A stretch of DNA of 63,968 bases, the filler included, from Cercozoa sp. M6MM (taxonomy: Eukaryota > Protista > Endomyxa: Ascetosporea): assembly GCA_040357565.1 (NCBI GenBank). It is 9 parts of 9 records of this genome, joined end to end, with 100 filler letters (N's around TTAATTAATTAA, not from the genome) between each part and the next. Parts side by side here need not be neighbours in the genome. Positions count along the whole stretch, not along the records: positions 55,763 to 60,796 come from JBDODJ010000989.1; positions 60,897 to 62,852 come from JBDODJ010001878.1; 7 more parts are not named here. One strand, given 5' to 3'. A program made the position numbers and the translations under genes. Each line of letters begins with the position of its first letter. Positions within the stretch are counted from its first letter, which is position 1. The notes under the pieces were generated by a model. That model was not told the origin of the DNA and searched no databases. It saw only the letters and a program-made list of their open reading frames with translations. Of this stretch, positions 1 to 63,968 are shown piece by piece.

Positions 1-34
1 AAAAGAGGGGTAAGGAGAGGGTAAAAAGTCTACC

Positions 35-968
35 ATGTGAGGCAACAATCTTGACCTCGCCGTCCTCGCTCTCCGGGAAGATCACCGCCGCAAGAGCACT
101 ATAGAAAGGTGGGGGTAAAGAGGCACGGGGGGTAAAGAGGGGGCAAAGAGGCACGGGGGTAAGGGGGTAAAGAGGGGTAAAGCTACACAGTAGTGCCGTC
201 CGGCATCGGCGGTTGCAACTCGAGGAACGTCTTGTCCATCGACAGGAAGAGCTGTTCAACGGGGCAGAGGTGAAGGGGGTAAAGGGGGTGAAGGAAAATG
301 GGTAAAAGGGAGGGTGATAGGGAGGAAGGTAGAAGGGTGGGGGGGGGGGGTACATTTGTGATGGCCTCGTCCGAGCCAAAATCGAGCTGTTTGTTCTGCG
401 CAAAGAACCGCGTCAGGTGCTGCTTGACAAATGCCGAGGCGCGGTCGCCGCCTTCACACACAGAGCAGATCAAGGTATTTACCCCCGCCCCCAACTTAAC
501 TCTGTCAAAAAACATACCATGGCCGTCAAAGACACCCAACACGTATGTGTTCGGAGTGACCTGCAACATGAGGTCCTTGTCCTCATTGTTCGTGCGGAAG
601 CCTGTCCACACATAGACACGTCCGCGCGCAAGCTTCGCCAAGAAGGAAACAAACGAACCCTGGCAGGAGACAGCGGCCACGCTGACACGGTGGTCACGCG
701 CCGACTCGGTGTGTTTCGAGTCTACTCAAAAGCACACACCCAGAAAATCACGCACTTTTCGCGGGTCACACTTGACGACAGAAAATACCGATCGGCGCCC
801 TGCGCATACACAGTGCATACACAGCCATATTGGAGGTTATTTAAGAAGCAAGGCAAGCAAACACAAGGAAAAGCGCGAGCACGCGAAGAGTGTGCCAGCA
901 CACGAAACAAAAACAAAAAAAAAAACTTGAGAAACACAGAAAGCAACGCACGATAGCAGATGACCCAT
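35..968 (-). CDS. Protein phosphatase 2C (Ptc2/Ptc3-like), multi-exon, 3' part runs off the window start
   Basis: Manual splicing gives MGHLLSAPIDSKHTES..VSCQGFRTNNEDKD..VLGVFDGHGG..DGTTVALAAVI..IVASH. These are the PP2C motifs RxxxED, DGHGG and GTT, with a possible myristoylated Gly2. Introns are GT-AG. Confidence 0.9.
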
Positions 969-1264
969 GTCTTGGAGCTTGCTGTTCGCTACCGGGACAC
1001 CACAGGGCTGCAGGCGTGTTGGTTCGCTCCAGCCGCGGGTGCTGGCGCCAGCACCCACCCGGATATGATTTTTTAAAGATAATCTTCTTGTCTGTTTGGA
1101 CTGAAACAAAACTGCAAAAAAACCATATACTGTACGGTCGTCACCTCTAATCCGAGATATTACAAGCATTACGGTGTATACTTTGCCACTTGGTTGGGTC
1201 TGTGGTGTTTCACCGTGGTTTAGCAAACAAACCGACCAGCATTGTTTGCTAAGCAAACATTTAG

Positions 1265-2886
1265 GCACCCGAAGGTCACTTGCTTGTCAAGGTGTATTAC
1301 ACGTCTGCCAATCCCGTGGACTTTAAGGTTCGCGAAGGGCCAGGCAACCCAATATCGAAGAACCGTCCTCTTGTCCTTGGTTGGGACGTTGCAGGTATTT
1401 TGCTGACTACATTGTTATATATTTGTATTTTATTGACTACCTTTGAGTTATATACCTGGATGGGTGTGATGCCCCTACTGAGAAGGAAAGGTCGTGTCAG
1501 TGGGCGCCAATGTGAGCCAGTTTTCAAAAGGTGATGCTGTCTTCTTTGCTGGCGATATCAGAGTTCGTTCTGTTGAAACAGTTCCTTTCTTCCGACCACC
1601 GTCTTCATTTCATGATATTAGAGACAAGGAAGTTATGCCGAGTATGTCACGGTCGATGCAAATCTCGTCGCCAAAAAACCAGCATCGTGGGCTGTCTTTC
1701 TTTAATTTATTAAGTCTTTTTAGCTGGTGTTAATAATTCACAGATTCGTAAATTTATTAACCTTGGATAGAATGAGTTTCGAGGATGCCGCTGCGCTCCC
1801 ATTGACTGCACTAACAGCGCATGAGACTCTCGTCGAAAAGATGCGCCTTGACGGTACTAACTCACATGCACATACTAAAACTGAAACTGGACCTTCAAAT
1901 TGTGATTGGGTGTCACGGTGTGCAGAAAACGCTGCAGAAAAGTCGCTTCTGATCATAAATGGCGCTGGAGGCGTTGGGAGCGTGGTACAGTTTTAAATAC
2001 CTCGCTTTAACAACCGAAGGTGTAAATTGTTGCGGTGTTTAACTTTAGGCCATTCAATACGCAAAAAAGTGTCTCGGGGTCGGTACGGTTATTGCAACAG
2101 CCTCACGTCGAGAGAGCACGCAGTGGTGCAAGTCACTTGGCGCCGATTATGTCATTAATCACCGACGCAATCTTCAGACGCAGCTGCGGGTTCCTTTGTT
2201 GATTTTAACACAGGAAGCAGCGTTCGCAGTTTATCGTTGGTAGGCCATCGGTGTGCCGTTGGTCGATGCTATCGCTCTCTACCACGAAACTGGTACTGGT
2301 TTCTTCCAGTCCAATATGTACAATTAATTGGATTGAATCTTTAGACAACTTGGGCAAAGTCATGAATCTCCTTGCTTGCGATGGACATGTGTAAGACAGC
2401 TTGATACAGTGCAGTGGACAACCATCGTTTGTGTAAATTTACTTTACTACTTGGAGATAGCGCCATCGTGAATTCGATTCTACCGGCGAGCTTGGAGCAT
2501 CTTGACTCGGGAGTGTTCATGAAACGCGTGTCCTTACACATGTGTGCCATGTTTGCTCGCTCCACGTTCGGGTGTCATCCGGAAAAGCAAGGTGCTGCGC
2601 TGGCGCAGATCGCACGATTCGCCGACGCTGGGAGTTTGTTCAACTTTTACTTCTGCAACTATCTTCCGTGCTCCTCGATACAGCTATCTTCCGTACTCTC
2701 ATAGAGATCGTGACAACCCGCCGAAAGACACTTCCGTTGGAAGAGGTTTCCCTTTTACAACTGTCCACATAAATATACGTGTCTGATATTTACCGTGTGC
2801 TTTAGGTCGCTCGTGCGCACGCAGAGCTCGAAGCAGGCACATGCATTGGCAAGATTGTTATGCGCGTCGCCATCTCGCCACGCTAG
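1265..2886 (+). CDS. Zinc-binding alcohol dehydrogenase family / quinone oxidoreductase (MDR) protein, multi-exon, start unresolved
   Basis: Spliced peptides include LLVKVYYTSANPVDFK, VLGWDVAG, VFFAGDIRRQGSYAEY, AAALPLTALTAHE, LLIINGAGGVGS and LEAGTCIGKIV, then TAG at 2884-2886. Confidence 0.85.
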
Positions 2887-2912
2887 TCGTGGGCTCTTGA
2901 TTACAGTACAGT

Positions 2913-2972
2913 AGAAGGAGACGACTCGGGTTGTGTAATCAGAAGGAGACAACTCGGGTTGTGTAATCAGAA
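2913..2972 (+). repeat. 28-bp tandem duplication (agaaggagacRactcgggttgtgtaatc x2)
   Basis: Read directly; one mismatch between units. Confidence 0.85.
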
Positions 2973-3367
2973 ACTGAACTACCTACTAGTACGTAAATTT
3001 ACACTTGTGTTCGCACTGAGTAGTGTTGGTGGAGAACGCGAATCTAATTTGAAAGGGCACGAGCTATAATACGACTCCTTGGCCAGCCAGGGAGTGCTAA
3101 ACCCGCCTCAAGCTCACGGCACAACTGAAAGGCATACAAATGAAACCGCCTGACGTCGCGTATCCGCATACCCATGTACTACGCTAGGTACTATGTGGCC
3201 GGTCGAGGTCAAGCGGCGTGGTCAACGGCACTCATTAAATCGAATTCGATTAGGTGTACTGTAATTTACTCAACGTCAATATAAATTTAATCACACGGCA
3301 CTTCCACTCGACGGTCTGAGTCACGAAAGTTCGAGTCACGACGCTGTCGGTTGCGTTGACGTAACAC

Positions 3368-3495
3368 TCAAACTCTGGCAGCCGGCGCGGCAACGTGCAC
3401 AAAATCCTCCTCATCATCAGCGCTATTGTCGATCGGGTTCACGAGCTCTTCGCTCGACTGTGCACACATACTTAGATTGCACACGCACACAGAGA

Positions 3496-3540
<45 letters not shown>

Positions 3541-4249
3541 CAGTCACCCTAAAACGCACCCTCAGGTCGCTGTTGGCGGAGTCGCTGGTTTCCGCTGGTG
3601 TCGGAGCTTCTGGCTACAGTGGCAGGAAAATACAAAAAAACAAAGAGAAAAGGCAAAACACGCGAAGTTCAAGTGCAAGTGTCTACCACAGACTGGTCGA
3701 TACTGTTGCTGTCGGTATCCACAACCTCAGCAGCATCGATGCCGAGATTGCAGTCTTGTGTGCCAGTGGCCGAGGCCGGTTGCGACTCAGAGAACTCGTC
3801 CAGAGAGCTGTAAGACCGCGTGATGCCACGTCGGACACTCGAGTTGTTCCTGTCACAATAGTCCCTCTCTCTCTCTCTCTCTCTCTTTCTTAGACAATCC
3901 ACCATATTGCAAGTTATACTTGGGTCCTCGCACGAAAAGTCTCGAGCCGGCAAATCGCATCTGTTAAGGGGGCGGGGTAAAGGTTAAGAGGGTGTAGGGG
4001 GGTGTTACCTGGATAGTGCCAGGCGGTTGTAGCCACGCCTCGCCGTCGACTTGCGTATGCACCGGTTCGTGCAGGACAAAGTCCACTGAGTGTCCTTGCG
4101 CCACGCGGAAGTCGTGACCCACACCTACGGGGCGGGGTAGGGAGCAGGGGTAGGCAGAGGATAAACAACGTACCAGCGCGAATGCGGTTCATGTGATGAA
4201 TACTGTAGGAACCACAGACTTCCAGCAACGCGTCGTCCAACGCGGGCTC
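3368..4249 (-). CDS. Diacylglycerol kinase, C-terminal accessory domain and tail (5' part lost at contig end)
   Basis: DDALLEVCGSYSIHHM..FRVAQGHSV..HTQVDGEAWLQPPGTI matches the DGK accessory-domain motifs DDGLLEVVG, RLAQ and QIDGEPWxQPP. Stop is TGA at 3368-3370. Confidence 0.8.
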
Positions 4250-4308
4250 CTGGGGGGGGGGGGGNNNNNNNNNNNNNNNNNNNNNNNNNNNNNNNNNNNN
4301 NNNNNNNN

Positions 4309-4320
4309 TTAATTAATTAA
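4309..4320. other. Artificial contig-joining linker TTAATTAATTAA (also at 10203, 24303, 40198, 41519, 55707, 60841, 62897)
   Basis: Identical 12-mer with stops in all six frames, always centred in N runs. Confidence 0.97.
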
Positions 4321-4380
4321 NNNNNNNNNNNNNNNNNNNNNNNNNNNNNNNNNNNNNNNNNNNNTTACCCCCTTGAGCAG

Positions 4381-5817
4381 GTCGAGCTCGTGCTCGGTGT
4401 GGCACTGCGGTAGCTACACGGGCGCCTGCATCCGCGCGGCCCTGTTTTTGCTGTCGCTGGTGGACGCCGTGCTGCTGCTGGCCTCGCTGGCTGTGCTGGC
4501 GGTAGCCAGTGGTACCTTTTGCACTCACTCACTGGGGAGCATCATCAGTGTGACTCACTGGGATCATCACTGACTCACTGGGATCATCACTGACTGGGGA
4601 CACGTGCGCAGGCGACGGTCTGGCCGGCGGAGTCGGACTGCTGTTGTACGCGCTGTTCCTGCCTTTCGCCAGTGTGATCGCGCCCTTCTTGGGTAGGCAT
4701 TACGCCCTGTCTACCCTCCTGTTTACCGCCCTGTTACCCCCCCCGTGAGGCAGGACTGTCGACAGCAGTGTCGGCGAGTGCGTGGACGTCGCGACAGTTT
4801 GCCTTGTGGAATGCGCTGTGAGTTTTACCCCCTGTTTACCCCCCCCCCCCCNNNNNNNNNNNNNNNNNNNNNNNNNNNNNNNNNNNNNNNNNNNNNNNNN
4901 NNNNNNNNNNNNNNNNNNNNNNNNNNNNNNNNNNNNNNNNNNNNNNNNNNNTACCTGTCTTACCCTCCCCCGTGTTACTCCAGGTCGATGCTGAACGTGA
5001 TTGCTGGTAGTTTTGCTCCTCTTCCCCCCGTGCCCCCCCCCCCTTTACCCCCCTGGCATGCGGCAGGAGCGGCTGGTGCGCGGCTGGTGACGACACTGCC
5101 GGGCGTGCTGATGACGTCGCTGCCGCTGCTGACCAAGGCGCTGCTGGCCCTCGTGGTGGGCGCCTTCGTGGTGCTTTACCCCCCCTTACCCCCCCCCCCC
5201 GCACCCCCTTTACCCCCTTGGCAGGCGCAGCAGGACCACCAGGAGGACCGAGACGCGGCGCGGCGCGAGCAGCAGCTGCACCAGCACGACGGCGCCGCCA
5301 ACAACAAGGCCGACGACGACGACCTGTCAGCTGGTAGCCAGTTTATTAAGGACGTGTCTGTGTGGTTAAGGTGACTGGGTACTTAGGTGGGTGTACGGGT
5401 AGTTAGGGGGTGTATGGGTAGTTAAGGCTGTATGTATGGATATGTGTAGGCACAACGTCGGACAGCGAGGTGCTCGTGTTCGAGCCGCACGACGACGACG
5501 CCACCGACGAGGAGAAGGAGGCTACTGTGGCTGCAGCACTGGCTACAAACGCACTGGCTACACTGGCTACCGTCGGTACCAACGGCGGTCCATCCTTGGG
5601 TCCGAGTGGACTCGTGTCGCCGCCCTCCAGTGGACACGGACGACGGCTGCAGCACCACAGGTTGCCCCCCCCCCTCTTATCCCGTTTACCCCCACCCCCA
5701 CCCCTTACCCCCTGGGTCAGCAGTGTGTCGCGCGAGTTCGACGACAAGCGCGACGGCGGCAGCGGCTACGTCGGCGACTGGGACGGCTTCTACGACGACA
5801 ATGCGCACCTGTACTAG
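4381..5817 (+). CDS. C-terminus of a multi-pass membrane protein resembling plant At5g11700-type glycine-rich proteins (partial)
   Basis: Spliced LLLYALFLPFASVIAPFLGLST..SRQFALWNALSMLNVIAG resembles, from memory, the LFILPLGILLPFPAGI..ARVYALWNxxSLxNV C-terminal block. Several hydrophobic helices are present. Confidence 0.5.
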
Positions 5818-6692
5818 TCTCGGCTCTGTCTGGTTTAGCCTAGCGTAGCTCTGCACAGTACCGTATTGGCCGAGTTTGAATCAGTCTATCCCTACGCGCA
5901 CAACCTTGAAGTGCTTGCACCCAGACGGATTCGATTGATGACCGAATGATATACTGTAGGTATAGTAATCGAAACTGCAAGGAAGATGGGTGGCGTATAG
6001 ATACACCGGAGCAGTTCGTACGTGCGAAGCTTAGGAAAAAACCGAGTTCGGTACGCCGAGACATTGAAGTCAACCGTTCCGATCACACAGACATCACAGA
6101 CTGATGTAACCCCACAAAAAGGGTGAGAATATAGACGTACCTTATATTGTCGTGGCTTGAACCACGGGCCTGTTGTTGTCTCTTCCTTCGCTTGTAAGTT
6201 TCAAAAAGAGGCGGTTGTTTGCGGTTGCGATTCTTCTTGGCATTCAGCTTGCGTGTCCTCGGGTTTGAACTCTTGGTCTAGCAGTTTTTCTGTTACTTCT
6301 AGCACGATGCAGCACACGAAATCGTGCGATGGGAGGAACCACGACGTTAACCCCAACCAGTTCCTCGCTCGAGTTGGCACTTGACACGTGGTAGTCATCT
6401 ACACCATTTTAAGTACTCGTCTGTCCTTTAGCACCGTTTCTTCGATTTTGGTTAGCTTTAGCAAGCGTTTTTCTGCGCGTACTTGAGTTCCTACGGCCAC
6501 TTCTTCGTGACATCCAAGTTTCGTTCTTCGGTCAGCAGCATTAGATTAAGTTAAGCTGTGTTGCGCAAATCGACATGATTGTCTAACATCACCCTCTCAC
6601 AAAACACTAGTTTAGGCCTTCTCAGTGTGACTCTTCGCTTGTTTTCTGACCCGATCTAATATGAAGCATGCTGCGAGTTTCGGACGCCGTGC

Positions 6693-7186
6693 TGTTATAG
6701 CATGATCTACTGTATCCGCGCGGAAGCCATTTTAAGACTTACAACAAACCTCGAGAGAGGCGGGGAAGTTGTTGACGTGTGTTCGCTGGTATCGTGACCT
6801 ACTGAAAGCTTCAATCCAGACTGTAGAACACCTGTGTTTGAGTAGGGAAGCCTTGAGCAAGCTTTTTGCTGCTGAACTCAAAGAAGGGCTCTACTCGACC
6901 AGGTAATCTGATTTCTCCAGGACCAGTTGTCTCCGCTTCTCCCCCGTCCTCTGCCTTTCCAGAGGCTTTTCTTCTTCTTTCTTCTTCTGACTACTTCCCG
7001 ACCAGTCTACTTCCTGTACTTTGCCGACCCTATCTTGGGGTAACTACATCTGAACTGACTAAGTCTACTGACTCAATCGAATTCTTCTTCATGTCGATTC
7101 CATTTGTTTCTTTAGTCTTTTTCCTGGCAGAGTGCTCTTTTGCACCGCACTGCCAAAGCCTCACTTTCTGAAAGGCTGCGGTAACA
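6693..7186 (+). mobile_element. Solo LTR, chimeric (5' part subfamily A, 3' part subfamily B)
   Basis: TGTTA...GGTAACA termini. The 5' ~270 nt align with LTR 55764-56351 and the 3' ~200 nt align with LTR 11097-11562. No TSD (GCCGTGC / TGACAC). Confidence 0.9.
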
Positions 7187-7191
7187 TGACA

Positions 7192-8375
7192 CTAGATCCC
7201 CCTACCAACGTGATTACTTGGCGTAGCAAGGTGCATCATGGACGACGGTCCTGGCACAACAATGTAGCCGGCATTGTGGGCAGCCATGGCACCGACCGGG
7301 ACAGCCTGAGCGAGCGACTGCTGCTGCTGCAAGGCAGGAAGCATGCTGCTGGTGGGAGTGCTGCTGTTGCCGGACCGTGGAGTAGCCGCGACAGTGACTG
7401 GTTGCGGAACGGTTTGTGACACAGTTTGTGACACAGTTTGTGATACAGTTTGTGACACGGCCTGTGATGAAGGAGTCGACTTGGGCGTGGCAGTCGACTT
7501 GGGCGTGGCAGTTTTGCGGCGTTTCTTGCTGCGCGACTGCGACGACTTGGACACGGAGAGTGACTTGGACAGAGTGACGGCACTAATGTCACCGCCGATC
7601 AGTGTGTTCAGAGAGGGAGGTTCCTGCCGTGCTGTCAAAGCACACCAGAGCCAAACTTACTTAAACACAACTGGAAGTGTGTGATATGGGTTAAATTTAC
7701 ATGAATTAACAAGAGTGCCGCTGGAATGCGTAACACAGTCGCCTGTGAACATCACACATACGCTTCCAATCCATACACAGAAAGCTAAAGCAAGAATGAC
7801 CACCACACACGGCACACACATGTTCAGTCAGCACTGGCGTTTCTTGTTGAGGCGGTAGTTTTCTCCTCTCGTACGTGACTGCACACAACGCATAGCACTC
7901 ACACAAACAGCACTTCGAAAACTAAGTGTACAAGGAGGGAAGTCGACCAACTGATGCGTTTCCACTGACGGCTGCTTAAATAGAACAGGGAAACCAGGAA
8001 GATTCAAATGCGAGATCCATGCAGGTGAAAGCTTCTGTTTTCTCTGAGGAAGCATACCATATCAACACGCAGCCACTGTAGCACTGTGTTGTGCCGTTTA
8101 ACTTGTACCCACTTTTCTGCACGCACTGCTGGATCGACCTGAACAACAAAACTATCAAAAAAACGAAAAAAGCTGCCAGCTTGTTCAAACTACTTCAACG
8201 CGCCGCCTGTTGCGTCGTTTCGACTGCAGTGTCGACTGCGCCTTGCCCTGCAGACACATACAGCTCTCCGTGTTCTGATCACATTAACACAGACTACCTG
8301 TCGTTTTTGCCGCCTCACTCGCGTCGTCTTCTGCCGCCGCGGACGTGTGATTTCGTTGCCGTTCTCATCGATGTC
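7192..8375 (-). CDS. Hypothetical multi-exon protein with Cys-rich middle and S/T/Q low-complexity C-terminus
   Basis: ORF 7192-7638 has QTVS x4 and KSTATP x2 repeats. Upstream exon-like blocks have GT/AG ends. No family recognised; boundaries approximate. Confidence 0.35.
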
Positions 8376-8693
8376 TGGAGAGCTCAAAAATGAGAAAAAA
8401 CAATTACAAGCACCCACTCTGCCGAGAAGATGACAGGCACACCAAAATCCTCATCGTCACTACGTTCCATCTGAGCTATATGCGCGATTTAGACGCCAAT
8501 TTCGCGGGTGAGCTGGCCGTTCGCGCGGAGCCTTTTGATTGGTTTGTCGACCGGCGTTCCGGCGCCACAAGCCTTGTGCGCCAGCCGAGTCGCTGTCAGT
8601 GTGTGCACACTGCATAAGCTGTAAATGAACGCTGTCGGCAAACGATTGCGTCAAGTGCGTCTGCTCGCATTCACGGTATTCGATCATTCTGTC

Positions 8694-10107
8694 ATGTGCA
8701 TTCTCGATGGTTTTTTCTTCATCGTCGCTGAGAGTAGCCTAAGCAGGGCGTGCACCCACGTGTGCCGCGTCCCAAGCCACGCGTGTTTCCGGCGGTGCAG
8801 CAGCCAAAGTTCGAGGAATGGACTGGTAAATTGACACAGGTAGGTAGGGGGGGAAGTGGGTTGATGTGTGTGTGCTGGCGCAGGCAAGGTGAAGAAGGCC
8901 ATGCACCTCGTCATGGACAGCGAGGCAGGCAACGACTACGTGGCTGCGTCGCCCAAGGCCTCTGTAGCCAACCCTGCTTTCTTAAAGGGGGCGTTAGTGG
9001 TGTTTGAACTGCATGTGTCTGTAGGTGTACGATGCCGTCAGTAATGCCGGTCCCGAGGTGCGATTCGAGATTCTGCAGAACCTCGCGCTGCTGCACGATT
9101 ACCTCGAGACGCTCGGTCTCAAGATGGAGGACATGGTAGGGCTGTTTTACCCCCTTTTCTCCCCCTCTTACCCCCCCCCCCAGGGCGAGGGGGAAGCGGA
9201 GGGGCGCAAGCGCGGGCTTTGGGTGTTCGGCACTGAGGTAGACGCTTCCTTTAGGTGCTTTGTTGGANNNNNNNNNNNNNNNNNNNNNNNNNNNNNNNNN
9301 NNNNNNNNNNNNNNNNNNNNNNNNNNNNNNNNNNNNNNNNNNNNNNNNNNNNNNNNNNNNNNNNNNNCTTGTTGTCTCAGTACGAAAACGGCAGCGCTCG
9401 TGGCTTTCGCGACTTCAACTCGGTCGAACTCGTCGACAAGATCGATATGGCCAGGTGGGTAAAGGTAGGGGGTAAAGTGGGGGGGGGGTACACTAGGTGC
9501 TACGTTGCGCAGAGACATCCTGCAGCCACTGAGAGAACTGCGCGCTCAGATCGCGCATGAACAGTCTGAGGCTGCATCGGTACAGTTACCCATTTGGCCC
9601 CTTACCCCCTTAACCCCCCCTCCCCCCATGCAGCGCAAGTACGTGGCCGAGGAAGAAGATGTCGACCACGACGGTAGAGTGTAGTGTGTTGTTTTGTATA
9701 TTGGGGTACGTCCGCGCGGATGCGCAGTGCCGGCGCATTTGCTGATCACGCGAGCCAACCAGGCGCTGCAGCTCCTGGCGTCGGCGCTGCAGTCGGGCAT
9801 CGAGGATCTGCTGGCCTTGGAGGACATGTCGGCTGGTAGTGTTTACCCCCCCCCCCCCCCCTTTACCTTTACCCACCTTTACCTTTAACCCCACCTTTGC
9901 TCCCACCTTTGCCCCCTTACCCTCCCTCCCCACAGACTACGACAGGGCAGCTAGTGCGGCCACGGACGAGTGCGACGTGCACGCGCAGCTCCGCGACCAG
10001 GCGGCGCAGGTGCGCGACGTGGGCGATTCGATGCTCGACTCGGAGGAGACCTACCAACGCCGCATCGAGGACATGATGACTCGCCTTGGCAGTCTCGGCG
10101 ACTTTGC
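8694..10107 (+). CDS. Hypothetical helical/coiled-coil protein, multi-exon, truncated at contig end
   Basis: GC3-rich exons (e.g. VYDAVSNAGPEVRFEILQNLALLHDYLE) separated by short GT-AG introns. Confidence 0.55.
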
Positions 10108-10258
10108 TGTACCCCCCATCTTATCCCCATACCCCTATTTTACCCCCCTATTCCCCCCNNNNNNNNNNNNNNNNNNNNNNNNNNNNNNNNNNNNNNNNNN
10201 NNTTAATTAATTAANNNNNNNNNNNNNNNNNNNNNNNNNNNNNNNNNNNNNNNNNNNN

Positions 10259-10313
<55 letters not shown>

Positions 10314-11054
10314 GAAGCGACACAGTGAGCTTCTGCAGCAAGTCGACTCGATCAGAGTTGTTCGTTTGCACACGTTGCATGCACTTTGGCGTGCCATTCG
10401 GTACACTTGACATTCTGTTTGCCATTTCGTTGGTTTTTATTGTTGATGCAGTCAACTCGAAACAAAAATATCGACGAACAGTTCAGCTGAATTGAATCTT
10501 GAAATCGAAAACGAGGTGCGTTGTTGTATTTATATTGACTTTTCGTAGCGTACCTTGTTTCAACTCGACTCGCTCGCAGAGATTCAGTCTGCGGAGGCAT
10601 ATCGAGGAACTGCGCGATGAAGCACTGTCTGCTGAGGAACGCCGAGCAGTCAATCGTTTGCTCCGCCGTCTGGTGCTTTCGTGTTTTGTTCAAATGCTCA
10701 CAGAGTATTGTCATGTGCCTATGCTTTTTAGAGGACCCGCTCTCAACGACAGCCGAGAAAAAGCTCGAAAAAACTGCCTTCTAAACAGGCCTTCATACCT
10801 TCGCCCGAGCGGTCGCCCAGAAAGTTGCCCAACCAGTCCAAGCAGTCGTCCGAGGACACATTCGACGCAGAATTCGAGGGACCGTGCGTTACCTCACTTT
10901 TGCAATTTTGTGTGCCTGACTAGGCTTGTGTAAATATTAGGGCTGCTGGTCCAGGTCATCACTTGGATTTCCTGGTTCGCTACTGCTACGGCATGGGTGG
11001 CGCCGATGTCGTTGAGTTCACTCTCCAGGGTGCACCCGAGTGAACGCCAGTTAA
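10314..11054 (+). CDS. 3' exons of a hypothetical protein (separate contig)
   Basis: Exon-like blocks (RFSLRRHIEELRDEALSAEERRAVNRLLRRL) with GT-AG introns. Boundaries approximate. Confidence 0.4.
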
Positions 11055-11096
11055 CTCACTATTAGTTAGTTGTGTCTTCTATGAAACCAACTTGTA

Positions 11097-11562
11097 TGTT
11101 ACGAAACGGTATTTTCCATCCGGCCAGTCAGATCTCTGGTGCTCCGCGTGGAAGAAAGCTATTCATTGAGCACTTTGAGAAGTGTGGTGTATTGTGTTTG
11201 TCTGGTATCCTGACCTCTCCGAGAGTGTTGCTAACCTCCTTACCCTGTGTTTGGTAGACTGACCACGAAAGAGCAAGATTTTGCTCCTTTCCTGAAAAGG
11301 CTCTCTACTCACCAGGTAAAGCACCTCTCCAGGCTCCAGTCCTTGCACTCTCACGTAATCCCTGTTGCTGTCTTCCCAGCACAGAGAGCCTTTCTTTTTC
11401 TCCTTTACGTCCCTCCTTCCTTCCTTCTTCTGACTACCGGGCCCCTCATCCTTCCCGACCAGTCTACTTCCCGTACTTTGCCGACCCTATCTTGGGTCTT
11501 TTTCCTGGCATAGTACTCTTTTGCACTACCAAAGCCTCAATTTCTGAAAGGCTGCGGTAACA
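11097..11562 (+). mobile_element. Solo LTR, subfamily B (466 bp)
   Basis: TGTTAC...GGTAACA termini and 4-bp direct repeat TGTA at 11093-11096 / 11563-11566. Shares the blocks ctggtatcctgacct, accaggtaa and ggctgcggtaaca with subfamily A. Confidence 0.85.
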
Positions 11563-11600
11563 TGTATGTAGCTATAGCTAGACCCCTGCACCAGTCTAGG

Positions 11601-12188
11601 TGTTACCGCAGCCCTCTCAGATAGGGATCAGGCCTTGGTAAATTAAGGGTACTTTGCCAGTGATACAAAAAAACTAAGGAACGTAATAAAGTCTTGGAGG
11701 AAGAGTGGCCAAGTGTCAGTTTGAAAGAGTGAGTTACCCCAACGGTTCAGTTGGGCGGCAAAGCACTGGTGGTGGACGGGAAAGGCACCCGTCAGATGGT
11801 AACTGTAGAAAGGACAGTGAGTAAAAAGGGTCCTTGACGGAAAGACGTCGTGAGAACTGAGTAGTGAGGATTCAGAAGTACTTGAGTTGGAAGTAAAGAA
11901 AAGAAGGGCCCCTGGAAAGGCAGAGGACAGGTAGAAGCGAAGACAACTGGTCCTGGAGAGATCAGAGTAAAATTTACCTGGTCGAGAGAGAGAGCCCTTC
12001 TTTGAGTTCAGCTGCAAAAAGCTTGCTCAAGGCTTCCCTACTCAAACACAGGTGTTCCACAGTCTGGACTGAAGCTCTCAGTAGGTCAGGATACCAGCGA
12101 ACACACGTCAAAATCTTCACACCTCTCTTGAGGATTTTTTTTAAGTTGTAGGGTCGCTTCCGCGCGTACAGTAGTTCATGCTGTAACA
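11601..12188 (-). mobile_element. Solo LTR, subfamily A (588 bp), 6-bp TSD
   Basis: Reverse complement closely matches LTR 55764-56351 and has the same length. TCTAGG occurs at 11595-11600 and 12189-12194. Confidence 0.95.
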
Positions 12189-12691
12189 TCTAGGACCATA
12201 CAACTCCCTTTTGGCGTTTTCCAAGACACCAAAGTAGACTTCATGGTTGGTACACGACGCGAGATACAGTAAATTGAGCGTGTTCGTTCGTTTATTTTGA
12301 TTCGAGGGAAATTGCCGTGCAGTTCACGTCCGTGTCATGCTTTAGCATGGAGCCGTGGATTAGTTACAGTAGGTAGTAACCTTGCGTGGCTGGCAGTAGC
12401 AGAGCTCTGGTGACCCACCCGACATTGTTGGCTGCTTTTCAACTCACTGAGGTCCAAAAAACCGATAACCACAGTCGTGTCAGTCAGTCTTGCAATACTA
12501 CTACTAGTTCTGTAGATACATATAGAGCAGCTGCACTGAAGGCGAACTGCCTGGTGAAGCTGTAGCCGCCCGGTGAAGCTGTAGCCGCTATGATACCCAC
12601 AGCGGCGGTTCTCAATCTACTCAACTTACAGTATGATCATGCCACTTTAGTTTTGTGCGGTCGGTGAATGCGCTGCAATTCGTGGCGATAG

Positions 12692-13887
12692 TTAGGTTCG
12701 TAGAACTGCGGGTAACACATTTCGAATTCTGGAAAGCCTGTTGCTTGCGCTGCCTCCATCTGCTCTCAGTCGACTCATTAAAAAGACACTCGTTTGAGAA
12801 AAACAGTAGAGAGCCGGACGTACAGCATAGAAGTGTTCAGGCACATCGAGTCGCAGCAAGGGCAGCTCCATGCTGTTCTCGTGCGAAAGCGCGGCTTGCC
12901 CGGCATTCGTTGCAGCCGCGCAGCGTTTGTTGAGTTCGCTGATTGGCACCTCCACGTGCTGAATTGTGAATTAAATTAACCAGACTAGTGCCAGCACAAT
13001 CAACAACTCTTTTGTTAAGTTACCTGGTGAAGAAAGCCGTGTCGCACAAGGTAGTCCTCCCAGCGGACGAGACGCAGAACCACGGGAGAGGCATCGCGTC
13101 GCATGAAGCACACGACAAGACAGAAGCCGAGAAGGCACACGAGATACCACATCGGATTGTGCACCGGCAGTGTGTCCCACTCGTCGCGCAGTGTCAGCTC
13201 CTTGCGCGATTCGCACATATCTGAGTGAATGCGCACAGGCCGATGACATGAAACACAGGGTATATAGCGGTGGTACGGAAGTGAAATGATCGGTTGAGTG
13301 GAATAGCCGAGTCCTCCAGCAGCAGGAACTGACCCGGACAGAAAGACAACTACAGCACAGGCAAGTTCGACACTGAAACTACAAAAGAGTCGTTGAGTAC
13401 GTTCAGGTTTCGCAGAACCGTATTGCTCGTGTTGCGACGTCGGAAGGTGTCGAAGTGGTTCTTGTTGGCCAATGGGACCAAAGTGACCTGCAATTCGGCC
13501 GTGTTTCCACCCATCACACTTCTTCAGACACAGTGAATTTACCTCTGGATTGCGGGGCTCGATGTGAGCACAGTGCATTGTGCAGTGCGTGAACGAAGTT
13601 TCCTGCAGTATTCAGAGTGCCACAAGATTAGACAGTCAGTTGGAGGCACTGATACGACGTCGGCGAGGAGGATTTGTAACGCGTGACACCGCCTCAGATC
13701 GAACAGTTCGTACGTCGGCGGAGAGTCACGGAGTCTGATACGAACTGCCGATGCCTACAGACAAGTGACTGCCTCACTAACCAATGAACTGTGTCCTATC
13801 ATACACTGCCGTTTCGCATGTTGTCGGCCTCGATGACTTGAACGATTTTGTGCGTGCCTCGGTCGTATGCGGGTACAATACCCGTAC

Positions 13888-13937
<50 letters not shown>

Positions 13938-13947
13938 NNNNNNNNNN

Positions 13948-14000
<53 letters not shown>

Positions 14001-16542
14001 CACACACACACACACATACACACACCACACACACACACGCACGCACACAATCCATGTTGAAAACTCAACTGACGGGCTTTAGTTGACTGTACCATTGATG
14101 TCAGTAACTGCAATCTTCGCTTTGTTGCCCAAGTTGTCGAAGCGGACCAGTGCACCTACAGATTGCAAGCTGAGTCGAACGTAAGGTTGGCCGGAAAGTA
14201 AAGCGCGGTACCATCAGGCAGAATGGAAACACCGTTGGCAGTGATGTTTGTCACCGTGGCGAGGTTTTCCAACAGACCAACCGACGCGTGCAAGACTCTT
14301 CCCACCGAACCGACATCGCTGTTGCAATCATACCTTTACTTTGATACAACAAAGAAGACAGAAAGTTAGAGCATACTCAAGCACGATGTTTGAAATGCGG
14401 AAGGGTGCAACGTGCTTGCCGTACATGTTGGCCTGTCGTGCAGTGTAATCTATTCTCACCACTGACAATAGTTCCGGCTCAACTAGTTTTGCCAACTAAA
14501 AATGCAATCACACAGGTACACGTACTGTACACTTACACATGATCGACCAAACAATGCACCTTGATGTCACTGCGTCGAAGAGTCAGATTGTCCACCAGGA
14601 CGCCAATATCTTTTGACCCAGAGGCGTACCTGTCTCGCAACAAATAAAGCGTAATTGGTTGAGGCATCCATGGTGTGTATTTAAAATATGTAGGATACAC
14701 AAAGTGCGAGTGCTGAGCCGTGCAGTCGGTGCAGGCGAGGTCGAACAATCTGACACCGCCGAAAGGGCAGTCGTAGTTGAGTAGAGGAGTGTGTCCTTTG
14801 CAGTTGGCGCACGTGACTCCATACGCTTCGCACAACCCGTTTCTGCCCAGGTTTGTTCGGAAAGCGATACATGAGACTGTATCGATAATACCGACCGCTG
14901 CGAGAGCTGACGCAACTGCCAATCGGCGAATGTGAACACGCCACATTGGACAGACTCAGAAGCGTCCGTAATCTGTCGTCCCTGTCAGAAAACTCATCCA
15001 CATTGCTTTTTCTGTCTTTCAAAAGAGGTGTTTAAGTACCAGTCCTTGTTGCCTCGCTGGTGTGCCCAGAACCGAACGGCTACTCCCGTATATTTGTCTG
15101 CAGTATCCATAGCATAATACCAGTACTAGTGAAGTAAACATGTGTGCGTGTGTAGGTACCGTACTGCCGTTGTCTTCGACAGTGCCAGCACACAATATTG
15201 TGTGCCGTGAGATTTACACGACGCCGTATGTCTTCTGCATCGACGTAGGCACTCAACTATTACGCCGTGCAATTAAACTGTTAGGTATGCACAGTACAAA
15301 CTCAAAGATACCAATGCACTCTCAGCTCCTTCGCCGTCAATGTAGTGACCTTCAAGCTGCAGCAGCAGAGACAACATTTGCCACAGAAGAGACAGCAGAC
15401 TTTCTTGGTCGGGTACCCCATTGACGTAGACTTTGTTGACATTGACCAAACGAACGCCAAAACCTTCGGCGACGCGAATGTTGTGCATGGCCATGTTCAT
15501 CATCTGCGTACAACACGCTGTCTCGAAACAGGCTGTCAGAGAAAGAGAACCAACTTTGATAGATGGAGAGTTTTCGAATCGAAACATGTCAGTTTGGAAT
15601 CTCTAAAGTGACAAGAGGATAGGTATGTGCAGACTGTCAACATGAAGACACGAAACAGGTACCGAATTGCGCACAAGGATATCGCTGAGTAGCATGATTC
15701 CTGCCGCAAAGGTTTCTTCCTATGCAAAGCAATAAGGACAGTCTGCAACTATTTTGCTTCAACTGAAAGGTACGAAAGCACTGCCGGCATTGGCGCCAAA
15801 GATTTCAACATTTTTCATTGTGATGTCTGTATTTTTGACATGCCCAGTCAGTCCTAATTTCGTATTTGTGTGTGTCATGAAAAGAGAGCAGGTACAGGCA
15901 CCCGACTTGAAAGACAGCACGGAACGCGAGCAGGTGGCACCCTTGACCACAATGTTGATGAAGCGCAGTCGGTCACCTGGCAGTTGCACCATGTGTTTGG
16001 GCTGCGGTACAGCCTCAGGACACGCATTCGACCCGTACTCTGCCGGATACTGAGTGTCAGTACATCATTTTTAGTCCACACGAACGGAAAGTACCAAACA
16101 CGATATTTGTGACGCTAACAAAGCTGTAGAGCCGTTCTTCTTTCACTCCGAAAGTGACACACTGCAGAACGGCCGGTCCTACAGACAGTACCTCCGGGTT
16201 GGCATATATGCGGGTGTACGGCCTTGTACCATCCGGCTTGTGAGGAAGGATGTGCAGTCGCATGTACTGACCAGTGCCCGGCATGACGCCCACGTGATCC
16301 CAGTGCGCACCGCCACGGAGCGAGGTCTCCATCACTCGCACCGTCACATCCGATAACTCCTTTGCATGGGTGACACGGTCCGACTCAAGGGCAGCTGTCA
16401 TCGAAGCACACGGTGTCGTTTCACTAGCGCCACAATTGGGGCCATTGTGCGCACCCAGCTGCGACGGACCGTAGTACACGGTCGTCGCAGCCCGCACCGC
16501 GGTGATCGCAAGAACGATCACGATTGTGACCAGTCTGATCAT
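12692..16542 (-). CDS. Large secreted/type-I membrane surface protein (signal peptide, Cys-rich segments), multi-exon; possibly more than one gene
   Basis: Signal peptide MIRLVTIVIVLAITAVRA followed by GPNCGASETTPCASMTAAL (the CG..PC.S..AL motif seen at the start of many protist surface proteins). A hydrophobic stretch MWYLVCLLGFCLVVCFM lies near the 3' end. 3' boundary approximate. Confidence 0.5.
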
Positions 16543-16746
16543 TTTCGAGGTTTGGCACCGCTCAGCCTACAGGCGTACGCCTGCGTGTTAATGCAACTGG
16601 GAAAAGTTTCTCGTCTGCCCTGATCGGCTAATCTGGCAGTGTGCAAGCTTTTGAGCCTTGCCGGCTCTGGGCTCAGTCCTGAGCCACAGGAAAAGCTCTG
16701 CATCGCACGCTGTGCTTGTCTGCGCGAATGTGCAATGAGTCAAATC

Positions 16747-17527
16747 ATGCCGGTTAAGGGATTCTGCACGCCTGTCACGAAGGATAATTGCATGTTGTTT
16801 CAATAATGTGCTCGGACCGATATTTTAATCACCTTGTGCAGGGCGCGCGGGTCGATTCCTTTGTCCCGACGTGGACGATGACGTACTTTTGCACAAGCAC
16901 GCAGCCAACCTGTTCGGTAACTTGAGTATTGTAGTTTTCTGTCTTGTTTTGATCACATCTCTCTGTAGTGACGGTAAGAAAAAAAAACGACTGGAGGGGA
17001 ACTCGTGTGTATGAGTGGGGTTGACTGACACTTGGAGGTTTCACACAGCACTGCGACGTGGCAGTCGGTGCCGTATTCTGCGACAAGAGTGACTCGGCGC
17101 AGGCAGAGGTCAGCTTGAGGGCGCTCGGCATGCTGCCCATCGTGCAGGGCCGCGGCTTGGAGCAGAAGCTGCTGGAGAAGTGTCTGCACCGACTGCGCGA
17201 CGATGGCGCCAAATCTGTCGTACCTCTTCTCTTTCCGGCACTCTTTGTCGAGTCTGTGTATTTTTGAAACTAAGATCATCGATGTCGAGACTGCCAGTGT
17301 CACTGAGGTAAAGTCGATCGGCTCTTCCCACAGATACACGGTATGCGGCATGTCCTGCAGAGCTTCCGCGCGAACGATTTCGCCGTACTCCGCGAAGTCG
17401 GTTTCGAACGCAAGGACGATTCGAGGTGTGTTTTCTGCTCTTGGTGGGTGTGGGCTTTGATGACATTGACCTGTTTGCGTTTCGTGTCAGTGTGTTCGCG
17501 TGCAACACTCGTCCGCGCCGGAACTGA
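16747..17527 (+). CDS. GNAT acetyltransferase, NAA50/San-like, multi-exon
   Basis: TPVTKDN..NLFVTHCDVAVGAVFCD..LRALGMLPIVQGRGLEQKLLEKCL parallels NAA50 DVTPHN..YFNDIAVGAVCCR..IMTLGCLAPYRRLGIGTKML. Stop is TGA at 17525-17527. Confidence 0.65.
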
Positions 17528-17784
17528 ACTAGAACTTTCAGTTGACTGCCTACGTAGTAGTCCCTACTAAGAAACCAACTCTTGTTTCCTGGGGTGGATC
17601 AATGAAAGCGCACGGCCCCGCATAGGGCGGAGCATCCAACTCCGCTTTCGAAGATTCCTTGGACCATCTCCAAGGCGGGAACGGACTCACGGAGTATGAA
17701 TCGAATTCTACTTTCCCTAACTTGACCGAAACAACGCTATGGAACTATTGTCGCGTGACCCACCCCAGACAGCCGCAAGGGAAA

Positions 17785-17950
17785 CTACTGAGTTGGTTTC
17801 GTCTCAGACTCAACTAGCCCCAACTGACGGCTCGGGCTCCGACGCGACGGGGCGTTCGAACGTGCGGCGCGCCAGAGCCAGTGCATCGCGCCGAGTGCCC
17901 GGATCGGTCTGCAAAACAACACTGGCAATGAGGCAGACAACACAGAGGCG

Positions 17951-17986
<36 letters not shown>

Positions 17987-20262
17987 GAGAGAGAGGGAGG
18001 CACCAACAACCGCAGCTGCGACATGAGCTCGCGGACAGTGGAGTCACCGTCAGTGGAGTCACCGTCAGTGATCTCTCCACCACTGGTGCGATCGAAGGTG
18101 TGCACGAGTGTCATCAGCGTCGATGACTCGCGCTGCAACGCTTCTTCGGCGCGCTGTAGCACGTCGTGCATGTCCTCGTTCACGTGGTCACCAGTCACGG
18201 GGTCAGTCACGGGGTCACCAGTCACGGGGTCACCAGTCACGTGGTCAATCTGACCGTTCGGGCAGCGTTTTTCGCTCACGAGTCGTCGCAGCGACTGCGC
18301 AATGTCGGCGACGGCATTGCAGCGCGTCACACTGGCCTCCAGCGGCGACATGCCCGTCTCCACTGCACACATATCCCGTCCATTCAGACCATACATTCTG
18401 CCCACCTGGACTATATTCCGTCCATCTGGACCACCAAAATTGGCGAGTACCGGGCGGCGAGTCGAGTGCCTGCAGCAGGAGAGTCGTGGCAGCCCGATCG
18501 ATCTGCCGGGCAGAGTTATCGATTGCTTGATCGGCCACGTGGTCAGTCATGTGGTCACCCTGGCGATCACTGAGTCGACGCAACCGTCGCACATAGGCAC
18601 CGGCGGTGTTGTAAACCACGAGCGCACGTGTCAGGTGGCAGTGCTGTGCTTGCGACACGGCAGCCGATGTGAGAGTTTCGCACACGCTTGCCAACACTCG
18701 GCACTGCACACGAGGAAGGTACAGAGGGGGCATCGATGGGACTAAGGTTGGTGCACAGGTAACGCGTGGTAGTGCTCGCAACTCTGCGCCAGTAGCGACA
18801 GTTTCGCCGCCAGGGAACAGGCTTGGTCTGCTTGACGAAAACCAGTTTTATTCGAATCACACGTATCATGGTACAGGTGAGGTACCGTTAGAGACACGCG
18901 AAACCACATGCTCCAAGTCGGGCACAACTGCGGCTGCCACCTTGTCCAGTACTATGCAGAGAAGAGGGATACAGACAGCACATCAGAGAGGATATCAGAG
19001 GGGGAGGGGAGGGTAAAGCTACGGGCATTCTCATCCAGTGCACGCAGGAAGTGCGATTCCTGCAACAGCAGCGACGACAGGGTTCGCAGCGCACGCGACA
19101 ACTCGCCTTCTGCATCGCCCATCTGTACGAACGAAAAGGCTTACTTGCACATGCAAGTTCGCAGAAACAACCTACAGCAGCAGGGCACTGTCGACGGAAG
19201 TTTTGCGCGAGTCGATCTTTGCGGTGTTGGAGAGTCTTCTCACTGCACAAAACTCGCTCATTCATTCTGACTCACAGAACTAAATTAACACTGAATGGCT
19301 ACATGGCATCAGAGTAGTGCGACGGAGAGTGCTTCAGCAGCACAAGTGCTTGCAGTAGCTGCTCGTCCTTCGTACTCCTTTCTACAAGACGCAATCTTCA
19401 ATTTCACCAATGCAAAACTAACGTACCAAGCACGTCGAGTAACTGTCCACACACGCGTTCGCTGAGTTTTTTGAACCTAAGAGCACAACGGAACTAAAAC
19501 AAACGACAAAGAGGGCCAAAGTAGCGTACTTTTCGAACTGCTGGACGAAAACCGTCTTTGAAACACCGAGATTTTCAATTTCGTCGCTTTTCGCAATCAT
19601 TTCACCAAGCTTTGCTTTCCTTTTGAACAGTTCTGCACACGTTTGTGTTTCAAGCAGACCAAGTCGCAGAACCGAAAATGATACCTTGGACAGCACGCAC
19701 GTGCAGACTCAGAATCGCCTTTTCATCGACATCTGAGATTGTGAATTCTTTCTGCAGCCAGTTTGGGACGGTAAAAGGAAAAGACACGAGGAATCAATGA
19801 CAATACGCGAATTTGGCGCAGTTTTTGTTGCTTTGAACGCAGCAGCGATTGCTTCTCTTCGCCTGCAAGAAACCCGAAACTATGAACAAATCAAAGCAAA
19901 AAGCAATCAGAAAGTACAATCTCGTTCGCGTTGCAACAACTCTGCCGTAGCATCCGCAGCCTCCTGCAACTGCGTGCGTAGAGCTTCGCATCGTTTTCGA
20001 GCAGACGCAAGATTTTCCGCCTTCCGCGCGGATGCACGTGTGTGTCGAAGTAGCGCATTTATAAACGCTTCATTGGCGTCTAAGCGACGCTGACGACACT
20101 TTTGCTCAATTGCTTCCTCATCAAAGTCACCTAAGAAAGATAGCACTGCCAAACTGAATCAGGGAAGAGCGATAGGCGTGCTGTACCTTGTATGTTGAGA
20201 TCCTCGATGGCTTGCCAGATCTCACCGTCAACGGCAGCAAGAAACTCTGCCTGCGCCGCCAT
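17785..20262 (-). CDS. Hypothetical multi-exon helical protein with VTGDP repeats (one or two genes)
   Basis: ATG near 20262 (MAAQAEFLAAVDGEIWQ), coiled-coil exons, and the long ORF 17785-18405. No family recognised. Confidence 0.4.
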
Positions 20263-20608
20263 CGCTACCGAAAATTATCTCAAACTGGTAAGAACACATA
20301 CATGCATACAGTAGCCGACTTTAGAAGCGAATACACGTTGACAAATCTTAACTTTTATGACAAAATCGGCGTTCTATTTGTCCAAAGACGGGCACGAGCC
20401 AAGCCGACGCAATTTACTCACGGTGCGCAAGCTTCGCACACGTTTGCTTGGCACCAAAGTCAGGGTACATGCCTATACTTTCGAGTGAACGCTCGCACCT
20501 ACATTCAGAGCTGCACTAGCTTATTAGTTTTTTGATTGGGTGTTTGGCAACTCTGAGAAAGACGCATTGCACGCATGTGTGATCATTCACAGAACGAGCA
20601 CTCGGAGA

Positions 20609-22346
<1,738 letters not shown>

Positions 22347-22795
22347 GTTCTATAGTCGTTGCCTAGTCGAGTGTTTTCCGTTCGCTTCTTATCGCCTCCC
22401 AATATCGCCGCTCGACCGACGACCGACGCCGCAACGAAAAAACGCTGAGCCGTTGTGAAAGCCTGAGAGCTCTTTGATATCTTACTCACTTTACTTGTGT
22501 GTATTCGCTGCGCTGCAAGTCCTCGTGCTGCAATGTGGAAAAGTGGTCTGGTTTGCACCATCTGGTGGTTGGCACGTGTCAGTGGCCAAACTCCGAATGT
22601 GTCCGGCAAAAGCCGAAACCCACTCCTTCGCAATAACGTTACTGCGTCGCCGATACCTGAGTCTCGCGTTAAAAGAAACTTAGATTCGTTGCCCTGCCGC
22701 AGTCAGGCTTCTCTTTACTCGGTTTAAAAGTAGCCCTGGATTCATCAGTTTGGTTTTGTTGTTCGTCAGTATGCGCATCTGATAGAACAGCAACG

Positions 22796-24179
22796 ATGAC
22801 AACACGGCGTCGTCGTTTCACCGATGATAGCGTCGTCTCGAGTCAGGCCGGCAGAATCGATCTGCCCGTGCCGCTAGAGGTGCTCTTTGAACGAAAAATA
22901 CGTTTCAATTTTAAGTGAAACTGTGACCAGACCACAAAGACTCAACTTCCTGTGACTAAAGAGGACTTGGGACACAAGAAACTGAGCGTAGGTTGTTTAT
23001 ATATAATTCTCTCGTTCTTGGCGAACATGATGTAAACTACAGACATTGGAATGCTTGGGCCGCATAAACCTCGCCGCTTGGGCAGTGATTCTTTGTGTGG
23101 TACAGTAGATCAGTTGTATCTTACTTGTTCCATTAGTCACCTTGAAACAACACCTGAATTGTCCATGTGTGCTGTACTGTGGGTCTTAGCTGCTGGAGCG
23201 CGGGTCCTGGTACGGCATTCGACTCACAATGATAGAGTTCATGACAACGCAAATGGGCCAGTCACCTAACGTGGCTACCATCTACTACCAAATCAGCGTA
23301 CACAAAATTCTATCAATTTACTAAACTGAATCCAGAAATTTATGAAACTGAACCCAATGAGCGGTTTTTCTTTTACAGAACTTTTTGTGTTACTTCATCA
23401 CTCCCGTTGGCGCCTTCCTTGTAAACAATACATTGCTACATAGTTTGCAGGTTGTTTCTGAGTGCAGTGTATTGTTGTTCCTGAGCAGACCGACTCGTAC
23501 CTTGGTGTGAAGAAGAGCTTTGTAATCGCCTTCATTCCGTGGGTGCTGGGAGCCGCCTTGATTCCTCTGACGGCATACAGCGTACCCTCAGCTTTCTTAT
23601 TGAGGGGCACTGTGCGGTCAAAGAATGCAATTGTGCAAAACACTGCATCTGTGCAGGAGAACCCGATTCTCTTCTGTCTGGCGAGCTGTCTCTTTGCCGC
23701 CGGAAGTGGACTCATGAAGTCCTCGCAGGCCGTGCTGGGTGCGCGCCAGTTGGACGAGAATGAACCCGAGGAGGTCCGTGCCATGTACTTTCGCTTCTTC
23801 TACGGCTCCGTGCAAGTCGGTTCGATCGTGACGTCCATCGTTATTCCCATGCTGGGCAACGCTACCGGCTGGCCCATCGCCTACACGGTGTAAGTCAGTG
23901 TGGTTGTTCCGATATGTTCAGTATGTGGATTTGTCTTGAAGGATCGGCGTTATCGTGGTCATCTCCACTGTCGTCTTTATGGTACATGTTTCTCCTTCTC
24001 CAAGAAGAGTATAATATGTTTGTATCTCAATGACAGTGCATGTGGAAATCGCTGCGCGACAAGCCAGCTTGTGGCAGCTTTGTTCTCATTGAGGTATCTA
24101 GACCCTGCTGTGCTTGTTCACCAAACGTTGTCTTTTGGAGTGCAGCTGTACAAGGCCTACAAGAACCGTCCTGCAGAAG
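22796..24179 (+). CDS. Proton-dependent oligopeptide transporter (POT/PTR2 family), truncated at contig end
   Basis: LLERGSWYGIR (ExxER motif), CYFITPVGAFLTDSYLG, AAGSGLMKSSQAVLGARQLD, YFRFFYGSVQVGS and GWPIAY. Start codon inferred. Confidence 0.88.
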
Positions 24180-24198
24180 GTAGAAAACTACAAATACC

Positions 24199-24258
<60 letters not shown>

Positions 24259-24358
24259 NNNNNNNNNNNNNNNNNNNNNNNNNNNNNNNNNNNNNNNNNN
24301 NNTTAATTAATTAANNNNNNNNNNNNNNNNNNNNNNNNNNNNNNNNNNNNNNNNNNNN

Positions 24359-24404
24359 GTTGTTGGGTTGCTTCCGCGCGGATACAGTGGTTTATGCTGT
24401 AACA
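24359..24404 (-). mobile_element. 5' end (46 bp) of another subfamily-A LTR at a contig edge
   Basis: Exact reverse complement of 55764-55809 and 60751-60796, followed by unique flank TTAGGG. Confidence 0.9.
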
Positions 24405-24564
24405 TTAGGGCCCCAGGACCTGTTGTGCGATAAATAAAACACGAAAACTTAGACAAAACTGAGCGAAAAAGCGTCAACATTCAGTTCAGTTGCAATTTGC
24501 GATTGCAAAAACTCCCAAGTTCCTTGTGTGTACTGTCAGTCAGTCAGTCAGAGCGAGCTCAAGT

Positions 24565-26204
24565 CTACTTGCGGTGGCCGCGGCGCTTCTTGTGGCCGCC
24601 AGCCTGCTTGAGGATCGACATCTGCTGCTGCCAGACCTGCTCCTCCTCGTCGCCGGCGAGTGCCTTGGCCGTCGGGTGCGTCTCGTTGATCTTGAAGTCG
24701 TCGTTCGCGTTGATCAGCTCAGCCAGTGCCGAAGCCGTCTTCTGTCAAACCAGGGAATGCAATCAGACTAACCCGAAACAATGTACAGAACAGAGACATA
24801 CCTTCTGAGTGCCCTGCAGCAGACGCACGAGCGAAGAAACCTTGCCGTCCTTCTGTTGAGAGAAGGGATATATTTTCACTGCACATCTAGGATTGTCCGA
24901 AGGAACGGGCTACCTCCTCAACCGAGGCGAAAACAACGTCGGCGTGCTCGCCCAGCGCATCACGCACCTGTCAACACCAACAGTGAGGGCCTGTGGGGAG
25001 GGGGCGGGGGTTAAGAGGGGGAAACATACCTGACGGAAGGTGGTGCCCGCGGCCAGACCCTCAAGCGTCAGCAGTCGGTCGCGCACCAGAGCGTCGCGAG
25101 CGTTCTTCTTGCCGTCCTTCTTGCCGTGCGCCTCCTTCTCCTGTTGCATCAGAGGAGGGGTACAGAATAGAACTAGGGAAGTACACTTTAGCTACCTGGG
25201 CAGCGTGCTCGGGTCGCGACATCAGGTGCATGAAACCCTCCTGAGACACAGGCAAATACATATATATATATATATACCGATACATATATATATATATATA
25301 TATATATAGATATATCAGGTTACCTCAGTGAGAAAAGCCTTAGTCTCCTCGTCCTCCCAGACGAGCTGCATCTTCTTGACCTCCTCGACCACCTCGGGCG
25401 ACTCGAACTCTACGAACACTGACGGCTTGCGCTTACGGGCGCCCGACTGCTGCACACACACATACAGCCATATGGCTAGACGGGTAAGGAGTAAGAGCAA
25501 GGTTACCTTATCGACGAAGGTACGCGTGCGCACCGAGAGCACAGACTTGCCGCACTTGTCCTCGAAGAAAGCCTTGATCTCCTCCATCGTCGACGTCAGC
25601 GGCACCGGCTTGGCGAACCTGTCACCCTCAGAGAGTAACACAGTGGGCTACGGGCAGAGGCAAAAGCTACAGCATGCGAGCGAAGAGAGCCTTGCGCGCC
25701 TCGGCCATGTTGGCGATGGCCTGCTTGCGACGCACCTTGGTACCGTCCTCGGACACCTCGAGAAGCTTGGCCGACTGACGCAGCGCGTTGGCCACCTCCT
25801 CGGCGTCCTCACTCAGAGCCTTGACCTGTTCAAAGACAGACCTCTTAGACAGCACCAATACTAACCCCCGACAGACCATACACTCACCTTGTTGAAGCGC
25901 AGAAAATGAGCAATGTCAAGCCAGCCCTCCTCGCTCTCCTTCAGCAGCTCCTGCAGGTGACTACACACACACCAACAGTTCTCACACCCGCAATACTCAG
26001 CGCGGAAAGCTTTACCGGTCCGTGGGCAGGTTGCTGTCGCCCAGGTAGAACTCAATCTGCTTGAGAATCTCGGCGGCAGTGTCAGCCGTCTCGTTGCTGA
26101 AATGATAAACATCAGTTGACGCTCGCTTCGGTCACATGAAAAATAAGATTGGCAAATTGAAAAACAACTCACCGCGAACGCTTGCCAAGCACAGTATCCG
26201 TCAT
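24565..26204 (-). CDS. SSB: La autoantigen-like RNA-binding protein (La motif + RRM), multi-exon
   Basis: ILKQIEFYLGDSNLPTD, GWLDIAHFLRFNKVKAL and LLEVSEDGTKVRR (La motif); RRM SVFVEFES; basic C-terminus; stop TAG at 24565. Confidence 0.92.
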
Positions 26205-26557
26205 TTTCGTGTTTTCTGCGCAGCAGACGACATGTGTTAGTCTCGAAAGCCCACGAGACCCACAGGAGCACAAGAAATCAGAAAATTCTGTCGTCGCTAC
26301 CGTATTACGTCCGGGCAAACCAAGCCTCTCTTAGGACTGTGTACACGTGCGAGGACGGTGGCGCAGTCTCGTTCGAGGCAAGCTAAGTTCAGAGCCCATG
26401 CGATGTTTGAGCCAGCAGATCTCAAATCTTCTCAAGCGAGCTCGTGGTTTGCGCTGCCTTAGATCGCACTGTGAGCTTTTATAGATCACGTTTGTTAGGT
26501 TAGGTGCCTCGCCTCACTCCCTAGACGTTGAGAATAAAACTGGCTATCATATCATCG

Positions 26558-28822
26558 ATGGATGAAGCCGATTTGGAGAAGGCAACTGAGTCCATGAGCA
26601 AATTGCGTGGCTTTGCACAGGTATGAGCGAACCTTTAGCTTCTATTGATCATAAATGTGAAATATAAACCTTTCAGTCGCTGCAAACGCGTCCACTGCAC
26701 CTCAACGAGCTGGTGAACTTTATTTCAGCGCTCCGAGATTTGCACAGGACCCAGTACGGCGTCGTTGACGAAAAGGCTCATCTGGTGGAACTGCGGTGTG
26801 CCTTGCTCTATACGGCGTGGTACGCCAACGCTCGTTTCAATTACGCATTCACTCAGTTCAAATCTCTGCTGACGAGCCACTCAGAGGTACAGCTTTTCGT
26901 TGTGCTTGCTTCGATCAAATGAACATTTTACCCTCTGGCGGCCTCAGGAACTACGTCAATTCGCGCCGACACTTTGGAAGAGCGTGTCCGCTGTCGAGTC
27001 GCTAGTTATCGAGCCTCTGGTATTGTTATCGATGCATTCCCCTATCGTTTCCTTCCTTCGATGCTAGTGTGTATTCTTATTTGTTGTACAGCAAACAAAA
27101 ATCATGCTGAAAGAAATTGAAACCCTCGGCAAGAACTCCGCAAATGGTGAGTTTTGACTATTTCTAATATATTGAAGCATTCAGAATATCTTCGTAGCTG
27201 AAGTGCGACGCGCGTGCGACTTCTCAGATGATCTGGTGCGGCAGTTTCTATGCCCTAGGTGTACTTTTATATCTCTGTCGCAGACTTCGAGACGGAAGAA
27301 ACGAAGTCTCTTGCGAAGCAACGGCGAACCGCCAGCCAAACGATCTTGTATCCGGTACGTATCCGCGCGGACGTCGATCTGTTACTGTTTTGATAGCTTT
27401 TGATTTCCGACAGGGTTGACACTGAGTCAGAAGGAGAAGCGGTCTCAGATATTGACACGCCAGAGACGGTGGAGCAGCAGCAAGGTAGGTTTAACGGCCT
27501 CTGTTTTCTGCTTTTCTTATTTTATTCGGTTCAGACGACGAAAAGCAAGTTGAGGAGGCTCTGGAATCAGTCGACAAACTCGCTGTCGTGTTCCCAGAGA
27601 GTGACTCAGAGTTTAAGCATAGACGCGAGCGACAGAGCATTTTTGCTGCTCAAGAAAAGCTCGGCATTTCCGCAACAGGAGGGCTAGATTTCACCGACGA
27701 GTTGGATACTGACGTTATTCTGGGTAGTGCTGGTCTTTTGTGTGTCGCTCAGTTTTTAACTTCTGCTTTTCCATAGAGCGAGTCGATCGAGAGGTGGCAC
27801 TCGAGGAGAAAAAAAAGCAGGAGAAAAAAAAGCAGGAGAAAAAAAAGCAGGAGAAAAAAAAGCAGGAGAAAAAGAAGAAAACGAAGAAACTAAACGACGA
27901 AGAAGCCGAACAGTTGACCGAGCAGCAGAAGCTACTAAAATACGAAAACTGGCTGCAAAAAGTATGTCGTTGCTTGTCCTTTGTCTGCTCTTCCACCTTT
28001 GCTTTGCAGGCGAAAAAGCGGCAGAAGAAGCTCGCCAAAATAGGCCGGGTGCATCGAACGTCATTTGATCCTAAAGTACATTTTGACTGTTTTCTCTGGC
28101 TTTATTTGTGCCTATGATTCAGTTGTATTGGATTTGAAACACAGTCGCATAAGGCCTTTTTGGACGCAATGCACGCCATGTTCGTCAGTGGAGACGCAAG
28201 CGAGAAGCGGATCATGTGGAGTCGTTTGACGCGCGTTCTGTACGATCGGGGCGAGTTAAACCTCGCCGAGCGCGTGTGTCTCCCGAAACGCAAGGTAGTC
28301 TCCTAAGGTCCCACGAGCTATGGATTCATCAGGAGGTGTGTGCAGAACGGCAGAAGTATCCTGCGCACGGCTTGCACATCGTCGCGACTGGAGGCGCTTC
28401 GCTCGAGCTATCCGGCCAAGTTCCGTGCCTTCTTGGACGCCGTTGGTAGCATTCCACACTGTACACTATCGCATGTTGGGGCAGATAGACTTTTGTCTGT
28501 CCGTGTAGCCGGCAAAGCCAAGTCAAAGCCCGCTACTGACAGCCACTTGCGTGGCAACAAGGACGTACAGTGTGATGACGACGGTGCTGACAGTGTCCCT
28601 CCCATGGATGACGTCAATGACAAAGACAAGGACAACGCTTCTGGCAAATCTGACGGATCCGGACAGGGTGCCGACGATTTCTCCGACTCAGATGTAGTTT
28701 TCTTGCTTCTATTATCGTATCGATGGATTTGATGCTACCGTGTTTTCTGTGTTTGCTTTGCTTCCATTTAATATGCGTTTGTGTTCTCCTAGGATGATTT
28801 CTCTGGTCTGCTAAATTGCTGA
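26558..28822 (+). CDS. Hypothetical Lys/Glu-rich (probably nuclear) protein, multi-exon
   Basis: Exon chain with GT-AG introns, an EKKKQ tandem and an acidic C-terminus. No family recognised; ends approximate. Confidence 0.5.
27806..27870 (+). repeat. 15-bp coding tandem repeat (gagaaaaaaaagcag x4, EKKKQ)
   Basis: Read directly. Confidence 0.9.
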
Positions 28823-28918
28823 ACAGAAGTTCGGCTGCAGGTCAAATCTAATCGTTCAAACCGTGTAAAATAGCCTGCACACGTGCGAATATATCCGAGT
28901 TGGGGAGTCTTTAGATGT

Positions 28919-29105
28919 TGAACGAAACGTTAGTTAGTTAGTTCAGTCTTCTAAGAGCGTTTAAGCTTGGCGACACGAAGCCGTCAAACGTGCGTCATTG
29001 GGGTACGAGGTCGTTCGCTACGTCCACGCAGACTCCTTGGCGTCAACGCTCGCCCTGAAGCAGTCTCGTCTCAGTCCTGGTTGGCGTCCAGTGAACGAAA
29101 CGTTA
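28919..29105 (-). mobile_element. Candidate 5'-truncated non-LTR retroelement/SINE insert with (TAAC)n tail and 14-bp TSD
   Basis: TGAACGAAACGTTA at 28919-28932 and 29092-29105 flanks 159 bp whose minus strand ends AGACTGAACTAACTAAC. Confidence 0.5.
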
Positions 29106-29231
29106 AGCAGTCCCCGTACATAAATACGAAACCGAGCGTATACGTCCTGTTTAACTGAAATCTCTCACAGTCGGTCGTAACGTAATCGTCATATACAAGC
29201 ACGACAAGTCATACTACGCTACGCCGCTAGG

Positions 29232-32200
29232 CTAGCTGTGCCGTTCGAGTAAGCGACGCAAGAACTCGCGCTCCGTGAGTGGCAGCAAGGCCGCGATGCG
29301 TTGCGACAACTGCGCTCGCGACTCGCCGTCGCCGCAACTACTCAAGTGGCAGTGACAGCTACATTGAGACAAAAGAAATCACGTGGTAGAGAGTACCCTC
29401 GCTCAACGGCGGTGCCGACGCAAGGCCAGAGGAGACGACGTGCGTGTGCCTCAAGAGCGACAGGACAGAGCAGCACAACGTACTGTGCCACTAGCGTGGC
29501 TGCATGTGCTCGCGCCCACTGCACATTGCAAAAAACAGGGCATAATACACATAACATTCACACAGAGTAAGGGCAGTCGCGCGCATAGCTGTACCTTTCT
29601 CAAAGGTTCCTGGAACACAGCTTCGGTGAGACGATGCGGCATACGCAGTCGATTCTCGCGCTGCTCCGTGTCAGTGACGTTGCTGTCGCCGTGGCTGTAA
29701 TTTTGAGTGCATAGACGCAGACTGGCACGCAGCATCCGCGGCAGCAATGTGCCACAGATCACGCCAAGCATTGGTCTTAGGTCCTCCACCTGTACGCTCA
29801 ATATCACTGCCTTTCTCAAGTCAACTGAAAGACACAAAGAGTACCCTCCTTAGAGCTGCCTGTGACAATCGGTGTCGCAGCAAGGCAAGCAGCAACTCGT
29901 ACGCCAAGTCAAAGGCAGTTTCGCGTGTCAGCTCAGTCGACGAACACTCGGCAGAGTCGGCAGTTTCCACCAGTCGCAGCACCAGGTCCAGCAGCAGCGA
30001 CAACTGATGCGAGTCCAGTCGCAGCACCTGTCGTCGGCCCAGTGCGAGTGTCACCAGCGCACACTGCGCACGCGACTCCTGGCAAGCCCAAACAAAGTAG
30101 AGTTGACAGCATTTGGTACAAGCCTAGCTCCCAGCAGACAAAGGTACCACATCAGTGCAGAGCGACGGCTGACACAAGTGGTCCCAGTTGAGAGCGAAAG
30201 CACGTGCCCAGGCACCCTGCAAACGGATCGGTAGGTCTCTCGCGGCATCGCGCACCTCGCGAAAACACCGATCGCACTCGTCAGCATTGCCTGCGAAACA
30301 CAAAGATACAACAAAACTTAATAAATTTAAGTCAAAGTACCAGAGAAAGCGTTTCGAATGAGCGAAACGATCTGCTGCTGCACCTGCTCCTTGTCACTGC
30401 CCCAACGACCATTACTCCAGTTAGAGTCATCCTCTGTATCGCTGTCGCTCAGATCGCCTGTCTCTGCCACCGGCTGCAGCGACAACAACTTCCGGATCAG
30501 TCGCGTGCGCTCCGTGTCGCTCTGCTCGCACACGTGCAGCAGCAGCGATCGCACGCTTCGACTTTCGAACAGCGACGCGTCCAGAAACAGGTCAACCACG
30601 CCTTGCTCCGGCAGTGAGTGCAGGCACTGTGACAACACGTGCGACAACTGGTCGTACTGCGGGTCTGTGTGTCAATTAAAACACCAAAACAGCATTTTTA
30701 TTTTTGCAAACAACCTTGTTTGCCACAAATTAAAAAGTCTAAATCAGTTTACATATGCGCGAAAACTCGCGAATTTCTCGTTCGAGTTTCTGGAGCTTCT
30801 TGCCTTGCTTTTTGAGTTTTTTCTCCTTGTTTTTTGACTTGAGTTTCTCAAGCTTCTTTTCTTTCTTGCGCCGCTTTTTCTCCTGTTGCCAACAATAAAA
30901 ATACAAAAGGTGCAGGTGTGTTTATGTATATGGGTACCAGCGACGCGAGTGCAGTCTGCGAGAACTCAGAGGCCTGCACAAAGACGTCGAGCGAGTGCAG
31001 GAATACTGGAGCATTCTGAGTTGTCTTGTCCAGCAGCTGTAATGACACAGAGGGTACATGAACACGACTGGCAGTACGGTAGAGACACTACCTGCAGCAC
31101 GAGAGCAGCGAGCTGAGCAGCACGTTCGCGAAGCTGCTGCGCCGTGCCGTGCAGACTAGAGGCATTGCTGCGAGCAGAGTCGTCGTCGTCCTTGTCCTCG
31201 TCGTCGCACATCTTGTCCTCGTCCTTGTCGTCGTTGTCGTTGTCATTGTCATCGTCCTCGACGTCAAAGTCATTCACGATGAAAGCACGCACCTCGGCGT
31301 TTCTCCAGAGTTCGACCACACGCGCTGTGGCGAGTTCCAGCAGCGTCACACTGCTGTCGTTCTCGTTGCCTGTCAGACACACATCAGTGTTCACGCGTAC
31401 CAAGCAAGCAGCTTAGTTACCATCCTGCATACGACCTTCCAGTCGACTCAGGAAGTCCTTGCAAACCGAGAACAGCGTGATATCTAAGAATATTCAAGGT
31501 AGGGGAGAGAGAGGAAAATGAGTTGACGCGTGTGGTACCACTGGAGGCCTCCACCACGCCGAGTTCGAGAAAGTACTCGCGACACTCGGCCACCTCGTGT
31601 TCCTCGCCTTTGGAATGCGCCACGAAGCGCTCGCACACGAACCGGCAGGCTGCAGTTGCCCAAAGAAAACATGAGAGAAAGATGGGAAGTTAAGGCAAGA
31701 TGGGGTACACTTGACAGCGTCGCACAAGGCCAGCACCTCAGCAAAGTGCTGCTGCAGCAGCGTGCTGAACGAAGCCTTGAGCAGTTCAGTCACTCGCGCC
31801 GCCTGTGTCAGCACCGGCGCTGCCACAGTCTCCACGATGACAGCGTTGCCGAACACGAGAGCCAGCATGACGAGGAGACTCTTGCGATCCGCAGTCGGCG
31901 ATGGCCACAGGTCGCACATGCGCGCCAACAGCGGCGCCAACTGGGGGGCCGGTGTGTGTTGAACCAGTGTATTCAGTGACACATGCGAGCACCCAAACAC
32001 GGCGCTCCTGGAGGCTACTTGACACCTACAGACAAACACATAGCAAGTAGACATTAGTATACATTAGCACCAGAGGAGCAAATGTACAAAGGCAGCAGCA
32101 TGGCAGGAGCATCACGAGCTCGTCGTAGTTCTTCAGTCGCACACTCGAGAATGTCTACGCAACACGCATACACAACATAGATACACAGAGAGATACAAGC

Positions 32201-33478
32201 ACCCAAGGAGTCGTCATTCAGCAAGGACAGCAAGCGGTGCGACAACCCGGGTGTGTCATCGACCTTGTGCGGAAACACGAGAGCCACGTCGAAGCGAAGA
32301 AGCTGCTTGAGCAAGTTTCGTGCAGTGTGGCACGTGTCCTCCTGTAGCAGCGAGATGGCCTTGTGCGTCATCTCGGTCAGTCTCTCGGCCGTGTCGGTGC
32401 GACCGATGGTGTCGACATTGTGCGACGTGGCAGCGGCCAGTACAGCCGATGCCACGCGTGCACAGGTCAGTCGGAGGTGTTGCTCACTCGGTGACCTGAC
32501 CTTGGACGGCCACACCGACAGCAGCGCCGTCAGAGTGCGGTGCAGCACGAAGCGCGCCTTGTCGTCAAAGTCGCCGAGTGGTGACAGTGCCTTCAAGACC
32601 GCGCGGAAGGCAGCACCGATCGGAGCAAACTGACCCGGGTGCTTGGACAGCTTGCGAATCGGCTGCTCGATACTCGTGCCGTACACAGTGGCCAGCAGCG
32701 AGATGTCGTTCTTGACCTTGTCACTGAGCCACGGCAGTGCTGTCGGCATCAGCAACTCCACACACTGCTGCACCAGCGACTGCGCACACTGTTGTTGTCG
32801 TTGCGACCTGTTCGAGTGAAGAGGGGATACAAAGATAAGGTAGGTGAAGACAGAACACAAGTGATACGGTACCCAGACAGCATGGCGTGCAGCACCTTCT
32901 GCTGCGACGACAGCAGCTTCTGCACCTGCTTTGCGTTGTTCACCTGGTCGATCAGCGCACGTGCCAGTGTGCTCACCTGCTCTGCCATGAGATCAAGTGT
33001 GTCGGCACTGTGTCCGACTTGCAAGGCATCCGCACTGGCATCGGAGGCAGCAGGTGCAACATGTGACAGCAGCGACCAGCACTGCGCGAGCGACAGCGAC
33101 GACACCAGTGCCGGGCATTCAAAGAAACGCCGCACCGTTGCGTGCACATGCGACACCACATCCTTCTCGTTCGTTGCTTCGTGGCACGTCTCGACTGCCG
33201 AGCACAACAGCTGGTACGGCCTCCTCGCGCTGCCATCCACTACGCACACAGTACCTCCCATCCGAGTCACACATCTGACAGGCAGGTAGAAGCTTACAAG
33301 CCAGGGAAAGCACGCGCCAGAAGTCTGACTGCACGACGGCACGCCCTTTTGCGTAGAATGGTGCCAGCAAATCGAGCAGCAACTGCCGCTGCAGCTCATT
33401 GGCAGCACCCTCCCTGCCGAATGTGGCCACGACATCATTGAACTCCGCCGGGAGTTCGAATCGCACGCTCGTGCCCAT
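29232..33478 (-). CDS. Large helical-repeat protein, URB2/Npa2-like C-terminus
   Basis: Long Leu/Ala-rich exons. The C-terminal HRLTEAV..RAHAATLVAQYV..ARRLLWPCVGTAVE..EREFLRRLLERHS loosely fits the Urb2 C-terminal domain as recalled. Confidence 0.45.
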
Positions 33479-33644
33479 GAACGCACCGCAGCTACGACAC
33501 ACACTGCGCCGCACACACTGTGGCCTGAGCTTGTGCTTGAGCGCCTTCTTAATTTTGTATCTTTTTGTCCAAGTGTGGATCGCGGAATCAGACACGGTCT
33601 GTGAATTTTTTTCTGCTCGCCCCTCAAAGTCGTTGCAGTCCACA

Positions 33645-35196
33645 ATGTTCCTCGCACGTGTGAACAGGCTGGGTAGGTCATGTATGCGCAGTCTGCCGCT
33701 TGTGTGCAAGACTATGCTTTTTGTGGGTCGGGCGTGCCAGGTGTGAGACCTGGCACCGCTTGCGACGGGCCAGTCCGTTATTGTCGTGACCAGTGTGTTT
33801 GCTTGTGTAAGCGTTGCGTGTCTCGTTCCTGAAATTTTGTTGCTTTGTGCTTTTTCGTGTTTTTCTTGTGCTGGTGTGATTGATGTTATCTATACTCCCT
33901 TTTTTGAGTGCAGCCGCGCGTCAGGCGCGATGCTTCTCGGAGCAATACAACATGGGCAAGCAGGCCGCGTCGATCTTCGACGATAAGGAGCTGCACGTAT
34001 CATAGGACATACCTACCGCTTTATGAGGCTGTTATATATCTATATATGGCGACCTTGTGCAGCTGAAGCTCGACGACGTCACGGACGCCGAGCTGTCGGA
34101 CTGGGGCATTACGCGCGACGTGCTCGTGCAGTGGCGCGAGGCCGCCGACAAGTTCGGCAAGGAGGCCAAGGGCTACTCGTTCGACGAGGTGCGTCGTGAG
34201 AAGTGCATGGAGTACCTGCAGCCGATCCGCGCGTGGCACTGCGAGTACCTCAAGAAGGCCGCCACGGACGCCAACATGGACCCGCGTCTTGTGTACGACT
34301 ACGGTATCAAGCTCGAGTCGCCGATCGAGTCGGATGCCGATATCTACGACACGTACGCCCTCGATTTCTGCGCCGATAAGGTGCCCTTGTCTCTTTCACC
34401 TTTGTCCCTGTTGCCTTGATTGGTTTCCCTTGCCTTCCAGGGCTTCGATGAGCTGTGGGCCATCCACAAGCCGCTGCGTGATGCCAACGTGCGAGCCAAG
34501 AAGCTGTTGTGCTACGTGTACGACCTGCCGTTCTTCCCGGGTTCGTTCGAGGACGGTGCCGACGTGCACCGCGTGCAGACCGAGGGCGAGGTCAAGGCCG
34601 CCGTCTACGAGGCCACGACCTTCAAGCCGATGTCGCACTCGCGCGCCGAGAAGCTCACGTGGCTCGAGCTCGGTGTCGACCTCGATGCCGTGTACTACAC
34701 GCCGCCGTCCGCGACGCAGGAGGCCTTCAACGAGGCCTACGTCGACGGCGACATCACGCCCTACGTCGACCTGGGCGAGGGCTTCAAGTACAAGGCCCGC
34801 GACGTGCGACAGCTGTGTGCGCGTCTCTGCGAGGAGGAGGGTGGCCTCACGCAGCAGGCTATCGACCACGTCAAGTCGCTCGAGGCCAAGTGGGGCGAGA
34901 AGCTCCTCACCGGCAACGAGAAGGTGATCGCCGCGCGACCCTCCAAGGCCGAGCGCGACGCCAAGGAGGCCGCCGCCTACGAGGCCGAGCAGCGCGTCAG
35001 CAAGCACAACACGGTCGAGTTCCAGGCCACGCTCAAGTCGCTCGCGCAGATGTACCCGGCTCTCTTCGAGCAGGCACAGGCCGAGTACGCCGAGCAGGCC
35101 GAGGCCGCCCTCACGGCCGACGAGAAGCAGGACGTGCAGGAGCTCATCGTCGACAAGTTCTTCGCGCTCGTCGAGGAGCAGGAGCAGACCGAGTAA
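33645..35196 (+). CDS. Orphan mitochondrial protein, 394 aa, 4 exons (33645-33672, 33914-33996, 34063-34380, 34441-35196)
   Basis: Splicing gives MFLARVNRLAARQARCFSEQY (Arg-rich, acid-free presequence with an R-C-F-S cleavage-type motif). Extreme C/G third-position bias; stop TAA. Confidence 0.8.
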
Positions 35197-36079
35197 TTCG
35201 ACCTGGACTGACGCCTCGAACCCGACTGCCGTGCGCGCGGCGTGTTCGTGTGTAGCACTCATCAAACTTTTTCGGAGCCACATTTTACGGCAGCTTAGCT
35301 GAACTTACGACCCTCGCCTGCCCGACTGGTGGACGTGAGGGAAGAGCTGATTTCCCTGGCGTTAGCTTGTCGACAAGACATCCGTCGTCAAAAGTTAAAT
35401 TTGCTGGTGGGCTGAAGCCTGATCCTTGAGGCCGGATACGAAACTAGTGGGCTGACGCCTGATCCATGAGGGATGTCAACGTGTGCTAGAACTTGTTTCT
35501 GTTGTGGGTAGGGTACGCGCAATGACCCAACCTGCGAGCGAGCGTATTGGGAACACCAAGATGCCGGACTTGCGTTGGAAACGAAACCTATGCGTACCAT
35601 ATTTTCCTGTTTGCCGTTGGTTTTTGCTGACACTACTAGTACATTTAGACTTGAAGGAATCACCGTGTGCATTCAGTTATATTACTACTCGCTATGCTGA
35701 TCCGATCATGGGGATACTGACTGTACACTGCGACTAGCGCTGACTCGACTAAGGATCGTATACTGCAACACGCAGCGGTGCTTGTACTGTGTAAAGTACC
35801 AGCTGTGCTGCCCTGCCCATCTCAATGTAAACTCCGTCATGAACGGAAGTTGACGTGATTGACATGATGTGGCACGATTAAACTCATGCTGGCTGGTACA
35901 GTGTTAGGTTGTTAGCATTCATTATGACATACAGTACAATTGAAATACTGGCAGCTGCGCTGATTAAAATATAATAACTCGAAAGTTGAAAGTCGTGTTG
36001 AAGAAGCAAAGGTGGTGTAAAAATACACCGGGGGGAAGGGGTGCGACATGTCACAGCCGGCAGTCACCTTTTGTCGCAG

Positions 36080-36768
36080 TCAGCGACGACGGCGGAAGTG
36101 AGGAGGCGAGCCGCAGCGCGCTTCGAGTGCGCAAGGCTGCGCACTGCTGCAGCGCACGGCGATGGCGCGCTGCAGCCGAAGCTCCAGCAAGTGGCGGAAC
36201 AGCTCGCGCGCACGGCGGGCGACGCGCAGCACTCGCGCCTGACGTTCGAGCTCGAGTGCCTCCCGACGCTCGCGCTCGAGTCGTTCCTGCCGCTCTCGAA
36301 CGGCGGCAGCAGCTTCGACGGCGAGTTCGCGGAGTTGCAGGCGCTGCTGCTGCTGCCGGCGCTTCCAGCAGACGCGGAAAGACGCGCCTCGCTCCTGCTG
36401 GCGCTGCAGCTGCAGACGCCAGCACTCGCGAGCGGCCGCGTCGCTGTTCAGCAGCAGCAGCAGGTGCTTCTCATGCTCGCACGACGGCCCAGGACCTGCA
36501 GGCGTCGGCGCCGTCTCGTTGTCACGGGGTGCACGCAGGCACCCGAAGAGGTTGCGCAGGAAAGTCTGCGCACACACACAGAGACAGAGACTCGTGAATG
36601 CACTGACTGTATAAAGACAAAACAAAAGACAGAAAACAAAAAACAAAAAACAAAACGACAAAAGAGAAGCGGACTCTCGGAGCAGCCCAGAAACCACTCC
36701 CACAGTGCACCGACGCACCAAACAACAGTGTTGCACAGTGAAATGCAGGCACACAGAAAACTCACCAT
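36080..36768 (-). CDS. Small hypothetical Arg/Glu-rich coiled-coil protein; first coding exon is ATG only
   Basis: ATG|GTGAGT at 36768, acceptor CGCAG at 36566, then TFLRNLFGC..ERQERLERERREALELERQ. Confidence 0.5.
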
Positions 36769-37555
36769 TTCACAAAGCGCAAAAAAGCGTCTGGCGTTCG
36801 GTAGTTTCTCGTATCACAAGTCTCAAACTCACACAATGCGTGGTGAAAGAAGGGGCAAATTTTTTGTACAAATCGCGTGCCGAGCACTCACATGGCTACA
36901 CCGGAATCCATTCGACCTTCCAAGGTGTGCCAGAGTGTCACTACACTCGCCCCATCACCCTGCACACACCCACTTGAAACGCCCAGAAGCCGCGCCCAGA
37001 GCAAAAACGTGCTTAGATTAGATGTGGGACGTGTGCAGCGGGGTCTCAAAACTGCACAAAAGCCGTTGCACACCTCCCGACGTGCTCTCGAGCTGCAACA
37101 AAAATCAAGTTTGCAAACAAAATCAGTCACTCGGTGCGCGTTTCTCCACCCACAGCGCCGGTGACTAGTGACACTTTTGTGGGCAGTCCTGAAATTCCAC
37201 TAGTATTTCCTGCCTAATAGACGTGCCTAAACCTCTAATTGCGCTCAGCGAGAACAGGTATTTTTGGCTAAAACTGACAACTTATACGAGCTATAACTTT
37301 GTTTGCTGCTGTGTGCGGCTGTGTGCTAGTTGTCAGTTAGTTAGCAGCGCTACTTGTACAGGCAATACTAGATCCAGAACATCTCGACGAGCGAATAATG
37401 GCCTGGTAGACCGACCTGCTGCAGCTGCTCGACTCGGCGTGTGGTGCACTTGCAAGCAGAAGAATATTGTGCTCTTTAGCGTAGTGATTGATTAGTTCTG
37501 TCGCTTCTGCTCGTTCTGCCATCTCTCCGGAGAGATTCTTTAGAGTGTCAGGAGT

Positions 37556-40128
37556 TCACCCATGCGCAGTGCTAACGTTGAAAGCACTCGACAGATCGGA
37601 TGACCAACGCTTAAACAACTTCGATGATTCGTATTCAGTTAAAAGACAAAGCCGTGCGAGGGACGCGTCCAGAGACGCGACTCGGCCTGTCGGTGTCGCA
37701 GAGCCGTCCAACGCTCGTCCTGCGCGCAGAGCTGCTCGAGCGTTTGCTGCACCTGCGCACACGCACGAGGTAGTTCGTGACAGTAGGAGGTAGTACAGAC
37801 AGTGGAGAGGTTACGACGTCGTCATCGTTCGCTACGCGCGCGGCGGCCAGAGCGGCGCCGAAGCGTCCGCGAGCCACCTGCCAGCGCATGTGCGCCTCCT
37901 GTGCATTCCACCGGCATCTTACATACTTATAATATCTATAGAGAGAAAGAGAGATAGATATATAGACATATAGACATATAGATATATACACACATACCTG
38001 GAACTTCTTGTCCTTGGCAGCACTGACGCCGAGCTTGCCGGCACTGTGCAGTTTAGTCAGTACAGTCAGTCAGTCCAGTCAGAGTACAGGCAGGGTCCAG
38101 TCAAAAAAAAACAGTCATACCGGCGGAAGATGTCGCTCAGCTGCTGCATCAGAGCACGCGCCTCATCCTCAGTGCCTACTCGACACAAACACACACAAGA
38201 GTACCTCCTACTACCCCAACTACCCGAACGATCCTGTCTGTACCAGTATGCTGCTTGAGCTGCTCACTCACACAGCTGGCGGCAGCGGCCAGCGCATCAA
38301 CGACGATGGTTTTCTCGCGCTTCGCCTGCGCCTGTGCCACCTTGGTGTCCTACACCGGGGTGGGGCGAGGAGGGGGTAAAGGGGTAGGATAAGATGGGAG
38401 TAGGGCATGAAAGGCCGGCTACAACACTCGACGTCTCATCCAGCGCGAATTCCTCGTCGTCCACCAGAGCCAACACGCGCCTGTATATATGTACATATAT
38501 ATATATATCAAGAGGGTAGGGGTAAAGGGGGTACATGATCTCCTCCGATGCACGCGCAGCTTCGACAACTTCGTGCATGGCCGTCACCTTGTCCTTCTGC
38601 AGGGTAAGAGGGGGTAAAGGGGTGGGGGTAAAGAGGGGGGGGGGGGTAAGGACGGGGGTAAACGCGGGACCTACGCCACTGTCGAGCGCATCGGCGGCGA
38701 CGAAGCGCAGCTGAAGCTCGGCCAGGCGACGTGCCTCGCCGTCCAGCAGACCCAGAAACGCCTCGCTCATGCCACCCAGTGCGGAACCGTCCTTCTGCAC
38801 TCGACGCAGCCTTAACTACACCCCAAGAACACACACCCCCCCTTAGCTACACTAAAATACCACAGCCGAGTCGTCCTTCTTCTGCGCCGACTTGAGGAAG
38901 CTCGTGCTACTCACCGGAGGGTAAGGGAAGGGGGCGGAAAGGGAGGGTAAAGGGAGGGGGGTAAAGCTACAACTGCGTCAGCAAATCGACCGCGTGATCC
39001 TCGCGTTTCTCCGGCGTCGCTTTCGTCTTCTTCTTCTTGTCGCCGTTGCTGTCATCAGAGACAGAGGCACGCGGAGGCACCACGACGGCGATCGGCACCA
39101 CGACACCGCCGACGCCCTTGCTGCCGTAGCCTGGAGCGAGGGGATGGGGGTAAGGTAGGGGGGGTAAAGGGGTAAGGGAGGGGGGTATAACTCCGCACTA
39201 CCGCGACAGGGCGCCTTCTCGCGACGCGAGTTGACACTCAACGCGCCAACGAGAACGTCGCCGGCTTGCGCAACCTTAATCGCGTCTAGTTTGGACGACT
39301 ATCGTACACACGGACAGTTCATTTGTACATCTACTGTTTAAGGGGCAAAGATGTACCTCCACACGCGTCCAAACGTCCACAGATTCGCCGGCGCGCAATC
39401 GCTGCTGACTGAACTTCTGCACGCACATGGACAATTATACCCCCTTTGATTCCCCTGTTTTATACCCCCTCTCTTACCGAGCCAGAGCCGCACAGCGCGT
39501 CAGTCTGCGAGCGGAACAGCGTCACTGGCACCGACGACGGCAGCGCCACTACACCGGGGGGGGGTAAAGAAGGCAGGGGGGGGGGGGGTAAAACTACCAT
39601 CGAGCACGACGCGCAGTTCCTTGTGCACCTTCTCCAGCACGCTGCGATCGCTGTGTCGCACTGCACTCACACCGAGTTATACCCCCTTTACCCCTTACCC
39701 CTTACCCTCCCCGGTATGTTGGAGGTACAATAGAGCGAGAGCGACAGGTCGTGCGACTGCGCCGCCACACGCGTCGGCACCTCGAGTTTGTCGCCCTCTA
39801 CACAAAGCAGTCTTAAGTCTCATTGCCTCCTTAATCAAACTCAAAGTAGCCAGTCCAATAGTCGGTCCATGTGGACCACAGTATGGACCAAAGTGAGCCC
39901 CTACGGAAGAAGGCGTCGCGGAAGGCGATGCGCTCCTGCGTGACGCCGTCGAACGCCGCCAGCGACGCGCCGCCCAGCGCACTCTGCACACACACCCTTA
40001 AGTAATACGACCCCCTTAGCCACCCTTAACTAGCACCTTAACCCCCTTAATTATAGCCCCTAAAACACCGTACCTCGTACAGCAGCGACTCGAGGGCAGG
40101 CACGCGGATTCGGACGCTCTTGAGAGCC
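37556..40128 (-). CDS. TPP2: Tripeptidyl-peptidase II, C-terminal half (5' part lost at contig end)
   Basis: VRIRVPALESLLYESALGG..AFD..IAFRDAF, VRHSDRSVLEKV, AGDVLVGALSV and KREKTIVVDAL parallel TPP2 [38 protein letters not shown] and KQKSTLVDAL. Confidence 0.75.
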
Positions 40129-40253
40129 TGTAGGCCAAGGTAGTTTCACCCCCNNNNNNNNNNNNNNNNNNNNNNNNNNNNNNNNNNNNNNNNNNNNTTA
40201 ATTAATTAANNNNNNNNNNNNNNNNNNNNNNNNNNNNNNNNNNNNNNNNNNNN

Positions 40254-40306
<53 letters not shown>

Positions 40307-40332
40307 GAGATATCTGTCTATGCATTATACAT

Positions 40333-41428
40333 ATGCCGAAAAGGTAGATACCTGTCGACTGTGCGTAGATTTTGCAGCACGCTGCATGTCGCCATCCGGG
40401 AAGGGCAGTTCCGTCAGTGTCTGTTGCACGCAGAGCATTGGGCGTACAGTACACCAGGGGGAGGGGGGATAAAATCACCTTGTTCTCGGCAACAGCCAGG
40501 GCGAGCTGGCGGAAACCGTCCTCCGTGAAGTCGTTCTTAAGCAGCTTGCTGCACGGGGGTAAAGTGGGTAAGGGTAAAATGGGGCAGTGGGTAAGACACA
40601 CGTACAGCTCCACAAGCGACGTGTTTCGCTTCAACAGGAAACACAGCGGCTCCATCGCCTAGTCAGAGAATCAAGGTAGGGCGGGTAAAGAGAGTGAAGG
40701 AGGGTAAGCACGGAAGGTACCGTGACACCGATAAAGTTGCCCGAGACGTCGCAACGACGCACCGAACAGTTCGGAGCCGACAGTGCCTGGGTGTACAAAC
40801 AGGTCAGCCCTTGGTCCAAATGGACGGATCCATACCGATCAAAAGATATAGGGACAGCAGGACTGGACACGGACACACTGTACCTGCAGCATCGGCACGA
40901 CAAAGACGCCGTACTGTGCGGCGGCGGCCGAGTCTTCCGAGGCCGCGCTGACCGACGACTCGGCCGACGTCGACACATCTGCCTCCTCCACCGGTCCCTG
41001 CCCGGGGGGTAAGTGGGGTGGGGGAGCGGTAAAAGGGAAAACCTACGATGTCACCGGCGACACGCAGCACGTGCAAATTCGAACAGTCCAACACGAGTCC
41101 CTGGGGGGTAAAAGCGGGGTAAAAAATGAAAGGACGGGGCAAAGGGGTAAAGGGGTATACCGCAAATTGCAGAGGCAAAGCGTCGTCGCGTTCGTTGGCC
41201 AACACATTGCGATCGCTGTTGTGGGGGGATAAGGGGGTAAAGGGGAGTAAGTAACAATACCACACGAGACGGTAGAGCTGTCGATGTCGCCGCAGTGCCT
41301 TGACGATACTGGCCAGACCCGCACCTCCTAGGTCTACAGGAGGGGGGGTGAATGGGGGGCGGGGGGAGGGGGGTTAAACTACCACAGTCGGCACATCGCA
41401 ACGATCGCACCTTGTCCGGCGGACACTG
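40333..41428 (-). CDS. CARMIL/LRRC16-like leucine-rich-repeat protein, internal fragment
   Basis: ALSAPNCSVRRCDVSGNFIG..LLKRNTSLVEL..KNDFTEDGFRQLALAVAENKTLTELPFPDGDMQRA parallels [38 protein letters not shown]..D. Confidence 0.7.
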
Positions 41429-41673
41429 TTAAACCAGGGAGTAAGGGGGAGGGGGTAAGAGGGGAGTAAGAGTANNNNNNNNNNNNNNNNNNNNNNNNNN
41501 NNNNNNNNNNNNNNNNNNTTAATTAATTAANNNNNNNNNNNNNNNNNNNNNNNNNNNNNNNNNNNNNNNNNNNNGGGGGGGGGGAAGGAGGCAAATAAGC
41601 AAACAGGGGGTAAATAAAGGGGTAAATAAAGGAGTGGGGGGGAGGGGGGGGGGAAGGGGGGGGGGTAAAGTAC

Positions 41674-43082
41674 AGTCCGAGCGACTCGGCGATCTGCGAG
41701 AGCTGCTTCAGTGTCGACTGCTCGCGTTCCTCCAGCGACGCCACACTCGAAGCGGCGCTGCTACCGGCCAACGACCCGCCCGCGCGGACGTCGGCACCTT
41801 CCGCGCGGAGGTCCGGCGTCTGCGAGCGCGACACCTGGTCACGTGCACACACCTGTGACCTCTCCTCGCCACACGGGAGTAATGGTGAGCGGAAATGGGC
41901 GGGGGATAAAGAGGGCAAAGAGGGTGAGTACGGGGGGGGCGGGCCACCCCGGCGACCGGCCGGGGGGGGGGTAAAGGTAAGAGAGGGGAGGGTCAAAGCT
42001 ACAGTCGGAGTCGACACGGCCGTGTCGGGCACGCCCGTGGCGGACACCGAGAGCGAGGGGGTTCGCGACACGCGCTGATCGCTTTGATCTACGGTTTGAT
42101 CGACGGTTTGATCGGTCTGGTCGATCGAAGTGGTCACATTGGCCACTGGAGTGAAGCGTGTGACTGGAGTGACCGGGAAGGCCACGTGTGTTCGCAGCAG
42201 CGGCGACGACAGGCGCACCGGCGCCGGCGATGGTCGGCGCATGCGTCCGCTCGGATGCTGCTGTTGTTGTTTCTGTTGTTGTTGTTTCTGCTGCTGTTGC
42301 GTCAGCGTGAGCGGCATGGCGGCCTGCATGCCCGGTAGCGACGGCACCGAGCGCAGCGACGGCACCGACATCGACGTGTACTGACTGTCGTCGCTCGTCA
42401 CACTCACGCGCACTGGGGGGGGGGGTTAAGAGGTTAAGGGGTAAGGGGTAAAGGGTTAAGGGGTAAGGGCTAAGGGGTAAGGGTTAAGGGGTAAGGGGTA
42501 GGGGAAACTCACACTGCTCGTGATGCCAGCGCGGTCGACAGAAGCGCGCATCGCGCGCCGTCAGAAACAGCGGTCGCAGCAGCTCCTCGCTCGCGCCGTC
42601 GTCCGTCTGTTCGACGCTTTCGGGCGCCTTGCTGTCGACACAGAACAAGACACAGGATACACACAGCACACAAGATACACGGACACAGATAAGACACAGA
42701 CAAGACACAGACACAGACACACACACAAGAGTGCACTACGTCTCATCGACGTCGTCGTCGAGCGACGACGTGCAGATGCCCATCTAGAGCACGCACCTCG
42801 TCGTCTTTGTATTGAGCAACAGGTCGCACACTGCACAAGGACACATCGCCACATAATATGAGATAGAAGACAGAAGGATCAAACAAAAGACAAGACACAC
42901 ACCTCGAGGTATGGATCCGTGTCGGTGCAGCAGCCCACACCCCAGTGCAGAGCTAGCAGTGTGCTGCTACTGCTTCTGTGTGCTAGGTGAAGTCGTGTGT
43001 CAAGCACCAGGCGGGCTGTACGGTTCGGCAGAGGCAAGCACGGTGCCACAAACAGCAAACGTTCCTGCCGTGCGACACTCAC
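41674..43082 (-). CDS. Hypothetical low-complexity (Ser/Thr/Pro/polyQ) protein, 3' part lost at contig end
   Basis: ORF 41523-42413 reads through C-rich introns; upstream exons have GT-AG ends. No family recognised. Confidence 0.45.
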
Positions 43083-43395
43083 TCACACACTCTTGTCTGT
43101 GCTGTGTCGGGGAACGTTGCTAGAGAAACGAGGCAAGAAAGGAGCCCGGCAGCCGCGACCCACACTGGCACACAATTGATCTTTTGCGTGCTCTAGCTCC
43201 ATTCAGCACTAAAAGGCACAGCTACGCTCTGGCATACCTCACGAGTAGTTTGGGCGTACTGCTGTGTAACTTTCTATGGCACGGTGGTGCGTAACGTGCC
43301 CACTGACCAGTCACGACGTGCTGCTGCTGTGCACTTGAGATCAGATCACACCGTTGGCTGTGCCCGTCTTGAAGGTTCTGTGGCACGTTATCGAT

Positions 43396-43544
43396 CATTA
43401 TGCTGTATCGATCGTTAGACCGACAACGGTCACATCATCAGCCGACCGATTTTATTCACCCTTTTTGGTCTTTAGCGTCACTACTTATATCGATCGATCA
43501 CCATAGTGATACCGTTGTGGTCTAACGATCGATACAGCATAATG
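43396..43544. mobile_element. MITE-like element with ~35-bp terminal inverted repeats
   Basis: CATTATGCTGTATCGATCGTTAGACC(G)ACAACGGT pairs with ACCGTTGTGGTCTAACGATCGATACAGCATAATG (26 bp perfect, one indel, then 8 bp). Confidence 0.75.
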
Positions 43545-43817
43545 TTGTCAACATTTTCGATCATGCTTCGACGGTTTTCGATTGGGAGAGTGCGAATGCC
43601 TCTCCGCCACAGGAGAAGTACCCATGAGCGTGCCAAGTTCGCAAGACATAAGAATTATGGTGGAATTGGAAATTCTCAGTGACGCTGCCCGTTTTTGCTG
43701 TAATTTGACTCCGTAATCGTCGTTCTCGACACCATTAGCAATATATTCAAGTACAGCCGAGCAACATTGCTCGCTTGAGCCATACAGCTCGAACTCCGCA
43801 CGTTGGTCGCATGTGGG

Positions 43818-44748
43818 TTAGGCACCAGTATTGTCGTTCTTGGGTTCGGATTCACTGGCCACAGGGGTGCAGTCAGAGTCAGAGTCAATTCTCGAGTCCA
43901 AGTTGGCTGGCTTCTCCGCAGCGGCGATTTCAGTTGGGTCAGCTCCAGTTTGGGTTTCAGCTTCAGTTGAGTCCACTTTGGTTGGGTCAGCTTCAGTTTC
44001 TTCAGTTTCTTCTTCAGTTTCCTGCTCGGACTGCATGGTTGCCTCTGCTTTCTGTTGTTGCAGCTGCTGCAGTAGTTGCTGTTGTCGCTAATCAAAAGAA
44101 AGTCTCGAACCAAGCAGCGGCAAAGAAAGAGGAGAGGAAGAGTACCTGCACAAGCGCATCGTGTCGCGCGATGGCTCGCTTAGCATCGGCAGTGGCAGCC
44201 ATCTGACGTGCCTCGGCAGCCAGTTGCTGGTAGTGCTTTTGAGCCTGCAAGAAGAGGGAGGTACACACGCACACGCACACATAGATAAGCAAGCCAACCT
44301 CGTCGAGTCGGTGCAGCTGCTGCGCGACGCTCGCGATGCGTCCGCGTGCCTCGCTGAGCTCACTCACCGCTGTGTTGAGCGACGCGAGCGCCGCCTCACA
44401 CTTGCGCCTAGGCCAAGGGGATAAAGACCAAACTAGAGAAAAGGCAACAGTGAAAAGACACACATTTGCTGACGCGTGTGCGCGCACTGGCGAAGCGAGC
44501 GACGCAGACGCGGTGCCAGCGCCATCCGCTTCGCCTGCAGCTGCTGCTCTGCGATCGCGACCGGATAACTGATACACACTGGCAGCCATAACAACGTACG
44601 GTTGTGTCGCACAGCGTCAAAGTTGCGTCTCTGCAACTGCGCGAACGACGCGCCCGGCGGCAGCACCGCCTTTGCCTGCAGCACGAACTGCTGAATACCA
44701 CCAAGAGTCCGAAAATCTCAAAGACTAAAAAACCTCGATCTGAGCCAT
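43818..44748 (-). CDS. Hypothetical coiled-coil protein with acidic tail, multi-exon
   Basis: MAQIE|QFVLQAK..ELSEARGRIASVAQQLHRLDE..QSEQETEEETEETE, then stop at 43818. Confidence 0.5.
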
Positions 44749-45034
44749 CCAGCTTACTGAGACACTAAATCGGGGCCTGCACACGCGTACACTCTGTTTG
44801 GCAGTCGGGAGAAACACGCGTTCTGCGTGACCACATTATTAAAAAATATCAAAAATCGTGCTCTGACTGGAGCTCTGTTGCTGTGCTGCTTTTTGAAGCA
44901 GTGTAAAATGTCGTTTTTGCGCTGGTTTCTTCGGTTAACGGGAGTTATCGCCGCTGTGTTATGGTTCGGCCTCCACATCGTTTGTTTTTTTTTTGTAATG
45001 TAATTGTTGTAATTGTTGCAGGTTCACCTACGAA

Positions 45035-46529
45035 ATGGCGACAACGTGGCCAAGCTCGTGGCCAGACGTACCTGTACGTTTCTTTGTTGTCTTCTGATCA
45101 GACCATGTCAGTCTTTATTTTACAGGACGAAGACGAATCAAAGAAGCAAATCGCCGCACGGACTGAGGAAGAAAAGGAAAATGATTGCATCGAAGTGCGC
45201 TCAATCACCAAGCAGTTGCGTAAGGATGCATTAAAGGTTGTGCTAACGTTTAGTTTCTCAAGAAATATAATTTAACAGGTGAAGACATTGAGATGCGCGA
45301 TTTCCTGCTGTCGCAAGTCAGCCAGAACGCCGCAGTCTGTGTCGCGCGTGCAATGTGCCTCCTTTGAGTTTCCTCGGTGTTCGGAGATTCTTTCTTGATC
45401 TCTCTTGGTTGCTTTTGTAGACAAGAAGATCCACTGATTGCTGCTCTTCTCGATGCACGTGAGCATTTGAGGTGCACTTTCCATACTTAAACAGTCTGTG
45501 TGTTAAGGCGGTTACACCTATGTGCAGGTGGAGCAAGAACGTGCGTTTCGCGCAGTTCTGGCTGTGGCTGCACACGCGTCACAGCGGCCACGTGATTTCT
45601 GCAGTGACCAACGACGGGTACTCTTAAGTTACTGGAGAGGAAACCGTCATGGTCATGCGTGTGACACTGCACAGCCACGTGTCTGGAGTGCTCATGCTGT
45701 CGCAGTTCCCTCGCTTGCTGAGCAGTCGTACTATTGATGTCGATACAGATACAATTATATGTGTATATATATATATATATGCTATATAAGATACGTATAC
45801 TATGCTCACACAGGCGAGTGGCTGCAGTCGCTGCACATGCGTGCCTTGTGGCTCTTTGGGCCGACACGTGTCGCATGCTTGCGCCGACTCTCGCTCGCGT
45901 ACGACGAGGCTCGTCGCAAGGTAAGCAGCCCTTTCGCCTGGCTTTGCTCTGCATTGTAAAGCCGATCCCTTCCAACCCGAACAGGTGGCCTCTTACCTTC
46001 TGACGCATAGCGATGCGCGACATGTGGCGTTTATTGACATCGCGTGCGTCGATCCTGACATGCGCCAGAGTGTAGCCTCTTTCTTTAGCCTCTCACCTTT
46101 ACACTTTGAGTGCTCTTAGGAACTTGGCCGGCGGCTGCTGCAACACGCGTGTGATGCCGCTGATCGCCGACAGGCGCACCTCGTGATCCCGTAATCCATT
46201 GCAACATTTCATCGCAGCGCATTCTCCCTTATTTCAGTGAGGGTGTGTGTCACTGTAGTGTGACACACGACACCAATGACGTCGAAACCTGTCGCACCAG
46301 TTGCTGGCTACAACGGCATTTTGGTTTCGCACGCGACGACGCAGCACAGAGGTACTTGTATTTTTCAACAGTATTGGGGATGTGCTCTTTCAAGGAATCA
46401 CACCAGTTGTATCGGCTTAATACTGTTAGCACCCCCACGCTCCAGTTCGAGACGGGAGATGCCGGCGTCCAGCGACGTGCTGCTTTGATCATGCTGGTTC
46501 GTGCCCCTGTCGAAAACCAGCGTGAGTGA
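45035..46529 (+). CDS. GNAT family N-acetyltransferase, multi-exon
   Basis: HVAFIDIACVDPDMRQ..LGRRLLQHACDAADRRQAHLVI..HFGF is GNAT motif A/B. Confidence 0.7.
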
Positions 46530-46707
46530 CACTACCTTCGCGTCTGTCGAGTCAGTTGGATTGGGAGCTAGATGTGTGCTAAATGTATGCACAAAAGTAC
46601 GTTAGATAAAGTCAGACAATGATGATTTTGATCGATCGGTCGGGCGCCATTTGATGGATTCGCGTCCGCGCGGACAGCAGTCAAAAACACGACTCCGAGG
46701 GTGAGTT

Positions 46708-48000
46708 TTAGCCCTTCTTGCCGTGCGTGGTGACGGCCTCTGAGAGCTGCGCCGAGAAGTCGCGCAGCTGCGCCTTGCGGGCGTTGTCTGACGGGGAAGG
46801 AAGAAAAGGGTAAAGAGGAAAGGGTAAAGGGTAAAGGGTAAAGGGGTGGTAAAGGGAAAGAGGGTAAGGTAGCAGTACCAGCCGAGCGCATGCCGTTGAT
46901 TACGTCGCGCGTCTTCTGGATGTAGATGCCCTCGATGGAGTTGCGGATGTCCTTCTCGAGGTCCTCGACCATCTTGCCCATGTTCATCACGTGCGTGTGG
47001 TCGTCGTCCAGCGTGATTTCGCGCTGTACGGACGGGGGAGGGGGTAAATGGGGGTGGGGATAGAGGAAGGGACGAACCTGCAGCTGCTTGGTCATGCTGC
47101 CAGACAGATCGGCCTTGCCGAGTTGCGCACTGTCGACGTCCATGCTCACCATGACCTGCAGGAGGTAGGGGGTAGGTGGGGTAGATAGGGTAGCAAGTAG
47201 GGAACTACCGTCGTGGTGAGCTTGTACTGCCACTTGTTGCCGCCGAGACACGTGGCCTCGACGATGTGGATGCTGCTCCAGGAGGCAGCAGCCAGACCAG
47301 CCACCTGCTCGGCGTCCTTCTGCACCAGGAAGCATGCGGCAAAGTTGCCGTCATCCAAGTCCCTACATACACACACACACACATATATATATATAACAAG
47401 TCACACTGACAGCGGAAGCTCAAGAGCAAAGGTCAAAAAGGTCAAAATGGAAAAACGCACCACATGTACACCGAGCTGTGGCCACCCTCAAAGTACAACT
47501 GTCGGTAGCGATCGAACACAAAGTTGGCCTCCTTCTCCAAAGTTCGCAGCGCATCGCTCGGCAGGAATCCTGGGGGGAGGGTGCAGAATAGAACGGGTAA
47601 ACATGCAGGGGGCAAGCAGTACCATCGTCCAGCGCCGGGAAGTACTTGTTGCTCCACGGCGAGCGGTACGAGTCGCCGTCGCGGTTGTAGTCGCACAGCA
47701 CGTAGTGCTTGCCGCTCTCCGGGTCCACGGCCACCTTGAGCGGCTGGTCCACACGCCTGCCAGACAGGGTGCTTTTTTCGAACACACCAACACACGCATA
47801 CACACGCACAAAAGAGACACGGTACTGAAGCAGTTCGTCCGTCAGGTCCGGCACCAGCGAGATGAGACCTGCAGGTAGGTACCTCAGGTTAGACCTGCAC
47901 ATGGATGGCACAGAAAGCTACCACTCAGCGAGGTCTCCACCTCGGCAGGCGGCATTCTGCGCATCAGGTTCAGCGCCGACTTCATCTGCTCGTCGCTCAT
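46708..48000 (-). CDS. CAPZB: F-actin capping protein beta subunit
   Basis: [90 protein letters not shown]. Confidence 0.98.
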
Positions 48001-48438
48001 TTTCGGTGTCGAGAAAACCTGCTTCCTTCCTGCGCACGAATCACAATCTTTCGCCTCAGTCGGTGAAACACACAAAACTCGACCACCAGCAACAAAAGCA
48101 ACTCGCACAATGTAGTGTGCACAAAGTATCACATCATTACACACACACGGACACACAGGGCACGTTGCTGGGTCTTGGTGACTCAAGAAAAAAGTTGGCA
48201 CGCACAACCCTTCGGCAAGAAGCCCACAGATGAGCAATATAAACCAATCAACGCACCGGTGCTGCAACCTTTGGGCGTGAAAAGTGGCGCACAAGGTGAT
48301 GTCTTCGTCGCGTGCCCGTTCTCGGTCCAAACGGCCATTGGAACGCCGTGCCAAATAAAAGATCACGATCGCCCCGAAAGCAACACCAGCCCAGGCGAGG
48401 GTATGCAATAGCGGTTTGTTTCTGTTTAAATTGCGATC

Positions 48439-51097
<2,659 letters not shown>

Positions 51098-51512
51098 CGA
51101 AAACATGTCATGATCGACCGACAAGGTAGTTAGTTCAGTCTACTCGACTACGAAACCAACAAGTCGTGAGTCCTACGCTATTGCCGGCGCCCGGCCTGAT
51201 CGTTCTTCACGGCTTACAACCTGTCGTGAAGAAATACCCTACAGTCGGTCGTAAGGCAGTCGGTCGTACGGTTAGTTAGTACTGTACGTAGACGAGTTCG
51301 GCGCACACAGTAATTAATGTACACCCGATCTGCCATTTCATGTCGGTGCTCAAGTCGGCGAGATCAAACCGTAACGGCAAGTGGGTATCATACACAATTT
51401 TAGCCCGCTAAACGCTCGCCAAATCTGTAGTATGCACTAAGCTCTACAAACTAGCGGAAAAACTTACGGGTATCATCACGGTGAAGCTTACTTTATACTA
51501 CGTATTGACGAA

Positions 51513-53819
51513 TCATGATTCAAGACGGACCGGATTCAATTGAGTGGATTGCAGCTCAAGCCGAGACCGAGAGGTACTTTGAGTCGGCGCATCGGCACTG
51601 ACCTGACTCGGAGGCGCCCGTAAATCACGCCCGTGCCGGAAGTGCTGAAGGCAGACAGGACAACGATCGCGATGTCGCAGCCACTGGCGCATACATTCGG
51701 TCTGTTCCAAGTGCAGTTGATTCAGTTATATTCTGCTAAGTGCTAACATTGTTTGCTTGGAGAAGCAAAGAGTACAGTACGTGGAAATGATGCGAGCAAG
51801 GCAGAATAGTAATGGACGAGCCAGGCTGAAGGTTAATTTACAGTAAATTTACCCAAATCGTGATCACCCATACCCCTGTGTAAAATTTACATGAGGTACC
51901 TCATACTCTGAGAGACAGATGACGCACTGTTTTTCTCCATCGCTCGAGGAGAGCTCTCTGCATGTGCCAAGCTGTATCACGCTCAAGTACAGTGAGGGAG
52001 TTGATACTTGGCGATCTCGTCGTCGTACTCCCGCGACGGCAGACGCGAGATCTGTCGTTCTGATGCTGCTTGTCTTTTGCAACTGTCTTCCAAAAAACCA
52101 TGTGGCCGGATCAGGTACCTCGAAAGAAAGTACTCAAACTATGACAACTGCACCCATGTGAACAGGCGGCAAAGACTCCAACCAGACAAGGCAGCCCGAC
52201 CATGAGGAGCAGCAGAGGTAACGAGTCTATTTCCGGCACTGTTGCAGGAACATACAATAGAAACAGGGAGCAAGAGGGAAGAGAAAGAAAAGAAGGGAGT
52301 ACACGCAAAGATCGATGCGAAGCGTGCCACCACACGTGCGTTGTGATCGCTCGACTCTACCCTTGCCAAGATGAGCGAGGCTCCCTGCGGCTCGGATCCT
52401 GACAGGTGCACGTGCCAAGGCGAGTCTGTCAATCGTCGTTTGGACTCACTGTACACATACTCTGACTGCTGGACACTCTTCTCTCAACGGACAGAAGGAA
52501 AAATTACAAGATGTGAGTCCAGTTGCCCCGAAACCGATTCGAGTATCCCTACAGTAGGCAGATCGCGGAATGACAATAAACAAAACAAATAATTATGAGT
52601 AGACGCTGTGTTTAATACCCTCAGCTCAAACACGTCCATTTTGGCCGCTTTGTGCTGTCCAAAAGAACCTGTAATGGCAAGGATATGTTTGTAGGAAGGA
52701 TTATTACGGACGGCAGGACAGCCACATCTAGTAACACTGGCAGCTCCAGTGGAATTCTGCACTCAAGTTCAGTCGATGTTTCAACTGAGTCAGAAAAGTT
52801 GCAAGCAAAAAGGTGAGAGTATACATTGAGAAAGCAAGCCAGCTTGTTTGAAGAGTCATTGAGTCACTAATGGGATTGTGACCAGGTCCACTGCAGTGAA
52901 GCACATGAATTGTGTTTCTACCTGGCAGTTCGGCCCTTTTGCAACTCAGTTGCGACGACCTGTGCCACAAGTTACAACTGTATCATACCGAGCGAAATGC
53001 ACAAACGCTTGAGTTGATGTACCAGGTCAAGTTGGAAGGCCAAGTCTTTGTCAGTTGGATTCTCAACGATCACTTCAAGGGCTTCAGTTGTTTGATTCTC
53101 TGTCCAAGTGGTCCTTTGCAGTACGCAGATCGATTGCAATAGAGCGAAAACTGCGCCATACGTGTGGGCATCATGCGAAACACAGCGTGTCCTAGCAAGG
53201 AAACGGCTGTTGAAGCAACGTGCACGCGATCTGACTTGTCTGAACCGTAAATCGTAGTCACTCTTGCCTGCGCCAAAGTGCCAGTTTGCAATGTACAGTA
53301 TCTTGGTGTGTACACAGATTAGTACGTTGAGAGTAGTATCGTTGAGTGACACAACGACCAGACGAAAGGCGGCTCGGTCGGCCCAGTCTGTAATTTTCAT
53401 GTTTTAAAGCACAACTCACAATGCTTTGCCTGACTAAATTTACTCGTAGTTTAGCAAAGGCACCTGACGATAGTGTGTATCTCTTGTGTCGTCCCGCTTG
53501 GCACACACTCTCCAGTCGCACGTCTACAAAAACTCCGAGATCATTTAAGCCGTCTCAAAAAGTCGAGTTGGGGAGGAGGGGTTGCAAACACACCAGATGT
53601 AGACGGCGTTACATCGATAGACTCTGAGTCTGTCAGAGGTTCGTGCCGCACCATTGTACTACACCACACATTGCAACTTCTAAAGACACAAACTCTGGAT
53701 ACTTACTACCTGTCTGTCCAGGCCGCATTGTGCTGGACGCAGTTGTAGCCAAGCAATAGGCACAGGAGGCACAAGTACAGCAGAAACAATGCGGTCTCGC
53801 GACTCGCAACGCCTGCCAT
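51513..53819 (-). CDS. Membrane-anchored RING-H2 E3 ubiquitin ligase (signal peptide, lumenal domain, TM, RING)
   Basis: CVICLSEYE..ILPCSHHFHTECMRQWL..CPVC (C3H2C3). TM LPLLLLMVGLPCLVGVFAAC. N-terminus MAGVASRETALFLLYLCLLCLLLG; the 5' end is inferred. Confidence 0.8.
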
Positions 53820-54128
53820 CCGAGTCGTTCCGTGACCCAAGTGGGGGGCTCGAGCGAGAATGCTCTACTGCCTCTGGTCCAGATCAGTTTCCTCCGAAGA
53901 ACTCCCCCAGGAAGTGTCAACGGACCAAGTGTAAACCCCGAGTTCATCCTTCGGGCACAGTGAAACAAGTGAAAACAGGAACGAAACAATTTATTGCTCA
54001 ATCACTTTTACCCAGCAGCCTTAACAAACAGCAGTTCTGCCAATCTTGCCAAGACTTGGAGTGCAATTGTACAGTACCTCTAGTCCTCAGGTGTGCACAC
54101 GTGTCAAGCACAAGCGCGGACTGGTCAA

Positions 54129-55662
54129 ATGCACGGTCGAAAGAAGAACTCGACGACGCCCCAGCAGCGCGCCGAGGCGTCCGCCAAGATCTCAAAATTC
54201 GCCACGCTGAGTCAACAAGTATGTGTTTGTAGCCTGACTGAGTGTGTGTTTCTTTATTTATCGGGTATTTAGGTACTCAGACTTCGACGTGGTGGCGTTC
54301 TGAAGCAGCAGGTGTGCCTTCTTTCTTATCTTTGTTTTGTAGTATTTTCCGTTTTTCGCAGGTGCTGAAGCACTCGGCGAAACTGGTCGAAGCAAACCCC
54401 GATTTTTACACTGTTTGGAACTACCGACGCGATGTGATTGAGCACTTGTCGAAAAAGTAGATTCCGTTTTGTATTTTTACACGTCCGGGCGGAAGCCTTT
54501 GTGTGCATCCAACAGCGAGTGGACGCAAGAACAGCTGCGCGAACGTCTCGAGGCCGAATTGCGTCTGACACAAACAGCGTTGATGCGTAATCCTAAAAGG
54601 TGTGATGATGGATAGGCCTGTTTGCGCGAGTTGCTTTGCTTTTGAGCTGAGCTGAGTTGAGTTGAGTTGAGTTGAGTTGTTGCGTTGATTTGAATCTTGA
54701 GCTTACTGAGTTGCTTTAAAGTTAAATTGTGTTGTTTTTGAGTGAGCTGGTTAAATTTGGTGCGTGCAGCTACAATGCGTGGCACCAGCGTGTCTGGGTG
54801 GTTCAGCTCGGTCAGCAGAATGACGGACTGATCGATCTGCAGCAAGAACTCGCCTTGTGTGACACTTTCCTGAGCAAGGACTCGCGCAACTGTACCAATG
54901 CTCTGTTTCTTCCCTTTGCATGCTTTGCTTGCTGTGTGGTTTGTTAAACTTTGGTTTTGAGTCAGTTCACTGCTGGGACTACCGGCGTTTCGTGACGCAA
55001 CTGATGAGTCGCGATGTGAGTGGTACCTTTTTGTCAAAGATCATCGGTGGGAAACGGTGTGACTGGGGACTGTGGAGGTGAGATCAATCCAGACGTTTTG
55101 TTGCCTAGAGGAACTGCAGTTCAGCACAACGCTGATTGAGGAGAACTTTAGCAACTTCTCGTCGTGGCACTACCGTGGCAAACTGCTGCTCGCGACGCAC
55201 ACTGCGGCCGAGCTTCAGCAAACGTACTCTTGTTTTCGTTAAAGGGGTGTTATCTACCGTAAAGGCAACTTAGAAGCAGTTAAAGGGGTGTGAAGTCTCA
55301 CATGCGTGTGTTAACAGACTACGGGACGAACTGACGCTCGTGCGCAATGCCATGTTTACTGTACCTCTGTACCTCTGTGTTTTGTACCTGTTTTGTACCC
55401 GATGTGTCCGCGCGGATGTGTGAGGAATACAGGAGCCAGATGACCAGTCAGCGTGGCTGTTCCATCGCTTCGTTTTGGCTCAGTTCGGCATCCTTGCTCT
55501 GGTGAGTTCTTGCTCTTTTTTACCCTCTGATACCCCGTGTTATCCCCGTATTACCCCCCCCCGTATTACCCCCCCCCCCCCGTATTACCCCCTCGCACAG
55601 GGCGAGAGCAAGCGAAGTGACGTTGTGAAAATCGAGTTGAGCGAAGAGGAGCGGCGGGCACG
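54129..55662 (+). CDS. RABGGTA: Rab geranylgeranyltransferase alpha subunit, truncated at contig end
   Basis: MHGRKK, NPDFYTVWNYRR, NPKSYNAWHQR, DSRNFHCWDYRR, NFSNFSSWHYR, AMFTEPDDQSAWLF. Confidence 0.95.
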
Positions 55663-55763
55663 NNNNNNNNNNNNNNNNNNNNNNNNNNNNNNNNNNNNNN
55701 NNNNNNTTAATTAATTAANNNNNNNNNNNNNNNNNNNNNNNNNNNNNNNNNNNNNNNNNNNNA

Positions 55764-56351
55764 TGTTACAGCATAAACCACTGTATCCGCGCGGAAGCAA
55801 CCCAACAACTTAAAAAATCCTCAAAAAGAGGTGTGGAAGATTTTGACGTGTGTTCGCTGGTATCCTGACCTACTGAGAGCTTCAGTCCAGACTGTGGAAC
55901 ACCTGTGTTTGAGTAGGGAAGCCTTGAGCAAGCTTTTTGCAGCTGAACTCAAAGAAGGGCTCTCTCTCGACCAGGTAATCTGATCTCTCCAGGACCAGTT
56001 GTCTTCGCTTCTACCTGTCCTCTGCCTTTCCAGGGGCCCTTCTTTTCTTTACTTCCAACTCAAGTACTTCTGAATCCTCACTACTCAGTTCTCACGACGC
56101 CTTTCCGTCTCAAGGACCCTTTATACTGACTGTCCTTTCTACAGTTTCCATCTGACGGGTGACTGTCCCGTCCACCACAAGTGCTTTGCCGCCCAACTGA
56201 ACCGTTGGGGTAACTCACTCTTTCAAACTGACACTTGGCCACTCTTCCTCCAAGAACAGACTTTATTACGTTCCTTAGTTTTTTTGTATCACTGGCAAAG
56301 TACCCTTAGTTTACCAAGGCCTGATCCCTATCAGAGAGGGCTGCGGTAACA
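55764..56351 (+). repeat. LTR subfamily A (588 bp)
   Basis: TGTTAC...GTAACA inverted termini. The first 46 bp recur at 60751 and the full length recurs at 11601-12188. Confidence 0.95.
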
Positions 56352-56354
56352 TTT

Positions 56355-56371
56355 TGGTACGAGATCCGAGG
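56355..56371 (+). promoter_or_regulatory. Primer binding site, possibly tRNA-iMet-like
   Basis: TGGTACGAGATCCGAGG begins 3 nt after the LTR. TGGTA fits an A73 / A1:U72 tRNA, but the cognate tRNA is not verified. Confidence 0.6.
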
Positions 56372-56449
56372 AGGGGATCTGGCCAGTCTAGCGTCGCAAG
56401 ACAGCAACCTCGCGACACGCCTGTCGAAAAACAAAAAAGAAAAACCAAG

Positions 56450-59400
56450 ATGGCAGACTCGATTGACACCGACTCTGAAATCCCGCATCTTGAAGATTTC
56501 CGACAAACTGATACGAAACCCGACATCCTCGTGAGATGCCTAGATGCACTTCGACGTCGGCAAGACCAAGCCGACGAAAAGATCGCGCAAGTTTCCTCGC
56601 TAGCTGAGATAGTCAAAGACTTGCAGGCGACAACCGAAAAACAAAACACAGCGATTCACCAATTGCTGCTAAGCCAAACGCGTCTTGAACAACTTCTACG
56701 CAACCAAGAAGTGCCGATGGAGATAAGTGACTCTGACACGGTCACTACTGAAACCGGACTCCATCAAGCCGTCGTGCCAAGAACGAAGCTTGACCCTCTT
56801 CACTTTTCGACGAAACAATTGGTCACACGTTTCAAGACAAACTTCGCTGAATTGGAGCAAAAACTCCTCTCTAACCATTCGGTCGGAATTCAGTCGGCCC
56901 ATTTGAAAGCGCTCGATCTTTTGATGCGTGACGTTGGGGTCTTCACGATCAAGAACACCGATCTACCAATCGTCGAACTTGAAACGATGAAAAACTCTTT
57001 CTTGAAAAGCATCTCGATGAATTCTCTCGTTGCCCAGCTACCCATGAGCATCGTGGTGGAGAGATTTGCTACCAAGATCAAAGGACGTCTTGAAAGCATC
57101 GTCCGACTTTTCTTTTTCGAAAAGTCGCAACACGAGCGAACAGTGTCCGCACTTGTTGAGTATTTGCAACAGTCGATCGAAACTCAACTGTCGCATACAC
57201 TTGTTGCCGAAGCGCGTGACGCGTTGTGTAAACTGCGTTGCGGCTCCTTGGAAGATGCCAACGACTTCATTTTTCCGTTCATGGATCGTCTACAAGTATA
57301 TGCCGCAGTGTCTGACAGCATTCCTTCGGATGCCGAGGCTATTGCAATCTTGCGCGCGGCTCTCCCACCAACGTTGTTGCCTCTCTTTGATGAGAAGACG
57401 CTAGAGCACCGCCAAGATCACCCCGAACAACCACAAACGATCGGTTGGGCTCTTCATTACGCATTACGACGGGCACACTCCACATGGAAGCGTTCTTTTA
57501 CGACTCGCCAAGTTCACTCAAAGAAAGCCTCTGACTTTGCCCTAACTCGAACAAAGCGTTCCTTGAAGTCGCTCAACCAACTCACAGAACTCCCGCAACT
57601 GACAAAGAAACCGTGCCAGTGTTCAGTCTGTGGCACTCTGGGCCACACTTCTGACCAGTGTTGGACCGCCCATCCTGAACTTGCGCCCGTTCGTTTGCGC
57701 GAGTACTACTTGCAACAGAACAAGGAGTTGCAAGCATTTGTAGCGTCTAATCGGAAGACAAAGTCGAAATCGAAAGCTGGCTCGCCTTTCTCCAAACCAA
57801 CTGAAAAGGCAACAACTTCCTTGACTCTCCACTTCACGAAGGAAAGTGAAGAGACGAGCCTCCCATCTTTTGCTTTCGACGCGACCCTTGGTGACTCATC
57901 AACAAAGTTCCAATGCCTGTTCGACACCGGAGCACGCGTTGATCGCTTCGACTTGCTTCTCGAACGGGGAGCTTACCAAACACTTCGAAATCAAGGCGAA
58001 GTAAAACGCTTCAAGCGAATGTCCAAAGGTGACTTCGTGATTGTCGCAGGAGGCAATAAGATCTCTCGAAACCGCCTCCCGATCATTGGTGAAATCCAAT
58101 CGTCTCTGACTGTCAAAGATGACGACGGGCATACTTTAACCATCCCTTGTCGAGTGGCAGTCATTGAGCACCTGAATGCGCAGCAAGAAGCCATTGTCAC
58201 ACAATCTTTCATTGTCAAAAACAGTGTCACAATGCACTGTCTGAATATTGGCAGCTACTTTGAACTGAAGAAGTTCAACTTCAAACTTCCAATGGCAAAA
58301 CGTCGTCTGTACGACTCGAAGAAGCAGTCGTGCCACGCGTTTGCACTTTTGCCTGTGCTCACCGCCGCTTGTACTGCACCTGTGACCTTGCCCCCGAAAA
58401 ACGCTATGCGAGTGCCTTTTGAATTCAATGTCGATGCTCTCCCGAGCACAGTTTCGGCATTGACGTTGGATCTCGACTGCTCCGTTGGCTCGTCTTTGCT
58501 CAAGTTCGATATCAAGGACTCGATTTCCAAATTTTCCTTCCCGGTGTACAATGACACAACTGAAGTCGTTCGGCTGGCACCTGGAGATCCCATTGGACAA
58601 CTCGAGTGTTTCTTTTCGGAAGATCACGAACTGGTCTCCACGAGTGAAGTGTCGAACTCGGACAAGACCTCTTTCATCGACCCTGCCTTGGAGCACGCTT
58701 TTGCACTGTCACCGCTTCGAGACACGCTTCCGCCGTCTATTCGCGCACAGATCGAAAAAGACATGCAAGTTGCACACGACCTGTGTCTAAAAGACGAGTA
58801 CTGGGAAGACGACTATCAAGCAGGTCGTGAAGCTGTTGAACGAATTGAGATAGGGGACCACTTAAGCGAAAATGAAGCCCTCCAAGTGCGCTCTCTACTC
58901 CGACATTTCTCAGACGTGTTCTCTTCTCCAAGAACGATGCATGTGAAGCCTGTGAAAGTGAAAATGAAAGCTGACGCAATACCTGGCGTCACCACACCAC
59001 GATATCGTTCCCCCCATATGGAGAAGAAAGCTGAGGTTTTACCTCGCTTTGGAAGATACGAAACTGACAAATGTGCAGACTCAAAGACCACTTCTGACCC
59101 CGAGTTCCTTTTAACTCGCAGTGACACACACATTGACAACTGTGACAACTTTCTCGCGGACATCGCTGAGCCTGAACACCAAGAGATGTTTGAACTCCCT
59201 TCCGTGACGGAGTTCGCAAACAGTCAGAAGGAGGACCCTGCACTTCAAACTGTCTTCGAGTATCTCAAAAATCCCGAAGATGTTCCATTCAACAGAATCC
59301 CTGACCTCTTACGACCGCTTTTACACCGCTTTCTCACACAAGGAGAAGAAGAAGTGTTGCTCTTTCGAAACGACAACGAAAGGCTTGTTCGTGTTGTTCC

Positions 59401-60763
59401 TGAAGACCTTCAGTGGAGCGTGTTGCATTTCTTTCACGACTCCCCTTTTTCCGCCCATGTCGGAAATCCAAAGCTCATAGCGTCACTCGAGCAACGATTC
59501 TGGTGGCCCGGTCTTCGCAAGGACGCGCGAGAGTTCGTCAAGAGCTGCGTCACCTGTCAGCTCCAAAAAGCAGCATCCGCTCGCGGCGCCATTCCTCTGA
59601 AATCCTTCGTGGCCACGCGACCATTTCAAATCGTCGGCATTGACCTCGTTGGACCTCTTCCTCCTGACGAAGACGAGTACACTTGGGTCTTTGTGTGTAT
59701 CGACAAGTTTAGTCGCCTCGTCGAAACGGTTCCTATGAGATCGACTACTGCCGAAGACATGGCGAAAGCAACTGTCCCGATCTGGCTTCGGTATGGAATT
59801 CCTGATTCAGTTCTGTCCGATCGCGACCCTCGCTTTCTTTCGTTGCTCTTCGACGAAGTTCGGAAAGTGCTCCATGTGAAATCTTTGAGAACCACTGCGT
59901 ATCATCCACAGTGCAATGGCGTCACTGAACGCTTCAATCGCTTTCTCAGCACTGCACTGGCGATGCTCACTCGCCAATTCAAGGATGATGAAATGCAGCA
60001 TTGGTCGACTCTACTACCGCTTGTGACATTCGCCTACAATGCTACTCCGAACTTCGCCACGAAACTTGCCCCTTTCGAAATTGTCTTTGGTCGAAAGCCG
60101 CGATTTCCAACCGAAGAAACTACTGTCTTTCACCACAATAAACACCTCGCAGTGTCGGAATCTGCCGAAAGCTACCTTCGACACTTGAAGAAAAACCTTC
60201 GTCGACTCTTGAAAATGGCCGACGAAAATCAACGAAAATACGCAAAGACTTACGCAACTGACAAAATAGACGAAAAGCAACGTTATCTGTCTGGTGACAC
60301 GGTGCTTCGATCAATTGCGAAAGTCCCGGCTCCCGTTGATCGACCACGAGGCACGAAGAAGTTTCTCGCTCGTTGGGACGGTCCCTGGATCATCATCAAA
60401 CGACTTCCCAATGGTGTGAACTACCTGGTCACCAATGGCGAGCGAAAACGCGTGCTGAACGTCCGAGACATGAAACCTTACTTTGGCGAAGATGCCTCCC
60501 GCCTACGAAGATTGAACAGGCGAAAGACAGAAACAGCCACTGTCTCCGACGATGCATACCCTCGAATCATCGAAAAACGACTCCTCGCGGATTCTCCTCC
60601 TGAGTACAAGGTCCAGTTCGAGCCTGATGGCGACGCAACATGGTTGGCGCGCGAATACATCAGCCTGGACATGTTGAAAAAGTTCGAAAAACACGAAGCT
60701 TCGGCTCGCACGCGACGAGCACTGCGCCGTGCGACCTTGGAGGGGCGGGATGTTACAGCATAA
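56450..60763 (+). CDS. Gag-protease-dUTPase-like-integrase-chromodomain polyprotein (1437 aa, intronless, no RT/RH)
   Basis: CX2CX4HX4C at 57620-57661; LFDTGA at 57923; HHCC at 59435-59557; D..D-x35-E at 59642/59819/59927; GPY/F-type RWDGPW near 60375; chromodomain YPRIIEKR..EYKVQF..ATWL at ~60555-60690. Confidence 0.95.
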   Translation: MADSIDTDSEIPHLEDFRQTDTKPDILVRCLDALRRRQDQADEKIAQVSSLAEIVKDLQATTEKQNTAIHQLLLSQTRLEQLLRNQEVPMEISDSDTVTTETGLHQAVVPRTKLDPLHFSTKQLVTRFKTNFAELEQKLLSNHSVGIQSAHLKALDLLMRDVGVFTIKNTDLPIVELETMKNSFLKSISMNSLVAQLPMSIVVERFATKIKGRLESIVRLFFFEKSQHERTVSALVEYLQQSIETQLSHTLVAEARDALCKLRCGSLEDANDFIFPFMDRLQVYAAVSDSIPSDAEAIAILRAALPPTLLPLFDEKTLEHRQDHPEQPQTIGWALHYALRRAHSTWKRSFTTRQVHSKKASDFALTRTKRSLKSLNQLTELPQLTKKPCQCSVCGTLGHTSDQCWTAHPELAPVRLREYYLQQNKELQAFVASNRKTKSKSKAGSPFSKPTEKATTSLTLHFTKESEETSLPSFAFDATLGDSSTKFQCLFDTGARVDRFDLLLERGAYQTLRNQGEVKRFKRMSKGDFVIVAGGNKISRNRLPIIGEIQSSLTVKDDDGHTLTIPCRVAVIEHLNAQQEAIVTQSFIVKNSVTMHCLNIGSYFELKKFNFKLPMAKRRLYDSKKQSCHAFALLPVLTAACTAPVTLPPKNAMRVPFEFNVDALPSTVSALTLDLDCSVGSSLLKFDIKDSISKFSFPVYNDTTEVVRLAPGDPIGQLECFFSEDHELVSTSEVSNSDKTSFIDPALEHAFALSPLRDTLPPSIRAQIEKDMQVAHDLCLKDEYWEDDYQAGREAVERIEIGDHLSENEALQVRSLLRHFSDVFSSPRTMHVKPVKVKMKADAIPGVTTPRYRSPHMEKKAEVLPRFGRYETDKCADSKTTSDPEFLLTRSDTHIDNCDNFLADIAEPEHQEMFELPSVTEFANSQKEDPALQTVFEYLKNPEDVPFNRIPDLLRPLLHRFLTQGEEEVLLFRNDNERLVRVVPEDLQWSVLHFFHDSPFSAHVGNPKLIASLEQRFWWPGLRKDAREFVKSCVTCQLQKAASARGAIPLKSFVATRPFQIVGIDLVGPLPPDEDEYTWVFVCIDKFSRLVETVPMRSTTAEDMAKATVPIWLRYGIPDSVLSDRDPRFLSLLFDEVRKVLHVKSLRTTAYHPQCNGVTERFNRFLSTALAMLTRQFKDDEMQHWSTLLPLVTFAYNATPNFATKLAPFEIVFGRKPRFPTEETTVFHHNKHLAVSESAESYLRHLKKNLRRLLKMADENQRKYAKTYATDKIDEKQRYLSGDTVLRSIAKVPAPVDRPRGTKKFLARWDGPWIIIKRLPNGVNYLVTNGERKRVLNVRDMKPYFGEDASRLRRLNRRKTETATVSDDAYPRIIEKRLLADSPPEYKVQFEPDGDATWLAREYISLDMLKKFEKHEASARTRRALRRATLEGRDVTA
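60739..60750 (+). promoter_or_regulatory. Polypurine tract
   Basis: GGAGGGGCGGGA directly precedes the TGTTACA of the 3' LTR. Confidence 0.85.
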
Positions 60764-61042
60764 ACCACTGTATCCGCGCGGAAGCAACCCAACAACNNNN
60801 NNNNNNNNNNNNNNNNNNNNNNNNNNNNNNNNNNNNNNNNTTAATTAATTAANNNNNNNNNNNNNNNNNNNNNNNNNNNNNNNNNNNNNNNNNNNNCCCA
60901 CCGACTATCCCCACCGTACCCCACCCTGCCTTACCCCCCAGAGGGGTGCGGGGGGGATCGTCGGTGGGGGTTGAAAGGGGGGGGGGGAGTAAGGTGGGGG
61001 AAAGTGAGGTAGGGTGGGAGGAAGGTGGGGGGTAAGACCCAC

Positions 61043-62787
61043 CTCAGCACGTGGCACAGCTCTGCGTGCACAGCAGGCGCGGCGCAGACCTCCTCGTCGC
61101 GGTGGTCGGCACCGGCTGCTTCGAGCGACCTGCCGCCGTCGTCGTCGTCGCCCATCTGGTTCTACAGTGGGTGATGGGGGGGGGTAGGGTAGGTAGGGTG
61201 GGGTAGGAGGGTAGGGGTACCAAGACATGACGCGGCAGACGGCGCGCGTCGACTTGAGTCAGCAGGTGCAGTCGGCGCACGATGCGACGAGTCTGCAGAG
61301 TCTGCGTCTGCGTCGACAGTGTCTCTGCATCTGTGCATGTGCATATACATATATATATATATATTAATAGATATATATTTAGAGATATTTATATATAATT
61401 GTATATACTTATATATATATTTGTATATATTAATATATATTTATATATATTTGTATATATTAATATATTATATATATTTATACATATTTGTATATCTATG
61501 TATATATTTAGATATATTTATATATTTATATATCTTTATATATATTTATATATCTATGTATATAAATAAAAGGATAGGTACAGAGAGTATAGACAAATGT
61601 ACCCACAAGACACAGAGCGGCCAGGAGTGAGGGACACGTGGCGACCACGTGGTCCAGTGCGCACGTGTCACTCAGTAGTCGCAGTTGACTAGACATACAC
61701 AGGTGCACATGGTCACTGGGCCACCATTGGCACGTGCTGACAGAGGACAGGTCTTACGCAGTGACGTCGCGGAAGGCGCGCATGAAGAGACAGGCGCCGC
61801 GTGCGCACCGAGTGTGCGACAGGGCCGTGCCGAGCAGTGACTGCACCACCTGCAGCAGCGCACCGCGCATGCGCACCGTCACTCCTGCCACATGCGTACC
61901 ATGATATGTATGCGTATACGGATATGTACATGCACATGTATCTGTATATGCAAATGTATATGTTTATTACATAAATAAATGTAAGTACACTCTGTCGATA
62001 TATGTGTCTGCGGATAAGTAAATGTGTATGTAGATGTATAAGGACATTATAAGCATAGTATGAAAGTGATATATGTACATGCGTAGGTGTTTATTGATAT
62101 ATATATATATAGAGATATGTATATGTACGTATACATGTACATGTACATGTATATCTATATGCACAAGTGTATAACACACCTCGATCGCGTCGTCGGTCCT
62201 GGGCCTGCCAGAGTGAGACGAGGTGTCGCACTAGCGCCGCCTGCTGTGCCCGGGTCAGACCAGTGCACGAGGCAGGGGAGGAGGTAGGGGGCGAGGCAGG
62301 GGACGAGGAAGGGGACGGGGCAGAGTGCACAGGCGCACGCAGCAGCAGCGCCAGCACGGCGCAGTCGCCTTCGAAGTGCGCGCGTCGCTCGTCCTTGTCG
62401 AGCGCGTTGCAGGCCAGCTGCGCCACCAGCACGCCCAGCAGTCGGTCGCGAGTGTGCGCGTACAGCGGCACTCGCTGCCGCACATCCGCCCTGGCAGAGG
62501 GAAGTGGAGGTTCTTTCACACAGACGCGGACAGAGAGAGAGAGAGAGAGAGAGAGAGTGAGGGAGAGGGAGAGGGAGAGGGAGAGGGAGAGGGAGAGGGA
62601 GAGGGAGAGGGAGAGGGAGGGAGGCAGGGAGAGGAGGGGAAGGGAGGGAAAGGACTAGGTTACCTCTGCAGGGCAAATGCCAGCAGTCGCATGTAGTCCA
62701 GTCGGTTCGGACAGTAGACACCGCCGCCACGCAGGTTGAGTGCCACGGCGTCAAAAACGTTGGTGCTCAGCAGCATTGGTTGCTGCC
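61043..62787 (-). CDS. Internal exons of a hypothetical helical protein
   Basis: GC-rich exons (RDRLLGVLVAQLACNALDKDERRAHFEGDCAVLALLL) separated by (TA)n-, (CT)n- and C-rich introns. Confidence 0.5.
61343..61570. repeat. Degenerate (TA)n intronic tract
   Basis: About 230 nt, almost entirely A/T. Confidence 0.9.
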
Positions 62788-62814
62788 GTCACACACACAT
62801 ACTTATCAGTCATC

Positions 62815-62852
<38 letters not shown>

Positions 62853-62952
62853 NNNNNNNNNNNNNNNNNNNNNNNNNNNNNNNNNNNNNNNNNNNNTTAA
62901 TTAATTAANNNNNNNNNNNNNNNNNNNNNNNNNNNNNNNNNNNNNNNNNNNN

Positions 62953-63002
<50 letters not shown>

Positions 63003-63926
63003 TGTGTTTGTGTGTTTGTGTGTGCAGACTTGGCTTTCACGAAAAATGGCGTCAGGTATAGCCGAAGAGGAAAGCTAATCTTTTCTACTTGAGACTTGTG
63101 ATCGTAAAATGTAGGAAGTTTTCAGTCCTTTACGGAACACAAGTACATGCACTATAAACGATGAAGAAAATCGAGGGCAGAAGAAATTGGTACTATAGGA
63201 GGTGTTTGATGAGGCACTGAGCGCGCTCCACACGGCGCTAGGCTTCTTTGAGTTGTATTGACAAGCACATAAATTTACAGAGTTATAACATATCACGTAT
63301 ACTTGGTGTGCGCGTGACTCAAATAGAAAGCCTGCTTGGACGATGCAAATACCCGGCTACAGCGCGTACGACACAGACACCATCGCATTTATGCCGGGGC
63401 TGATCGAGTATCTGCAAGACCCTGCCAACACGAAGGACACTGGTACTGTAACAGCAGCAACTCAAATGGCTTGAGTCACTGAATTTGTCTGTCATTTGAG
63501 TCGCCGAACTAAATAAGTGGATATACATTTACGTTTAATCACAGCCGTAGTCTTGGCAGCATATCCCGGAGTACCTTTTTTCACGACCTTCGATCGCCTC
63601 TCATTGGAAAATTGTTTGTATTAAATACATACTCGGGCACTGCGCAGGTAGTCCAAACGATCCTTGAACAACTCCCACAGTACCCAGAAGCAAAGCGCGC
63701 CTTCTTCTCACAATCTCAGTTTCTGATCCCCAGGTACTTCAGTTTGCACCACCTTTCTCATAGTTTGAAAACAGTGACACGTTTTTTTGGATTCTGGTGC
63801 TCTAGCATAGGGTCGTTGTTTCTGTTCCCACCAAACAGCAACATGTTTGTTGACGGAAGCTACTCTAGCTCTGAAATGTCGAAATTAATTGGGGTATTAA
63901 TGCACAAATTTAGATAAAATTACAAG

Positions 63927-63968
<42 letters not shown>

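What the first reader, a model, noticed from the sequence alone, without database searches (positions are those of the whole stretch)
55764..60796. RT-less LTR retroelement that keeps Gag, protease, integrase and chromodomain in one intact ORF
Seen: the LTR, PBS, PPT and an uninterrupted 1437-aa ORF with CCHC, DTG, HHCC, D-D35-E, GPY/F and chromodomain motifs. There is no YxDD, no RxCxDYR and no TDAS. The usual pre-RT linker (LLRHFSDVFS..PRYRSPHMEKK) runs at ~59030 straight into AEVLPR, which resembles the ADALSR that closes RNase H, and then into the pre-integrase SQKEDPAL. Known: Ty3/gypsy pol order is PR-RT-RH-IN, and most non-autonomous LTR elements (TRIM, LARD, TR-GAG) lose most or all coding capacity. 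Inference: a precise in-frame loss of RT+RH with everything else intact points to a semi-autonomous element that makes its own particle and targeting integrase and takes RT from a helper.
Basis: partly seen in the sequence, partly recalled or inferred. Interest (0 to 1): 0.88.

Follow-up and report, generated by a model that had tools for sequence, protein, structure and literature searches.

The report
RT-deleted LTR retrotransposon in an amoeba
This is a young, low-copy copy of a divergent Ty3/gypsy-type retrotransposon in the marine amoeba Lemnamoeba sinaloensis that has lost reverse transcriptase and RNase H by an in-frame internal deletion: a real but fairly ordinary kind of defective element, with no evidence yet that it spreads using a helper.

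Summary
The piece is a 4987-nt loop (identical 47-nt ends, an assembly overlap). It holds one LTR (55764-56351), a candidate PBS, a PPT and one 1437-aa ORF (56450-60763).

What the ORF contains:
- Pfam finds only the integrase zinc-binding and core domains.
- A profile of ten full-length relatives matches the RT lead-in (aa 796-842) and the integrase (aa 909-1344). Its roughly 430 RT/RNase H positions have no counterpart in any frame.
- CCHC, DTGA, HHCC, D-D35-E and GPW are present. A C-terminal three-strand-plus-helix fold supports a chromodomain-like tail, but only weakly.

The junction (~59042) is real: an unbranched 306-nt contig from raw reads crosses it at the same depth as its flanks.

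The host is Cercozoa sp. M6MM (Lemnamoeba sinaloensis).

The "semi-autonomous, helper-dependent family" reading is not shown:
- The internal part appears to be present in about one to a few copies.
- A roughly 5% diverged variant carries frameshifts.
- No close RT-bearing partner was found. The only relative has 31-35% identity.
- The LTR alone is about 300-fold more abundant, which suggests hundreds of solo LTRs.

Best reading: a recent in-frame deletion derivative, comparable to mouse IAP 1-delta-1. Interest is modest.

The parts
55763..55809 (+). 47-nt stretch identical to 60750-60796. It is the overlap of a loop-shaped assembly edge (last PPT base plus the first 46 nt of the LTR), not a biological terminal repeat.
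   Evidence: D1, 100% identity, spacing 4987. The M6MM short-read genome was assembled with Supernova; that its graph uses K=48, giving K-1=47, is my own knowledge.
55764..56351 (+). LTR, 588 nt, with termini TGTTAC...GTAACA (TG..CA and a 6-nt inverted repeat).
   Evidence: In run X1 the summed depth is 196,000-338,000 up to about 56351 and about 900 after it, and many contigs run off into unlike sequence exactly at 56351/56352.
56355..56371 (+). Candidate primer binding site starting with TGG, 3 nt after the LTR.
   Evidence: Sequence. Not checked against host tRNAs; no tRNA gene lies in the piece.
56450..60763 (+). Single 1437-aa ORF (Gag-like, protease-like, unassigned middle region, RT lead-in, RNase H tail, integrase, chromo-like tail). 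Its stop codon lies 11-13 nt inside the next LTR.
57620..57661 (+). CCHC zinc knuckle (aa 391-404) at the end of the Gag-like part.
   Evidence: It is conserved in P0121 and is the segment matched by P0123-P0131. Language-model neighbours carry Retrotrans_gag/zf-CCHC (a lead only).
57887..58249 (+). Probable retropepsin-type protease, with DTGA at aa 492-495 (nt 57923-57934).
   Evidence: Motif. LFDTGA/LYDTGA is conserved with P0121. The nearest named Atlas clusters carry Asp_protease_2/RVP_2 (a lead). There is no Pfam hit, and the AlphaFold model was unusable.
58250..58834 (+). Unassigned region of about 200 aa between protease and RT lead-in. It is conserved with P0121 (for example the CHAF.LLPV and CFF.EDHEL blocks).
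   Evidence: No Pfam family. Atlas neighbours are unnamed. Model pLDDT 31.
58835..59041 (+). Retained lead-in and first helix of reverse transcriptase (aa 796-864, ending ...RYRSPHMEKKAEVL).
   Evidence: Profile HMM 209-257 matches aa 796-842. The alignment with P0121 runs to aa 864, after which P0121 continues with an RT-type N-terminus.
59036..59047 (+). Deletion junction: about 430 residues of RT plus RNase H are missing here, and the frame is kept.
   Evidence: X1 contig of 306 nt lies on 58821-59126 with 0 mismatches at depth 1036 and is unbranched across the junction.
59042..59089 (+). Remnant of the last strand and tail of RNase H (PRFGRYETDKCADSKT). It aligns with FKSGRKHSDADCLSR of P0013, just after that protein's RT_RNaseH domain.
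59396..59572 (+). Integrase zinc-binding domain (HHCC: H996, H1003, C1033, C1036).
   Evidence: Pfam PF17921, E 7e-18. Invariant columns.
59615..59908 (+). Integrase catalytic core with D1065, D1124 and E1160 (D-D35-E intact).
   Evidence: Pfam PF00665, E 3e-8. Invariant columns. The model matches PFV and Ty3 integrases, E about 1e-19.
60299..60478 (+). Integrase C-terminal SH3-like module with the GPW (GPY/F) motif at aa 1311-1313.
   Evidence: G403/P404 are invariant in the alignment. Beta strands at model residues 376-435. Alignment with P0013 and P0058.
60563..60739 (+). Chromodomain-like C-terminal tail (aa 1372-1430): three strands followed by a long helix.
   Evidence: Model E464-471, E474-481, E488-492, H498-522 at pLDDT about 83-91. 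One BLASTP segment runs into the Pfam-verified Chromo domain of P0058. A profile of 7 chromodomains scores 3.7 bits against a maximum of 2.8 in 300 shuffles. Pfam Chromo is not detected; Chromo_PTM E 0.15.
60739..60750 (+). Polypurine tract GGAGGGGCGGGA directly before the LTR start TG (60751).

Best explanation
The piece is an internally deleted, non-autonomous copy of a very divergent Ty3/gypsy-type (chromovirus-like) LTR retrotransposon of the marine amoeba Lemnamoeba sinaloensis (strain M6MM; Rhizaria).

Shown:
- About 430 residues covering reverse transcriptase and RNase H are missing.
- The deletion joins the first helix of RT in frame to the last ~16 residues of RNase H.
- Gag-like, protease-like, integrase (all catalytic residues present) and a chromo-like tail remain in one 1437-aa ORF.
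- The junction exists in the raw data.

Inferred:
- The copy is young and low-copy, so its ORF is intact because too little time has passed for decay. The frame was kept by chance (1 in 3).
- The deletion arose either by template switching during reverse transcription of a full-length parent or by a deletion in the integrated copy.
- It cannot copy itself. If it moves at all, it needs RT/RNase H supplied in trans.
- The family once was active and left several hundred solo LTRs.
For: RT/RH absence in all frames, with both flanks of the missing segment retained in the right order.

Junction: bridged by an unbranched 306-nt contig built independently from reads, at the depth of its flanks.

Integrase: intact by sequence and fold.

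Host identification: 97%-identical and 31-35%-identical proteins come from Cercozoa sp. M6MM, and the 47-nt overlap fits the assembler used.

Low copy number: internal contigs have depth 700-1036, the same order as single LTR-variant contigs (about 430-900 each).

A diverged variant decays neutrally: a 2-nt deletion, a 5-nt insertion, and 5 nonsynonymous against 3 synonymous changes.

LTR abundance: summed LTR depth is 196,000-338,000 and drops exactly at the LTR end.

No close RT-bearing partner found anywhere searched.
Against: - The single-copy depth of run X1 was not measured, so the copy number is an inference.
- A second M6MM contig with a 97%-identical gag fragment is 5090 nt long, close to this 5034-nt loop. 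If it is a second RT-less loop, the deletion predates a 3-5% divergence, and this copy's intact ORF would then call for selection.
- No near-identical full-length parent is present at comparable depth. That is unexpected if the deletion arose during a recent round of reverse transcription.
- All integrase catalytic residues are kept.
Confidence: 0.6

Rival explanations
1. One reading: a maintained semi-autonomous family. It makes its own Gag, protease and targeting integrase, is kept intact by selection, and is reverse-transcribed by the RT of a helper element.
For: - Intact 1437-aa ORF with a complete HHCC and D-D35-E integrase.
- No comparably abundant near-identical full-length copy in the reads.
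- A second contig of similar length (5090 nt) with 97%-identical gag.
- A precedent exists: mouse IAP 1-delta-1 elements have an in-frame deletion and a fusion protein that helps their own mobilisation in trans (PMC6466679).
Against: - Internal depth is of the order of single LTR variants, so few copies.
- The variant copy is frameshifted and shows no excess of synonymous change.
- The only relative with an RT start, P0121, is 31-35% identical. RT normally enters particles as a Gag-Pol fusion (established knowledge of retroelements), so co-assembly with so distant a Gag is doubtful.
- No element sharing the PBS region is abundant: the contig starting at 56364 has depth 897.
Confidence: 0.2
2. 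The RT-less form is a retro-copy of a spliced or otherwise processed sub-genomic RNA of a full-length element. The host is intron-rich (about 10 introns per mRNA).
For: The loss is clean and in frame, and the host has many introns.
Against: No parent sequence is available to show GT..AG at the borders. No full-length parent sharing the flanks is seen in X1. The junction has no recognisable exon-exon signature.
Confidence: 0.05
3. A domesticated host gene derived from Gag-protease-integrase, no longer a mobile element.
For: Long intact ORF at low copy number, with the integrase residues kept.
Against: It still sits between an LTR with TG..CA ends, a TGG site 3 nt after it and a polypurine tract abutting the next LTR, and the stop codon lies inside the LTR. 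It was not annotated as a gene in M6MM. No orthologues were found in other organisms.
Confidence: 0.05
4. Assembly artefact: the loop contig skipped RT/RH when a repeat graph was simplified.
For: The piece is a loop edge through a heavily repeated LTR.
Against: An independently built 306-nt contig of run X1 covers 58821-59126 without mismatch or branch, at depth 1036, like its neighbours at 968 and 803.
Confidence: 0.03
5. An RT is present but too divergent to detect.
For: Gag, protease and the middle region of this lineage escape Pfam entirely.
Against: Only 66 residues lie between the RT lead-in (aa 842) and the start of the integrase match (aa 909), and 16 of them align with the RNase H tail. 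The ~200-aa unassigned region lies before the RT lead-in, and relative P0121 has it too and then starts a normal RT. Reverse-strand ORFs are at most 186 aa.
Confidence: 0.02

Closest known systems
Ty3/gypsy (Metaviridae) LTR retrotransposons of the chromovirus type, such as Ty3
   Same: LTR with TG..CA ends, a PBS-like site and a PPT. The order is Gag (CCHC), protease (DTG), RT lead-in, RNase H tail, integrase (HHCC, D-D35-E, GPY/F-type module), then a chromo-like tail. The integrase model matches Ty3 integrase (7q5b) and PFV integrase. The best sequence relatives are Ty3/gypsy polyproteins at 25-35% identity.
   Different: No RT and no RNase H. Gag, protease and a ~200-aa region before RT are so divergent that Pfam finds nothing. 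The chromodomain is below Pfam detection.
Mouse IAP 1-delta-1 deletion subtype
   Same: An internal deletion leaves one ORF encoding an in-frame fusion polyprotein. The element is non-autonomous and depends on proteins supplied in trans (PMC6466679).
   Different: IAP 1-delta-1 loses part of gag and pol, is abundant, and is shown experimentally to be mobilised. Here RT and RNase H are lost, the copy number seems low, and no mobilisation or helper is shown.
Semi-autonomous plant elements that keep gag only (TR-GAG, RLG_Quinta, RLG_Sabrina)
   Same: LTR elements with partial coding capacity that must borrow enzymes (PMC11302176; PMC13570524).
   Different: Those keep Gag (sometimes protease) and lack both RT and integrase. 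They form large families with an identified partner sharing LTR ends and PBS. This element keeps protease and integrase, and no partner is known.
LARD and TRIM non-autonomous LTR elements
   Same: LTR, PBS and PPT without a working RT.
   Different: LARD and TRIM have no coding capacity. This one has a 4.3-kb intact ORF.
P0121 (MES1917231.1, Cercozoa sp. M6MM), a partial polyprotein in the same genome
   Same: The same peculiar layout of CCHC, DTGA, unassigned middle region and RT lead-in, with 31-35% identity over aa 366-864.
   Different: P0121 continues into a normal RT N-terminus where this element jumps to the RNase H tail. It is a fragment on a 2922-nt contig, so whether it is a full element is unknown.

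Membership tests
Ty3/gypsy LTR retrotransposon (Metaviridae) | Long terminal repeats with TG..CA ends flanking the internal region | tested here: inconclusive
   One LTR (55764-56351, TGTTAC..GTAACA) plus 46 nt of the next. The contig is a collapsed loop, so two separate LTRs and target-site duplications cannot be seen. The LTR 3' end is confirmed by the depth drop and loose ends at 56351/56352.
Ty3/gypsy LTR retrotransposon (Metaviridae) | Primer binding site after the 5' LTR and polypurine tract before the 3' LTR | tested here: inconclusive
   TGG-starting site 3 nt after the LTR, and GGAGGGGCGGGA abutting the LTR start. Complementarity to a host tRNA could not be tested.
Ty3/gypsy LTR retrotransposon (Metaviridae) | Reverse transcriptase (RVT_1, YxDD) and RNase H | tested here: not met
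   No Pfam hit, no YxDD or TDAS, and no match to the RT/RH part of a profile of 10 relatives in six frames. Only the RT lead-in and a 16-aa RNase H tail remain.
Ty3/gypsy LTR retrotransposon (Metaviridae) | Integrase with HHCC and D-D35-E, placed after RT/RH | tested here: met
   PF17921 E 7e-18 and PF00665 E 3e-8. Catalytic residues fall on invariant columns. The fold matches PFV and Ty3 integrases. It lies downstream of the RT/RH remnants.
Ty3/gypsy LTR retrotransposon (Metaviridae) | Gag with CCHC knuckle and retropepsin with D(T/S)G | tested here: inconclusive
   Both motifs are present and conserved with P0121, and language-model neighbours are gag/aspartic protease clusters. There is no Pfam hit and the model was unusable.
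Chromovirus branch of Ty3/gypsy | Chromodomain at the integrase C-terminus | tested here: inconclusive
   Pfam Chromo not detected. A weak profile score beats 300 shuffles. The alignment runs into the Chromo domain of P0058. The model gives three strands plus a helix at pLDDT about 83-91. The W of the usual KWKG is replaced (VQFEP).
TR-GAG / gag-only semi-autonomous LTR elements | Gag ORF only; no enzymes | tested here: not met
   The integrase is complete and a protease motif is present.
LARD / TRIM | No protein-coding capacity | tested here: not met
   1437-aa ORF.
Trans-mobilised in-frame deletion derivative (IAP 1-delta-1 type) | Internal deletion giving an in-frame fusion ORF | tested here: met
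Trans-mobilised in-frame deletion derivative (IAP 1-delta-1 type) | Amplification after the deletion, using a helper of the same family | tested here: inconclusive
   Depth suggests one to a few copies. A second contig of similar length has 97%-identical gag. No close helper was found. Flanks and a copy count would need the long-read assembly.

The most novel reading that the evidence does not exclude
The RT-less form is a selected, self-sustaining semi-autonomous lineage. On this reading it is the only internal-sequence-bearing survivor of a family that left hundreds of solo LTRs in a compact 27-Mb rhizarian genome. It would provide its own capsid, protease and chromatin-targeting integrase while using the reverse transcriptase of a distantly related element.
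Probability: 0.12. Interest if true: 0.6.

Novelty: new member of a known kind. Interest (0 to 1): 0.3.

Why it matters
Deletion derivatives of LTR retrotransposons are common, so the finding is mainly a clean, well-delimited example. It does document a very divergent Ty3/gypsy lineage in Rhizaria, a supergroup with few studied transposable elements. It also documents an element that keeps integrase while losing only RT and RNase H, a rarer pattern than gag-only elements. If several RT-less copies under selection were found in the published long-read assembly, this would be a test case for which retroelement proteins must act in cis and which can be borrowed. The roughly 300-fold excess of LTR over internal sequence also says something about solo-LTR formation in a compact protist genome.

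Tried and rejected
- Close relatives in IMG/VR viral contigs: none.
- JGI metagenome contigs by protein: none. By an exact LTR-end/PBS pattern: none.
- Protein searches. The whole ORF and the integrase part gave only relatives of 36% identity or less, covering the integrase. The Gag-protease-middle part gave nothing among long proteins. Among 1.84 billion representatives it gave only P0121, P0122 and zinc-knuckle hits.
- Pfam on five sub-segments at E up to 10: nothing meaningful for Gag, protease, the middle region or the junction.
- AlphaFold of aa 470-870 with a two-sequence alignment: pLDDT 31, so not used for fold search.
- Atlas search of the middle region: only unnamed clusters.
- Rfam: only sub-threshold chance matches.
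- tRNA genes: none.
- Tandem repeats: trivial.
- The dUTPase-like idea for the region after the protease: not supported by any tool.
- Only one read-laying run was allowed, so the single-copy depth of X1 and the hidden rows of joints and loose ends could not be checked.
- No RNA run held the sequence, so expression is unknown.
Full report
**What the piece is physically.** The piece 55763-60796 is 5034 nt, and its first and last 47 nt are identical. The unit is therefore 4987 nt closed on itself. Proteins 97% and 31-35% identical to parts of its ORF come from the genome of Cercozoa sp. M6MM. This is a marine amoeba isolated from fish gills, now described as Lemnamoeba sinaloensis. Its genome is about 24-27 Mb, apparently haploid, with about 10% repeats (PMC11069148; PMC13746701). 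Its short-read genome was assembled with Supernova. From my own knowledge, that assembler's graph uses K=48, which would give 47-nt overlaps. The "circle" is thus most simply a loop edge in which the two LTRs of an integrated element collapsed. It follows that the piece shows one LTR plus 46 nt of the next, and no flanks or target-site duplications.

**Anatomy.**
- The LTR runs 55764-56351, with TGTTAC at its start and GTAACA at its end.
- Three bases later a TGG-starting site could be the PBS.
- A purine tract (60739-60750) directly precedes the next LTR start.
- One ORF runs from ATG 56450 to TAA 60761-60763, 1437 aa. The stop lies inside the LTR.
- Motif scan: CCHC at aa 391-404, DTGA at aa 492-495, HHCC at 996/1003/1033/1036, GPW at aa 1311. 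There is no YxDD, TDAS or ADALSR.

**Is RT really missing?** Yes.
- Pfam on the whole ORF finds only Integrase_H2C2 (E 7e-18) and rve (E 3e-8). Five sub-segments at E up to 10 add nothing relevant.
- I built a profile from ten full-length relatives that all carry RVT_1 and RNase H, and searched the ORF and all six frames. Profile positions 209-257 match aa 796-842 and positions 687-1115 match aa 909-1344. Positions 258-686 have no counterpart anywhere.
- In one member, P0013, RVT_1 is at 373-532 and the RNase H domains at 596-724. That is exactly the segment skipped in the pairwise alignment: P0013 residues 279-317 align with aa 797-835, and residue 728 onward aligns with aa 863 onward.
- Only 66 residues separate the two matched blocks, so there is no room for a hidden polymerase.

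**Where the junction lies.**
- The same-genome relative P0121 aligns from the zinc knuckle to aa 864. Where this ORF reads ...HMEKKAEVL, P0121 reads ...AVEAKADEL and continues with a normal RT N-terminus.
- After AEVL, this ORF reads PRFGRYETDKCADSKT. That aligns with the FKSGRKHSDADCLSR tail which follows the RNase H domain of P0013.
- The break is therefore at about nt 59042, not about 59030.

**Is the junction an artefact?** No. Run X1 is the only strong holder of the sequence (81% of sampled words). It sits in the same study as two other organisms, which fits the Ascetosporea/M6MM project. In X1 a 306-nt contig lies on 58821-59126 without mismatch at depth 1036. Its neighbours have depths 968 and 803. 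Because that contig is unbranched across the junction, no comparably abundant copy shares the left flank and continues into RT. Rare variants can be dropped from such contigs, so a rare parent is not excluded.

**The rest of the ORF.**
- An alignment with 24 integrases puts H996, H1003, C1033, C1036, D1065, D1124, E1160 and the GP of the GPY/F module on invariant columns.
- The AlphaFold model of aa 909-1437 has mean pLDDT 74.6. It matches prototype foamy virus and Ty3 integrases at E about 1e-19.
- The last 60 residues fold as three strands and a long helix at pLDDT about 83-91.
- One BLASTP segment runs from the integrase into the Pfam-verified Chromo domain of P0058.
- A small chromodomain profile scores 3.7 bits, above all 300 shuffles (maximum 2.8) but weak. 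Pfam Chromo is not detected. I call this tail chromodomain-like, not proven.
- Gag and protease rest on three things: motifs conserved with P0121, position in the polyprotein, and language-model neighbours that carry gag and aspartic-protease families (a lead only).
- A conserved region of about 200 aa between the protease and the RT lead-in has no assignment. Its model was unusable.

**Copy number and family history (inference).**
- Internal contigs in X1 have depths of 700-1036.
- Individual LTR-variant contigs have about 430-900 each. The single-copy depth of X1 was not measured, so the copy number below is an inference.
- The internal part therefore seems to be present in one to a few copies.
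- A second variant appears in places, at depth 428 of 1312 near 57560-57685 and 530 of 1241 at 60604. It differs by about 5%. It has a 2-nt deletion and a 5-nt insertion, and 5 nonsynonymous against 3 synonymous changes. That is neutral decay.
- The window itself differs from all X1 contigs at three bases, two of them synonymous.
- By contrast, summed depth over the LTR is 196,000-338,000. It falls to about 900 exactly at the LTR end, where many contigs run on into unlike sequences.
- This points to several hundred LTR copies, mostly solo LTRs or LTRs with other neighbours, many with internal deletions.
- No abundant element shares the region just after the LTR: the contig starting at 56364 has depth 897.

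**Search for a helper or parent.**
- No protein above 36% identity to the integrase exists among 5.8 billion clusters.
- No long protein shares the Gag-protease-middle part.
- Among 1.84 billion representatives, only P0121 and the gag fragment P0122 are related.
- Viral and metagenome contig collections gave nothing.
- P0121 shows that a sister lineage in the same genome does go on into RT. It is only 31-35% identical, and it is a fragment.
- P0122 lies on a 5090-nt contig, close to this piece's 5034 nt. That may mean a second RT-less loop.

**Interpretation.** The loss of RT and RNase H with everything else in frame is real. The simplest account is a recent deletion derivative, with the frame kept by chance (1 in 3) and the ORF intact through youth. 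The deletion would have arisen either by template switching during reverse transcription or by deletion in the integrated copy. The element is non-autonomous. It also resembles the gag-only partners of plant elements (PMC11302176; PMC13570524). Here, however, there is no evidence of amplification after the deletion, no sign of selection in the one variant seen, and no plausible helper. RT normally enters particles as a Gag-Pol fusion (established retroelement biology). A helper with a Gag only about a third identical is therefore an unlikely donor. I give the deletion-derivative reading 0.6 and the semi-autonomous reading 0.2.

**Unexplained.** An imperfect 29-nt direct repeat (21 of 29 matches; 58959-58987 and 59019-59047) has its second copy exactly on the junction. 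It is the only such pair within 150 nt in the piece, and it arose in 1 of 30 shuffles. P0121 shows that the left half of the second copy is ancestral RT sequence. The repeat may reflect microhomology used in the deletion, or chance.

**Limits.**
- Only one read-laying run was available, and it used contigs, not raw reads.
- No RNA run was found.

Noticed in passing
window 55764-56351: In run X1 the LTR has a summed depth of 196,000-338,000, against about 900 for the internal region. There are dozens of variants, many with internal deletions of 57-270 nt, and many different continuations after 56351/56352. This suggests several hundred solo or otherwise-flanked LTRs in a genome of about 27 Mb.
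   Followed up: partly
window 58959-58987 and 59019-59047: An imperfect 29-nt direct repeat (21/29 matches, spacing 60) whose second copy lies on the RT/RNase H deletion junction. It is unique in the piece at that quality and seen in 1 of 30 shuffles. No mechanism is established.
   Followed up: partly
window 58250-58834 (aa ~600-795): A region of about 200 aa between the protease motif and the RT lead-in. It is conserved with the same-genome relative P0121 but has no Pfam family, no informative Atlas neighbour and an unusable model. Its function is unknown.
   Followed up: partly
window 57508, 58058, 60130: At these three bases every X1 contig differs from the window (C>T synonymous, A>G giving K537E, T>C synonymous). 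The window sequence is therefore not exactly the dominant sequence of that run; it may be another library, another copy or assembler error.
   Followed up: partly
window 57560-57685 and 60604: A second, roughly 5% diverged variant of the internal region in X1, with a 2-nt deletion at 57622 and a TAAGT insertion after 60604, both frameshifting. This is a decaying sister copy.
   Followed up: partly
window 56966-57116, 57445-57595, 59060-59254, 56067-56256: Short contigs from a marine and an aquatic metagenome (runs X2, X3; depth about 2-3) match these stretches with 0-1 mismatches. The amoeba or a very close relative occurs in environmental samples.
   Followed up: no
window 56427-56448: An A-rich tract (AAAAACA x3) lies directly before the ATG of the ORF. 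The reading frame is open upstream as far as a TAG at 56276, inside the LTR.
   Followed up: no
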